A stretch of DNA of 64,000 bases from Entomortierella parvispora E1425 (taxonomy: Eukaryota > Fungi > Mortierellomycota): NCBI GenBank assembly GCA_020891255.1, contig BQFW01000015.1, positions 2,356,001-2,420,000 on the forward strand. The letters are read 5' to 3'. The notes under the pieces are model-generated. The model was given only the letters and a program-made list of their open reading frames with translations. It was not told where the DNA came from and ran no database searches. Position numbers and translations under genes: made by a program. Each line of letters starts with the position of its first letter. Positions within the stretch are counted from its first letter, which is position 1. This document shows, piece after piece, positions 1-64,000 of the stretch.

Positions 1-478
1 TTGAAGGACAATGACAGAGTGCATGTCCTTGTGTTCGGGGGCTAGCAATTGAGGGTTGCAACGGTGGGCCCACCGTCTGTGCTTTTGCTTGGGCGCAATG
101 ACCCACAAACTATTTTTTTTTCCTTCTTTCTTTTCGTTTGGTACTTTTGGGCATCCAAGCGTACTAGGGGCGAGGTATTGTGGGGAAGGTCCAATCAAGG
201 CCTGTCTGGATGAGGATAGAGTACATATAATACACCCAGCAAACAAACAGAGATCTGAATAAACGTATGGAATCCTTACTTTGAGACACACATAGCCATC
301 GTCACCCCCCGCACCTGACCAGAGGACCTACCAGGAAAGCCCGGTTGTCCTGAATGTCCTTGAATCCTCGCGACTGACGCTCACCTGGACCCTGAGCAAC
401 GGCGGCGTCTGGTTTGCCCTCCTCCGTGATAGGGCAGGTGGGATACACGCCCGCCTCCACCAGGCACGTCGGCCGCAT
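1..478 (-). CDS. Possible 5' part of an unidentified spliced gene running off the left edge
   Basis: ATG at 478 opens MRPTCLVEAGVYPTCPITEEGKPDAAVAQGPGERQSRGFKDIQDNRAFLVGPLVR, followed by a GT donor (gtgcgg) and a pyrimidine-rich CAG acceptor that continues as QALIGPSPQYLAP. No family recognised, and later junctions are not resolved. Confidence 0.25.
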
Positions 479-632
479 TGAGAGCGTGAACGTGACCCCC
501 GTTCGTCCTCCAAAATGATTGCCGTGGTTTCACAGCTCATGGAAGGACAAACAAAACGAAGGCGACGACTGGTGATGGTATGGCTGTTTGTGAGTTTTAC
601 TGGTTTGTTTTTTTTATTCAAAGGGGGCGCCT

Positions 633-2234
633 TCACTCGTAGTACCGACTTGTGGTGGACGAATCGATGGAGCCACGCTGGACACTACCCCTGCGGTCAT
701 GGTAGTGTTGTTGTTGCTGCTGCTGTTGTTGCTGATGTCGCACAGATCCCATCGATCCCATCGATCGGATCGATGGTCTCGAAAGCGGTCTCTCACTCAT
801 TTCATCCTGAAGTTCACTCAACTCTTCCTCATTCAATGCAGCTAGCGGAGTCTGGATGGCCTGTGGTCCGCGACCGAATGCGGCTGCGGCGGATGAAGTG
901 GATAAAGAAAGCGGCTCCTTGTAATTCAGGTGTGATGCATCCCCTTGAGGCACTGAAGGATGAGGAAAAGGCTGGAAGGTAGCGCCGCCAGCGCGAATAC
1001 TATTGTAACGAGAGATCATCATTGGTGGGAAGCTTGGCTGCTGCATGTGCATGGCGCCACTTTGTCGCGGATGGAGTACAGGAGGGGGAGGGAAGTGGGC
1101 ATTGGAGGGGGGTAAAGGAATAGCCTGATGATGATGGTGATGAATACTTGTGTTTCGATAGAGAGGGGATGACCGCGTATAGTCGTGGCCTTCCAGCTCG
1201 TCGTCATTCGAGGTGTGGATCAGGGATGAAGGCAGGAGCATGTTCTCTGTCCACACGGCCTGGGCCAGTCGCTGACGGCGACGCTTACTAAACACCACCG
1301 CCACTGCGAAAAGGACACCAAACCCAATGATGGCTAAAACTCCGGCTGCCACCGCCCCTGCACTTGTTCCGCCCGAGCTAGAGTTTCCATCGTCTATTGG
1401 ATCCAGCGTGAAGCACGGAGAAAGTAGAGAAAGAGGGACAATCGGCGGTCAGTAGCTGGGTCTTCAGTCGCCAAGCAGACAAAAACAGTGTCATGGTGCT
1501 TCTATCTGGGCCAGCCTCTTTTTTAGGCTAGGTTCAATCCCTTTGTCTCTTTTGCTACTCTCTTTTCTTTTGTTGTTCTTTTTTTTTTTTTTTTGTGCAT
1601 TTCCATTATGACTACCTTCGACGGGTGCACTCGCGCTCGGTACACTCTCAGTAGTAGAACTTCTCTCATTCTCCTTTTTTCTGTCGCCGAGAACGCTCGA
1701 GGGCGAGCTCGAGCTCGAGCTCGGTTCCGGAGGTGGTAACGTACCGGGATTGTTGGCGTTCAAAGCCTTGCCTCCATTCACGACCTGAGAGCCTCCATTG
1801 CTACTACTGCTGACATTATTGTTGCCGTTGCTGCTGCCGCCCGATCCAGTTGTAGCTGAGGGAATCGATGTAGAGCTGCCAATCAACAGCACATTGGCCA
1901 GTCCCGCACTCGACGTTCCGCCACACATCTCGAATGGATAGCCCATACATGGCTTGTCACATTTGCTATCATCGACCTTGTTGGAGCCTAAGGGTGCTTG
2001 GTTGGAGCATCGACAAGTGGATCCGTCCAAGGTGAGAGCGTAGGAGGTGCCACTACTCTTGCAAAAGTTGGTGCAGGCGCCTTGAGACATGTAAATGTCC
2101 TGATAAGATTTGGCATCTGTGCCGACACTGCTGTCGGGTTGGTTTGCAAAGCATCCAACGGCAATCTGGGCATGCGCAAGATGACTTGTCCACGCCAACG
2201 TGGCTGTGAACAGGGGGATCAATAGCTGCCTCAT
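633..2234 (-). CDS. WSC-domain cell-surface/cell-wall stress sensor (signal peptide, WSC domain, Ser/Gly/Asn-rich stalk, single TM, cytoplasmic tail); 2 exons 2234-1616, 1393-633; about 459 aa
   Basis: Signal peptide MRQLLIPLFTATLAWTSHLAHAQ; WSC Cys pattern (VGCF...CTNFC...CRCSN...CDKPCMGYPFEMCGG); TM AVAAGVLAIIGFGVLFAVAVVF followed by basic SKRRRQR; the GTAGT...TAG intron keeps the frame. Confidence 0.9.
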
Positions 2235-3241
2235 GGCTGAGCAGCGGTCTGGAGGGGGTTTCTCAAGGAGGACAAAGCTATACAAGAAACAATGTAGGAG
2301 TGAAAGGATTCGGTGGACAGGCTATTGTCTTTGTGATGAACAATGACTAAAAGATGAATCTTGGCAATCAAATGAGTTTGTGACCAGGACAGTAGATTCT
2401 TTGTAGTGGGGTTGAGGGCAAGGTTCGGATAGAAGAGATGAAATGAAAGGACTCAAGGTCAGCACAGGACTCTGCTTGCCGTTATCGCCAATAATGACGA
2501 TGCCTGAGAGTCGAACAAGACGGGAAGAAAAGGGAACGATTGGGACAGCAAGAGAGATAGAGACGGAGGAGGAAACCAGGATTGGCATTCTACAACGAAG
2601 TCGTTTTCAGCTCTTCGAGATTCGGATGAAACGGGAACAAAGGTTGAACCTTTCTCGCGCTTCTAAAGGCCAGTGGATCCCAAAAGCGCGCAGACTGTCG
2701 CATGGCAAGCTTTGTATGGATCCTTTTGAGCCCTGTTCCTCCATGTGGGGTTTGCAGTAGCAAGTTGAGGCTGCTTGTCTCCCACCAACGCGTCTCCTAC
2801 ATGGCCATGGGACACAGCCATGGACACAGCCACAGGCAGCCTGTGTGCGTACGTGACCCGCATTTGTACGTGCAAAGAAAAAAGGGACCTGGAAAAAATA
2901 CAAAAATATGAATGAGTCTAGCAAGGGTGGCCAATTTGCATGGGGCGGGTGCACAGAGTGATTTGGCAGCGTGATAGCGTTGATTGCACTTAGACAGGGC
3001 CGCGCTAGTTCCCTTTTGTCCACGCGCTCTGTCCTCTCTCTTCTTCACTTTTCATCTCTTCTTCCTTCTGATTCCCTTCCGTCCCATCCCAGAATCATCC
3101 CCTCTCTTTCCCTCTCCTCGTCGCTGCACTGGCTTTTGCTTTTTGCCATCGTATCCCGCTCCGCCCCAGGCTTATTCCCGCTTCTCCACTCCTCGCTAAT
3201 ATCACCCCACACCACCTCTCGCCCTCTTTTTAAATAACGTC

Positions 3242-4912
3242 ATGTCAGGACAGAACCCTTTTGAGCATGCTGAATTCAGCCAGACAAATCCCTTCGAGGA
3301 CGCCAACCAGATCCAGGCCGACGTGCCCTTGCATGCAACAAACAAGTCCGAGGTAGAGCAGGAGTACACCTCTTACACCCAGTACGGCGACAGCAGCTTC
3401 CAGACCTCGAGCACTGCCCCAACACCGGCCGAGGACCCCAAGCTCGCTGCCAAGGCAGCAGAGCTCCGTCGCCGCGAAGAAGAGTTGGCGGCCAGAGAAC
3501 GAGAGATTCAGGCCGCTCAGGCCGAGGCTGAACGTGTTCGCACTCAGGGCAAGAACAACTTTCCAAAGTTATACCCCCTCATCTACATGTACGTTATGTT
3601 TCTGGTCCCTTTTTCTGTTGGTTCGATGGATGAACAAGAGTCGAAAAAGCTCTCGTTTTTTTTTGTGCGTGTTCTTTGTTCTGTTCGTGTGCTTGTTCAT
3701 TGTACCTATGTAACCTGGGAAGAAGCAAAAAAAGAGCGTCGGGAGAAAGCACCGGAAGGCACAGAAAAGTTCTCATCACTAACCAGTGTCCCTGCATCAT
3801 TGTAGGTCCATCCCTGCCGAGATTCCAAAAGCACATCAGAGCACCGTTCGTTTCTTGTATAATATCTGGCTGGCACTTCTCGGAACTTTGGCCTTGAACT
3901 TCTTGGCCTGTATGCTGATGCTGATTGCTGGTCTTCCCAACGGAGGTGCCGACTTGGGAGTCGCGCTTGGATACTGCTTCACCATCACGGCGTCGTCGTT
4001 TTTGTTGTGGTACAGGCCCGTGTACAACGCCTTCATGAAGGAGATGTCGATGTACTACTGTAAGAGGAGCGAGTTTTTTTTTTTTTTTTTTTTTTTTTGG
4101 TATCTGCGCTATTGCGGATCTTTGGACTGACCTCGTGCACAATTCTATGTTTATGCTCTATCCTTAGACTTTTACTTTATCTTCAATGGCTTCCACATTG
4201 CCTTCTCCTTCTACATGGCCCTTGGATTCACCTCAACGTACGTTTCATGACATGAACCTTCTGGGACATAGGAATAGGGAGGATCCACTTGGCATCAGGA
4301 ATTGGAAACGGAGCAAAAAAAAAAAAAGATGGACGGAGGTGTGGACCGTCAATGCGACTGGAATATAGACAATCAGGATCAAGGACTCAATCGCTAGGAG
4401 CAGGATGGAAAACAACGAAACGCCCGGGACAGTACCAAGGAGCTAAAAAGGGTCCCGCACTTTCAAGAGCATACGCTGCTGCATCGCACATGGCAGGGGT
4501 TTTCTAATTTTAACCGTTCCCGTTCGATTGAATCTCCACACTGTTGCGTCATTATAGTGGTTCTGCTGGATTGATCAACATGATTTCAGTTTTCAATGGA
4601 CACCACATTTTTGCCGGTATCCTTTGCGTCTTCTCTACAGCCCTCTGGCTCGTCCAGGGCTTTGGATGCCTGTTCTTTTACCGGTAAGGGAAATCGAAAC
4701 CGCTTTGCGCACCTACACCAGATTCTTGCTGCATGAAGCACTAATAATTGTTTCATCTTGATGGGTATCGGAATTGCAGCAAGGTTCACCAGCACTACCA
4801 CCAGCAGGGACACACTTTTGACCAGGCCAAGGCCCAGGTTACCTCGTCTGCTGTCCGAAGCCAGGCTGTTCAGAATGCTGCCTGGTCTGCTGCGACCAGC
4901 GGCAGAGTTTAA
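3242..4912 (+). CDS. SCAMP-family secretory carrier membrane protein; 5 exons (3242-3588, 3806-4059, 4168-4237, 4558-4683, 4780-4912)
   Basis: Two N-terminal NPF motifs, coiled coil (AELRRREEELAAREREI), KNNFP motif, four TM segments, LLWYRPVYNAF, C-terminal GHTFDQAKAQ. All junctions are GT-AG and in frame. Confidence 0.9.
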
Positions 4913-5106
4913 TGGAGCTGGTGTTTCCCAGGACGTCATACGGTGACACATTACCTTTTTGCCAAGCAGATATATATCCCACATGCACATTCATTCATAT
5001 AAATACGAAGAAACTATGCTGTGCAAATGTGCTGCGATGAGAAAGGGTCCTTTGTGATCCAGATAGAGTTGAGTTGGAGGTAGAGTTGGCGGCAAATGGC
5101 AGAGAG

Positions 5107-5189
5107 CGCAATGGCCCCGCAGTACGCCCGCAATGCTCGCAATGGCCCCGCAGTACGCCCGCAATGCTCGCAATTCCCGCAGTACGTCC
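5107..5189. repeat. 31-bp tandem repeat, about 2.7 copies, between the SCAMP 3' end and the GNL1 start
   Basis: CGCAATGGCCCCGCAGTACGCCCGCAATGCT occurs exactly twice (5107-5137, 5138-5168), then a degenerate third copy CGCAATTCCCGCAGTACGTCC. Confidence 0.9.
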
Positions 5190-5343
5190 ATGCGATCCAA
5201 AGCCCGCTTCGTTCCCTCGGTCCGAGAAGCGTGACCTTTTTTTCGCACATTTCTTTATAAAACTTGGGTTCATTCTTTTTCACTTTCATTCCATTCTCCT
5301 TCATTCAGTCATATACCCATCCAACCCGAGTACATTACCAACC

Positions 5344-6323
5344 ATGCCACGACCAGTCGCATTTAGCGGTGCATTAAAAAAGAAGCAGCTCCAGGAGCGA
5401 CGAGCTAGGCTCGCTGAAAAACACGAGGAACAAAGGGCCAGAGGTACAAACCCAGGAACTTGACCATGATAGCGCCACCACTTCCAGTTTTCCTGTGAAC
5501 CCTGGCCAGGTCAACTATGGCATTGATCTCCACAGAAAGATGTCTCTGCCTTTTCCACCTTAACAATCTCTGACCCAACAAAACTTTGTCATTCCAACAG
5601 AAGAGGCAGCACGATACGGGAACGTGGCAGGGATGAGCACTGCAACTGCAGAGACTGGCCCCCATACTGGACGACTCGTCAAGACATTCTCGAAAGAGTT
5701 CAAGCCCGAATCCTCGGGCGGCGGTGCAACAGGTGGTCGAGTTCCAGCCCGGGAAAATTCCAATCACCCTGCTGGACAAAAGTAACGCGTCTTTTTTTCA
5801 GCTTGATCAATTGTTCTCATGCGACTGTGGCCGTTTATTTACTTCTTTTTTTTTTTTTTTTTTTTTTTTTGGCTGTTTAGATTGCGATCGGTTTTCATGA
5901 GACGTTCAGCTGTAGACATTGAGAATTCGCGCAGAGACAGTATGAAACCTTTGGAATTGGTGCCTGAGGTGAGTTATTTTCTATGAACAGGGAGGTCCAG
6001 GAGACAAAGGCTGTGATATTGAGCAGGGAGGGATGGGATGATCTGATGGGCTGATTCGTTATCCACGACCGTTTCTAATGGATGTTCATTTTATTTAGTG
6101 CGAGCTGGAGGTTTCGTTCGAGAACATGTTTCCAAGTGTCATTGGATTCCCCAAGCGACCAGAGTGGGATTACTCCATGAGTCGCGAGGAACTGGAAAAA
6201 AACGAGCGCAACATGTTTGATGAGTGGATGGATTCCATCTATAACAGATACCCTGCGGAAGAACTGAGTTACTTTGAACATAACTTGGAAGTCTGGCGTC
6301 AGCTGTAAGTGCTCCACGACCTC

Positions 6324-6360
<37 letters not shown>

Positions 6361-8390
6361 GCGGGCGGGTTCGAAACCTAATTACTGAACAAGCTTTTTT
6401 GTCTTCTGGAAAAAAAAGTTGGCGCGTTCTGGAGATTTCAGACATTATCATGATCATTGTGGATATCCGCCATCCCGTGATCCATTTCCCTCCCTCGCTC
6501 TACGACTATGTCGTCAAGGAAATGAAGAGGAAGTTGGTCGTTGTTTTCAACAAGGTGAGTAGATTTGGAGAGTCACTTTTCATCGTTGATGTTGTTGTTT
6601 CCGGCTAGCAACTAATTGAAACGAAACCTTTTCTAATTAGGTGGATTTGGTCGCACCAAATACTCTTTTCGCGTGGAAGCAATACTTCAAAGAAAAGTTT
6701 CCGGAGCTGCATATCGCCTCCTTCAGCTGTTACCCTCCTGATCCAAGCCTGATCAATGATTCGAGTACTGGTAGGATCTCGGCCTTTTTTTTAAATTTTA
6801 TTTTACGGGTGAATTTTTTCACGAGTGAACACAACATCTGACAAACATATCATCCTTTTCCTCTTAATAGCTGCATTGCAAAGAGTAGTCAAGAGACCTC
6901 GCCACCGGTTTTACAACGCGGTCGGCGTGAAGGACGTTCTTGTTGCTTGCAGGGATGTAGAGCTCTCGAAGAATGGCGACCAGGTAGATTGGGATGGCCT
7001 GATTTCACATTACGAGGCACCCAAGGAGACTGAATTCCAGGACAGTGAAGAAGAGGCAGACTCGCATGACCATGTGGATGACAAAAAACCTCAAGACGGA
7101 CATGTAGACATTCTGAAGAAGATACAAGACAGTGACCTTGGTAAAGACAGATCTTCTAACAGCGCAAGGTTTTCACCGTCAATGCTGGTTCTAACCGTGG
7201 ATATCTGGTCCAATTACTTAGCCGACTCTATGCAGTCTGCATCAATTGAGGATGAAGGCAATGTGCCCCATAAGGACTATATTACCATTGGCCTTGTCGG
7301 TATGTTGTGATCTCTAACGTTCTTGTTGAAAGACAAGGAGGACCGAGTCGATATTCATATCAATCATTTGTTTTTTTTCTCTAATTTTCATAGGTCACCC
7401 CAACGTTGGCAAAAGTTCGCTCATCAACAGTATCATAGGAAAGACGGTCGTCAGCACCAGCAGGACCCCCGGTCACACCAAGCACTTTCAGACCATTCAT
7501 CTGACACAAAACGTTCGACTGTGCGATTCTCCAGGATTGGTTTTCCCAAGTTTATTGCCAAAGCCACTCCAGATCTTGTCGGGAATGTACCCCATTGCCC
7601 AGGTTCAAGAGCCGTACTCTGTGGTTCAGTATCTGGCCCAGCGCGTGAATTTGCCCCGGCTCTTGAAACTGGACCCACCACCCACCTATGAATTCGGACC
7701 GTTCCGCTGGTCTGCTTTCAGGATTTGTGAATGTAAAGCAACGCAAAGGAAAGGAGGGTCATGTGGATTTGTGAGTGATAGACTGACAATATTTGTTTCC
7801 ATTCGTACCTGGTTTCATGTCCATAGCTTTCGCGCTGCAGAGAGGGTTCCTGACAGCCAAAACCGGCAATCCGGACGTATATCGCTCAGGTAAAACGAAA
7901 AGATGGTTTTCTCCCTCCCGCCCAGTGTTCCAGTTTGCGCGTTTTTGATGAAACTTATCCAAATCTTTATATTTTTCTTTCAGCCAACGCGATTCTTCGC
8001 TTGGCGAATGATGGCAGGATTCTGCTGTCGTTTAAACCACCAGGGTTCTTTACAAGCACCAAGTACGAACAACTCCGGATCCAAGAGGCTGATGAATTTC
8101 TTTCCAGCGAGGAGGAAGACGACGACGAAGAAAAGGTGTCTTTGAAGAATCGGATCAAGAAGAAAGGATCTCAAGAAGAAGGGGAGGATTTTTCAGATGG
8201 TGAAGACCAGGAAAGCGATGCCGATGAAGAAGAGGAAGGAGCAGACGAAGAGGCTGAGACGGACAAGAGTGCAACCAAGAAGGGCAAAAAGTTCCAGATG
8301 AACGCACGTGTTGGTGGATTCTTTGGTCTGCTTCAAGAGGACAATGACGAGGTCCAGAAAGATGACGAAGATGACGAAGATGATGATTGA
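5344..8390 (+). CDS. GNL1: Guanine nucleotide-binding protein-like 1 (GNL1; circularly permuted YlqF/YawG-family GTPase), multi-exon
   Basis: N-terminal MPRPVAFSGALKKKQLQERR; FEHNLEVWRQLWRVLEISD; permuted order G4 (NKVD), G1 (GHPNVGKSSLINS), G3 (DSPG) after splicing; acidic C-terminal tail. Confidence 0.88.
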
Positions 8391-8942
8391 GAGGCGCCAA
8401 AATAAAATTTCCTTACAAAAAACACCTTCCTCTTGGGCATGACCATCGAAACGAAAGGAAGAGGGTCCGAGACCATGGCTCAAAGGCATTGCTGAGAGCA
8501 AAAAAAACGTCAAAGTAGGGTCCAAGCGCAATGCTCTTTTCTATCATTCCTCCTTTCTTTTCCTTTTTTTTCTTTCCTTTGAAAATGGGAAATACATCAT
8601 ACATGCATGCATGCATGCATGAAGACTATCACGTTCAAAGTCCTTCAAAGTTTTTTTATTCTTTTCTTTTTTTTTCTCTCTCTAAAAGGCGGGAAGGGAT
8701 TCAAAAGGGGTAAAGGGGATGAAAAAGAAGGAGGTGGTGGTGGTGAAGGAGAAGGGGGAGGGGAGGAGGGGGGGAAAAGTAGAAAAAAAAATATATGCAA
8801 AGTGGATTCTCAACATGGCCCCAGTTGCACTAGAAAACGATATGAGAGAAAAAGTAAAAGGATGTCCGAAGAAAAGTTCCGACAATTTTTTTTTTACATT
8901 TCCTCTACTCCCTCGACAAGTGGCGGGTCGGTTTCGATGCTT

Positions 8943-10591
8943 TTATCCCAAAAGAGGGCGTCCCTCATGGAAATCATCCTGGTTACGCTCATGCCAAACG
9001 GCCACGTTGCGGAGCACACGTCGAACCAAGGCACCGACCAACCAACCGACACTGAGAAGACCGGCCATGTGGACGACAGGGACGGCGCTGCCCTGCTCAA
9101 CGGTAATGCTGAGAGTCATCCTGTCGACGCAAAACCATGTCCATTCATCCAAGAGAGCGATCGAGAGCATCCATGACAGAGAAGAAAGAAAGAAAGAGTC
9201 CAGTTAGAACAGGCGGTTGTTTGGTAAGCAACTGAGCAAGGGCGACCAAAGAGAGGGAAAAAAAAAACTTAAAAACACGCGGTAAAAGGTGAGCGAAAGT
9301 CTGAATGAAAAAAAGAAAAGCAAGGAAGCCCTTTTTTGGGCGCTGAACCCCCTTCGCTTCCCATCTGTGTACAACGTCGAGGAATTTTTTTCCCGCCGTC
9401 GATTCCCCCCTTCCAGGACAGTCTATCTGTCCTCCAAGCCCTCACCATTGGGAAATGTCCGTGGAGGAAGAAAAAAGAACGGAGCACGAAAAAAAAACGC
9501 AGATGCCGATGGTGACCACAATTGTCCATGTTGCCAGTCGTCGTTTGCTGTTGATGTTGTTGTAGTTGCTGTTTTGTTGTTTGTTGCTATCGTAGCGTAG
9601 CTGGTGATGTTGATGTTTGATCGTCTCGACTCCGCTGCTCTCCCTTGCCCCGCCCCCTCTCGATCCTTCGTCAGCAGGTCAGCAGGCAAGAAAAGTAACG
9701 GACAACATCCAAACCACACAACAAACAATTGGACTTTTTTGGTTTTTCTCACAAGGGAATAGACATCCCGTCGCTAAAGCAAAGCAGAGTGAACAAACGC
9801 CCGCCCATGGGGCAAAGAGGACGGGAAGAGAAGAGGAGGGAGTACGACTTACAAAGCAATGACGGCGCCACACCACGAGTCTGGATCCCTGGCAAACTCA
9901 GTGTAGTGGGTACCAATGACCATCAAGACGACAAGGGCTCCAGCTGCGCCAAAGGCCGCCCAAGATTCAGGTCCGCCCTCCTTGGTCGTGAACGCAGCAA
10001 AGAAGTTTTGGAAGACATCGAGCCAGACCAAAGCGTTGTAGACGGAGAACGACACTTGAACAAAGAGGTAGTCCATCAAGCTCGTTGCCGTGAACGCCCT
10101 CAGTCTTGAATATAAGCGCCAAACCAGGACCGCATTCACGACCAACAGGACTTGACCCACTACAAGATAGTCGTGGACCTTGAAAAAAAAGGAAGAGAGA
10201 GAGTCTTCGGTAAGTTTTTTTTTCCTTTTTTTTTTTTTGACACGCGCAAAAAAAAAAAAAAAAGACGCGACAAAAAAAACAAAAAGTAGCTTTTTTTTAC
10301 CCATGAGAGAACCCAGCCAGTAATGACAAGGTTGGAGACAAAGAGATGCCAGTCGACGGCCTCGACGACCATCTCATGTGTAGAGTCGAACCATTGGACC
10401 AAGTAAGAGAATCCTCCGAGAAGGAACCAGCTCAGGGTAGGGATCAAAAAGCCAATGTGGGAATTGGACAAAAAGTTGGGATGACCAGCCAGGGCGTGGA
10501 CAAGGAACTTGTGGTAGTAGGACATGGTCGAGATAGCCGCCGTGAACGTGAGCGTGTTCAGGGTCTTGAGAAGAGCAGGATGGAGCGGCAT
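8943..10591 (-). CDS. Polytopic membrane protein, DUF1774/TspO-like fungal family; 3 exons (10591-10301, 10178-9853, 9120-8943); about 264 aa
   Basis: Several hydrophobic helices (HPNFLSN...LSWFLLGGFSYLVQWF; WHLFVSNLVITGWVLSW; LSITVEQ) and a C-terminal EGRPLLG dileucine-like motif. Exon lengths sum to 795 nt in frame. The family name is from recalled similarity. Confidence 0.7.
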
Positions 10592-11040
10592 GACGATATT
10601 ATGGGTTGTATGGGGGAGAAGGGGTATCAAAGGGAGGGTTGAAGAGGGAGGAAAGAGGGAAAAAGAGAGAGAAAGAGAGAGCAAGAGACGGAGAGCACAG
10701 GAAAGAAAGAAAGAAAAAAAAAGTGTGTGTGTCGCCATGGTCTGTTGTTGTTCCTGGGCGGCTGGTCCTTTCTTGGTTGGGACAGCGTCAGCAAAAGGGC
10801 TCTCATTGGTGTGTGGTGTGTCTCTTCCTTGCATGGTCACCGACGCACTGGACAAGACCTCACGCTGGGAAGACCTTTTCCTTGCTCGGAACTCTCCCCG
10901 TGTGAACGAGACAACACAGCACTCCACGGCAATGCTCCAGAGAGACCCATGAGTGCGTTTTGGTCTGTTGTCTGCTTGCATGGAGCATGGGTCAAATTGC
11001 AATGTTTTTAGTTTTTATTCCAACTATATATTTAATCGAG

Positions 11041-12959
11041 TTAAAAGTCGTGTTCAAACTCCATCATCCCACAGCTGGGAAACAGGTGGTTCAGCCAAGC
11101 AAAGTCTCTGTTCGTCATCCGTCGATCCACCCCCTTGCAAAAGATATACTTTAGACGCAACAGCTGAGGCGGTGCCTCTGTTTCTTCTTTTTCCTCCTCT
11201 TCGGGTGACAAAAGGAACATGTCCTTTTGGAACCCATATCCATCCAATATCAATCCTCCAGCTTCTCCAATTGATAGAGGTGTCGCCTGAAAGCCTTGGT
11301 ATTGCTTTCGTTGTTGAGAGAAGCATGCCCTTGCTCGTTAAAGTGAATAAACGACAGTTCAAGTTCCCGCAAGCTCTTGTAACAAATCCAGGGCCCTTGA
11401 TTTTCTTGGAACATGGATCCATCCAATCGACCGCACCGAACTCCAAGGGTTTGAAGACCTGGGCAGTTCTGAAGCATAGCCAAGACACCCGTGCAACTCA
11501 CACCTGGACTACCAGTTAGGTCCAATGTATGAAATCGAGAAGCCTGCTTGGGGAATGCGATCTGCAAAAGAACTCTGTCAGTGACTGAGGTTTGGACACA
11601 GGGACCGAATTCTAGTCCTTGAAGGCGATTGTTCAGATGAGAGGATATTTGGCAAGACTCACAGTACGGATGGCCCAGAGCGGCCTCACTCCGGCGGGGC
11701 TTTTGCTTTTGGAGATCAAAGTAATCGATCCAATCCTGCTCCCGAAAATTGGAACATCGAGTCTTGCATTGCAAGGTGGTAAGCTCAGGTGCGTAGGTTC
11801 GGATGGACTTCAGGAAAGTTGGATCATCAAGGCAGTGAATAGATAGTGCCACCAGGCAGGGCAGACGCTGCAGCAGCTTTGATAGAGCGCTTTTGCTTCG
11901 GATCTGACCCAGAGACAGCGTTAAAATGCCCGAACAATGTCTAGCGATCTCTCCATGCACCATGTCGGATTTTTGTCTTTTGGATTGACGGCGAGGTTCC
12001 TGCGCGGCCCCTCGTTTCGGAGGTAGATCTGAGGGCCGCAACCGGAACCTGGGAACATAGATGAATGGCTCCTCTTCGTTGTCCTTTTCGGTCGGCTCCT
12101 CCTCCAGGTCATCAAAGACGTCGCCAAAGTCGATGGCGACTCGTTTGAGCACCGCTCCTCCTTTTCTACCGTTCCAAGACCTGAGGAACAACAAGAGTAA
12201 AGATAGATGGATCGGGACCTCGAAATTGTCCACATGGTGATGTTTCCGTGAATGATAATGTGGGTATAGCCTGAACTCTTCTAGATTCTGCAAGCGGCGG
12301 TGCTTTCGTGGGGACAGGCCGATCCAGTGCAGAATCGACTCGCAGGCTCCCGGATGGACAATCAATTCAAGATGTCTCAACGAGTTTGAGAGGAAAGCGT
12401 TCGTGGGTGAGCGTAGGATCCGCGTGATGGTTTTCTTTGTGAGAGTATTCCTGGCGACTGCACCGGTTGAACCCTGAGGCTCGTTCTCCTCTCGGCTCGC
12501 GCGACCATCGTCGTCGTCCTTCACTGCCCCAATACCGAGAATTAGCCTCTCAAATTTTTGGTGCGTCAAACAAGGATACCTCACTTTCAGGTGCTTTAAT
12601 GTCCAAAAGGTATCCCGCACAATGTTGAGAAAGGTGTCCAGGATTTCCAAATTCCTGTAGTTGTAATCGATTTCGAGATATCGCACATGCGGGCCAACAC
12701 GCCGGAACAAGTGCTTGGACTGGACAGGATCCTGGACATGCTGTGGAAATCTGTACGAGATGTAGGGTCCATTGCTCGACCAGACGACGCCAATGAAGAG
12801 ATTGTACCGGGACTGAGAGACGAGACAGCAACGGCAGTGATCGTTTCTGGGAAGATAGGGAATGACACGATCAATAATGTCGGGGATGAAGACTCGCGTG
12901 ATGGCTGCCGTGGGACTGTCCGAGCACGGGAGTTTCCAAGGGGGTGGTGCGGCAGCCAT
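11041..12959 (-). CDS. F-box/leucine-rich-repeat (RNI-like) protein of the Mortierella-expanded type, interrupted by an apparent 1-bp deletion at about 11252
   Basis: F-box-like N-terminus (VFIPDIIDRVIPYLPRNDHCRCCLVSQ...VVW) and LRR-like repeats (LKHLKV, LRHLEL, CPGLQTL, PWICYKSLRELEL). The ORF stops at QLEKLED* while the adjacent frame continues LILDGYGF...LRLKYIFCKG...DFAWLNHLFPS. Confidence 0.75.
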
Positions 12960-13466
12960 TGGTAGGGTGTTGCGGGTTGGGTGCTATGGCAGAAGGCCTG
13001 GGAGAGAAGGGTGGGTGGGGGGAAACGAAGGGAAAAGAAAGAACTCAATAAATTATGAAAGAGAGTAGGGGAAATGAAATATGCAAGGAAAGGGAAACCA
13101 CCGCAGCAAACGGGAGTGCAGGCAGTGCAGGCACTTACTTGTTCAGACGTGTGGCTGTAAACAAAATGCATCATGAAGGCGTTGCATGGCAGTGTGTCTG
13201 TGCACTCGCCCGTTGGTCCCTGAGTGCTTCTGTGGACTGAACAGCACCTTTTATAGCATGGCACCCTTCTTCACACACGCGAAGAGGGCAACAAGGATAT
13301 CTACGTGTAGTCCGTCATGTGGATCATGGTCACAGTCAAGGTACCAAAGTACCCGTGCACGGATACATGCAGGTACAGTATATTTCAAATGGACCATGTT
13401 CATGTCCACGTAGTTTATTGCCCTCATATATGTCCTCTCTGGCCTTGAAAAAGCACGCAAGGGCAG

Positions 13467-13497
13467 GTTGTTGTTGTTGTTGTTGTTTGTTGTTGTT
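13467..13497. repeat. (TTG)n microsatellite
   Basis: Run of gttgttgttg... with one interruption. Confidence 0.85.
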
Positions 13498-14156
13498 CTT
13501 GCTGGTGTTGTTGCTGGTGTGTTATTGTTGTTCCTGGTCTGCCTGCCTGTCTGCCTCCCTGTCTGTCTGGCTGGCTGACTTTGCTCTTGTCTGCTCTGTT
13601 GGTTGCCTGGCAATCATCCAGGCTTTGCTCTCGTCTGTTCTTCTCTTACCACAGTCCAGTCCAGTCCAGTCCCTTTGCCCTTTTTTACTTCATCCTCGCA
13701 TCATCCTACCATTGTCCATTCGTCATTCTTTGTTGGCTCATTGCTGCATCATTCTTATCCGCATCCTTTTCTTTTGCTCTTTGATAACCTACTTCGACCA
13801 GACCCTGCTCTCCATTCAGTGCATTCCCTCCCCCACAGTCTGGCCCTCTTGCATTTCATTCCCCCATTCGGCTCTCATTTCGGAGGAAAAAAAAATAACA
13901 TTGTACCTGTCCATTTCGCAGTCAGCCCATTGAAGGAATTGGCAACTCTGTTTGTTTCATTGCCTTCAAGCGGCTGTTCTCAACTCGGTACGTTACGACA
14001 GACAACAATAGCATACCCGCAGACGGTCAAAACGACAACAAGAGCGCTGCAGCGAGGTAAGCCACGAGTCGACAAGGAAGATTGAGAGCGGCAGAGAGCA
14101 CGTTGACCGAGGAAGGCACCTATTCCAGACCGGATCGATCGGCGACCTGTTTGTTG

Positions 14157-14221
14157 TGTCCAGTGCAGTCAGTGGGTGTCCAGTGCAGTCAGTGGGTGGC
14201 CACAGACTGAGTGGCCACAGA
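14157..14221. repeat. Adjacent local tandem duplications (20-bp x2 and 10-bp x2)
   Basis: TGTCCAGTGCAGTCAGTGGG at 14157-14176 and 14177-14196; TGGCCACAGA at 14197-14206 and 14212-14221. Confidence 0.85.
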
Positions 14222-17116
14222 GTTGGTGGCGAGAGCAAGGACCGATGAGCGATGAGCGAAAGAAAGAGAGAGAGAAAGAGAGGAATAGAGGAAAAGACCC
14301 CTCGACACACAAAAAAGACGCCATTGTGCGTGCAACAGAGACAAGGCGCGTGCAATGATTGGGTCAAAGACACGCGCGCCAGGGCCAACGAACGACGCGT
14401 TTGGACCTTCTCCATCCGACGCCGGCCCAGGCGCCATGGTGGATGTCTCTCTTCTACGCTAGGGAGGAAGGGGGGATGGAAGGGGATGCAAGGGGTGGGA
14501 GAACTTCAGAATAGGATCGTATCTCATCCAGACCACAGCAGCTCCCAATTTTAGCAAAACGTAGCCCCGTCTTTGGTTTCGCTCGTTTCATCCTTTATTT
14601 TGATACGGGAGGGCTCTCGAGTACTGTCGCGGATTTCTTGGCTGGGTTGTTGTTGTTGTTGTTGTTGCTGGTGCTGGTCTGTGACCGACGGACAGGCTGA
14701 CAACGGTTCTCTCCTCGCTCGTGCATGATCCGGTTGTGGTTTTTCTGTCCACTAGCAAAGTCCCTTGTTCATGATCCAGCGACAGGTTTTTTTCCTCTTT
14801 CTGTGTTCTCTGTGTTTGTCTTTTTTCCATCCATTGTTGTTCGTTTTTACAATGAGGGCTCCCGGCTGAAGACGAGCGCCGAGCGTGGACACAGAAACCA
14901 TGGCACCAAATACACACAGACACGCATGTGTCTTCTTGGTCCTCTCTCCCTCCCCCTTCTCCTTTCTCTGCACCCTCAATTAACTTTATTGCCCCTTTGT
15001 CATGGATGTCAACGATCCGTTGTCTTTATTTTGTCTTGTGTCTTTGGGAATTGCTCTTCATGTTCTTGGACCATTGGAAAGGCGAGGGAAGGGGAGAGGG
15101 GGAGAGAGAGAACAGGAGGTTTTCCTCTCGATGATTTCAATGCGCCATGTAGAATGCATGAGAGCTGTTTGTCCGTGCCCCCTACCCCCTAATTTTGTGC
15201 TTTGTCCATTTTGGACGCAACGGACTGGGTAAACTGCCAGGGCCTTTGGGCGTCCTCATTCCGGCTTCTGCTCTTGGCTGAGCACATCGACCCTAGTCCA
15301 TGATGATGAGATCAGGGACCACTGATCTCCACACTATTGCCCCAGAGGTTTCGCTCTTGTTCTCTCGTCTGTCAATGCATCCAACTTCGTGTCCAGGATC
15401 GGGGCGCGTGGCGTGCGCAGGGCGTTTCTCAATGAGTTTGCCTCCGCCCACTGGATGTAAGGCCCATGGTTGCACCCAAGTCACCCACAGGATGTCCTGT
15501 GTTCTTGTGCTCCCTTTTCCTTTTTTTTTTTTTTTTTTCGACAGAGATTGAGAGAGAGAGAGGATTGTTCGTTCACCCCTTGTTTTCTACTCCCTGTTTT
15601 GGACTGATAATTCATGCGTTTTGTCTCATCTGTCATCTCATAATCAAACCGACCGTGGATGAAATGCGCATTCCCCCCTTCATTGAACCCCCTCTCCTTT
15701 TTTTCTCCCATCCCTACCCTTGCTGGGTCCTGACTAAACACACTGTGCGCGAGTCTAGTTTCCCAAACCTCAATTGCGACACGGACTTGGGGATGAATGG
15801 GGATTGCTCTCAGCTTCGCCTTCTCAGCAAAAAGTGCTTCCGCTATCATCATCCATGAGCACCGAACAACTTGCTTTGTTGAAGGGTGTGTGCTTTCGAT
15901 GTTTAGACCCAGTGAATTAGGTTGCATTGTTGGTTCTTGGACTCGCTTGGAAGCAAGCAAAAAGGGCGTGAGCACACAGGTTGGCGACTGTGCGAAAAAG
16001 AAAAAAAAAAAAACAACAGCAAGCATTGCTGCATTGGCTCTAATTGCCTCTGCAAAGTGTGGTGCTGAGAGCACTGAGGGCCAACCACCAAGGCATTCGA
16101 GCGGGAATTGTGTGTGGCACAAGATGGGTTTGCGGCGGCCGTTTCTTTACAGAATGCTCCGATGTATTTGGCGGGGATCAGCAACAAGGTGCAAGATCCA
16201 TAGTCAAAAAAGCGCCTTTCGGTGTACCTGTGTGCATTCAATGCATTGCATCACAGAGCAGTGGATCGGGTGGTGCCATGACCCTTGGCCCAAGGTCCTT
16301 GGACGTGAACACAAAGAAAAAAGTGTGTCAACATGATCATTATCGCCCTCAACGACTCATTGCAACTCTTTTTCTCTCTCTTTTCTCTTTTCTCTTTTCT
16401 TTCTTCTTTTCTTCACCCTTCTCGCTTCTTTTTTCGTTTTCTCGCATTACTCTACATTAAAAAAATAATTCCCAGATAGACCGACCAGGGTCCTCCTCGT
16501 TCTCTCTCCTCAACACAAACATCCGTCATCATCGTCACTCGCAAGATCAACGGCCTCAATTGCCTCCTGGACACGGACCGAAAATATATATCACTCAATT
16601 TCATTTTGCCCATTGACTCCCGTCTTCCCTTCCACTCTAGTCAAGCACAGCGACACCACAAGGTAACCCATGCACCATGGCCGTCGGCCTCTGCCTTGCT
16701 TTTAAATGATCAATGTACTTTGGCACACCTTGCAGACAGACCGAGGGTGGCCACAGAGACAGGCCTGCATGTATTCTTTCCTTCCATCCTCTCCCTCCCC
16801 ACCATCCCACTTGGCTGCTCCACTCGTCCAATGGTCGACGCTGTGGCATGGCATCGAACTGCACCGCACTGCTTCGACCCGCCCCCGTTCTGTAGTCGAG
16901 AACCCTCCTCCGCCCTCATCCCTCCTCTGGCCTTCTTTGTCCTCTGTCCGTCTCCTTTTTTCATTTTATATATCTTTGCTTCTGTCTCCGTCTTTTGTTT
17001 CCTATTTATGATCACTCTCTGTTTGGACTGACCTCACCACGCTCATGAACCACCTTTCTCACCGCTTCTCTCTTTTTTCTTCCCTACTCTCGTCTCCTCT
17101 CTTCTCTTCTTTCTTT

Positions 17117-17120
<4 letters not shown>

Positions 17121-17180
<60 letters not shown>
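17121..17180. repeat. (CT)30 microsatellite in the STE12 upstream/5' UTR region
   Basis: 60 bp of uninterrupted CT repeat. Confidence 0.95.
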
Positions 17181-17188
<8 letters not shown>

Positions 17189-17607
17189 TGTTTCCTTCTC
17201 TGCTTTTTCCCGTCTTATTGTCTCCAGATCGACTCTCTCTCTCTTCCTCTCTTCCTCGCTCCCTCCCTTCCATATCCAGCTTCTCGACTCTCTCTCTTAC
17301 GAACCAAACCCATTCATTTCACGCCCAACTACCCGCTCCTTCTCATCCCTTGAAACATTGTTGCTTCCTTTTATCAAACATCGAAGCAAGGTAGCCTGTG
17401 GATCGACCTTGCTCCTCCACACCGTCCTCTTCATCGCCCTTCAAGATCTCTTCATCTCTTGACCCTACATATACATCACGCCAACCCCCTAACTCACTTT
17501 TTGTATTCCTGGACCTTGTTCACCCTCCCGCCTCCCCCGCCTCTTTCAACACCACCCCTCACACCTGATTCTCACTCAAAACTTCTCCACTCTACTTCAG
17601 CCCCACC

Positions 17608-20600
17608 ATGTTGACCGCCAACTCGAGAAGACCAGACCTCTTCAACCAGCAACCACCACATTCATCCCACCAACATACCTACCAGCATTCACAGCAGTCC
17701 TACACCCATCAGCCTCCACTCTCTCATGCACAATATATCCAACCACTCCAGCATATGAGCCACTTTCAACAACAACCATCACTTCAGCAACAGCATCAAG
17801 TACAGAGGCAAGAAGAGCAAGAACAACTCCATCTGCAAATGCAGCAGATGCAGCAGCATCATCAGCAGGTTCAACAGCACCAGCACCAACACCAACACCA
17901 GCAGAACCAGCAGCAGCAACAGCAACATCATCAGCAGCTCCAACATCAACAGCATCTCCAACAACAGCAGCATGACCAACATAACCTCCTACATGACACC
18001 TTGTCATTGACGACCGCATCGGCGTCCAGGATAGAAGAGATTGATCGCCTGAGCGTTTTTTTAACCACAGCACCAACGTACGAGATGGAGCTCTCGCGGT
18101 TCCAGTTGCCAACGGGCGAAACGATCTCTTGTGTACTCTGGAATGAGCTGTACCACATCACAGGCACCGACATTGTGCGGTCGTTGGTCTCACGTTTTGA
18201 GAGCTTTGGCCGGCCGGTGCGCAACATCAAGAAGTTTGAAGAAGGTGTATTCTCCGACCTGCGCAACCTCAAGCCGGGCGCGGATGCCTGTCTCGAGGAG
18301 CCAAAGTCGCCATTCCTGGAAATGCTGTACCGCAACAACTGCATTCGCACCCAAAAGAAACAAAAGGTGTTTTATTGGTACTCTGTACCTCACGACCGAC
18401 TCTTCCTCGATGCCATGGAGCGCGACCTGAAGCGTGAGCAGAGTGGAGCCGAACCCACCTCCCAAGCAGTATCTGAACCGGCCCTATCTTGCACGCTCGA
18501 AACTGTCCGCGATTTAGTGGAGCGCTTGTCCCGCCGGACCATCGAGATGAATACCATTACGGAGACACTCCAAAGCTTCACCCCCGACGGCGTCGCGCCC
18601 TTGAGCAAACAACTGCCCTTGAACGCCACACCCTCTGCATCTTCACCAACGCAGGCCCAACTCGTGCCTGATGGTGGTTCGCTTTCCTCGTCGACCTTGG
18701 GTGGCCTGGTGGCAGGCAAAAATGAGGTACTCGCCGGTCCCTTTGGTGAGGGCCAGTCTATGGGTCGTCATGAGTCGTGTTTGGATGACCAAGGGTAAGT
18801 TCAAGTGGCCCAGGCAGTGGCAGGAGCAAGGCCTGCCTTCATATCTGATACATCCCTGACCTTAGAGCTAATACGACATTCGTACATCATAGATCCGATG
18901 ACAATTCAGAGTCCAAGGTTCCTTCAGATGCCGATGGAGGTTTGAGTCATTCAGAAAAGACTGGGCTCTTTGGACCGTTTTCTGTCTTTGAAGGCTCACC
19001 CACGTACAAGAAGAGACGCAGACGCTCGACTGCCAATCCTTCCAATCTTTCAGAGGCCGTCGATCATATCGCCAATGGGATTCACGGTAACGACTCTTTG
19101 GACCCTGCGAGTGCACGTCGCGAATCATTGGATATGGAGGATGGCGATCGGTTCTTGGATGGAAGCATGCTGGGCTCTGGGTCTTTGGATTCTCTCTCTG
19201 GCATCAAGCAAGAAAACGCTCGACCATTGCACCACCAAGGATCCGCGTCCATGTCATCATTACAATCCCTCCAGACCGGTAACGGTAACCCATCACGATC
19301 CTATGCCTGCCCCGTTCCCCAATGTGGAAGACTTTTCAAGAGACTAGAGCACCTGAAGCGTCACTGGAGAACTCACACACTGGAGAGACCCTATGCCTGT
19401 ACGATCTGTGCCAAGCGATTCTCAAGAAGCGACAACCTGGCAGCCCATCGCAAGACCCACGACAAGCCTGCCTGGGCCAACGATGATGAATCCGGCGAGG
19501 CTGGAGAGACTGGATCGGGAGGATTGAAGCGTGAAGGAGACCTTGATGAAGAGTACGATGACGATCAAGAAGATCATCCTTTGCGGACCAAAGGCTACGC
19601 CTCTGATCATAGCATGGGCAGGAAGCGTCGTCGGTATAGAGATGGCATGGAGTCTATGAGCGAACGCGAGAGTTTGAGTGGATTCAGCAGTGGAGAGGAC
19701 GAGGACGAGGAAGGGGGTGTGATGGGTATGCCATACCAACAGCAACAGCAACAGCAACCACAGCAGCAGTTTCAGCTGCAAAACCGATACCCAATGGTGA
19801 AAGGACCCACGTCCATGCAGCCTATGATGCCTCAGCAGTACCCCACCCACTTGCAACGACCCAACATGTACACTGATACGACGCTAGGATCGCAACAACA
19901 ACCATTCATTCCAACGATGCCCATGATGTCCACCACGACAGCGACGACTACAGCGACGACGACACCAGTCCAGCAGGCCTATGGACCTTACCAGCCCGTG
20001 CCCTTGTCTGCAGGCTTTAGCACTCTTTTGGCTCAGCAGCCAATCCCTCCACCCTTGTTCACGGTCGAGGAAGAGGAGGACGAGAACGAAGAGATTTCCG
20101 ATATGGAGAAGTTGCGGTACAAGTACGAATACGAGATCAAGGCTGCCATTGACTCGACCCCAGTCCTTTCCGAGGTCACAAGGATGATGTCGACCGCGGC
20201 GACGCCTTACAACGCAGGCGCGTTCGGCTACGGAGGAGCGATGCCCGACTATGTGCCATATGGGGCATACCCCCTGTCGACGCCCATCGCTCTTGGAGGC
20301 AATGGCGGTATGGGATCTCGTTATGGTCTGTTTGATCCAGCCTCGTCCATGAACACTGGTAGCGCAACTATGGGTACCGTAGGAGGAGCCATGTTCTCCA
20401 CGGCAGCCATGGTGCCCACGTCTTCGTCAGCGTCGTCAGCGTCCTCATCAACCTCGTCGGCGTCGACATCGGTGTCCAGCAACGGTGGCCAGGGAACAAC
20501 GAACAGTGGGTTCCCGAACGTGCACATGACGGCGCTCCCCCCGTCGCACCACAACCAAGAGTACAAGTACATTGAGCTTGCGCTGGGATCGCTGCTGCCC

Positions 20601-20615
20601 AACGTGCCCATCTAA
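17608..20615 (+). CDS. STE12: Ste12-like transcription factor (STE domain plus two C2H2 zinc fingers, SteA type); 2 exons (17608-18794, 18893-20615); about 969 aa
   Basis: STE domain (ISCVLWNELYHITGTDIVR...KKFEEGVFSDLRNLKPG...RTQKKQKVFYWYSVPHDRLFLDAMERDLKRE); fingers CPVPQCGRLFKRLEHLKRHWRTH and CTICAKRFSRSDNLAAHRKTH; 98-nt intron with CTAAT branch site; N-terminal Q/H-rich tract. Confidence 0.95.
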
Positions 20616-20699
20616 CTGTAAATAAACCACAGCCTATAATACACTCTCTCTAAAAGTAAAACTAGTATGAAATGTGACTCTCCTTGACCGAGCAAAGGG

Positions 20700-20705
20700 A
20701 CGCGT
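20700..20705. promoter_or_regulatory. MCB-like element (ACGCGT) upstream of MSH6
   Basis: ACGCGT about 135 bp before the ATG, with a second CGCGCG at about 20757. MSH6 is an MBF/G1-S target in yeasts. The motif is short, so support is only moderate. Confidence 0.4.
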
Positions 20706-20838
20706 GCGGTGTGTTTGTTTTGGTGCGCGGTGTTCTGTTCTGTTCCCCCTCTCTCTCGCGCGTGTCTGTGTTTTTGCCCTTTTTTTTCTCTCACCTCACC
20801 TCTGCTTTTCTCACCTCACGCTTCCCTCTCTCTCGCAA

Positions 20839-23800
20839 ATGACCTCGGACGACCGCACACGGCCTTCAAAGTCGCCCGCAAAGCCAAAGGCGGCCAATGC
20901 CAATGGGAATGGCCAGCCCGCCATGGTGCAAAAGTCTATCTTTTCATTCTTCAAGACCGCCGCTCCTCTGCCCCCGCCTGCTGCTGTGCATGACAACGCC
21001 ACCAACATTGATCAGACAGCATCATCATCGACCACGCCCACAACCCCCATTCGCGCACGCAGGGCGGTCGAGGAAGACACCTCGCCTCTGTTCTCGACCG
21101 ATGCATCCGTCAAGGATCGCAAGCGCAAGCACTCGAGCGATGACGAACACGATGACCCCACCAGTCCTGTGGTGCAACAGGTCGAGGAATCTCGGTCCGT
21201 CAAGAAGTTTACCAGAGCTGTGAGCAACCTCTCGTTGGGTTCAACGGCCAGAAACTTGCGTTTTGAAGATATGGCCAAGGAGGGCGAGGACGAGGACGAG
21301 GACGACGGACCTGTTGGATCGAGACGATCTGTAAGTTTTATGCGCATACAGGGATGCAGGAGAAAGCAAGCGCTGTACATGGCACAAGAGGACTGGAAAC
21401 TCATTCATTTTTATCTATTTTTTTTAGGGCCGAGCTGTCAGAAGGATCAAATACCAGCTTTCAGATGACGACGATGACGAAGTCGACGAAAAGGCGGACC
21501 GGATATTGGGCGGCGGTAAGAACCGCAAAGCTGGAAAAAAGTCTAGACCAAAGAGGGACTCGGATGATGATGGCGATTCTGAATACGAGGCGCCAGAGAC
21601 AGTACCCGAGGATGACTTTAACATGGATATTGGTAACTACGTCGCAACTTGGATCTCCTTTGAAAAACAAAAAAGGGTACTCGGGGCTCGGAAACTGACC
21701 TGTTTTTGGTTATTGCGCACGCACGATAGATCCTGCAGAGCTGAACGGCGATGATCTGCTGGAAGAAGACGACGAGCCCGATCTGCCCCCATCACCATCT
21801 CGCCACCGCAGCAAACCACGCAGCTCGCTTCCAGCACCGAAGCCCGCAGTTGCTAGAATCTTTGACGCTGTAAGCGCATGGCGGATCATAGTCTGGATGA
21901 ATGTCTCTTCATGGTATCTGACAACCAATTCCAATGTATTAGAAATCGGCACCATCTCCATCTCCTGTCAAGGCTCGACCAGCACTCATGTTGAAGGATG
22001 ACAAAAAGAGGGAGCGTGCCGCCAAATTTGAAGAGACCAACAGTGGGCGATACAAGTGGCTCTTAGAGATCAAGGACGAAGACGGCAACCCAATAGGTAA
22101 GGCTCTGATCTGGCGAGTACCAACATCTCTTTGCTCGTCCCTTTCGTCTCTTTATGTATGGGTATCTATTCACCATGAAATACTTCTATTTTCATAGGCC
22201 ATCCTGATTACGACCCCCGTACGCTTTATATTCCTCGATCTGCATGGGACAAGTTTACGGATTTCGAACGTCAGTTTTGGGAGATCAAGGGCAAGCATTT
22301 TGACTCTGTGGTGTTTTTCAAGAAGGGCAAATTCTACGAACTGTACGAGAACGATGCCGATATTGGACACCAGCAGTTTGATCTCAAGTTGACGGACAGG
22401 ACAAACATGAGGATGGTCGGTGTCCCCGAGTCCAGCTTTGACTATTGGGCAGCTCAGTTTATTGCCAAGGGATTCAAGGTGGCAAGAGTAGACCAGATGG
22501 AGACTGCCCTCGGAAAGCATATGCGTGAGCGAGAGGGAGGCTCTGCCAAATCGGCCCAAAAGGTCATTCGGCGTGAATTGCATTCCATTTTGACTGCCGG
22601 AACCTTGACCGATTCGGGCCTGTTGACCAACGAGATGGCGACGTACTGTATGGCGATCAAGGAAATCAACCGACCTGGAGGAGAGCATCTCCCGACTCAG
22701 TTTGGTATTGCGTTTGTGGACACTTCCTCAGCAGAGTTCAACCTTGCGACTTTTTACGATGACATGGATCGGACCAAATTCGAGACATTGATCACACAGA
22801 TCAAACCCAAGGAGATCGTGGTGGAAAAGGGTGGACTGAGTGTTCGAAGCACTCGTATTCTGAAGAATACGTTGGGAGTCAATACCATCTGGAACCATTT
22901 GCAGCCCGAGACTCAGTTCTGGGGCGCCATGGATACAGCGGACGAAATCCGTATTCGTGCCTACTTTGGAGCGGATGTTCCTGGTTCTATCGCATCAGGT
23001 AAGCGATACTATGTTTGACTCTTGAGTTTTTGTTTTGGGCTTGCTCACCCCAACTGGTGACTAACTGAACGCTCAAACTCTGCGCTATCACTTAGATTGC
23101 TGGCCTGAGGCTCTTCAAAAGTTGAAGGACAACTCTTCTGTCATGAGCGCATTGGGTGGTCTTGTTTGGTACCTGCGATCGTTGAAGTTGGACGAAGAGT
23201 TGATGTCATTCAAAAACTTCCATGTGTACGATCCAGTACGACAGGCTTCAACCCTTATTCTCGATGGTCAAACATTGTCCAATCTCGAGGTCTTCCAAAA
23301 CAACAGCGATGGCTCAGAAACAGGAACAGTGCTGCGACTCCTTAACCGCTGCGTTACGCCATTCGGTAAGCAGCTTCCGCCATCTACACTTCAGAGATGT
23401 TGATATATTGTATGACAGAGCTTTACAGGGAACTTATTGTTTTTTTTTTATTATTCCACTGCTATTTAGGCAAGCGTCTTTTCAGACGTTGGCTCTGCCA
23501 TCCTTTGCGATCGACCGCCGCTATCAATGCTCGATTGGATGCTGTTGAGGACCTGATGCGTGTCCCAGGATTCATGGATCTGTTCGAGGAAAAGTGCGCT
23601 AGATTCCCAGATTTGGAGCGTATTGTCAGTCGAATTCATGCTGGCTCGTGCAAGATTTCTGAATTCTTGACCGTCTTGTCCACATTTGGCACTCTTTTGG
23701 TACGTTCTGCACTGGATGATGGTACTCTACCAGATAAATGTAGAGAGGGTAGAAGGAACTGACTCGATGTTGTTGCTGTATCATAGGACACATCTCGCCG

Positions 23801-25516
23801 TTTGAGCTCTTACACAGATCAATTCAAGAGCAGAAAGTTGGCGTCTGTGTTGGATGAATTGCCAGACTTGACAGAGCATTTGGAATATTTCAAGGAGGCC
23901 TTTGACCACAAGGTCGCTGCTACTGAAGGAGATATCATCCCTCATCCTGGCTTTGCTGAGGACTATGATGCCAACAGCGATACTCTCAAGCAACTGGATT
24001 CCGAGTTTGCTCAACACCTAGAGAAGGCCAAGCGTGATCTCAAGTAAGACTTGGGTCAACAGGCAGAGTGTTTGTTTGGTCAACCATAGCTCAACATCAG
24101 TTTTGCTGACTTCAATATTCGAATTTGTGCACTAGGACGACCAAGGTCATCTACAAGGATCTGGGCAAGGAAATTTACCAGCTTGAGGTCTCCAACAAAA
24201 TCGCCGTTCCCAAGAACTGGAAAAAGATGTCGGGTACAAATGTAGGTTTTCTTATTTTGCCACCATCAAAAGTTTAAAAGCCCTTGGCACAGGCTTTCTT
24301 TTTTACTGATTATTCCATATTTTTCTAGGCTGTGAGTCGTTACTACAATCCAGAGTTGACCGCCTTAGTCACCAGACTTCAAGAGGCTCGGGAGACCAAG
24401 AATGCCATCATGAAGGGACTTCAGGGTCGTCTCTATACCAAGTTTGATGAAAACTACAAGGATTGGCTCAAGGCGGTCAAGATCATTGCTGAGCTGGACT
24501 GCCTCTGCTCACTCTCCAAGAGCAGTTCAGCCCTCGGATCCCCTGCTTGTCGACCCGAGTTTGTGGAAGGAGAACAATCGGTTTTGGAGCTGGAGGGACT
24601 GAGACACCCCTGCGTGATTCCAGGAATCGCGTCTGATTTCATCCCTAACGACACAGTTTTGGGCGGATCAAGTCCCAACTTGATCTTGTTGACAGGACCC
24701 AACATGGGTGGTAAATCCACCTTGTTGCGCCAGACCTGTGTGGCGATCATCATGGCACAACTCGGATGCTATGTCCCAGCTGAAAAGTGCCGACTGACGC
24801 CCTTTGACCGGATCTTTACAAGAATTGGTGCCAATGACAACATTCTGGCGGGTCAGTCTACTTTTATGGTCGAGCTGTCAGAGACATCCAAGATTCTGGC
24901 CGAGGCTACAGAGCGATCCATGGTGATCCTGGATGAGCTGGGACGAGGCACCAGTACGTTTGACGGCTATGCCATTGCGTACTCTGTCCTGCATGAGCTA
25001 TCAACACGGATCGGCTGTCTGGGCCTGTTCTCGACCCATTATGGAACTTTGACGAGTGAATTTGAGCGGGATCCCAACGTGGCGCTGAAGCACATGGCGT
25101 GTCAAGTGGATCAGGTCAACAGAGAGGTGACGTTCCTGTACAAACTCGTGGAGGGCGTGTGTGAAAAGTCATATGGTATGAACGTGGCCCATATGGCAGG
25201 CGTTCCACGGTCAATTGTGGAGCGAGCAGAGTTGATGGCGAATGCCTTTGAGCTGAAGCAGGAATCAAAGCGGGAGGAAGAGCTAAAGCTGAAGAAGGGA
25301 GACAAGAACCTGGGCTTGGGCATGATCATGGATTTGGCGTTCTTGTTGAGTCGCGTCCAGAAGGGAAACCATCTCACTGCCGGAGAAGTGGAGATGAAGG
25401 ATGCCGCAGAAGATGTAGGGTCTTTACCGGCAACTCGAGCAGGTGCCCGCTCAATGACAGTGGAACAGGAGACGAGAGCCATGCAGCGAATCATGAAAAG
25501 CATGGCCGTCGTGTAA
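20839..25516 (+). CDS. MSH6: DNA mismatch repair protein Msh6 (MutS-alpha subunit), multi-exon
   Basis: PIP box QKSIFSFF; mismatch-binding FKKGKFYELYE; Walker A TGPNMGGKSTLLRQ; DELGRGTSTFDG; helix-turn-helix SYGMNVAHMAGVP. Confidence 0.96.
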
Positions 25517-26160
25517 AAAAAAAAGCAAAGCTCTATAAATTACATATATTTTTTCAAGTCTAAGCCTTCTTTTGAGAAAGCGTAAAGATGTTGTCACCGT
25601 CTACGTCCATGGGTAGTTATTTTCTCTGCCCACCTTGGTCTTCTACTGCCAATGCTACTTCTATCAAGAGCACAGTAGGACATCAGGGGACAATGATTGT
25701 CGTCAAAAGTTCTGAATGGCCTTGGTTCTGCTGTGCTTAGTGCTGTGCTCAGTGCATCATTCAAAGGGGCAGATCTCTTGTCGGCAAACATTCTTACTGT
25801 CTTTGGTATTGTCTCCTTTCACCCCTTTGAATCTCAACGCAACGTCAGAGATTTTCCAAATCTAGACGATGTGCATCCAAGGGCACCAAAAGCATCTAAC
25901 ATCAACATTCTGTCCAATAATGGGCCTTACCGTGAACGCGTACTTCACCGCATGTCCGTGAACTTCAAAAGACACGGTTCTGTTCAAGTTGAGGGCAGAG
26001 GAATCAGTTTTATTTTGAAGAATAAGAGGATTGCACTATCCCTTTCCCTCTGCGAACAGACTATGGACTCTCAAAAAAAATGCTCTGGCAAGAGGAGGGG
26101 TATCATGGTACCTCCTGCCAATTTTGCTCCCAATAGAGGGGAGGGGGTTTTTTTTCCCTT

Positions 26161-28291
26161 TTAGTAGGTTCCGCAAAGCTTCTTGTTCCATGGCTTGTCG
26201 TTGGCACGCTTGTAAACAGGGCCGGAGGTGGTGGGGTTCAAGGCGCTATCGTCCTGGAGGTACTCTGTTCCATCCTCACGCTTCTTCAATGCGCCCGCAA
26301 GCGTAATCTTTGAGCAAGATTGGGAAGACTCACCAGCGCGAAGATCACAGATCATCTCGGTGGAGCAAGCACTGCCAGCAGCGCAGGCACCAATGAGTCC
26401 AGAAGACTTTCCACGGTAGGTCCAGTAATCGGTGAAGGCAGCGGCAGTGGACTCGAAGGCCAAGGTAACGTTGTGCCACCAAGCAGCGGAAAGAGGAGCG
26501 TTGTCGGCAATGGGGACATAGGCACCATAGGCCTGACGAGCAGAGTACTCCAAGTGCCAGTTAGGGGTGGCACCAGTGGCATCCCAAGTGGCAGCCTGGG
26601 AAAGATCGGCAGTGTAGGTCTCAGACTCGAAAACGTTCCAGGAGCCGTTGTCGACCTTGTAGATACGGAAACCGGGGTTCAAGTCAGTGTAAGGGGTGAC
26701 GGAGGGTCCGATCCAGGCCGTGGCAAGGGCGTTCTGGGACGACTGGGCACCAGGTCCGTAGTAAAGAGCAAACTCATCATAATGGGTGTGTCCAAAGAAC
26801 TGCTCGGCAATGACGTGGGGCGAGTAGCGCTGGACGACCTGGTAGTAAAGGGCAGACCAGTTCTGGAGACAGTCGGTCTGCGAGGGTCCGACGTGACCAA
26901 TGATCCAAACACGCTCACCAGCATCCTCGGCGGCCTGCAACTGAGTGATCAACCAGTTGATCTCACCATTGGGGTCGTAGTCGCTGGTATCGGCGTACAA
27001 GTAGAAGTTCATGGTGTAGCAGAACTGGGTATTCAAGGAGATGATGCGGAATCCAGGAACGGGGGAGACGGTGTAGGCACCGTAGTTCTTGACAGTGCTG
27101 GTGGCATCGGCGGGCAACCATTTGGCCCAGTCACTGGCCAAATCGTCGTACAACCAAGACAAGTCTCCACCAGAGGCCGTCGTGGGGAACAGGTTGGGGG
27201 GACCACCCTCATGGTTACCAACGGTAGGGTAGATTGTGCCAACAGCGGCCATGATATCGTAGGCAGCACTGATCTCACCAGGAACAGTGGAGGAGCTCTC
27301 CAGCCAGACATCATGAGGGGGCACATCACCGGTCAAGATCGAGAATGCGGGCGTAGCCACGGTGGGCAAGTACTGCAACATGTTCTGACCCAACTTGACA
27401 GGGGCATCGCAGTTGTAATCACCCCAGGACGCAGCCGAGCGGTTGACGGGGGTAGTCTGACCCGCGTAATTGCGGCAGCACAAGGGGTAGTCGCAGTTTG
27501 CCTCGGAACCAGGAGTGTATTGAGCATCGACGTGCCAGCTGTGAAAGAAGCGGGTAAACGGACAGACAATCAGGCAGGTTAGTCAACAATTGTGGGAGGC
27601 GATTTTTTTAGATAGCCCTGTGCATTGATCCCTCGTGGTCATCCTCTGCAAAGTGATAAACAATCCGACTTACTCAGAGAGGTGAAGAACTTCAATCTGG
27701 TTGCCGCTGGGGGGAGGGGCAACAGGGTTGGCAGGTCTGGGCTTGGGGAAGGTAAGGGTTCCTGAGCTAACGGCAGGGGCAGGGCAGATACCCATGACCT
27801 GGAAGCAAATCTCCTGCCCATCACCACCTGTAAGGTCGGCAGACAAGAGCGAGTCCAAGAGGACTGGTCCTTGCGAGTAAACCAATCCGGAGCACTATTG
27901 ACGTGGTTTTGTCAATGAACAGAAGGCGGGTCAAGTTAACGGCTTATCCTGACTTCTCGGATATTTGAAATTATAACAAAGAAAGCAGAAGGGGAAAAAA
28001 AAGGGCAATTACCACAGCGGCGGGCTCCTTTGCGAGGGTAGGGCAAAGGTCATTGATGGCATCCAGAACCCAGTCCTTGTTAAGATAGGCTACATCCTTG
28101 ATTCCGACCAACGCAGCCTCACAGGCATCGCACTCGAGTGTATTCAAGAGATCTTCGAGGAGAGACTCGATCTTGTCGAGGACCCAGCCACGCTTCGCCA
28201 ACTGGTGAACGGGCTTGGGAGTCACTGGGGCAGCGTAGACCGACGAGGCCACGGCCAACGACAGGATCACAGAAGGCAAGCTAATACGCAT
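26161..28291 (-). CDS. Acid sphingomyelinase-like metallophosphoesterase, copy 1 (signal peptide, saposin B domain, calcineurin-like phosphoesterase); 3 exons (28291-28013, 27894-27674, 27538-26161); about 625 aa
   Basis: Signal peptide and propeptide ending KR; saposin Cys pattern (LECDAC...LCP...CSG...ICFQVMGICP); metal ligands DWHVD, TGD, GNHE, GH, GHTH; NPGFRIY. Confidence 0.93.
26816..26928 (-). repeat. 113-bp tract identical to 35695-35807 in inverted orientation
   Basis: Base-by-base comparison of the reverse complement: GAGGATGCTGG...TACTCGCCCCA, 113/113 identical. Confidence 0.9.
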
Positions 28292-31200
28292 GGTATATTA
28301 TGATGGTATGATGGGAGGGTATAGAGATGAGAACTCGTTTCCTGAAAGGAAGTGTGAGGGGGAATATAGGGTGGAGGGATGAGTGCAAGGTCAAGGACAA
28401 GGGACAAAAAAAAAAAAAAATCGGAAGAAGGACGCGCGAACGGGGGGTTTATATACAGCGAGTTGTCAGTGGAGTGAGTGGGGGGGTAATGGCTCAGCCA
28501 GTAGCCCTCAACTTTACCTTCGGAAGAATACCGAACCGGCTATTATTGATGTCAGCCAGCAGGGTAGTTAGACCCTGAAGTCTTCTTTCAGGCACGCTCG
28601 TGCATCGAAAACAACAACACAAAACGACGAATTGGTTGGTGCCCGAGCCTCTGGGCAAGAAGGGGTAGTGTGTCAATAACAAACGCCAGTGATTCAATGA
28701 CCTGGAGGAAGAGAATGCAACAACAATGGACCGTTGAAGGAGGTGCGTGTGAAGAGAGAGGAACCGAAGCGTGCGCGTACATGCGAGCGAGGGAAAGGGG
28801 GCGGTTGGATGTCAGTTACCTTTTTCGATGATGTTTTCGATGATGTTTTCTCTGCAGGGCAAACCTTGCAGGCAGAAATGGACAAGCGTGTGTGTGTTGG
28901 ACACAAATCAGGCCTAAAGAGGGAACAGCCTTACCAACTGGCGCAGATCCAAAGACCTTGTTCTTCCAATGGAACGAGTCATGCTCCCACTCAGGGCCAA
29001 CTGACTGGGCCGCTGACCTTGTCGTCTGCCAGCAGGTATCGTTCATACTGTTGTTACATTGTCTGCAGGTCCATCTGCTGAGAATGAACATCAGGGGAGG
29101 ACTATCGTCTCCAACAGCAACAAGAGACCGGGCACAGTAACAATATGAGGGAGGGTGTCCGCCGCCCAATCCCCCAGAGTACCTGCGCCTACGTGTGAAT
29201 TTACCTTTCTCTCCTTGGCTAGTGAGAACTACCTTCGGAATGTGGCTCTCATCGCTGTCCGTCACAGACTGGAGCTGGCTGCTCTTGTCTGCCCAATGAC
29301 CACATGTGGCCACGCTTGTTGCGAGAGAGGGCAAACCCTCTTGCGGAATGTTTAGTCAATAGCCTTGAGCCCGATCGAATGAATAGCGGATTGACTTGTG
29401 TGACCATGTTATTCCAGAATGCTGCGTGTCCCTTTCAATTGAATTGGATCCTCCTCGTCGTGCACTCCTCTGCTTTCTCTCCTCCCTCTTCCGTTGATCA
29501 CCCTGAACTCTTTTTCGCAAGGTGGTCGTTGTCGTGGGTGTGCCTGCACCCTGAAGTCAAAGAGAGCAGGCCGAATGGAAACAGGCTCCCTCTGTTCCAC
29601 ACCTCCCCTCCCCCCTTTTTCTATTCGCTGCTCTACCTCTTGGAGACAGACATCACTGCTGGAGAAGAACTCTTTGCTCCAACAGCAATAGAAAAAGGCA
29701 AAAATCTTGAGCAGCGTAATAACAGGAACATTGTTGCTGGACTGAACTATCCTGTAGACTAAAACTCAAAGAAGAATCATCACCGTCAACAAACCTCAAG
29801 TACGTACAACAACAATCACTGGATTTTTTCTCCACAACGCGCACCGACCCGGCAAACCGGATAAAATCCTAGTCATTGCCTTTTGGTCCGTAAAACAGGC
29901 TAGAGAGAGAGGAAAGCCCTTATGGTCTTCAAAAGCTGAAAAGAGCTTGCTCCGTTTTCTGCGTCAGGGGCTCGGAAGGTCTTTCAAGTCCGAAGAGGCT
30001 ATCTCTCATAAGGCTCTATTTCGGATGACAAACAGCTCCAGTGAAAAATGGGATCCTCACATCCGAACAAAAAAAAGGATCAACGTGGCTCTCAGTCTGG
30101 TCGTAGGATTTTAAGGAGGGACCATGTGCCCGAAAGAGCATCTTTGGATTGGATCGACTTTGTGCCCTAGACGTGGAAGATCCTATTTCAAGTCCAGCTC
30201 CAGAGCACCAGTCTTGGACCTCTATCAAAGTATCTACATATAACTAGTGGGCGTTCATCGTCTAGGTAAGTAGGAAGTCGAGAAATGTGCGAACAGATAG
30301 AACGTCGCTCCTCTCTACAGTATTGATTTTTCAATCACGGCACAACGTCAAATTGTTGATCCTTGGATTAGAATCGATCGACCGTTGGAATGCAGGGGAT
30401 GAAGAGTGTGGGAGTTGACAATAGACGACAGAACAGAATGTTTTTTGTTTTTTTTTGTCTGCAGGGTCAATGTCAATTGAAAGCGCAATGTCCTCCTCCC
30501 CCTTTACCCTCAAGGGCAAGGACGAGGTACAAAGGAGTCGCATGACAAAGGGATTGGACAAGAAGTCAGCCATGGCCAGCGAATAGAAACGATAACCAGG
30601 CAACAAAGGGTCCAGGGGAAGGAGGCCCAAGGGCTGGACCGGGCACAGACTCTTTGTTTTGTTAGGGAAAGAATGAAAGAATGTTTGCATTAATGACGAC
30701 GAGTGTTCTTGTGGTTTCTGTGCCATTTCAGCAAAGCGCGATCGGTTTGCGTTCGCTGGTACTTTGCAGCGATACATCTTTGTCTGGACAACCAGCTTTC
30801 CTCACCCACAATCCACTCGCGATTGTGGACACAAGAGAAGACGGTGGAAGGGACGGCGTCGACCCAGGGATATTGGCCACAAAGCTTGCACCTCCCCTCT
30901 GTCTTGGTTAACAAGTTGTTCCTTTGAGACCAAACACCTTCGCCTTGTAATTGTGTAGTGTTTCCAAAACAACAAGACAGAGTTGTTATCTTTTGTTTAG
31001 CCTGGACAAGGGCCATTTCGCGCGCGAGGCAAGGGGGGAACACAATGTCTCTTTGCAACCCTCTTGGAGAACACACGACACCTCATCCCACCCAGCGAAG
31101 ACCTTCTTTCAAGATGGCATGTGAGTTTTATTTACATCGGATCAACTTTGAGTATATTGTCTTGGACTTTGATCTTCTTGCGACACCTGCCCTTCTACAA

Positions 31201-34200
31201 GGAACTCTGCTGCTGATGGATTGTACTGTCGCATGCCAGCCTAGAATCAATTTCGTTTTCAAAAACTTGAAAACTAGAATCACCGTATAGATGCTGCGCG
31301 CTGCACAATTTCCGTAGATGTCCGACTCCGGATGAACCCACTATTGACAGTTTCAAATGGCATTGGTCTTTTCTTGATCAGTCCATTCGGATCTCTGAAC
31401 CGGACTCTCATATGGGGGATAACGAGAATGCCGGCCTTCTTTCAGACTTTTTTCACGCAGACTATTATTGCTTCTGGATCGACGGCGGAGGGCAGTTAAT
31501 GAGGTGGCTGCCATAAAGTTAATTGTGGAAAAGGAACGTCAGCGAGTAAAATCCACGCGAGCCCTTTCCGTGCTGCGGCCTCGCGATCTGGTTGGCGGAT
31601 GAGGAACACGCGTTTGGGACGGGGTGCCTCAGAAACGCGTGTAAAAATTCCCAAGCAGAGGGCCATTGTGGTCGCTGTTTGAATGTTGGTCCAATTGCTC
31701 GATTCTGGAGGACAAAAAAAAAGAGGGGGAATGGATCCTCCTGCGGGCTCACTCGTAGACCATGTGCACCAACGATACGTCCATGGCAGATCCTGGATTT
31801 GTCGGTATCGACACGTTCAGTGCTAGCAGTGAGAATAGAGCCTTTTTCATGGGAAATCGGAAGATGCTTAAAATCAGCTCCCGAGAAAACGTAGAAGGCG
31901 TGAGCAGGATATCGGCCAAGGTGTGTGTGTGCATGGGGCAATCGATTGGACCCTGGCTCATGCTCTTGGCTGACAGCATCTCTGCTTACAGCAAGGGGAA
32001 AGGCCGAGGCCGGTTGGTTCTTCCTTGTCTATTCAATGTATGAACTAACTTTGCCCCTTCATGTTCCATCTCGCTCTTGCAACAGATAGAGGCGAGGGCA
32101 AAACTCGAACAGGCACTTCTCGTTGAAATGAAAGCCCTGAATGCACCTGATGGGAAAATCGTACTTTTTTGCTGATGTACTTCCCTGCGCCCTGTCAGAC
32201 GAGCGCTTGAATGTTGTTTTCAACCGTCTCAGTGAGGGATCACAGTCCTTTTTCCGTTGTGAAAGAGGTTTTGTTTTTCTTTCTCGCGCTTTCTTCATCA
32301 TGCCGGGGGGTCCGAGGGTCTCTTTGATAGCTCTCGTGCATTAGTGACCCCCACATGCCCTCTCAACTGTAATTACTGCTGTTGTCACAAAGCTGGCGCC
32401 TCTGCGCGCCTCCTTCGTTGTCTTTGACACATGTCCCGCATCTTCCCTTCTCTTTACGCTAGCTCGACCCTCTTCATCAATTGTGGACGCAATTCGGCCC
32501 ATGAGAGTGGAGAAACCAAATTCCATTGGCCATGTTGCCATCCAATCACCCCCTTTGCATCGGGCACAGCGCGCTAAGGAATGGGCCCTTGGCGGCGCGC
32601 AGAACTATATTCAACCTTTGGTGCTGGTTGTTCTTGCATGTGCAAAAAAAAAAACAGACCTTCCTACCATTGCAGATCAGACGCTGGCCTCGGTTCTACC
32701 TTCGTTGTCTCGATAGTACAAAGACGGCAGCCCCGCTATCGGCTGGCGCTAATCAGATCTCAAATAGCCGTTCTGGCCGCTTCTAGCTACGACTTTTGCT
32801 GCAGTCTCTTCCTGCAGTGGTACCTTGGTTCCCACGGGGCTGACACATTGAGATGCTCAATGACACAATTGGTAGCCTTCTGCTGCACAGTGAAAATAAC
32901 TTCCATCGTTCCTGGAGACAGGTACCTGAAATAAGAATGGAAACCTCATTGGATCTACAAATCAAGGGCCGAAGACTCCAAAGTGACTACCCTCCTGCAG
33001 GTACGTACCGCTTGCAAGGTAGCCCATTCCTTAGACTTTCTTTCTCCATTCTTTGAGGTGCATGGCAGCCATGCTCTCAACCTCTGCTGATGTCAATAGC
33101 CCTTTTGAAGTCGAAGAAAGGACTAGAAAGAAGACTTCAAGGGAGGCGTCACAAGAAAGCCCTTTGCTATTTGACAGGTATTTCTGATGACAATTTGCTC
33201 GGTTGTATTCAACCGAAGGTATCCATGCACCTGTACACTAGTCTGTTCAATTCAGTTCGACTCTAATAGCAGCCAAAACAACAACAAATAAAAAACTAAA
33301 CGGAGGCGCGCTCGAGGAAACAAAACCTCTGTTGACAAGAACACAACACAAGGGACCTTGGAATGTTGATGGATGACATGACCAAAGAGCAATGGTCGAA
33401 TTCTTTCCTGCTGGCCGGTAGGACAAGCATGTGTGTGGGAAAAGACCTTTTTTCGACATTGTCAAACTTCAGGCTAACGGCTCTCAACAGTTCAGTTTTT
33501 ATTTGTTTTTTTTTTGGTTTTTGGTTTCTTCCTCATGATCTAGAATACAACTTTTATTTTTTGTTCCCTTTGTCTTCTTGAGCGAAGCGAAGAGTGGAGC
33601 GCCAAAGGAAAGGAAGGGTTGTTCTGGCGGATGAGAAAACAAAAGAACGCGCTCGCTCTTTCACTTTTGTGGTCGATCAATTGCACTCTGTACACGCCAT
33701 CTCACTATTTTGCAGGCCCGACAGTCTTGGAGACTTGACCTGGAGTCACCATCCCCGACGCCACGTTCAGAGCTCAGAGGATGGGATGAACGACACCTTC
33801 ACCACCATGCAAGGCGAGAGTTGATCCGGCTCGCCAATGCAAGCGGTTGCTGCCATCACTCAACTCACCCCACCATCCATTGACCCTCCGCTGCCGTCCA
33901 TTTCGCTGGTTAGTCTCTGGTCACTGGTGCGCCTGGGCAATCAAGCGCAATGTAATTCAATCGGCCATTTTCAAGATTGCACTTTGCCGCCTTGTGTACC
34001 TGCATGCTCTTTGTGTGCTCGATCCTCGCTCCCCCTCCTTCCCCTTTCCTTGCTCTCCACATTTCCTCGGTAACTTTGCAAACGTTATTCTGCAAACCCA
34101 GGGTTCGTCGCCAGTCAACGCCAATGCTCCTCCTCTTCTATTCTCGATATCCTCACCACACCCATCCCTCTTCGCCCCTCTGCCCTTCCTTGACTGCATC

Positions 34201-34479
34201 ATACTTCTGCTCTCACTTGTCGTCACTATTCTATCCTTTTCATTGTTTTCCTGCATTGTTGATGAGACCCTCTTGTCCATCTTCGCCTGCTTATATAAAG
34301 GACCCTCCGCCCGCGGTTCTTGTGTTGCTCTTTGTCCTCGACCTCGCCTTCATACCCTTACAACAGCCTCTTTCCCCCTCTCTCCTGTCCTTGCCAAGGT
34401 CTGACCTCCTTCTACCTACACCCTTCCCCATCTTCCCCACCCTCATCACCTGTACATTTTTAAACCTCCCGCTATCAAA

Positions 34480-36471
34480 ATGAAGATCGGCTTTCCTACC
34501 GTTATCCTCTCGCTCGTGGCCGCGTCAGCTGTCTACGCTGCCCCCACCATGCCTGCCACTGACCTCGAAAAGCGCGGCTGGGTCATGGATCAACTGAGGC
34601 CCTTGTTCGAGAAGGCCATCAAGACTCTGGAGTGCGGTGCCTGTGTGTCGGCCTTGGTCGCCGCCAAGGACCTTGCCTACCTGAACAGAAACTGGGTCTT
34701 GGATGCTGTTTCAGGCATCTGTACCGAGTTCAAGGTCATGCCCAAGGATGTGGTACGTTCTCTTTCTCTTTGAAGATGTAAAAAAAAATCTTATCTCGCG
34801 CTTTTAGAAACGGCAATTGAACAAATATCCTTTACATCCATCTATTTGTACATCTAGTGCCAAGGTTTGGTGTACTCTCAAGGACCTGTCCTCCTCGAGT
34901 CCGTCATGCAGGCCAGTTTGTTGTCAGGCGATGGCAAGAACATTTGCTTCCAGGTCTTGGGAGCTTGCCCAGCCCCCGGAATCACATCTGGAACTCTGTC
35001 CTTCCCCAAGGCTCGCCCTTCCAACATTGCCAACATCACCCACAGCGGTCAGTACGCCGATGTCCTTCACTTGTCGGATTGGCACGTTGACCCCGAGTAC
35101 GTGACCGGAGGAGAGGGCGATTGTAATCGTCCTCTTTGCTGCCGCAAGTACGCCGACTCACCTTTGGTCCCCAAGCGCGCTGCCTCATCCTGGGGCGATT
35201 TCAAGTGCGATTCTCCTGTCAAGTTGGGCCAGGATCTCCTGAAGCACGTCCCCAAGGTCGCAAATGTCTCCTTCACGATTTTAACAGGCGATGTGCCTCC
35301 TCACGATGTTTGGTTGCAGAACAAGGATACCGTCGTCGTGGTCGAGGAGATGGCCTACTCGACCATGAAGTCTGGTCTTTCCTCCAAGGTCTACCCCACA
35401 GTTGGTAACCACGAGGCTGGTCCTACCAACTTGTTCCCTACCGAGGCCAGCGGTGGTAACATCCAATGGCTCTACGACAGCTTGGCAGACGACTGGTCCC
35501 GCTGGTTGCCCTCGGATGCTGTCAACTCTGTGAAGCACTATGGTGCCTACACTGTCAGCCCCGCCCCTGGTTTCCGTATCATCTCCCTCAACAACAACTT
35601 CTGCTACACCCTCAACTTTTACCTTTATGCCAAAACCAAGGATTACGATCCCAACGGTGAACTCAAGTGGCTCATTTCTCAGCTTCAGGCCGCTGAGGAT
35701 GCTGGTGAGCGTGTTTGGATCATTGGTCACGTCGGACCCTCGCAGACCGACTGTCTCCAGAACTGGTCTGCCCTTTACTACCAGGTCGTCCAGCGCTACT
35801 CGCCCCATGTCATTGCTGAGCAGTTCTTTGGACACACCCATTATGATGAGTTTGCCCTTTACTACGGACCTGGTGCCAAGTCGACTCAGAATGCCATTTC
35901 CACGGCCTGGATCGGACCCTCCGTCACCCCTTACACCGATTTGAACCCCGGTTACCGTGTTTACAAGGTCGACACCAAGTCCTGGAACGTCTTTGACTCC
36001 CAGACCTACGTTGCTGATCTTTCCCAGGCTGCTACTTGGGATGCCACCGGTGCTACCCCCAACTGGCACTTGGAGTACTCTGCTCGTCAGGCCTATGGTG
36101 CCTATGTCCCCATTGCCGATAACGCTCCTCTTTCCGCTGCTTGGTGGCACGATGTGACCAAGGCGTTCGAAAAGACCCCTGCTGCTTTCACCCAGTATTG
36201 GAACCACCGTGGCAAGTCAGCCAACAGACTTCCTGCCTGTGCTCCCGGAAGCGCTTGCGCGGCCGAGATGATCTGCAATCTCCGTGCCGGTAAATCCTCG
36301 GATGCTTGCTCAAAGATCTCGTTCTCGTTGAAGAAGCGCGAGGACGGCGTTTTGGAGGCTAAGACCATGGAGGTCGAGGCCGAGGACCCCTCGGGCTTGC
36401 ATAGCTTGTACAAGCGAGCTGAGCCCCAGCCCTGGAACAAGAAGCTCTGCGGATTGGGATCCCAGATCTAA
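34480..36471 (+). CDS. Acid sphingomyelinase-like metallophosphoesterase, copy 2; 2 exons (34480-34752, 34858-36471); about 628 aa
   Basis: Same architecture as copy 1: signal peptide, LEKR propeptide, saposin domain, DWHVD, TGD, GNHE, GHTH. It lacks the intron that interrupts the D-W-H codons in copy 1. Confidence 0.94.
35695..35807 (+). repeat. 113-bp tract identical to 26816-26928 (inverted partner)
   Basis: Direct comparison, 113/113. A second tract, 36061-36150, matches 26473-26562 at 89/90. Confidence 0.9.
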
Positions 36472-36673
36472 AAGGGACAGAAACCACCCCCCTTCAATTT
36501 ACTCGTGTAGATATATCATCATCTAGTGCAGTTATTCATATATAAAATAACAACAAAAAAAAACAACAACAAACAACAGTAGCAATCATTCCATGGTGAG
36601 AGGAGGCAGGTGGCCAATGGACTGGCGGGACAAGGAGCATTGGTATATTTTTCCAGCCTGACACATTGAGATA

Positions 36674-37749
36674 CTATGTGGAACTCATGCTCTTTGCTCG
36701 GATCATATCGACGTTGTCGCCCGTCATCCTCCGTGAGAATTCCTGCACCCTGGTACTGCAGTATTCAGTGAACATCAAAATCTGTATCTCTTCTGGCAAA
36801 TATCTAACAGCAAAGGAAAAAAAATAGGGATCGGTTTTAGTCTTGATTGCGTGTCGACGTGTCTAAATCCATCTTGTCCCTTCTCCTCCAACTCTCTCAC
36901 TCCTTTGTCTATGCGAGAGTCCTCATTATCTACCTCTTGAGAGACAAGATCAAGTCCTCGAGACCTCCCATGTCCAGCATTTCGTCCATGCGATCGATCA
37001 CCACCATTTTGACATTTGTCACGTCCACCATTTGACGTCTTATCATTAGGGCGAGTTTCCCGGGTGTCGAGACCATAACGTGGCCTTGAACCTTTTCCCT
37101 TGGAGCCACATCAATCATGCGGGGTGCAAAAGTCACTTCAGGCATATTCTTTGCATAGTCCATAATGCAACTCCGAACATTCCAAGAGAGCTCCCTCGAA
37201 AATACAAGTACCAGGACCTAGATTTTATCGTGAAAAAGGAAAGGGGGTTGTGTGTCAGATAGCAAGGAAACGAACGATTTGAACGAGCTCAAAAGCTTCA
37301 CTTTGTACCTGTGTATCTGAGATAGTGGAATCGATGCTATTCAAGGCGGGGACTGAATAGGTGACTATTGAGTTGTACGCTCCTATCGATCGCGAATCAA
37401 CAAGGACGTTCTGGGGTGACTTTTGCAACATGATTAACGGTAGAACGTGCTGTTGAAGTTTTGAAAGATTCTCTGACCGACAATCGCGAATGCCTTGCAT
37501 CAAACCATCTTTTCTGTGATCCAGCGTTCCATACGCAAAAAAAAGACACAGCGGCAGGGAAAGAGAGAGAACAAAAAACGCGGATTAGACGTTAGTGCGT
37601 ATGGTTGACGTTGTGAGTTGTCCTTTGTTTTGTCAAACATCTCCTATTTACAAGTTTAGGTCTTCAAACGAAGAGATTGGCCGGAGAACAATCCTTGGGT
37701 CTACGATATCCGCAACGATCTCCAATCCAAATTCCTCCAATTGGTCCAT
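36674..37749 (-). CDS. Degenerate Dbp5/DDX19-like DEAD-box N-terminal (RecA1) domain-only protein; exons 37749-37652, 37513-37309, 37217-36934, 36803-36674; about 238 aa (the frame is also open to an upstream ATG at 37977)
   Basis: The spliced product aligns colinearly with Dbp5 as I recall it: SSFEDLNL, GI..., SKLQQHVLPL, PQNVL, SREL, STPG, MLDMGGLEDL...KRYLPEEIQ. Three GT-AG introns all preserve frame (717 nt total). Confidence 0.8.
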
Positions 37750-38138
37750 GAATAATGAGATACAGCTTATTCCTATGGGAGAAAAGGTGGTGTATGGATA
37801 AGTGGCTGACTCGGTTGTTTTGCTCGTTCTCCTTGTCAAAAAAGGGCAGTTATTCTCTGATAAAGATGACTGGGAAAACTCACTAGGATTACCGTTGTAG
37901 CCCTGATCCTGTAGGGAAGCGAGGGAATGAATGAGGGTTGATTGATGATGGAGAGAGGAACAGACCACGTCCTCCATGAAGTGCGTGCGCGATGAATTGG
38001 TGGCAAAGTCACGTGTTCATTCCACTGGCGGCCGCTGGCCACCGACTGATCAACACATTCAGTTTCGTGTCCATCAAACAAACAATTGCCTCTCATCCCT
38101 TCACCAAACAGGAAACACACATTACATTCCCAACAGCC

Positions 38139-39021
38139 ATGGCAGGATCTAAATCAACCGCAGGAGCATCAGGACGTGTTCAAAAGAAGAAGCCTGGTCC
38201 AAAGGCCGCGGCTGCATCTGCTCCAGCCCCCGCAGCCGTCTACCGCGGCTCTGCAAAGGGGGTCACAGAGTTGCCCGTGGCCAGAATCAAGCGTATTATC
38301 AAGGAAGACAAGGATATCGGACTCGTCAGCAACGACGCCGTCTTCTTGATCAGTCTCGCTACTGTAAGAACGGAGAAACCTGCCAGAGGACCGACTCTTG
38401 ACGCCAAGGCGACAGACAATAGGGTCCATACTGACTCTTTGCTTTTGCCATTGTAGGAATACTTTCTGGAGTCATTCACACAAAAGGCCTTTAATTTGGC
38501 AAAGATCGAAAAGAAGAAGAGTGTATTCTACAAACATCTCGGTAAGCAACTCTTTCCTACATAAAGCAAACATAGGATGACTGGGAAACAACAAGGGAAT
38601 AGAACAAAGAGGAACAAAAAAGATGGTCTCATGTTACAACTCCACTCATATCGGTTTCCTTGTACATCCAATAGCCACGGCAGTAACACAGCACGACTCA
38701 CTCGAGTTCCTTCAAGGTGAAAACAGACTCTATCCGCACCGTTCATGGAACCCAGTTGATGTTTGTGAACAGGTTCTTACTAGTTTTCCTTTGTTATTAG
38801 ACGTTATTCCAAAGACTATGCCCTTGTCAGAAGCACTGGAACGGAGACAGACCGCCATGGAACAGGAAGAGCAAGGAGGCGACATGGAAACTGGAGAAGG
38901 AGAGGATGATGATCAGGAACAACAGGATGATGAGGAACCTCGGTCAGAGACAGAAGACACTAGTCGGCCAATGTCAGAAGACGAGGAATTGTCGGCACCA
39001 GACGACATGGATGAGGATTAA
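38139..39021 (+). CDS. Histone-fold (H2A-like NF-YC/NC2-alpha/Dpb3-POLE4 class) protein, most likely Pol epsilon Dpb3/POLE4 or CHRAC-like; 4 exons; about 190 aa
   Basis: ELPVARIKRIIKEDKDI...DAVFLISLATEYFLESF...HLATAV...LEFLQDVIP after splicing (38139-38363, 38457-38541, 38675-38716, 38801-39021); acidic tail. Confidence 0.85.
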
Positions 39022-39211
39022 AAGAAGGATATTGCCTTATCTCTTTCCTCTAGTCTTTTTCCCCACATCAAAAATCTACCATTATCAGTAATAAACATGG
39101 ACCACCATCAACAAACATTGTAACAAGTTCAGAAAAGCAATGATTTTTTTTTATTTCATATTTCAAATATTTGTTCCAGGAGTCAAAAGAAAGGACACCC
39201 ATTCATTCGAT

Positions 39212-42200
39212 CTAGTTCTCGGAACCCAGAGCAAAGGATTGGCGTATGGTCCAGAAAGGTCCTGCCTGGAGAGCCTTAGACTTGGGCGCTGATTTCTCGA
39301 ATGCATCAAACATAGTATTGCCGCTCCACAGACCCAGCTCTCCTTGGGCATCTTCGACAATCCATGGCAAGATCTGGATATGGGCGGATGTATCTTTGGT
39401 TGAAGAAGCCTCAGAGCCATACATCATCACCTTGAGTTCATTCAACTTTCCAGAGCCGGACTTATGGATCAATCCGCTCATAAGGTAAAAGTCATGCTGA
39501 GGCGAATCTGATCCGAAATAACGGCCGACCAGAACATTGTTCAGGATGATCATGGCCGAGAACTCGCCTCGGATTCGACAACAGAGAGGAACATCAGCCG
39601 TAAGGCCAGTGCCATCATCCTCGGGCTGTGGAGGAGGGTTGTGGCGAGAGGAAGACGAGGCAGACACAGGAGGAGAGGGCACACCGGCGGAAGGAGGTCC
39701 TTCAAACTGGGTGCGCCACCAAGTTACACCTCGGTCTGGAACCACCGAGGGCAATTCGGCCGTCGCTTTCCAGCCCTTGGACTCGTGTTCATCTGGGAAG
39801 CCTGTGCTTCCATAGGCCATATCCAATTCTCGGACATCCACACCTGCGACTTGCCACTTCTCGCTGCCCTTGACGACTGTCTTGCCCTGCACTCTGGCCG
39901 AAAGCAATCCTCGAGGGTTACGGATGTCATCCACCACAAACGGCTGACGACTCAAACCCAAGGAATCAATCACAAGGATAATTTCGTGCGTCTGCTCCTC
40001 CGCACGCGAAGCCGCAAGGAGCCGCTGTCGCTCTGGGTTGGGCTCAGAGTTCTGACGCTCATGGATCATGCCCTTTGTCGCCGCGGCCTCGAGGGCCTTA
40101 GTCGTGATCAAGAACTTGTGCGTTCCGCGCGAGATAGGGTCGTAACCCATCTTGGCACCTGGTCGCATCAACTGCCTGGAGTAGGTCATGTGGGATCCGA
40201 TACAGACGCCGTTCACATAGGCAATGACTCGATGACGCGAGTTAAGCTTGAGCCAGATGGGTTGGGCATCTTTACCCGTGGCGGCAACAGTACCTCCAAA
40301 GCGACGGTGGTAAGGTGTGGTCTTGAACTGAGCGCGGTACAGGATGTGACCAGATGTGAAGTGGTAGTCCAGGTTGACATTCTCGAACAAGTCTGACTTG
40401 GGAGCCTTGCGTGGGCACTCTTTCCAGTCCATGATACCGAAATCGGTTGTACGAGTCTGCCATCTCGAAAGTTCCAATCCACTTTGGTTGCGAGAGACCC
40501 ATCCTGCATATGAACCTCGAGCCTCTTCAAGGACAGTCTCGGTCTCGGTCAAAGGAATCGTCTGCAAGGCCAAACCGGGTCCAAAGTCTGAAAGCTCGTT
40601 CACAGGGACAGTGTTGGCATCGCCAAAGGAAAGGATATGCATCTCCTTTTGAGATTCAGTCGATTCGACCGTAAGAGTCTTTTGATCAGGATCATACAGA
40701 GCGTTGTAAGATCCCCAAGTGACAATCTTGGGGGAAGAGGCCATCGCACTGGCGTCGACAGCAGAGTGCTTGCCATCAGCGCGTCTGCGACCATGTCGGT
40801 TATCATAGTAGCAGTACAGAGTGGACAACTCTTGCTGGCCCAAAAAGATGATATGGAGGACTGGGTCGGTGGGGGCCTGGTTGGCACTGCCAAGGACAAC
40901 GAATGCATCCTTGGCTCCCTCAGGAACCGACAGGACACAGACATTTCGGTCGCCTGAGGAAGGACGGATCTTGATACCGTTCTCGGCCGTCATGTTGCGT
41001 CCGCCGGCACTTTGGATCACCAATGCACCTCGGAAGGCCATCTCGGTGGGACCACGACCGGCCAGGGCAGCGATCCAGACTTCCGACTTGTGTGGGTAGT
41101 GGTGCTTCTGGTAAAGCTTGCCAAGGTCACCACCAGAGAAACCACGGATGTGAATGGGGGTAGCGGAGAGAACCAAGTGAATGTCTCGGTTGAGGGTCGT
41201 GTAATTGCCCAGAGCAATAAACGACGACTTGTACGGTGCAAAGCATTTCAGCTTGGTGACACTTCGTCTATCGCTGAGCTCATCCGCAAGTGACGAAAGC
41301 TCAAACTGGTCGACCTTCTTGTGGGAGAAATTGCGGATGAAGGTCAACTCGACGGGGCCACTGCGGTAAGTCAACACCTTGGATTCGCGCTGTTGACAGA
41401 CTGTATTGTAGACGGACGATTTGACGGTTCTTGACCTCTTGTTGGTGATCTCGTCCGTCTGGACAAGGATGTCCGAGAACGATTGGAGGAACAAAAGGCC
41501 GAGGCGGAGGGTTCGCAGGCGGCCAGACATGAGTCCAAACTCGCGAATACTGGCGCTGTAATCGTAAGAGGTGTAAACATCACTGGAGGGGAAAGATGAG
41601 GGATGATGAGAGAAAGGGTCAGATAACTGAGATCGCACCTGGATCAAGCTCAAGCGGCTGCATCCAAATAAAGCTTTAGACTTACCTGTCACCAATGGTG
41701 CCCCAATTGGTACCACCATAAAACATGTAGAAGTTCAGCATGGTACAGCCTTGTGAAAAGACGGTATCGAGCATCAATCGACTATACTTTTCGCCATAAA
41801 ACTTGTAGATCTCATCGTAGGTATACTTGATTCCGTAGTGGTTGAACCAACCGCCTTGGAGTTCAGGAATAAAGATGGGCGTCTTCAGGTTGGCATGACC
41901 AAAGGAGCGGACTTTTCTTTCCATCGAGTCGAGCTCGGACCGCACAGTCGTGGGATCCCATTCTTTGAGATGAGAGGAATCTCGACCGACGACCCACGAG
42001 GATGGTTCGCTGTTGGGTGTGAATACTTTTTACCATGCAAAAAAGGGAAAAAGAAAGGGGAAAAAAAGCAATCAGTCCGGAGTCCCAAGCGCGTTACTGT
42101 GGTTGTGCCACCGACTATCACATCGAGTTTTCGTCCCGTTGTCTTATTGTGTTTGCTTACCTACGTACTTGTCGAACCCATACAAGTCCACGCCAAAGTC

Positions 42201-43013
42201 CTTCTTGTTCTTCCTGGGGTCATCTTTGACCACAAAGGATCCTTGCTCAAACCCATCGTTCGTAAACAACGGGACAGTGATGCCACAATCCCTCGCCGTC
42301 TTGGCCAGCACCCTCATGTCATCGTGCAGTCCAATCGGATACCCAAAGACATGCTGAAAGTTTTCATTCTCGATCTGAAGTGCAATCACGCACCCTTCCT
42401 TCCCATTCGTGATCTGGTGCCGACCCAGGATGGGCAGGATGTGTTCAAAGTACTCGACACAGTACTCCATAAACTTGGGATCGTACTCTTTCCAAAAGTT
42501 GGTCTTCATATGTCTCAATCGGATCTCGCGCTGGGCCGCCAACCAGATGGGGAACCCACCCGCTTGGGTCTCGGCGCAGATGTAGGGTCCAGGGGCTGCC
42601 AGGACGTAGAGTCCAATCTCTTCGCAGAGCAGAAGCAAGTACTCTATATCACGATTGCCATCAAAGACATATTTGCCCGGGGCGGGTGAATGGAACCCCC
42701 AATGGAAGTAGATGCGGATACAATTGAGGCCAGCGGATCGGTATTGTTGAAGCATGGGTTTCCAACGAGTCTTGTCGGGCAGGCGCCAGTAGTGAAACTC
42801 GCCCGAGAGAATCAGGGTCCGTTGGCCGTGTAGAATCAATGAGTGGGCATCATAGTCCAGGATGTGACCAAACCGGGCTCGGTCGTAGAGGGTATCGGTT
42901 GTGTGAATGTCGGTGAGGGTGCCGGTGGCACGGCGCTCGATGTACTGGTGTACGGCCACACCGAGGCCGAGGATTGCGGCGGCGACCGTGGCTGTCAATG
43001 GTCCGGCTGGCAT
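39212..43013 (-). CDS. Glycoside hydrolase family 35 beta-galactosidase with an N-terminal membrane anchor; at least 3 exons
   Basis: ILSGEFHYWRLP, PGPYICAETQAGGFP, catalytic QIENE and PELQGGWF, YMFYGGTNWG, YTSYDYSA; C-terminal jelly-roll motifs (ILNNVLVGRY, PQHDFYL). The exact first-intron boundary (about 42160-42007) is uncertain. Confidence 0.92.
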
Positions 43014-43753
43014 TGTATTCTTGGAGGACTGGAGGAAATGGGTGAGTTGACTGTGAGGTGGGAAAAAAACAAGAAGTAAAACAAAAAGAAGAGAGCGCGG
43101 ACGGTATGGAAGAAAAGGAGACGTGAGGAAAAGAAGCAAAGAGGAAAGAAAGAAAAGAAAGAAATAGGACAAGAGTTGGTGTGTGGGGTCAAACAGCGTC
43201 GTGTGAGGGCACAAGCATCACCACACTGGGTCTCCCTGGGGTTGATTGCATCCCTTCCCATCCCATCCCATACCATCCATTCCACCGTCATGACCTGCGG
43301 GAACATTGTTTGTCATTTGTGATGAGCATCTCTTTGGTTCTTTGTCCATTCGCCCGCCAAAAAAAGAAGTAGCACGACCAAAAGAGAAGCAAAAAAAGAG
43401 AGGGAAAGAGAGAAAGGGGAAAGACAGAGAAGCGGCCCAGCGTCGTGTTTCCCTTCTTGTCGTTGACACTTTTGCTCTTGTTTGGTTTGCATGACAGCGC
43501 TCCCTGCATATTCATGCGGACCGCGTCTTATCATGATTGTGGCCCTGTGCCTACTCTGGGCAAGGACATATCCAATGTCTGGAGCAAGTCAGGTCAAGAC
43601 AGGACATATCCAGACCAAAGTCCATAATGTAGTCCTCTATCAAATCGAAGGAGGCATAGGCACACACGGGAGAATCGAGGACGTACGTGTGCAAGCAGTA
43701 ATCGTTGAGGATCTAGTATCTATTGGCCCTAGGCCGAGGTAGGCCGAGGACGA

Positions 43754-45552
43754 ACGCGTCCAGGCCCGATAGTCAATCGACGCTTGCACTAGCCACCATC
43801 CTAGCAAAAGCAATGTTGAAAGAAAAGAGCGTGCCTTTTGCTATTGTTCCCTGGCTGCTCTCGCGCGAGACCACTCTTAACCTTGGTGCAGCCATGATTC
43901 GTTCCTCGGTTCCTTCCAGGCTGTCTCCCACCTCACAGCGTCATATTGCATTATGTATTATGAAAATGAGCGACACCCACGTGTGTTCTTGTGTTCTTGA
44001 CGTGTCTTCTTTTTTTGTTCTCCTTCAGGTAATTAACGCGGAGAGAGATGATGACGGTGAAGATGATCAGCCATGGTCCCTGTCGGCCGTTGCAGGGGTG
44101 GCAGAAATAGAGACTGCGGGTGAGGATAGCAACCTGGACAGTGGCCGTCTGGCCATGCGGCGGTTCTCCATCTCCCTCTCTCTGTCCTCCTCGGTCCGTC
44201 CGATGCAATAATGAATGGGCCAACGGGCAGAAAGAAAAAAAAATTTTTTTTCTCTTTTGCATCCGCTTTGCCGCGCTTTTTCTCTTTTCTCTCTCTTTCT
44301 CGCTTCCCCTTCCTTCATCAGCTTGCTCCCTCCCCTTTCACTCTCATTCTCATCATCCTGTTCTTCTCAACGCAGCTGCATCCTCATCCCACGACTTCTC
44401 ATTCTTCATACACACGCACTCTCTCCTCCTTCCTATCGTTCTCTTCTCTTCCTCACCCATTGCTACAAACGCACGCGTCAACATCCATCACAACCCCGGT
44501 CATGGCCACAGCGAAGGAAAGCCCGAGTCTCCACGTCAAGATCCCTAATCCTTCCATTCTCCCTCCTGCCCCAACATCCTCTTCTTCTACAATCACAATG
44601 TCACAGTTCGGCGCAGCTTCAACCCCTCCCACAGCCTCCACTCCAACCTCTGGCATGCACTCTCCACCGTTGTCGGCCTCCATTCACGATAACCTAGACT
44701 CTGAAATAACCCTAGCGGCAGTACCACCTGCAACAACGCCTGAAGTCCCTCTGACGACTGCACCACCAGCCGGAGCGAACCTCCATCCTCAATCAAATGA
44801 TGCTGCGGGGAGTACAAGCAGAAAAGGTAGCAGCAGTCCTAACACCGCACTCAGCTCAGCGGAGATACCTTTGACTACGACCACAGTTCTCCAGTCCGCT
44901 GGGGATGCAGAGCGCGTCGCGATACCAACGGGTTCTACCTCTGGGGCATCAGCATCAGCACCAGTAGCGGCGATATCCAAGGCCGAGCCAAAGTCGCCGT
45001 CTCTTCCTGTTCTCACGAAGGGTCTGTCCGAGTCAAGCGCGGACAATAGTGACAGCGGCAGTAGCGCTATGGATGAGGATCTCAGTCAGGTCTCGAACGT
45101 CTCGAATGCCTCGAGCATGTCGGATGAAAGCAAGCTTGATGATCTCCAACGTCAGCAACGCCATCAGAACAAACAAATGGCCATTGACCATGTCATTCGA
45201 AAAGGCAAGATCTTGAAGGTAATAGACCCTCCTTATTCTCTCCTTTTTTCCCTCTATGCGCGAACGCCGCACTTTGGAAGCAACAAACGCCTTGTCCCCT
45301 CCAACGGAAAGGGATGCTGCACAAAATAGACAACGCCCAGACTTGACACCTTGATCCTCTCCAACGATTCGTTTCCTTTGCTGCAGTTGTTGCTGCTGCT
45401 GACTTATCCCTCAGGTCTGTGTCTTCGGACCAACCAGTGGGGTCGATTTTTTTTTTTTTTTTTTTTTTCTTTCTGCTCGCGTGTTTTTTTTCGTAACGTG
45501 ACAGAGAGTTTGCACGGAGCAGTCACTTTTGTGGTTCTTTGCTTTTACGCGT
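43754..45552. promoter_or_regulatory. Three MCB (ACGCGT) elements around the Whi5/Nrm1-like gene
   Basis: ACGCGT at 43754-43759, 44473-44478 (just upstream of the ATG) and 45547-45552 (intron 1). Confidence 0.4.
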
Positions 45553-47180
45553 CTGACAGGTCTTTTTCTGTCTCTAATTGACCATAGGTTTCCCGCAGAC
45601 TGAGGACACGACTCGAGTACGCCATCTTGAAGATCAGACGTGGGTGGTCAAAGTACACATTACAGGAGGTGGAGTCTTTGATCCAGCCAGCTTGCTCACC
45701 CATTATTGCAGGACGCAAGCTTCACGGCACCGCTTCTGGTCACAATTCCCCTCGCCAAGCAGAGCGGAAGCGAATCAGAAAATTGTACCCTTCATACGAG
45801 GAAGTCTCAGTCCAACACCATCACCAAAGAAGTTCGTCGGACCCCGCTCAAGTGGAGATGGACGAGAGCATGGATCAAGTGTACGCAACTTACCGGGCCC
45901 GCCTTCCTTCTTTTTCACAGTACAAGGACTCTGAGCTGTTCCTCCCAGCAAAGTCATTGATGGAGATCGCCACCTCCAAGCCCGAGCCAGGATACGTATC
46001 ACCCTATCAGCGGTCTCCCAATATTCAAGCGACCCAATACCTGCCTGGCGATCACAGTGCACATAGTAGCCGACATGCGACTCCAGAACCTCTTTACCGC
46101 GATGCGACACCCGGCAGGGAAGCTGCCCAGAGTCCTGGACGATGGTCGACGTACTCTTCGCCCGTCACGCCAAGTGCTGCGACGTTTGAAGAGGAGGAGC
46201 AGAGTGAAGGCGGTGTCCCCTCCGCTGCACAGGCAGCGAGGACAATCCTGATGCTCTCAAGTCCAACCCGGCCTCCACCCAGGACACTGAATCAGAACTA
46301 TATTTTCGACATGCACGCGGGCAGCCCAACAACATCACCTTTTGGGGGAGAGTGGACCGCGCCCTATTCGCCTATTACTTCTTCTCCTTTGGTGCAGTTC
46401 CAAACGAACGCTTCGAGCTCGCCCTCGCCTGATCGATCTCCCTCGCACACACATCATAGCAGCGTTGAAGCCGAGCGGGGCTCTTCCTACACGACTACAC
46501 CAAGGGGATCTCCTTACCCTGGTGGAAGTGGCTCTCGTGTACTGAAGCAGTCGTACTCGAGTCTCTATGGCACTGGACATGAGCCTGCATCCCCCTCCCC
46601 ACTTTCGACATCGTTATTCCCATCTTCACATGAGTCTCAAAAGAGCCACAGCAGGAGCTCAAGCCCAACACTCAAACGAGCAGCCCGCTTTGCAGCGGCG
46701 GCGACCCTGGATTCCAAGGAAAGCCGCACAGATTACAACAGCACAGTGGACCAAGTGTATCCAGAATGGCAGCAGGCACGTGATGATAGACAAGATCCAT
46801 CCATGGAGTTGCTTTATCCATCCTCATCTTCATCATCGACATCGGCCCATTACCAGAGTCAAAACTATGGAACCAGGACACCGCCACATCAGACAGCATC
46901 GTCACCAGGTGGTGTGTATACACAGCAGCAGCAGCAGCAGCAACAGCATTCGCATGGTATGAGAACGCCTCCTCCTAGCGGTGGCAAGGAGCTTGGCCAT
47001 GCCCATTATTCTACAAGCATGCGTCGTAGGGATAGCGGCATGCTGGCGCCGCCAGGTACAGAGATGGACTTGACCAAGCTTCTTCGTGCGGGCGGACCAT
47101 CAGGCAGTCATCACAGCAGCCGACATGGATCTGCGACCGCGTCTCCTAACCCTGGATCGCCCTATCACCATCGGTCGTAG
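44502..47180 (+). CDS. Whi5/Nrm1-like G1/S transcriptional repressor (GTB motif; disordered, S/T-P rich); 2 exons (44502-45218, 45588-47180); about 769 aa
   Basis: Splicing yields VSRRLRTRLEYAILKIRRGWSKYTLQEVESL, which matches the Whi5-like motif (LRTRLxYAxxKxxxGW...LxEVE). Many SP/TP sites. Confidence 0.8.
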
Positions 47181-47674
47181 CGACATTCTGCGTCCTTGAA
47201 GTATGTATTTATTGTTTCTTTTGTGATATTGCGCGTTTGTATTATTGTTTTGTAGATTTGTCTTTGTAGCCTTGTTCCTTTCTCTCTCTCTATCCAGCAT
47301 ATGTTTCTATATCATTTTCTTTGTCATCAATATATGTACTTTCATTGCTACCATACTTCAGTCAATAACAAGTATCAGACTTGAAAGAAAAAAACACACA
47401 CGAACAAACAGTCGAGAAACGAAGTGGCTTTTTGTCACCCTACTCAAAGCAGTTCCCAAACTTAAAACAGGGGGGAGGACCGTTGTGAGCGGAGTCGTGC
47501 GGTCTGCACAAAGGGGTCCAGGCGCAACTTCTTTTTTCCATTGCTCGGCGCTTTTTCATCCTGTATTCATCCTGCATCCTGTCATTTGTTTGCACTCCAT
47601 CCTTCCTTCCTTCTCTCTCTCTCATCTCTACGACGAAAACGACTACTTCAACTACACAACAAACCACCTCATAC

Positions 47675-48589
47675 ATGGGCAAGGACAGGGACAAGGACAA
47701 GGACGAAGGCGACATTGAGCTGTCCACACCGATCCCACCACCACTGACTGATGCCGCCCAATCTGCACGGATTACACCTCCTGTTCTACCTCCTCGTGAT
47801 GGCATTCCTCAATCACTTTTAAGACAACGAGGCGACAAAGGAGCAGGGGCGACCCGTACCTGGACCACTATCACTTGGCCCCCCGCCCTAGAAACACACA
47901 TGATCACAGCACGGTTCTACGACGGGGCCGTGGCCATGACCACGACCCTCCCCGCTCACTCTTCCGTCAACGGGACCTTCTTCCCCAACTATACCCTTTC
48001 TATCAATACTACCACTACTCGCTCCCCGCCCACCACCGTCCTGGGCTTGGAACCCCCTCCTCCTTACACCTCTGGCGTCTCACCTTACTCTAATGCAGAC
48101 GGCAGTGGGTCCTCGGGCCCTTCCAAGGCCACACAGATCCGCACCTGGGCCCTTGTGGTCGCCGGCGTTGTCCTCGTCGCTCTTGTCGGAGGCTTGATGT
48201 TACGCCGGTACCGGCGGAGGATTGGACGGGCCAAGAAACAAGAGCCGGTCCGACATTTCATGACGGTGGGCGAAGACGATGGCGAAAGTGACCGAGGCGA
48301 TGGGATCGGTCCAGGCGGTCTTGGAGGCGGAGGAGGAGGAGGAGCAGGCAGTTCACATATCAACGTCTCGGGTCTGGACGGTCCTGGGACGAGCAGTCTA
48401 GGCGGTGGTGCAGGCATTGGATCCTCGGGTCTGGAGACCCTGCCCGATGGCAGTATAGCCCTGTCCAACCTCGGTGCTTCTTCCAGTCAACAGAGTTATA
48501 ATAATCCAACCTCGAGCAACAATGTCCGGGAACGCAGAAACTCACAACCTGTCCCCAGACAACTCGAGCTCGATGGCAAACTTCGATAA
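47675..48589 (+). CDS. Uncharacterised single-pass membrane protein (Thr/Pro-rich N-terminal part, TM, Gly/Ser-rich tail)
   Basis: Single-exon 304-aa ORF; TM WALVVAGVVLVALVGGLML followed by RRYRRR; N-glycosylation sequons NGT, NYT, NTT before the TM; no clear signal peptide. Confidence 0.65.
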   Translation: MGKDRDKDKDEGDIELSTPIPPPLTDAAQSARITPPVLPPRDGIPQSLLRQRGDKGAGATRTWTTITWPPALETHMITARFYDGAVAMTTTLPAHSSVNGTFFPNYTLSINTTTTRSPPTTVLGLEPPPPYTSGVSPYSNADGSGSSGPSKATQIRTWALVVAGVVLVALVGGLMLRRYRRRIGRAKKQEPVRHFMTVGEDDGESDRGDGIGPGGLGGGGGGGAGSSHINVSGLDGPGTSSLGGGAGIGSSGLETLPDGSIALSNLGASSSQQSYNNPTSSNNVRERRNSQPVPRQLELDGKLR

Positions 48590-48807
48590 TAAATCACCTA
48601 ATCTTAATTGCTGCTATATCATTTCAACTCCCAAGAAGGACTAGAACAGAGAGCCATGAACAGTGAACAGCCAAGGACCAACCGAAACAAATACAAGCAA
48701 AAAGGATGAAAAAAAAAAGGGCCTTTTTAGAATGGGGGGTATTTTCTTGAAAATGTTCGTATCCTCCTTTCTGTTTGTTTTTCTCCGCTGTATCTTCCTT
48801 GCGTTTT

Positions 48808-50619
48808 CTACTCGGTCTTGAAAGACTTGGGAGAACGCTTCTTGGGCATGACAATCGAAAGGACAACGTCGGTTCCGAGCAAGCCCAACATGACCCAGAT
48901 GCCAAGGTAGTTGATCGAGCGAACAGCCTCCAAAGACTTGTCTATCTGCAACAAGTCAAAGGGAACAGCAGCAAAGTACAAGGCGCTGGTCGTCAACAAC
49001 CAGGTGAAGGTGCCCCAAGCAGCCTTGGAAACGGCGTGTGCCACACCACTCTGACGTCCAATGAAGGCATCCATGCGGCGACCCAAACGAGCCGACCAAC
49101 GACGCTCAGTCTCCATGTCCATGAACTCAAGTCCAAAGCAGAAAAAGTAGCCCAGATGGGTTCCGTGCCAGATGGCCAAGAACAACAACACACCGAGAGC
49201 CGACAGGTTCTTGTTGCCGAGGAAACGAAGACGCTTGAAAATGTACAGCTTGGCCCAAAAGTTGGTGTTCATGTTGAACGAGGAGATGATCTGGGACAAG
49301 GAGGTGGCAAACTCATAGTTGATGGGGTTCACATTTCTCAATCCATCCCACTCTGGCTTGCCCTGAGCATCGTAGCCGTTGAAGGTGATTCCAGAAAGAA
49401 CACAAGGTCCCTCGCCAATAGTCCAGATACCAAGGTACTACAGAGCAAAAAAAAAAAAGAAAAAAACAATACAGTATGGTTAGCATCAAGAAAGGGCGGA
49501 CAGGAATGAAAACATTGACCCTTTCCCTGCACCAAAGACGTTCACATAACGGTTGATCATTCGTACCTTGTTCAAAACGGTCTTGCCAGTCCACCAGAAG
49601 ATAAAGACTCTCTCCGCAAACGAACGCTCCAAGAACGCCTTGCCGAGCAACGCCGTAGTGGGGAAGTAGCCTCCGAGGACCTGTCCCAATCCCAGATAAA
49701 ACACGCCCAAGAAGAAGCAACGAGTGGCATAGCGCAAAGAGCCCTGAGGGATCCCGTTCGCCGTCGCAGCCGCAGCAGCCCGAGCCTCATCCTGTCCTGC
49801 AGACGAAGGCACTGGCACGTTGAAGAGCTTCATTGTGATAAACTTCTTGTACAAGGAGAATGAGAACTGGGGACCGACCAAGAACGAAAAGGGGAAGAAG
49901 GCATAAGCCAAAGTCTCGGACAAGGAAGGCAACTCGGGCAGAGCAATATCACGACCAAACGAGATGGGGGTCTTCTCCCGAACAGGTGCAGCCACAGCAG
50001 CAGCGGCAGGGGCAGTGGCGACAGGAGACATTTCCGAGGTCTTTTCAATCACAGGGGTGCCAGCAGGGGCTGACTTCTTGACCGACTTTGGCTGTCCATC
50101 CATAAAGTCCATGCCGTAGCCAATCATGCGCAAGCACTGGACACACTGCTGCATGGTATAGCAAATATCGTAACCCTCCGTCGCCGCATACTTGTAGCTG
50201 GTCAACAGGTATCCAAAGTTGAACAAGAACGAAAGAGTGGAGGCGGTGGTCCTGTTCTTGGGCGAGACCAAGGCAAAGAAGCGGCAGATGGCCCAGGTAC
50301 CAATCGCGGTCGTCAAGGGGTGGACGATATCGAACGAGTTGAAGAAGTAGGACATCAACAGACCGGTGACGAGGAAGAACCAGTTACGGGCCGATTCGCC
50401 AATGATGGACGAGGTCCTGTTGAGGAAGATGAGTCTGTAAAAGATGGCGATGGGGTACCCGGCCAAGATCGTCAGGAGCAGACGGAGCGATGGCTCGGGG
50501 ATGCCGGACGACTCACTGAGGGAGTGGGTCAGGCCATAGTCGAGAAAGGGCGAGGCTGGACGGGGGGCGAACCAGGCGGGCAGGTAGGTCGCATCGACCT
50601 GTTGCAGGAGCGCGTTCAT
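48808..50619 (-). CDS. MBOAT-family lysophospholipid acyltransferase (LPCAT3/Ale1-like); 2 exons (50619-49567, 49437-48808)
   Basis: LRLLLTILAGYP, QCLRMIGYGMDFMDG, FLVGPQF, SFNMNTNFWAK...IFKRL, catalytic FLAIWHG, FFCF...E. Multiple TMs. Confidence 0.93.
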
Positions 50620-51808
50620 GGATGTGAGCAAGGGAAAAGGGTCAAAGGTCGGTCGCCTTCAATCGGTGCAGTCGGTCGGTCAGTCGGTCGGTCAGTTCGG
50701 TCAACAGGACAGTCCAGGCCAGGTCGAATCCGAGTCAGCAGAGGGTGGATGGGTGAAGAGAAGAGAAGGGAAGGAAAGAAAGAAGAAGAGGATGGACATC
50801 GCTGTTGGTTGATTGATTGATGTGTGTGTGTGTGTGTCTGTGACGTGCCAACTGACTGGATGGCTGACTGACTGATAGGCAGATTGTGCGAGAAACAGCT
50901 TCATATGTCTGTTTCTCGGTCTTTCTCTGTTTGTTGTTGTTGTTATCTGTTTCATGGATGGATGGGCACACACGCGCCCATGTCTGTGTGGTTCATCAGT
51001 CCTCACTCCTCTTTCTCTCTCTCTCTATATCTCTCTCTTCTTTGGCCTGGCCTCCTTGTCTCTTTTTTTCTCTTTTCTCTTTCTGCATCGTTACCTTCAC
51101 GCCGTTCACTTTTGGCCCTTACCTCCAAGATGGCTCGTGTTCGCTTTGGACACAATAAATGGTTCTCGTCTAGTTCTCGCCCCGCTATTGGCTACCGGGC
51201 TTTTTGAATTGCTAAGCGTGAATGCACCTCATGCTGACTTTGGACTTGTATCTTCACCATTTGATAATACTTTTTTTTTTTTATTCTTCTTTCTTCTTCA
51301 AGGCTAAACATACAAAAATAATGAGAAAACGCGCAACATTGTGAGAAAAAAAGACGGGTGAAGAGAGGGGGGGAGGAATGGGGTCTGTGCAAGTTGGAAG
51401 AGTCCATTGTGCTGTCTGTGAAATGTGGATAGTGAGGTTGAGAGCCATCCATCTGTTTTACCACCGGATGGTAGGTTGGGTGAGAAAAAGAACAAAAGTG
51501 AAGAAAGCGGAAGGGTGAAAAAAAAAAGTGGGTATTACAACGTCCTGGGAGACTCTTCTCGGCTGCCAGCAACATGGCCGTGCTGTGCGCCTCAGGGTAT
51601 TATCGTTTTGCCTCGTGCAATGGGTGGTTCGGTCGTGTCTTTCTCGTCCTGTACAAGTTGTGTTCGAATGGGTGGGTGCCCCGTTCATTTCAGGGGCCCC
51701 TGGCTGTCCATGCAACGGCAGGCAACGCAGACAGGCATCGCCGCATGAACACTTGGTGCGTGGGGTCTCTACAAAAAGCTCTATTTCTCAGCAAACAAGG
51801 GTGCCATT

Positions 51809-53676
51809 CTAGAGTTCATTGTTCGCCCCTGACACGATCCGCATCATCCCAAATCCCTGCTGGAGTTGTGGCCCTGGTCCCATGTTGCTGTTACCGTTTC
51901 CGTTCATGTTGAAACTTCCGTTGTTGGGAAGAGCGCCTGAGGATCCCATAGACTTGCCCTGAAGTTGTGCTTCCAACTCTTGGTTTCGGCTCGACTGGGA
52001 GGCGACCAACTGCTGCAAGTGACGAATATAGTCCACAGACTTGCGCAAAATCACACCCTTGTTGGGCTTGTTGGCAGTGTCGACATATGTTTCAGGAAGC
52101 AAGGTTGAGAGTTCCTGGATCTTCTCGTTAATGTTGTCACGTCTCCGTCTCTCCACTATAGGCGCCGTATGTATGTAAGGGGGAGAATGGTTTGTCAGAA
52201 GGGATCCAATAAAACGGCGTGGCGGTGTCAAAAATGAGAATCGACAATCGATTCGACTATATGCAAATTGCAATCATATTACTTTACCTGCATTGTGACT
52301 CTCGCGTCGGCGCCTCCTCTTCTCGTTCAGCATCAAGGCGCGGTTTCCGCTCCTGGAAAAAGATTGGCAAAGGCAAAGGGTTAGATTCATGCAGCAAAAA
52401 AGAAAAGAAAAAAAAATCCACGAAAAGGCTCACAAAGAGCAACCATGTTCTGGATTTCTGCAACCCATCCACCTCACCACCGACGGTGGCGATCGGGCTA
52501 GAACGTGGTCTCCCCTAGAGTCACACAGTCTGCCATGTCCTGGAGTCGGATGGCTGGATTGGCCAGAGTCAACTCTTTCTTTGCTGTGCGTCGTGCCCCC
52601 GGCTCAAGTCATGTCATCATCTTTTTTCTTTTCCGTGCCCCCCTGGTTTCTAACCCCAACCATTCAGGTTGTCCTTTGTGCGCCTCGTGGCACCAAGATG
52701 ATGTACCAACAAAATTGTAAAAAGAGGAAAAAAAATAGAAAAAGTGGGAATCCCACACACCATCACAAAAAGATAGAACGAAAAGAAAAACTTACTTTGG
52801 CTCTGCTCCATCTTCAAAAAGACTGTCCATCATGCCCATCTCTCCAGGTGCAAACTGCAGTCCAGAAGGGTTCTCGAACGATCCGACCGGGTGACTATCT
52901 GGGGCACCAAACCAGTCTGATCTCTGGACGGGCATGGACATGCTGTGGAAGGGGTTGGTGGGCAAAGAACCCTGGTGCATCTGTCGCCCAAACTTCATGT
53001 CCAAGGGTCGTGTGCTCTTGGGCAGACTGAAATCGCCGTCGGGGAAAAAGTCAGACTCAAGTCCCGGTGAGTACAAGGACCCAGTTCCGGGCGATTCACC
53101 ATATGATCCCTGGTGAATGTTCAGCGGCGTGGGCTTGGCAAACGAGCCAGAACCAGACGCGGCAGCGTTCGGCGTGGAAAAATCATCGGGACTATCGAAA
53201 TCGTTCAAGGGCGAGTTCAAGGGCGAGTTGGACCCGGGCGAGAGCATACTGCTGGGTTCACCAAAGTCCATCTCTGAGGCCAGATAGTCGGGCGAGGATG
53301 CCTCTTGCTTGATGGACGGGTTTGAGTTTGGAGTGCTGCTGAGGGTGCTTCCTCGACCGAGGAGAGACTGATGGTTAGAGAGAGAGGTGCCCGTGCCGGC
53401 CGAGGTGGCGGGGAAGAGTGAGCTCATGTTGTGAAGCTGAGAGATGTCCATTCTGTTCATGGTCATTTGAAGCAGACCGGGGTCGATAGTGCCCGCAAAG
53501 GAATTGTTGGGGGTGCCAGCGGTATTGTGGTTGTTTGCATTGGGGAAGGGCATGGGCATGGCCATGGGGTGAGTCTGTTGCTGGCTCTGGTTCTGCTGTT
53601 GCTGCTGCTGGAGGTGGTAGTTTGTGGGGAACTGCAGCTTTGGTTGCTGCTGCTGCGGGACCTGTTGGCCAAACAT
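51809..53676 (-). CDS. bHLH-leucine zipper transcription factor, MiT/TFE/Rtg3-like; 3 exons (53676-52796, 52352-52288, 52155-51809)
   Basis: Splicing restores EKRRRRRESHNAVERRRRDNINEKIQELSTLLP...NKGVILRKSVDYIRHLQQ plus a heptad extension; Q-rich N-terminus. Confidence 0.9.
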
Positions 53677-55209
53677 GGGAGCTGTGCGTGTGTGTGAGAG
53701 TGTGCTGGCTGTGTGAGTGTGTGAGAGAGAGTGCGAGGTGTGAGGAAAGCTAGTCTGGGGTGTGCTCTTTTGCTGTATTAGTGCGTGTTTGTGTGCTTGT
53801 GCTTGTGTTGTGTGGGTGGGTGTGCGGGTGGGTGTAGGTAAGTGAGTATGAGTCACAGTGGGTGATGGCCAAGGGTGTGCGTGTTGATGAAGGGAAACAA
53901 GAAACAAGATGAAGGACAAAAGAAGAAAGAAGGGAAAAAAAAAAGGAATGAGACCAAAGAAAAAAAGAGAGGCAGCCATGGCTGAGACCGGCGCGGACCA
54001 GTCAAGTCGCGGGCAGGGGAAAAGCGTTCGCCCGTCCAACTCTGCGCGCAGACTCTGACTGGTCGGTCGGGACCCACTGCGTTGTGAGTGGTGAGGAAGC
54101 CAATTTTTACTCTCAACTTGGCCTACACGTCCAACCATGCAACAGGAGAGAGAGAAAGATGCTCATCCCACGCCTCCATCCTTCCCAAGCATGCATCCAT
54201 GCATCCCATCAACCTCGCGGCAACTTGCTCATCGCCCCCTTCCTTCCTTTTTTTTCCGTCATTTTTCCGTCCAGGAACAAACCTGCCCTTCCTTGGCCCG
54301 GCCTGGATGCGAATCCCATATCGAAAGGATAAAAATAAAATATGGGAGCTGCACAAGAGTCGTCACTTGCTCATCCCTGGTTCCTGTTCCAGGTTCTCCG
54401 TTGCCACGTTGTTGTGGTTCTCCTTTTGGTTCTGCCGTTGGCTCATTCCGAGCGGGCTGGGTGGAGCTGCGCGACAGTAAAGGCGAACAAGCGGAGAGAG
54501 AAAGAGAACCCACCATTCGAAGGGCAATACAAGGCAAACCAAAAAAATCAAAGCCAAGCAAGTGCAACGCAACGCAAGGCAACGCAAAGAAAAGGTTCAG
54601 GGCTTGTTCTGAGTTCTCAAGCCAACTGTCCATGCACCTCCTGTCTGCCTGTTTATCGGGAACAAGGGAATGACAGGCGCGCCTTAATGGTCGCACAGTG
54701 GGCAAGGCACGCGCAAAAACGGGGGACTTTGCCATGTGGCAAACCCCCTTCTTTCCTTGCCTTGACTTCGTCAGCCATACGGAAGACCTTATTCGACTTG
54801 TTACCCCCTTGAAAAAGCTGATCTGTTGTTGTTGTTGTCGTCGTTACTGATGATGTTGTTATTGTTGGGGTCAACATGGTTCCTCCCTTTGTCCCCTTGG
54901 ATTGACATCATGGCTCACTCTTTTGCCACCAAATCACGAATCACGTCTTCGACCCACCCCATTTTTGAAGTGCCGACAGAGTTCCTTTCTCCTTCCTTAG
55001 GAACACATGGACGAGACAACAGGATGGATAGGTCGGCATCCCTTTTACGCTCCCCTATCTGGCGACCCCAGCTCCCCTTCGTTTCTGACTCGTGATGGAT
55101 GAACTAGCCCCAACTTCAAGTTCTTCCTTTCTCCTTTTCTCTACATGCCTACACCCCCTTTGTCTGATTGGTAATGTCAAAAGCTTCCTCACTTGTCAAC
55201 CGTCGTCAA

Positions 55210-55320
55210 CCAGTAACGGATCAATTTTCCCGCTCTTTTTCTTGCTTTGTTGACGAGCTTGAGCAAGTGGCTGCCCCAAAGATGCTCACCCAGCACCATT
55301 GTATCTATATAGGGGATAGG
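55210..55320 (-). mobile_element. Possible short, decayed non-LTR (LINE) reverse-transcriptase fragment
   Basis: Translation PIPYIDTMVLGEHLWGSHLLKLVNKARKRAGKLIRYW has the spacing of the LINE RT thumb motif (L-x-W-x-x-H-x6-K-A-x-K-x-x-G-x-L-x-R). No YADD core or other element features nearby. Confidence 0.3.
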
Positions 55321-57686
55321 ACCACGACCATGGACGGTCGCTGAGTCGTGCATCAACAAGGCTGCAGCTGCTGCAAGTTTACCTAATATGTGATGCTCAA
55401 CAACCCTGGGAAAACAACACTGGCTGACCAAGATCGAAAGGCTCTCAGGGTGGGAACAACACAAAGAAGAAAAGAGCTCTCACTTTTTTTATTCTGTTCC
55501 CGCTTTCTTTCTCCACATCCATGTTGCCTCATACTAACGAACAAATATCAAATCACTATTCCCACCCACACGGAGCGTCAGACGTGTAAAGTAACTGCTT
55601 CTTCGGATGTCGCGAGACTTATAAGACACGACAGTAATGTCATCCGCGGAAGAAACGTGGATCTAGATTAACCAAAGGCCTACTGCGGCCCCCTGTGGAT
55701 GGTATCTCTGTCATGTGCGAGGGCTTTTGCGGTCCAACCAAGTCCTCCGTCCGGCGCTACAAACCCTGGTCTGGCTTCCAAGCCGCTCGTGACGTAGAGC
55801 ACGTGCTTTTGCCACCAAAATGAGAACATGTCTTTCTTGGGTGGGTTGGGCGTGTGGAGAAGTTCACGGGGGCTGAATGTTCATGGCAGGGTGTTGCGCT
55901 TGGATCCCCCTCTCTCTCCCAGCGTCTACTGGAATGTTGTCCTTTGTTTTTTTTTTTTTTTTTTTCGCAGTTGATGTTGTGGAATCTGTTTTTGGGTGCT
56001 GCGCCAGCAAGGGGGAGGAACAAGGACACACTCAAGCAGCACTGCTGCTCACGCACTGTTGATACGGTTGTCTCTACGACAAATGTCCAGCAGGTCTACG
56101 CTCATCCACTCGGACAGTCTGGGCCAGCAGAGAGAATACTGAAAACTCTGGTCCAATTTTAGCGAACGGGTCTCATTCCCTGTCCATGTGCCCATGGGTG
56201 CGCATCCTATTTTTACTCACCAGAGACTGTTTTTGGTCCAGCGAACAAAGCGTCGCTCTCGCGGCAGGGTTCAATTTACCGACGATTCACAACATAATCT
56301 TCCTCCCCTCGTCTTGAGTCAATTGTTCCGAAAACAGGTTTGCTCCATGGGCAAAGAATGGATTCTGGCCGCCTTGGAAAGATCAGCAAAGAATGGTCTC
56401 TGGAAACTTGTCTGAAAGAATAGGAGGAAGGGAGTGGGAACTTTTCTCCCCTTCCTGGGACGGAGAAACATCAACCCAGTCGACCCCCTCTGGGAGGAAC
56501 GTGCCCTTTCTAGACCTTTCCGTCCGAGGCGCAAACACTTGAACGAGCATGGTTTACTTCCAGTGGTTACAAATGCAAACACATGGATCTCGGGCTATCG
56601 ACCCTGTCTTTTTTCCTTTTTTTTTCTTTGTGATCCATTTCCACGCCGCCCGTCCGCTAAACCTTCTCTCGAGCCAGAGTGGGGCGTGAGACCATTCACT
56701 GACATGGCAACAGGTTGCAATCGTTTTCTCTCCCCTGTTCCACTCCCCTCTCTTCGATAAAAAGAAAACTACGCCGCTGCACGTTCACCTTGAACAATCT
56801 GTCATTCTTTTTTTAAATGTCTGTCTCTCCCCTGCACGCAACTCGCGCTCGGTTCCTCTTTTCACGCAACCGAGGGTCACCTGAGAAGTGTATACATCGT
56901 CTCGGAGGCACTGCTACCCCACTACTTTTTTTTGATCTCACCAAGTCGCCATCAAGATGTTCACAACACTCAGCAACAGGAATGATGAGAATAGAAAGCA
57001 ACGCCAGCATCTCCCTGACGCCACTCTATTTCTAGCCACCAAGCATGGCAAGACTCTTCAGTGCCAGAGGAGTACGGGAGAAGGAATATCTTTGTTGGTT
57101 GGGTGTGTTTCCCAACCGAAAGGGTACTTGAATGTGGCGTTCTCTCTAGCTGAATCTTGTTCCTGCTGGCCCAAGGGGAGGGAGAGAGAACGCGCTGTTT
57201 GTTCCTGCAGGCCGAGAAGTGACGAACAGCACGTTGTCCTAAAGATAGACCAGCGCTTTGTCCAGTTGACCTTGCTAAGAACAAGAATGGCAGATGGAGG
57301 GGGAGAGAAACATTCCTGCGCCCAACTGAACTTGTTGACTTAACCGTAAGTCTGCATTTGCTCGACAACAATAGAAAAAAAACAACCCACCCACACTTTT
57401 GTGTCTTTGGTAGCGTGCGAGGGGAGAGATCTCAACAAAACAGACAACTTCGGATTGATTGAATAGGAGTTCACGGTGCGTATCCAAGGTGGATGACATT
57501 CACTACTTTACGCCCTTCGCCCTTCTTCACAGCCGGCTGACCCTGTCGTCAACTATAAAAGAACCTCGAGGTAGCACCCTCTCCCATCTCATCCTCATCA
57601 TCAACACTCACATCTCTTCCTTCATTCTCAGCTGCATCTTTTCACTCCCCTACAAACGTAACAAACCCTTCTCTCTTCTATCCAAC

Positions 57687-58411
57687 ATGGTCAAAGCCAC
57701 CTTCGCGTTGCTCGTCGCCTCCATGGCGATGCTCCTTTCCTCTACGGTCGAATCGGCCCCCATTGAGTTGTCTTCCACAGGAAAGACAATTGCATTGATC
57801 TCGGCCAGCGAGTACTGCCTCTTGTTGCCACCCAACAAAGGTGGAAATGTAAACGCACCCTCCCTCCCACATGTCCGAGTGTTTGCCCTTGTCAGGCACA
57901 AATGTATAGGCAAAGAGTCTGACCTCTTCTCTTTCTACCTCCCTTCTTAGATCGCTGACAGTGAAGACTCGGCCATTTCCTTCTGCAATAAGGCCATTTC
58001 AACGGCTCCGAATGCCAAGACCCTTCCCTCTGGATTCATCAAGAGCGCCCATTTTGTTCACAACACCTCCAAGGACTATGTTCAAATCACGGTAGGAGAC
58101 GATTTTTTTCCGATGCTCCCTCCAATACAGCCCATTTTTTTTCGTTTTACTCATTTTCTCTCTTGTTCTATTCTCTACAATAGGGAAAGATTGATCGATC
58201 CAAGTATGACTTGTCCGCCGGCGACGGTGGTGGACAATACGATTTGAATGCCCCCCATGGTTCAGCCTGTGCAGGCTACAGCAGCTTTGTCCAGTTTGTT
58301 GAACCCGATGTTCAGATCTATTGTCTCCGTTGCTGCAAGAACAAATCAGATTGCCCCACCAACAGGTCAACAGACGGTTGCGAGGCTGTCTTGGGAGGTG
58401 ACTACTCGTAG
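57687..58411 (+). CDS. Small secreted Cys-rich protein (copy A); 3 exons (57687-57848, 57951-58091, 58184-58411); about 176 aa
   Basis: Signal peptide MVKATFALLVASMAMLLSSTVESA; CLLLPP...GG.IADSED.AISFC...LPSGFIKSAHF...YVQITG...DGGGQYD...C..Y..FV...EPD...YC.RCC...DCP.NRS..GC..VLGGDYS. Clear paralogue of 62348-63106. Confidence 0.88.
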
Positions 58412-58829
58412 AGGTATCCCAAATTGTTCTCTTTCTTTTTCGCTCCTTTTTTTTCAGGTCGCGAAACGCGCGCGTCCGCTCCATCTCGTCGTCATCTAAA
58501 TATCTTCAGAAATTAAAAAATGAACTCCTCCACATAAACCAGACAGACGTCTTTTGAACAGAAAAAAAAAGGAAGGGAGGGTTGGAGGGTGAGGCCCAAG
58601 GGCCATCCTTGTGTTTATCTCGCTCCATCTACTTTGGCTTTTCATTGTAGTACTTGTTTCTATAGCAGAGCTGTCATGAAAAGCATCTGACAAATCCAAA
58701 TTTCTGATAAATTGATGTGGTATATCCGCGATGTGATTGCACCAGGATGACCTCCTCTCAATTTTTTTGTTTTTTGTCTCTTCGTCTTTTGTTCGCTTTT
58801 CCTCTATTGCTCAGACCCCCTCTTTGACC

Positions 58830-61800
58830 ATGTCCACCACAGAAGTTGTCAGAAACCCTGGCCCTGGCACCAGAGGCCGAAAGGTGCAAATCACTGCCAA
58901 CTTTTTTGAAGTCAAGAACCTCCCCAATATCACAATTCATCATTTTGACGTGACCATCTCGCCCGACGTACCCCCGTCGACAAATCGAAAAGTTTTTTCT
59001 CAATTCATTGACCAGTTCCGTGTTTCTGACCTCCAAGGCGCCAGGCCTGTGTTTGATGGGCGAAAGAATCTCTTCTTTCCCAAGGCACCTCCCTTTGATA
59101 GTAGAACATTTGAGGTGATTACAGAAAGATACCCCTTCCTTTGACCTGGTTGAGCCGAGGGGTTTGGGTTAACAAGTTGCTAGTCTTTTCTTTTCTTGTT
59201 CATTAGATCGTCCTCCATGAAGACGCGAGAGCAAAGGGGACTCTTACGCCATCGTTCAAGATGAAGATCAAAAAGGTCAACGAGATCCACCTCAGTGAGC
59301 TCTCTCAGTTTCTCCAAGGCCAGATCCCCCTCACCAACAATTGCCTGACTGCGATCATGGCTTTGGATGTCCTGATCCATCACGAACCAGCCATGCTCTA
59401 CCAAACTATTGGTCGATCATTCTTCACGCCCCATGGAAGTCGTCCTCTCTCTGGTGGTTTGGATGTCTGGCGTGGATTTCATCAGTCGATTCGTCCAGCT
59501 GTAGGTAGGAACCAGGCACTTTCATGAACAACAAAAAAAAAAAAAAGTTTCAGCCTATTTACTCCCTCACTTGTCCACACGAACAGGGAAAATGATGGTG
59601 AACTTGGATGTCTCGGCAACAGCGTTCTACCAGAAAGGTTCTTTGGTCGAAATGATCGTGAAGGTTCTCGGGCTGCGAACCATTGGTATGTACAACTTTG
59701 CCCCATCGTCAGCAACCAAATACGAAATCCCCTATCCCCTACTGACTCGCTTCTCTCTTAAAACCCACCCAGACGATCTGCGTCGCTTGTCCGTCCCGAG
59801 TTTGAACCGTTTGGAGCGTCACATTAAAGGTCTCCGAATCCAAGGCACCCATAGAGAGCGCTCCTCACGCTCCTTCAGAATCTTAGGATTGACCAAGACC
59901 GCAGCCAACGACACTCTCTTCAGTCGACACGGCCAGGATGGGGCCGCCGCCACAGACATGATCGACGTGGCTTCCTATTTCAAAAAGGCCTACAACATGA
60001 CACTGTCGTTCCCTGCACTACCCTGTGTTATTGTTGGCAAGAGCGCCATGCTGCCGCTGGAGGTCTGCACCGTCGTCGAGGGTCAGCGCTACCCCAAGAA
60101 GCTCGATGGATCCCAAACGTCCGATCTGATCAAATTTGCATGCTTGGATCCAATTACCCGTGCCAACAACATTAAGGATGGTCTCCGTATCCTCAGCTAC
60201 GCCGAAAGCGATTACCTCAAAGACTTTGGCCTCAAGATCTCGAATGAAATGATCTCGATCCAAGCGCGTGTTCTTGACCCCCCAAAGATCAACTACAGAA
60301 CCGCCACCGGAGAGACTGGCTTTCTTCCTGTGAAGGGGGCTTGGAACATGTCAAACAAAAAGTTGCTTCAAGTGGCCACGTTGAAGTCTTGGGGGGTGGT
60401 TGTTTTTGACTCTGAGAGAAACACACCAGCGAGTTAAGTCCAGATGTTCATTCGGGAATTGGGCATCACCTTCGAGGAAATGGGCATGGCCGTCATCAAC
60501 AAGAATCCGCCCATCATATACAGTGGTGTCAACCCCGAGACTATCGAAGGGTCTTTGAAGATCGCCTGGGTCAGAGCCGGGGATGCGGTACAGTTGAGGC
60601 CCCAACTGTTGGTCTGTGTCCTTCCAAACATCGGTGTGCCCTTGTACGCCGAGATCAAACGCGTCGCAGATACGATCCTTGGAGTCTCGACCCAGTGTGT
60701 TCAGGGAAAGCATATACGCACTCCCAAGAAACAGTACTGCTCTAATGTTTGCCTCAAGATGAATGTCAAACTTGGCGGGGTCAACTCTCGACTGGCAGTC
60801 GGATCCCTCCCTTTCCTAGAGGAAAAAGTGACAATCATCTTTGGAGCAGATGTTACTCATCCTGGACCAGGTAACATTGTGCTGTTTTCCTAGTAAAAAG
60901 TCGTGGCAAAGAAGAGAGAACTCATGTTGCTCTTTCACCTTTTTTTTTTTTTGTAGGAGAAATTGATCGTCCTTCAGTCGCATGCCTGACTGCATCCATG
61001 GATAACAAGGCAGGGAGGTTTGCCGCGGCGATCCGTATCCAGCCTGCCCGCCAAGAAACCATTACTGATCTTACTGACATGGCGGTTGAGCTCCTACGGG
61101 CCTTCTATGCATCGTAAGTCCCATTTTATTTCCCTCTTGATCGGTGGTTCCCTCTCCCCCGACGGGTTTGATTCTGTCCCTGAATCAAATTTTTTGCCCC
61201 TTCTGTCTGTTGTAATGTGATGATTTAGAACCAATCTCACGCCGGAGCGGATCCTTTTCTACCGGGACGGTGTGGCCGAGAGTCAATTCGCGCAAGTGCG
61301 TCGAGACGAGGTCGCAGCCTTGAAGGCCGCATTCAAGCGACTCGACAAGGACTACAACCCTCAGCTAACCTTTCTCGTCGTTCAAAAGCGCCATCACGCC
61401 AAATTCTTTGCGATGCGAGCCGGCATGGGCGACGGTAAGGGCAACTGTCAGCCAGGGACAGTAATTGACACTGAAGTTGTCCATCCATTCGAGTTCAACT
61501 TTTACCTACAGAGTCATGCGGGCTTGTTAGGCACTTCGCGATCGGCCCATTACCATGTCTTGCACGACGAAGCTGGGTTCAGTGCGGATGACTTGCAAGA
61601 GCTGACCTACCGCCTCTGTCATTTGTATGCGCGCTGCACGCGAGCTGTTTCCAAGGTGCCATCGGCGTACTATGCTCATTTGGTCGCAGGCCGTGCTCGG
61701 TTCCATTTGAAGGGACAGAACTGGAGCGAGAGTGGTTCTACGGGTGCAAAGACCAGTTCAGGGGAGGAAGGAGTGACAGGAGATTCGACCTCCAGTGACA

Positions 61801-61960
61801 AGAATGGATTTGGTAAAGTCCATGGCAATCTCTCCAAAGGTAAGATGAACGTTGCTGAAGGAACATTTTTTTTAACTGACCTATGCTTTTGAGTATGAAG
61901 ACTAAGGCATCTTTGCTTTTTTTTATGCTTCGATTGCCAATAGTGATGTGGTTCATGTGA
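58830..61960 (+). pseudogene. Argonaute (N-L1-PAZ-L2-MID-PIWI, DEDH tetrad) with one in-frame TAA at codon 449; 7 exons (58830-59114, 59207-59504, 59587-59685, 59773-60870, 60957-61113, 61229-61839, 61944-61960)
   Basis: VFDGRKNL, GRSFF, VWRGFHQSIRP, PAZ YFKKAYN...LPC, GAWN, QCV...KMNVKLGG, GADVTHP, QE, FYRDGV, KRHH, GTSR, LCHLYARC, YYAHL, terminal VMWFM*. Exons total 2565 nt in frame, with TAA at 60435-60437. Confidence 0.85.
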
Positions 61961-62347
61961 GAACCATCCCAATGACAACAGTATCAGTTGTCTCCGTATT
62001 GCATCCGTGGGTGTTCTCTTCCTGCAAAATACCTTCTGCGGGGTGACAACCAACAACTGATTCAAAGAAACAAGAACTAGAAGGATGTCAAGATGTCAAT
62101 CAATAAACCGTTTCGTCAAAAAAAAAAAAAAAGGCTCGATTGCGTGTACTACATTCTCGCGTTTTGTGCCAACACCCTACTCCACTTTCCTCTTTCCAGG
62201 GATTTCAGAGGAGCAGTTCTCGTTAGAAGCTTACTAGCCGACCCCAAGCCCCAGCCCATAGATAGATCATCTCATTTCCCCCTCCACTTCAACCGTACTG
62301 AATGATGTCATGATTTTTTTTCTTTAATGTTCTATGCAATTCATGAT

Positions 62348-63106
62348 TTAGGAGTAGTCGCCGCCGAGGACAGACTTGCATCCATAGGTGGAGCGGTTCA
62401 CGGGGCAGTCGGACTTGTTCTTGCAGCAACGGATGCAGTAGATCTGAGCATCTGGCTCGGTCAATTGGACAAACGAAGCGTAGCCGGCGCAAGTGGCACC
62501 AACGGGGGCGCGCATGTCGTACTGACCACCACCGTCCTTGGGCGAGAGGCCATACTTGGAACGGTCCATACGACCGGTGATCTGGACGTATCCCTTGCTG
62601 GGGTTGGAGACGAAATGAGCAGACTGGATAAAACCAGAGGGCAAGACACGGGCCTTGGTCGCGCCATAGACGTTGTCCTTGGTACAGAAAGCCACCGCAC
62701 GGTCCTCGTTCTCGGCAATGTCACCGCCATAGCCTGGGGGCAAGAAGATGCAGAAGTTGCTGGCATCCCAGATGGCACCGGTCTGACCAGACTTGCCGGG
62801 CTTCACGGAGGGAAGGGGAGAGGCAGAGGTGGTGCGAGTCGTGGTAGTGTGAGCAGCAGTGGTGGTGGGGACTGCAGTCGTAATGGCATGGGTGGTAGTA
62901 GTGGTAGGCTTCTTGGTGGTAGTGGTGGTTGTATGCTTCTTGGTAGTGGTCGTGGTATGCTTCTTGGTGGTGGTGGTATGCTTCTTAGTGGTTGTGTGCT
63001 TCTTGGTGGTGGTCGTGTGCTTCTTCTTCTTGTCGACAGCAGCGCCAGAGACGAGACTGATCAAGACAGCCAACACCAAGGCGATCAGGAAGATGGAGGA
63101 ACGCAT
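62348..63106 (-). CDS. Secreted Cys-rich protein (copy B) with a KKH-Thr repeat stalk; intronless; 252 aa
   Basis: Signal peptide MRSSIFLIALVLAVLISLVSGA; same Cys-rich domain as 57687-58411, ending VLGGDYS; Thr-rich insertion before the domain. Confidence 0.9.
   Translation of the reverse strand: MRSSIFLIALVLAVLISLVSGAAVDKKKKHTTTTKKHTTTKKHTTTTKKHTTTTTKKHTTTTTTKKPTTTTTHAITTAVPTTTAAHTTTTRTTSASPLPSVKPGKSGQTGAIWDASNFCIFLPPGYGGDIAENEDRAVAFCTKDNVYGATKARVLPSGFIQSAHFVSNPSKGYVQITGRMDRSKYGLSPKDGGGQYDMRAPVGATCAGYASFVQLTEPDAQIYCIRCCKNKSDCPVNRSTYGCKSVLGGDYS
62891..63031 (-). repeat. Coding tandem repeat K-K-H-T(3-6)
   Basis: KKHTTTT KKHTTT KKHTTTT KKHTTTTT KKHTTTTTT KKPTTTTT. Confidence 0.92.
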
Positions 63107-64000
63107 ACTGAGTATCCTTTTTTTTAATGAGAGAAAAGTAGAAAGGGAAGAATGGGCTGCTCTTTAGAAAGTGGCGAGGAAGGTCTGTCCTTTTATATTC
63201 TCCACGAGCTTTGTCAGAAAGAAGGGCGTAAAGGGCGACTGCGCGTAACCCTCCAGCGAAGAAACAGACAGATCAGAGAGAGATAAAGGAACAAAGCTAT
63301 TAATATCAAGTTGGCAGAGACAGACAGACAGAAAGAGAGAGAGGAAAGAGCTGAGAAAGAAGGGCAGCGACAAGTTCCGAACGCGGTGGGGAACGAATAG
63401 GAGGACAGCCGGACGATCGCTGTCAACGATTTCTATTTTTTTCTATTTTGTCAAAGTTTGGTCGTCCATCCAGCGCAGGCTCTCTGGCGTGTTTGTCGGA
63501 TGCGGCAACGGGCAAACCTTCAATCCTGCGAACGCAGACTGTTGAGTCCGCTTTTAGCACAGGGGTGGGGTGCGTGTGGACTGGTAATGTCCAATTGTCG
63601 CCCAATTCATATAGCAAGTCTCAAGGAGCTCGCTCGTTCACTCCCTCTGCTGGACATCCGAAACTTGGACCAGTGTACTGGATCGTGTTCCGGGTTAGGT
63701 CCGTTCACAGTTACGTAGATATCCTCCTCCAGCTAAAACGGTCAATCGGGCGCCATGAAGTCGGTGTCTCCTTTTTTTGAGAAGAGGTGGATGAACAGAT
63801 CTATGAGAAGGCGCAAAAAAAAAAAGAGAAATAAAGACACGTTCTATTTCTCCAACTCTCCTGTCCTGGTAATATCCGTAGTTCCGTCCTTGCAGAAAAG
63901 AGCTCTTGTTTCGGGGTACCGTGTCCTTCCCCAAGTGTCCACCTGGATGATGGAACTACCGGATTCATGGTGCCCACGTTCTCACTACCGCCTCCTTTGG

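Follow-up and report, generated by a model that had tools for sequence, protein, structure and literature searches.

The gene EMPS_11418 of the soil fungus Entomortierella parvispora is real and already annotated, and its 238-aa product is by descent a member of the DEAD-domain superfamily that derives from the Dbp5/DDX19 branch. Judged from its motifs and domain content, the product can have neither ATPase nor helicase activity, and codon changes between two fungal genera indicate that it has been kept under purifying selection at the protein level. On balance we favour the reading in which EMPS_11418 is a genuine, lineage-restricted paralogue of the first RecA domain (RecA1) of Dbp5 that became catalytically dead early, has been held by purifying selection and serves in binding, while being dispensable.

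Dbp5/DDX19 is an essential DEAD-box ATPase that acts in mRNA export, and we know of no natural single-domain, non-catalytic paralogues of it. A naturally selected RecA1-only protein would offer a probe of the Nup159/NUP214-docking domain without ATP, RNA clamping or Gle1, and it would be, if true, a clear addition to the few helicase-derived pseudoenzymes known. New here are the orthologue in Gryganskiella, the evidence for selection and the clean loss in the closest relative; the claim is a modest one, as it concerns one small fungal clade with a loss in one of its members.

Gene model and annotation

EMPS_11418 lies on contig BQFW01000015.1 (around 2,392,000-2,394,000) of assembly GCA_020891255.1, inside the window of 64,000 nucleotides (64 kb) that was analysed as a whole. 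Four minus-strand segments, 37977-37652, 37513-37309, 37217-36934 and 36803-36674, splice to 945 nt in one open frame, and all three introns (138, 91 and 130 nt) have GT..AG ends. The product has 314 aa when read from the ATG at 37977 and 238 aa when read from the ATG at 37749, the latter form being letter-for-letter the protein P0121, that is EMPS_11418. The original prediction of a spliced four-exon gene of about this length was therefore accurate, but its description of the gene as hidden was not, since AUGUSTUS had called exactly the same 238-aa form and the protein is present in GenBank as "hypothetical protein" and in UniRef as "Helicase ATP-binding domain-containing protein". The genome was annotated by AUGUSTUS with RNA-seq-derived cDNA on a Nanopore assembly polished with Illumina reads, and an RNA-seq set is on record as DRA013164 (PMC8759367). 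Database records of the exact protein lead to the genome contig only, looking up the ORFs of exons 1 and 3 by exact match gave nothing from other isolates or unspliced contigs, and no paper discussing EMPS_11418 was found. The features of the locus are as follows.

38143..39021, plus strand: histone-fold (CBFD_NFYB_HMF) neighbour, divergent, used as synteny anchor
37750..37977, minus strand: upstream in-frame extension of 76 codons from ATG 37977, outside the annotated model
37652..37749, minus strand: exon 1 of the annotated CDS, from ATG 37749 (MDQLEEF...SSFEDLN), ending in phase 2 with donor GTAAAT
37514..37651, minus strand: intron 1, 138 nt, GT..AG, position and phase common to Gryganskiella (there across a contig gap)
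37309..37513, minus strand: exon 2, with the Q-motif remnant, the LPL..PQN block and the dead P-loop
37453-37467, minus strand: LSKLQ, Q-motif remnant, in exon 2
37399-37443, minus strand: LPL..PQN block of Dbp5 type, in exon 2
37366-37395, minus strand: dead P-loop SRSIGAYNSI, in exon 2
37218..37308, minus strand: intron 2, 91 nt, phase 0, after ..TQ, at the same site in Gryganskiella and genuine fungal Dbp5
36934..37217, minus strand: exon 3, with motifs Ia, Ib and II and the first part of the Dbp5-specific helix that follows motif II
37185-37202, minus strand: FSRELS, motif Ia remnant, in exon 3
37056-37070, minus strand: STPGK, intact motif Ib, in exon 3
36984-37001, minus strand: VIDRMD, dead motif II, in exon 3
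36804..36933, minus strand: intron 3, 130 nt, phase 2, within the codon after ..LK, the same in Gryganskiella and genuine Dbp5
36674..36803, minus strand: exon 4, with RYLP..QI and dead motif III, ending at the RecA1/RecA2 boundary
36761-36772, minus strand: FTEY, dead motif III, in exon 4
36674-36676, minus strand: stop codon TAG at the end of exon 4
34867..36471, plus strand: last exon of the acid sphingomyelinase-like neighbour, convergent, used as synteny anchor
36530..37994, no strand: segment without counterpart in the closest relative, where about 373 unrelated bp replace about 1466 bp

The gene order in the window is sphingomyelinase-like (plus), EMPS_11418 (minus), histone-fold (plus) and GH35 beta-galactosidase (minus). 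Between the stop codon and that of the convergent sphingomyelinase gene (36471) there are 202 bp, close to the gap of about 200 bp that had been estimated. On the other side the histone-fold gene starts 393 bp from the ATG at 37749, and the two genes possibly have a promoter region in common. When the 76-codon extension was set against the open sequence upstream of the Gryganskiella gene, conservation was not convincing.

Relation to Dbp5/DDX19 and loss of the catalytic motifs

In the 238-aa protein Pfam recognises DEAD (PF00270) as the only domain (E 7e-12, 45.8 bits, gathering threshold 26), with Helicase_C absent. In a phmmer search of EMPS_11418 against the PDB the 13 best matches were all Dbp5/DDX19, the best of them being 2kbe, the N-terminal domain of yeast Dbp5 (E 2e-24, residues 13-223 against 8-216). 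Dbp5/DDX19 reached 89.7 bits in this search and Sub2 70.7, with Sub2, DeaD and eIF4A-III all about 20 bits below, and exon 2 alone matched only DDX19B/Dbp5 chains in the PDB. The protein is colinear with the whole first RecA domain of Dbp5/DDX19, as the original prediction had proposed.

The PDB alignment displays the losses in the P-loop, DEAD and SAT that had been read off the translated exons. In motif I, SQSGTGKT of Dbp5 is replaced by SRSIGAYNSI in E. parvispora, with the lysine gone; VLDEAD of motif II has become VIDRMD and FSAT of motif III has become FTEY. The Q-motif glutamine (LSKLQ) and TPG of motif Ib are kept, and motif Ia is kept in part (PTRELA to FSRELS). A second RecA domain (RecA2) was likewise predicted to be missing, and tblastn with two full-length Dbp5 queries detected no similarity to it in the 64-kb window or in the Gryganskiella contigs (L001/L006). 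EMPS_11418 thus lacks what characterises a DEAD-box helicase, namely GKT in motif I, DEAD in motif II, SAT in motif III and RecA2 with motifs IV-VI, and as activation by Gle1-InsP6 proceeds via RecA2, this property is also missing.

An AlphaFold2 model of EMPS_11418 made from a 20-row alignment has a mean pLDDT of 86 and a pTM of 0.85, and for the same sequence the ESM Atlas offers a model with a pLDDT of 0.84. The top Foldseek matches were the DDX19 N-terminal domains in the NUP214 complexes 3fmo_B and 3fhc_B, with TM values of 0.83-0.91. In a maximum-likelihood tree of 20 RecA1 domains, in which eukaryotic subfamilies besides Dbp5 are thinly sampled, the E. parvispora and Gryganskiella pseudo-helicases were grouped with three Dbp5 sequences with a support of 99/99. 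Their terminal branches measure 4.4 and 3.6 substitutions per site compared to 0.06-0.5 for genuine Dbp5. EMPS_11418 has evolved about ten times faster than Dbp5.

Orthologue, selection and distribution

An unannotated syntenic orthologue of EMPS_11418 was found in Gryganskiella cystojenkinii, where it is divided between two contigs (JAAAIG010001242.1 / JAAAIG010001049.1). The contig with the sphingomyelinase orthologue (85% aa identity) breaks off inside the EMPS_11418 homologue, the contig with the GH35 and histone-fold orthologues stops just past the matching exon 1, and a poly-T run is present at the break of both. Exon 1 (L006:7948-8018) has M-D, DPRIV and the donor phase in common with E. 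parvispora, and the four exons, when exon 1 is joined by inference from its separate contig across the gap, give an open frame of 242 aa. All three intron positions and phases are identical in the two species (for intron 1 through this inferred join), and the stop codon occurs at the same RecA1/RecA2 boundary. About 3.3 kb, including a 495-aa gene, separate the Gryganskiella orthologue from the sphingomyelinase gene, and its truncation was therefore not forced by lack of space. Identity is 38% between the two orthologues and 30-34% between either of them and Dbp5. The original prediction had proposed searching Mortierellaceae by tBLASTn for orthologues with the same motif substitutions; an orthologue does exist in Gryganskiella, its motifs equally dead (SGSGEI in motif I, DRAH in motif II and SDS in motif III), and no copy occurs at the other Mortierellaceae loci described below.

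Identity at codon positions 1, 2 and 3 of the orthologue pair is 0.53, 0.65 and 0.35 respectively, equal with protein-guided and nucleotide-only alignments (chi-square, p = 2e-9). The pair has a dN of 0.57 and a saturated dS (at least 1.9 by LWL85; undefined by NG86), whereas the neighbouring sphingomyelinase gene has a dN of 0.115 and a dS of 1.07 between the same species. As there are only two, very diverged orthologues with saturated dS, dN/dS is a bounded value of roughly 0.3-0.5, which is relaxed yet below 1. The two species agree at 84 residues, of which 36 are inherited from Dbp5 (ancestral) and 34 are shared-derived when compared with Dbp5, for example in DPRIV, DYA..MPE.T and M.VIDR. 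Both frames are intact despite a neutral divergence of more than 1 substitution per site; when neutral evolution was simulated with 0.5 substitutions per site in each lineage and no other kind of change, the frame stayed open in only about 2e-4 of the runs per lineage. The equal change at all codon positions and the frame disruptions expected of a pseudogene were observed in neither orthologue. Taken together, the codon pattern, the shared-derived residues and the open frames in two genera point to purifying selection and not to decay, and the case for selection, made earlier from one sequence, is strengthened, with dN/dS and intact frames falling on the side that it anticipated.

Genuine fungal Dbp5 genes, at the metagenome loci L015 and L016, have introns at the positions of introns 2 and 3, and Dbp5 fragments from the representative search show read-through there, P0142 at intron 2; no counterpart of intron 1 was found in the L015 and L016 loci. 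Since two Dbp5 introns are retained, the copy was made at the DNA level, and a partial duplication of Dbp5 probably gave rise to the ancestor of EMPS_11418 before E. parvispora and Gryganskiella split. ATP binding and hydrolysis would also have been lost before the split of the two genera, because both species have Glu replaced by Arg in DEAD, lack the Lys/Thr of the P-loop and stop at the interdomain linker. Since then the gene has evolved fast, yet with its product maintained as a protein by purifying selection.

Dissophora, E. lignicola and E. beljakovae have the order GH35, histone-fold, Cyt-b5, acetyltransferase and MAP65, of which GH35, histone-fold, Cyt-b5 is the ancestral arrangement, and neither synteny nor tblastn revealed a copy of EMPS_11418 at these GH35-anchored loci. 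The sphingomyelinase genes of Mortierella alpina and Gamsiella adjoin a DNA ligase gene, with MutS on the other side in M. alpina, and a synteny walk found no copy at these loci either. As the copies are absent from loci with other gene orders, EMPS_11418 is located exactly at a synteny breakpoint specific to E. parvispora and Gryganskiella. The representatives of about 15 billion proteins include no annotated orthologue. With P0121 as the query, a word-based search returned only ordinary DEAD-box proteins, and an exhaustive HMMER search with exon 3 returned only itself below 1e-30, followed by canonical Dbp5/DEAD-box fragments. Among the matches listed, the few without DExD/H were unrelated eIF4A-like or bacterial sequences, and a JGI metagenome scan with patterns from both orthologues gave canonical VIDEAD helicases only.

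The closest relative available is a fungus from soil metagenomes whose GH35 is 93% identical in amino acids, at about 84% nucleotide identity. No remnant of the gene was found there, as 373 unrelated bp lie between the sphingomyelinase and histone-fold genes compared to about 1466 bp in E. parvispora; the deletion is seen on two contigs (L002/L007, L008) that are 99.95% identical and possibly non-independent. By parsimony this is a loss, and deletion in the sister lineage makes EMPS_11418 dispensable. Capture of the segment by a transposon was considered as well and rejected, there being no terminal or flanking repeats.

Docking surface, possible roles and related proteins

Dbp5 binds Nup159/NUP214 with its first domain, and the surface used for this docking overlaps the one that binds RNA (PMC5998080). 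The best-conserved Dbp5-specific block of EMPS_11418 is the helix after motif II (LD.QGLG.Q..R.KR.LP), which spans the positions of yeast R256 and R259; E. parvispora has S193 and R196 at these positions, respectively, and Gryganskiella has arginine at both. Yeast R256, which corresponds to R259 of human DDX19B, belongs with Y325 and K382 to the lethal positions in the Gle1-/Nup159-binding regions (PMC6711706). Human R259A has been used as an allele defective in NUP214 binding (PMC5037575), and substitution of the mouse equivalent of yeast R259 (R261A/D) abolishes binding to Nup214 (PMC4309436). Selection on a confidently folded single domain with dead motifs argues for a role in binding and not in catalysis, and EMPS_11418 probably acts in this way. 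The likeliest partner would be something that the first domain of Dbp5 already binds, in which case the putative protein would compete with or modulate the docking of Dbp5. This is no more than a reasonable guess, and a less convincing one in the case of E. parvispora, which has Ser at the R256 position. Taking the gene to be functional, a possible partner is the beta-propeller of Nup159/NUP214, or else RNA on the surface that overlaps, though we would not call this probable.

A functional but non-catalytic protein could equally have re-used the RecA1 scaffold for a partner unrelated to the nuclear pore, with the shared-derived residues forming its working site. As a partner for a functional EMPS_11418 this is about as likely as competition with or modulation of Dbp5 docking, although taken as an explanation of the whole gene we consider it less likely than the reading that we favour. 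The many conserved shared-derived residues (DPRIV, DYA..MPE.T and M.VIDR) and the extremely long branches would fit such a change of partner, as would the loss of the R256-equivalent residue in E. parvispora and of the N-terminal extension of Dbp5; on the other hand, the most strongly kept blocks, LPL..NPP.N and LD..GLG.Q..R.KR.LP, make up a Dbp5-type surface and Gryganskiella keeps both arginines. A fast-evolving, catalytically dead and dispensable decoy of the Dbp5 docking domain is an improbable further reading. E. parvispora is known to carry Burkholderia-related endobacteria, and a decoy might occupy the Nup159 beta-propeller or soak up a factor that targets domain 1 of Dbp5; such a factor could come from these endobacteria or from a fungal virus, and the last step of mRNA export could in this way be tuned or protected.

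We regard it as unlikely that EMPS_11418 is a dead relic, that is a truncated Dbp5 duplicate without function in E. parvispora that has yet to acquire a disabling mutation. All catalytic motifs and half of the enzyme are missing, evolution has been very fast, the gene was deleted without trace in the nearest relative, and its GC3 of 0.55 is below the 0.60-0.68 of the neighbouring genes. However, open frames, splice sites and the stop region have been kept in both species across a divergence that neutral frames rarely survive, conservation is much higher at second codon positions than at third ones, the 34 shared-derived residues persist and the fold is predicted with high confidence. The gene may have lost its function recently, and in E. 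parvispora only. That the gene belongs to a conventional two-domain helicase with missed RecA2 exons, or reflects an artefact of assembly or annotation, is essentially refuted: nothing speaks for it except that fungal gene models are in general hard to call, whereas RecA2 is absent from the window and from the Gryganskiella contigs, the stop codon is close to the next gene, the orthologue ends at the same boundary despite the space available to it, the assembly was polished, and the catalytic residues of RecA1 are lost regardless. The reading that we prefer thus continues to be that of a dead but selected RecA1 paralogue of Dbp5.

Yeast Dbp5 and human DDX19A/B are the best matches to EMPS_11418 in sequence and fold, fall in the same tree clade and have the blocks LPL..NPP.N.I and LD.QGLG.Q..R.KR.LP in common with it. 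EMPS_11418 differs from them in having neither the N-terminal extension nor the P-loop Lys/Thr, the DEAD Glu/Asp and SAT, and in being confined to one small clade with a loss in one member; with RecA2 it also lacks the main Gle1-binding domain (PMC5998080) and motifs IV-VI. The N-terminal constructs of DDX19 and Dbp5 (3fhc_B, 3fmo_B and 2kbe) have the same boundaries and fold, and EMPS_11418 is close to the crystallised DDX19 construct, which is itself sufficient for NUP214 binding (PMC5998080). These constructs were however made in the laboratory from an active enzyme and have intact motifs, whereas EMPS_11418 is a natural gene product whose motifs are dead and in which Ser takes the place of one docking arginine.

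In a non-exhaustive literature search we found no description of a selected single-domain derivative of Dbp5. Another pseudohelicase, Utp25/Def of the SSU processome, retains both RecA-like domains and is essential. It is likewise derived from a DEAD-box protein whose catalytic motifs have gone, and a structural role is ascribed to it; it resembles full DEAD-box helicases (PMC9539457), whereas EMPS_11418 is single-domain, young, lineage-restricted and dispensable. Two further motif-degenerate proteins, P0137 and P0244, contain eIF4A-like tandem RecA1 domains with DEAE, DDAD, DDID or DDLD, and differ from EMPS_11418 in their eIF4A-like parent, their multi-domain architecture and their non-orthologous origin. 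As these examples illustrate, motif-degenerate copies of the DEAD domain are recurrent in eukaryotic genomes.

Gene order and relatedness at the locus

The gene order GH35 beta-galactosidase, histone-fold gene, Cyt-b5, acetyltransferase and MAP65 was found in Dissophora, E. lignicola and E. beljakovae. E. parvispora has a different arrangement, as do Gryganskiella and the relative from the metagenome: in all three, the histone-fold gene adjoins the acid sphingomyelinase-like gene instead, which places a synteny breakpoint in the window.

Synteny breakpoint
Window 36471-39212: breakpoint, in comparison with the GH35 loci of Dissophora, E. lignicola and E. beljakovae (L009, L010, L011)

The neighbouring genes of E. 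parvispora share 67% (GH35) and 85% (sphingomyelinase) identity with those of Gryganskiella cystojenkinii, compared with 53-55% and 71-73%, respectively, for E. chlamydospora, E. lignicola and E. beljakovae. Judged by sequence identity at these two loci only, E. parvispora is much nearer to Gryganskiella cystojenkinii than to these Entomortierella species, which conflicts with its genus name.

In window 26161-36471, the sphingomyelinase neighbour is itself a member of a divergently oriented pair in the E. parvispora genome; on L005 the two genes lie at 11279-13270 and from 19459 onward. Three sphingomyelinase genes occur in tandem in M. alpina and Gamsiella.

The Gryganskiella orthologue and its surroundings

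An unannotated orthologue of the pseudo-helicase occurs in Gryganskiella cystojenkinii in two pieces, on contigs JAAAIG010001242.1 and JAAAIG010001049.1 (L006 and L001), with both contigs terminating in intron 1 at one identical poly-T run.

Pseudo-helicase orthologue and associated features
L006:7948-8282 and L001:10704-11714: pseudo-helicase orthologue, unannotated
L006:7603-7947: upstream frame, open for about 115 codons ahead of the start
Window 37750-37977: upstream frame in E. parvispora, open for 76 codons ahead of the annotated start
L001:8232-10318: 495-aa gene without a Pfam match

The upstream open stretches of the two species show no clear similarity to each other except for SC.S..MD directly at the start codon. 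A second stretch resembling DP..S.F was observed upstream in Gryganskiella.

The 495-aa gene lies between the Gryganskiella sphingomyelinase gene and the pseudo-helicase, and the E. parvispora window lacks it. It is followed by a second N-terminal stretch resembling its own.

Other unusual DEAD-domain proteins

Three further proteins in public data were matched by exon 3 of the pseudo-helicase. Two of them (P0137 and P0244) are eIF4A-like, with tandem RecA1 domains and a degenerate motif II (DEAE/DDAD; DDID/DDLD). The third, P0122, is a 1780-aa model containing three DDX3-like cores, and looks like a mis-joined tandem array.

Follow-up and report, generated by a model that had tools for sequence, protein, structure and literature searches.

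A premature stop codon inside the MID domain of a divergent Argonaute paralogue of Entomortierella parvispora E1425: probably a young null allele

Argonaute proteins of the AGO clade, among them human AGO2, Arabidopsis AGO10/AGO1 and Neurospora QDE-2, are encoded in one polypeptide reading frame with the domain order N-L1-PAZ-L2-MID-PIWI. They carry the DEDH slicer tetrad and a Y-K-Q-K pocket for the 5'-phosphate of the guide. Short prokaryotic Argonautes consist of MID and PIWI only, occur with APAZ partner proteins and are catalytically dead. Young or unitary pseudogenes are found among multi-copy fungal RNAi genes, where a single disabling substitution strikes a redundant paralogue. Our analysis concerns a window of 64,000 nucleotides of the soil fungus E. 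parvispora E1425 (contig BQFW01000015.1, positions 2,356,001 to 2,420,000; coordinates below are counted from the first letter of this stretch). On its forward strand, at 58830-61960, lies a gene with the domain order, the tetrad and the pocket of the AGO-clade proteins. Its sequence is that of a canonical AGO-clade Argonaute of eukaryotes, from a divergent paralogue lineage within the Mortierellaceae. Unlike its AGO-clade relatives, the frame is broken by a TAA at codon 449, and no full-length protein is encoded. The likeness to short prokaryotic Argonautes, an open reading frame running from near MID through PIWI, is superficial: this frame starts after the first MID strand and has no operon partner, its PIWI domain keeps the DEDH residues that are lost in the short proteins, and the arrangement was created by a single point mutation and lacks conservation. 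The young pseudogenes are the better comparison, as here too an orthologue decays independently and the historical dN/dS is low, with the window gene caught at the stage of one lesion.

The gene model was verified by script, exon by exon (Table 1). Seven exons comprise 855 codons including the terminal TGA, and the six introns, all GT-AG, measure 82-115 nt. Codon 449 is the sole in-frame stop before the terminal TGA and the sole lesion of the gene; the sequence at 60432-60446 reads AGT TAA GTC CAG ATG. Domain and homology searches were performed per exon translation. Pfam recovered ArgoN, ArgoL1, PAZ, ArgoL2, ArgoMid and Piwi in that order, with scores above the gathering cut-offs except for the 32-aa piece of exon 3 (21 bits versus a cut-off of 22). 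Matches to PDB entries had E-values from 1e-7 for the 51-aa piece of exon 5 down to 1e-57. Alignment to human AGO2 and AGO3 revealed a conserved slicer tetrad, consisting of D in GAD, E in RQE, D in RDG and H in YAH, the counterparts of D597, E637, D669 and H807 in human AGO2. The MID pocket is likewise kept, with Y, K, Q and K at the positions of Y529, K533, Q545 and K570 of human AGO2 (PLYAEIKRV..STQCVQ..NVKLGG in the window, PVYAEVKRV..ATQCVQ..NVKLGG in human AGO2). Script and alignments thus agree with the first-pass annotation of this DNA, which had described six introns splicing in frame, intact slicer residues and a TAA at codon 449.

Table 1. Features of the Argonaute gene, with positions in the window
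Feature	Position	Strand	Remarks
Exon 1	58830..59114	+	ATG start; ArgoN E=2e-17; intron opens with GTGATT at 59115
Exon 2	59207..59504	+	End of ArgoN, ArgoL1
Exon 3	59587..59685	+	End of ArgoL1
Exon 4	59773..60870	+	PAZ, L2, MID, start of PIWI; holds the premature stop
Premature TAA, codon 449	60435..60437	+	About 20 residues into MID; reproduced in a contig of run X1
Internal ATG, Met452	60444..60446	+	VQMF also in orthologue L001; C at -3
Catalytic Asp (GAD; human AGO2 D597)	60849..60851	+	From alignment
Exon 5	60957..61113	+	PIWI; glutamate finger RQE at 61055-61057
Exon 6	61229..61839	+	PIWI; Asp of RDG at 61266-61268, His of YAH at 61677-61679
Exon 7	61944..61960	+	..VMWFM, TGA

The stop had been taken to part N-L1-PAZ-L2 from a MID-PIWI half. 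It does follow 448 codons, but the break falls inside MID and not at the border of L2 and MID. The 220-aa piece 5' of the stop matches positions 2-35 of the 83 positions of the ArgoMid profile and aligns with human AGO2 as far as residue 461. The break site corresponds to about residue 465 of human AGO2. By these alignments the stop would therefore lie past the first beta-strand of MID, which holds the conserved motif SWGVVVF. The ATG that had been proposed to reopen a separate MID-PIWI module is present, in frame and 7 nt past the stop. Its methionine, Met452, stands in the same VQMF motif in the orthologue L001, which has His at codon 449. It is thus an ancestral internal residue, older than the stop, and not a new start.

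Contigs from three public sequencing runs (X1, X2 and X3) were placed on positions 58700-62100 of the window. A single contig of X1, 6205 nt long and at a k-mer depth of 74.8, is identical to the window over this range, with 0 differences and 0 gaps, and its depth is in line with that of neighbouring contigs (72.8-75.2). Run X1, with short reads at about 75x, possibly represents the same strain's short-read library and does not count as an independent isolate. The E1425 assembly combined Nanopore reads with PCR-free HiSeq reads, both from DNA of a ciprofloxacin-cured single-colony line; RNA-seq of the same cured line was deposited as well (PMC8759367). A sequencing or assembly error over a true C had to be considered for a Nanopore-based assembly, which was however also polished with Pilon (PMC8759367). 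Since the short-read contig is identical over 3.4 kb, and unbroken over 6.2 kb, an error of assembly or long-read polishing is excluded and the stop is real in the DNA; the base-call error that had been offered as one of the simplest readings is practically out of the question. Introns 2 and 4 contain long A and T homopolymer runs (59534-59548 and 60940-60952), at which the short-read contigs break or branch in every run.

The only close protein match (P0001, 76 % identity) leads to the metagenome contig L001, an orthologue of the window gene. Word searches sized for the 288-aa or the 434-aa exon ORF retrieved no protein closer than 76 %, and exact look-ups of the two ORFs of the window in the gene index gave no match. 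A metagenome scan added only L002, from another sample, with 100 % identity to L001 over 3355 nt. The two contigs (L001 1-3413, L002 1-3355) come from two different JGI metagenome samples. Because the second metagenome presents the identical sequence, the lesions of L001 are not assembly artefacts, and the same uncultured relative from the Mortierellaceae, with a dead Argonaute, is present in both samples. The exon-intron layout of L001 is that of the window gene. A TGA occupies the codon matching 60381-60383, 18 codons upstream of the stop in the window. Relative to the window, L001 has lost 1 nt at 59369 and at 61244 and gained 4 nt at 60991 and 1 nt at 61748, all uncompensated, so that four net frameshifts result. 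Changes of -1 and +1 at 59307 and 59327 form a nearby pair, and at 61774 three nucleotides are missing in frame. L001 is a pseudogene disabled several times over, and it shares no lesion with the window gene. The search for further lesions in relatives, suggested earlier as the sign of a plain pseudogene, was therefore positive, with another stop and several frameshifts in L001/L002. The decay of the orthologue shows that the gene is dispensable in nature too.

The exon-level ORFs of the relatives align without gaps across codon 449. The window reads ..NTPAS[stop]VQMF.. where L001 has ..NAPKS-H-VQMF.. with the codon CAT; in the paralogues the site reads ..VPKA-Q-VNAF.. (P0002), ..FSEQ-Q-AEHF.. 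(P0003) and ..CSGV-V-LQSF.. (P0005). Exactly one residue was found at this position in 52 of the 56 homologues that span the site. The residue is variable (A 15, V 8, S 6, Q 5 and others, K among them). A stop at codon 449 is absent from L001 and from all 56 homologues. The TAA of the window and the CAT of L001 are each one step away from CAA, so a glutamine codon CAA is the probable ancestor. The most parsimonious history would accordingly be a single C-to-T transition, CAA (Gln) to TAA. A recent nonsense allele of this kind, with loss of an RNAi paralogue, was among the readings of the first-pass annotation, and it is the one which the residues of the homologues and the decay of L001 support. 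A RIP-like mutation was considered and rejected: the change from CpA to TpA would fit, but it is a single change and the gene has no near-identical duplicate. No member of this phylum is known to undergo RIP.

The window gene and L001 differ at synonymous sites with dS values of 0.8-1.3. Against this, dN/dS was 0.063 in exon 1, 0.129 in exon 4 before the stop, 0.103 in exon 4 after the stop and 0.069 in exon 6. The differences in exon 4 are distributed over the codon positions 1, 2 and 3 as 57/24/141. Strong purifying selection has acted over almost the whole period since the two lineages parted, equally on both halves of the gene. With dN/dS values of 0.06-0.13, both losses are therefore recent as well as independent. 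In the window gene the lesion is too young to have left a relaxed dN/dS. A further limit on the age is provided by run X2, which carries the same organism label, though it derives from another sample and study, and spans the entire gene, with about 93 % identity. Eleven indels separate X2 from the window, all of them located in the 5' leader, in introns 1-4 and 6, or at the 3' end, together about 694 nt of non-coding DNA. In the 2565 coding nucleotides there are 0 indels, compared with about 40 expected from the non-coding rate if constraint were absent. Among the 16 exon-1 differences listed, with the list reaching position 59443, 12 are synonymous. Since about half of the expected indels would fall on the branch of the window gene, and no second lesion is present there, an unconstrained phase in this lineage has lasted for at most roughly the last 15 % of its branch. 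Intron 5 of X2 has been replaced outright (61122-61214). The DNA divergence of about 7 % suggests that species-level divergence is hidden under one name. A TAA shared with X2 would point to a maintained feature, the Argonaute being made by read-through or as two cooperating halves, and conditional control of one RNAi pathway would then be possible; we regard this as very improbable.

The first-pass annotation had recommended a count of other Argonaute paralogues in the genome. Three further contigs of X1 match conserved Argonaute segments, which indicates, from these sequence matches, at least three other Argonaute loci and at least four in all. A quick maximum-likelihood tree was calculated for the region of exon 4, with X at stops. 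It joined the window gene to L001 (support 100) and placed the pair on a long stem (0.38), next to P0002, in a Mortierellaceae-specific clade of ten rows. This clade is separate from an "argonaute 1"-like clade; hence the Mortierellaceae have at least two Argonaute clades. The closest named homologues are all from this family, the nearest being P0002 with 56-61 % identity. Paralogues from Podila, Dissophora, Mortierella and Linnemannia, annotated as 'eukaryotic translation initiation factor 2C' or 'argonaute 1', belong to the same protein family and to the same clade specific to the Mortierellaceae, and from these the window gene and L001 stand apart as their own long-stemmed subclade. The exons of the paralogues read through, while the window gene and L001, both readable members of their subclade, are disabled. 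A literature search for Argonautes of the Mortierellaceae found nothing specific to them.

Run X3 is probably an RNA-seq library, because it shares the sample of X1, its contig depths are very uneven and RNA-seq was deposited for the same line (PMC8759367). On the window gene X3 presented one contig of 171 nt (59797-59967) at depth 3, contigs being a poor measure of expression level. Contigs of two paralogues reached depths of 62-441 in the same run, on the premise that X3 is indeed RNA. The X3 contigs cross neither the stop nor any intron of the window gene. These depths fit weak expression or nonsense-mediated decay of the message.

With a probability of about 0.78, a redundant and lineage-restricted Argonaute paralogue has here become a young null allele, or pseudogene, by ordinary gene decay. 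The single C-to-T transition from CAA (Gln) to TAA would stop translation at codon 449 in the sequenced strain, and the product would end after N-L1-PAZ-L2 and the first MID strand. As the stop precedes the normal end by 1.2 kb and three introns, the message is expected to undergo nonsense-mediated decay. Silencing would be carried by the other Argonaute paralogues, and the function of this one has probably been lost. The flawless state of the other 854 codons fits a very recent loss; it fits a gene still in use as well. A sub-case of the young null allele concerns its timing: the mutation may have arisen or become fixed in the sequenced laboratory line only, for example in the single-spore bottleneck that served to cure the endobacterium, and be absent from the wild isolate. 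The DNA was obtained from a ciprofloxacin-cured single-colony line (PMC8759367), and the gene has one lesion only. The independent decay of the orthologue shows, however, that the gene can be lost in nature also, and an origin in the laboratory is the less likely timing, with a chance that we would put well below even. Should the sequenced line be the cured laboratory one, the allele could be an artefact of culture, a point relevant before RNAi work is started with that line.

A different group of explanations retains an expressed product. Judged from sequence features, the readings by read-through, split protein, cryptic splicing and editing are improbable even when taken together. The least improbable among them is that the gene is still expressed, either by low-level read-through of the UAA to a full-length Argonaute, or as separate N-PAZ and MID-PIWI halves with the latter starting at Met452, or as the 448-aa N-PAZ product alone, which might act as a small-RNA decoy. 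Everything but codon 449 is intact, the DEDH tetrad and the 5'-phosphate pocket included, an in-frame ATG follows 7 nt behind the stop, and the stop of L001 falls in the same stretch of 20 codons. These features are met by several others which render continued expression improbable. A product initiated at Met452 would be devoid of the first MID strand, and the methionine was there before the stop was. Its ATG has C at position -3, a weak context, and comes after an ORF of 448 codons; reinitiation after long ORFs is very inefficient. The frameshifts of L001 in the N/L1 region and in PIWI leave the orthologue without a working PIWI half. The idea of a split Argonaute with a separately initiated MID-PIWI module is weakened by the break inside MID and by the age of Met452. 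Read-through faces an unfavourable context. Termination is strong at a UAA with G as the next base, CARYYA-type sequences are read-through motifs, and the downstream GUC CAG mismatches a motif of this type. No local RNA structure was detected around the stop (z = -0.31). The stop is also not conserved, as L001 has the sense codon CAT at this position.

A cryptic intron could take the stop out in frame. The candidate at 60372-60443, which had been put forward in the first-pass annotation, has the required GT and AG, and its 72 nt are divisible by three. In all, 104 GT..AG pairs lie in frame around the stop and were scored. At the 5' site the top candidates reached at most 4.3 bits, compared with 4.1-9.1 bits for the six real introns (five of them at least 6.4), and would delete 84-130 conserved codons. 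The GTGGCC at 60372 is not among the 15 best-scoring candidates, L001 has GCC at this position and no GT, and the residues that would be removed (SWGVVVF...) are conserved coding sequence in all homologues. With a low-ranked 5' site whose GT is missing from the orthologue, the proposed intron could not be sustained, and none of the scored pairs makes a plausible in-frame intron; removal of the stop by splicing has a very small chance. Editing of the mRNA from UAA to UGG is the most improbable reading. Stage-specific A-to-I editing of premature stops occurs in some ascomycetes, but to our knowledge it is known only from sexual stages of Sordariomycetes, with no known case in this phylum. Nothing specific speaks for it here; a U stands before the first A. 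Two adjacent edits would be needed, the stop is not located in a hairpin, and the ancestral residue is variable and not Trp.

Annotation should list the locus as a nonsense allele or pseudogene, and the working RNAi genes of the strain should be counted without it. Beyond annotation its importance is slight. A modest evolutionary interest lies in a divergent paralogue that was constrained for a long time (dN/dS about 0.1) and is being lost independently in two related lineages, which suggests that the role of this Argonaute paralogue has recently become dispensable.

In the flanking DNA, the Argonaute gene is situated between the arms of a 221-nt inverted repeat with 71 % complementarity (58190-58410 on the forward strand, 62349-62569 on the reverse strand). 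Each arm is the Cys-rich C-terminal end of one of two paralogous genes, which run towards the Argonaute gene from opposite sides, with the pattern ..GGGQYD..CAGY..IYC.RCCKNKSDCP.NRST.GC..VLGGDYS. The ORF at 62348-63106 on the reverse strand (252 aa) begins with a signal-peptide-like start, continues with six tandem units of 21-27 nt encoding KKHTTTT(T) and closes with the Cys-rich end; from these features its product is likely a secreted, heavily O-glycosylated protein.
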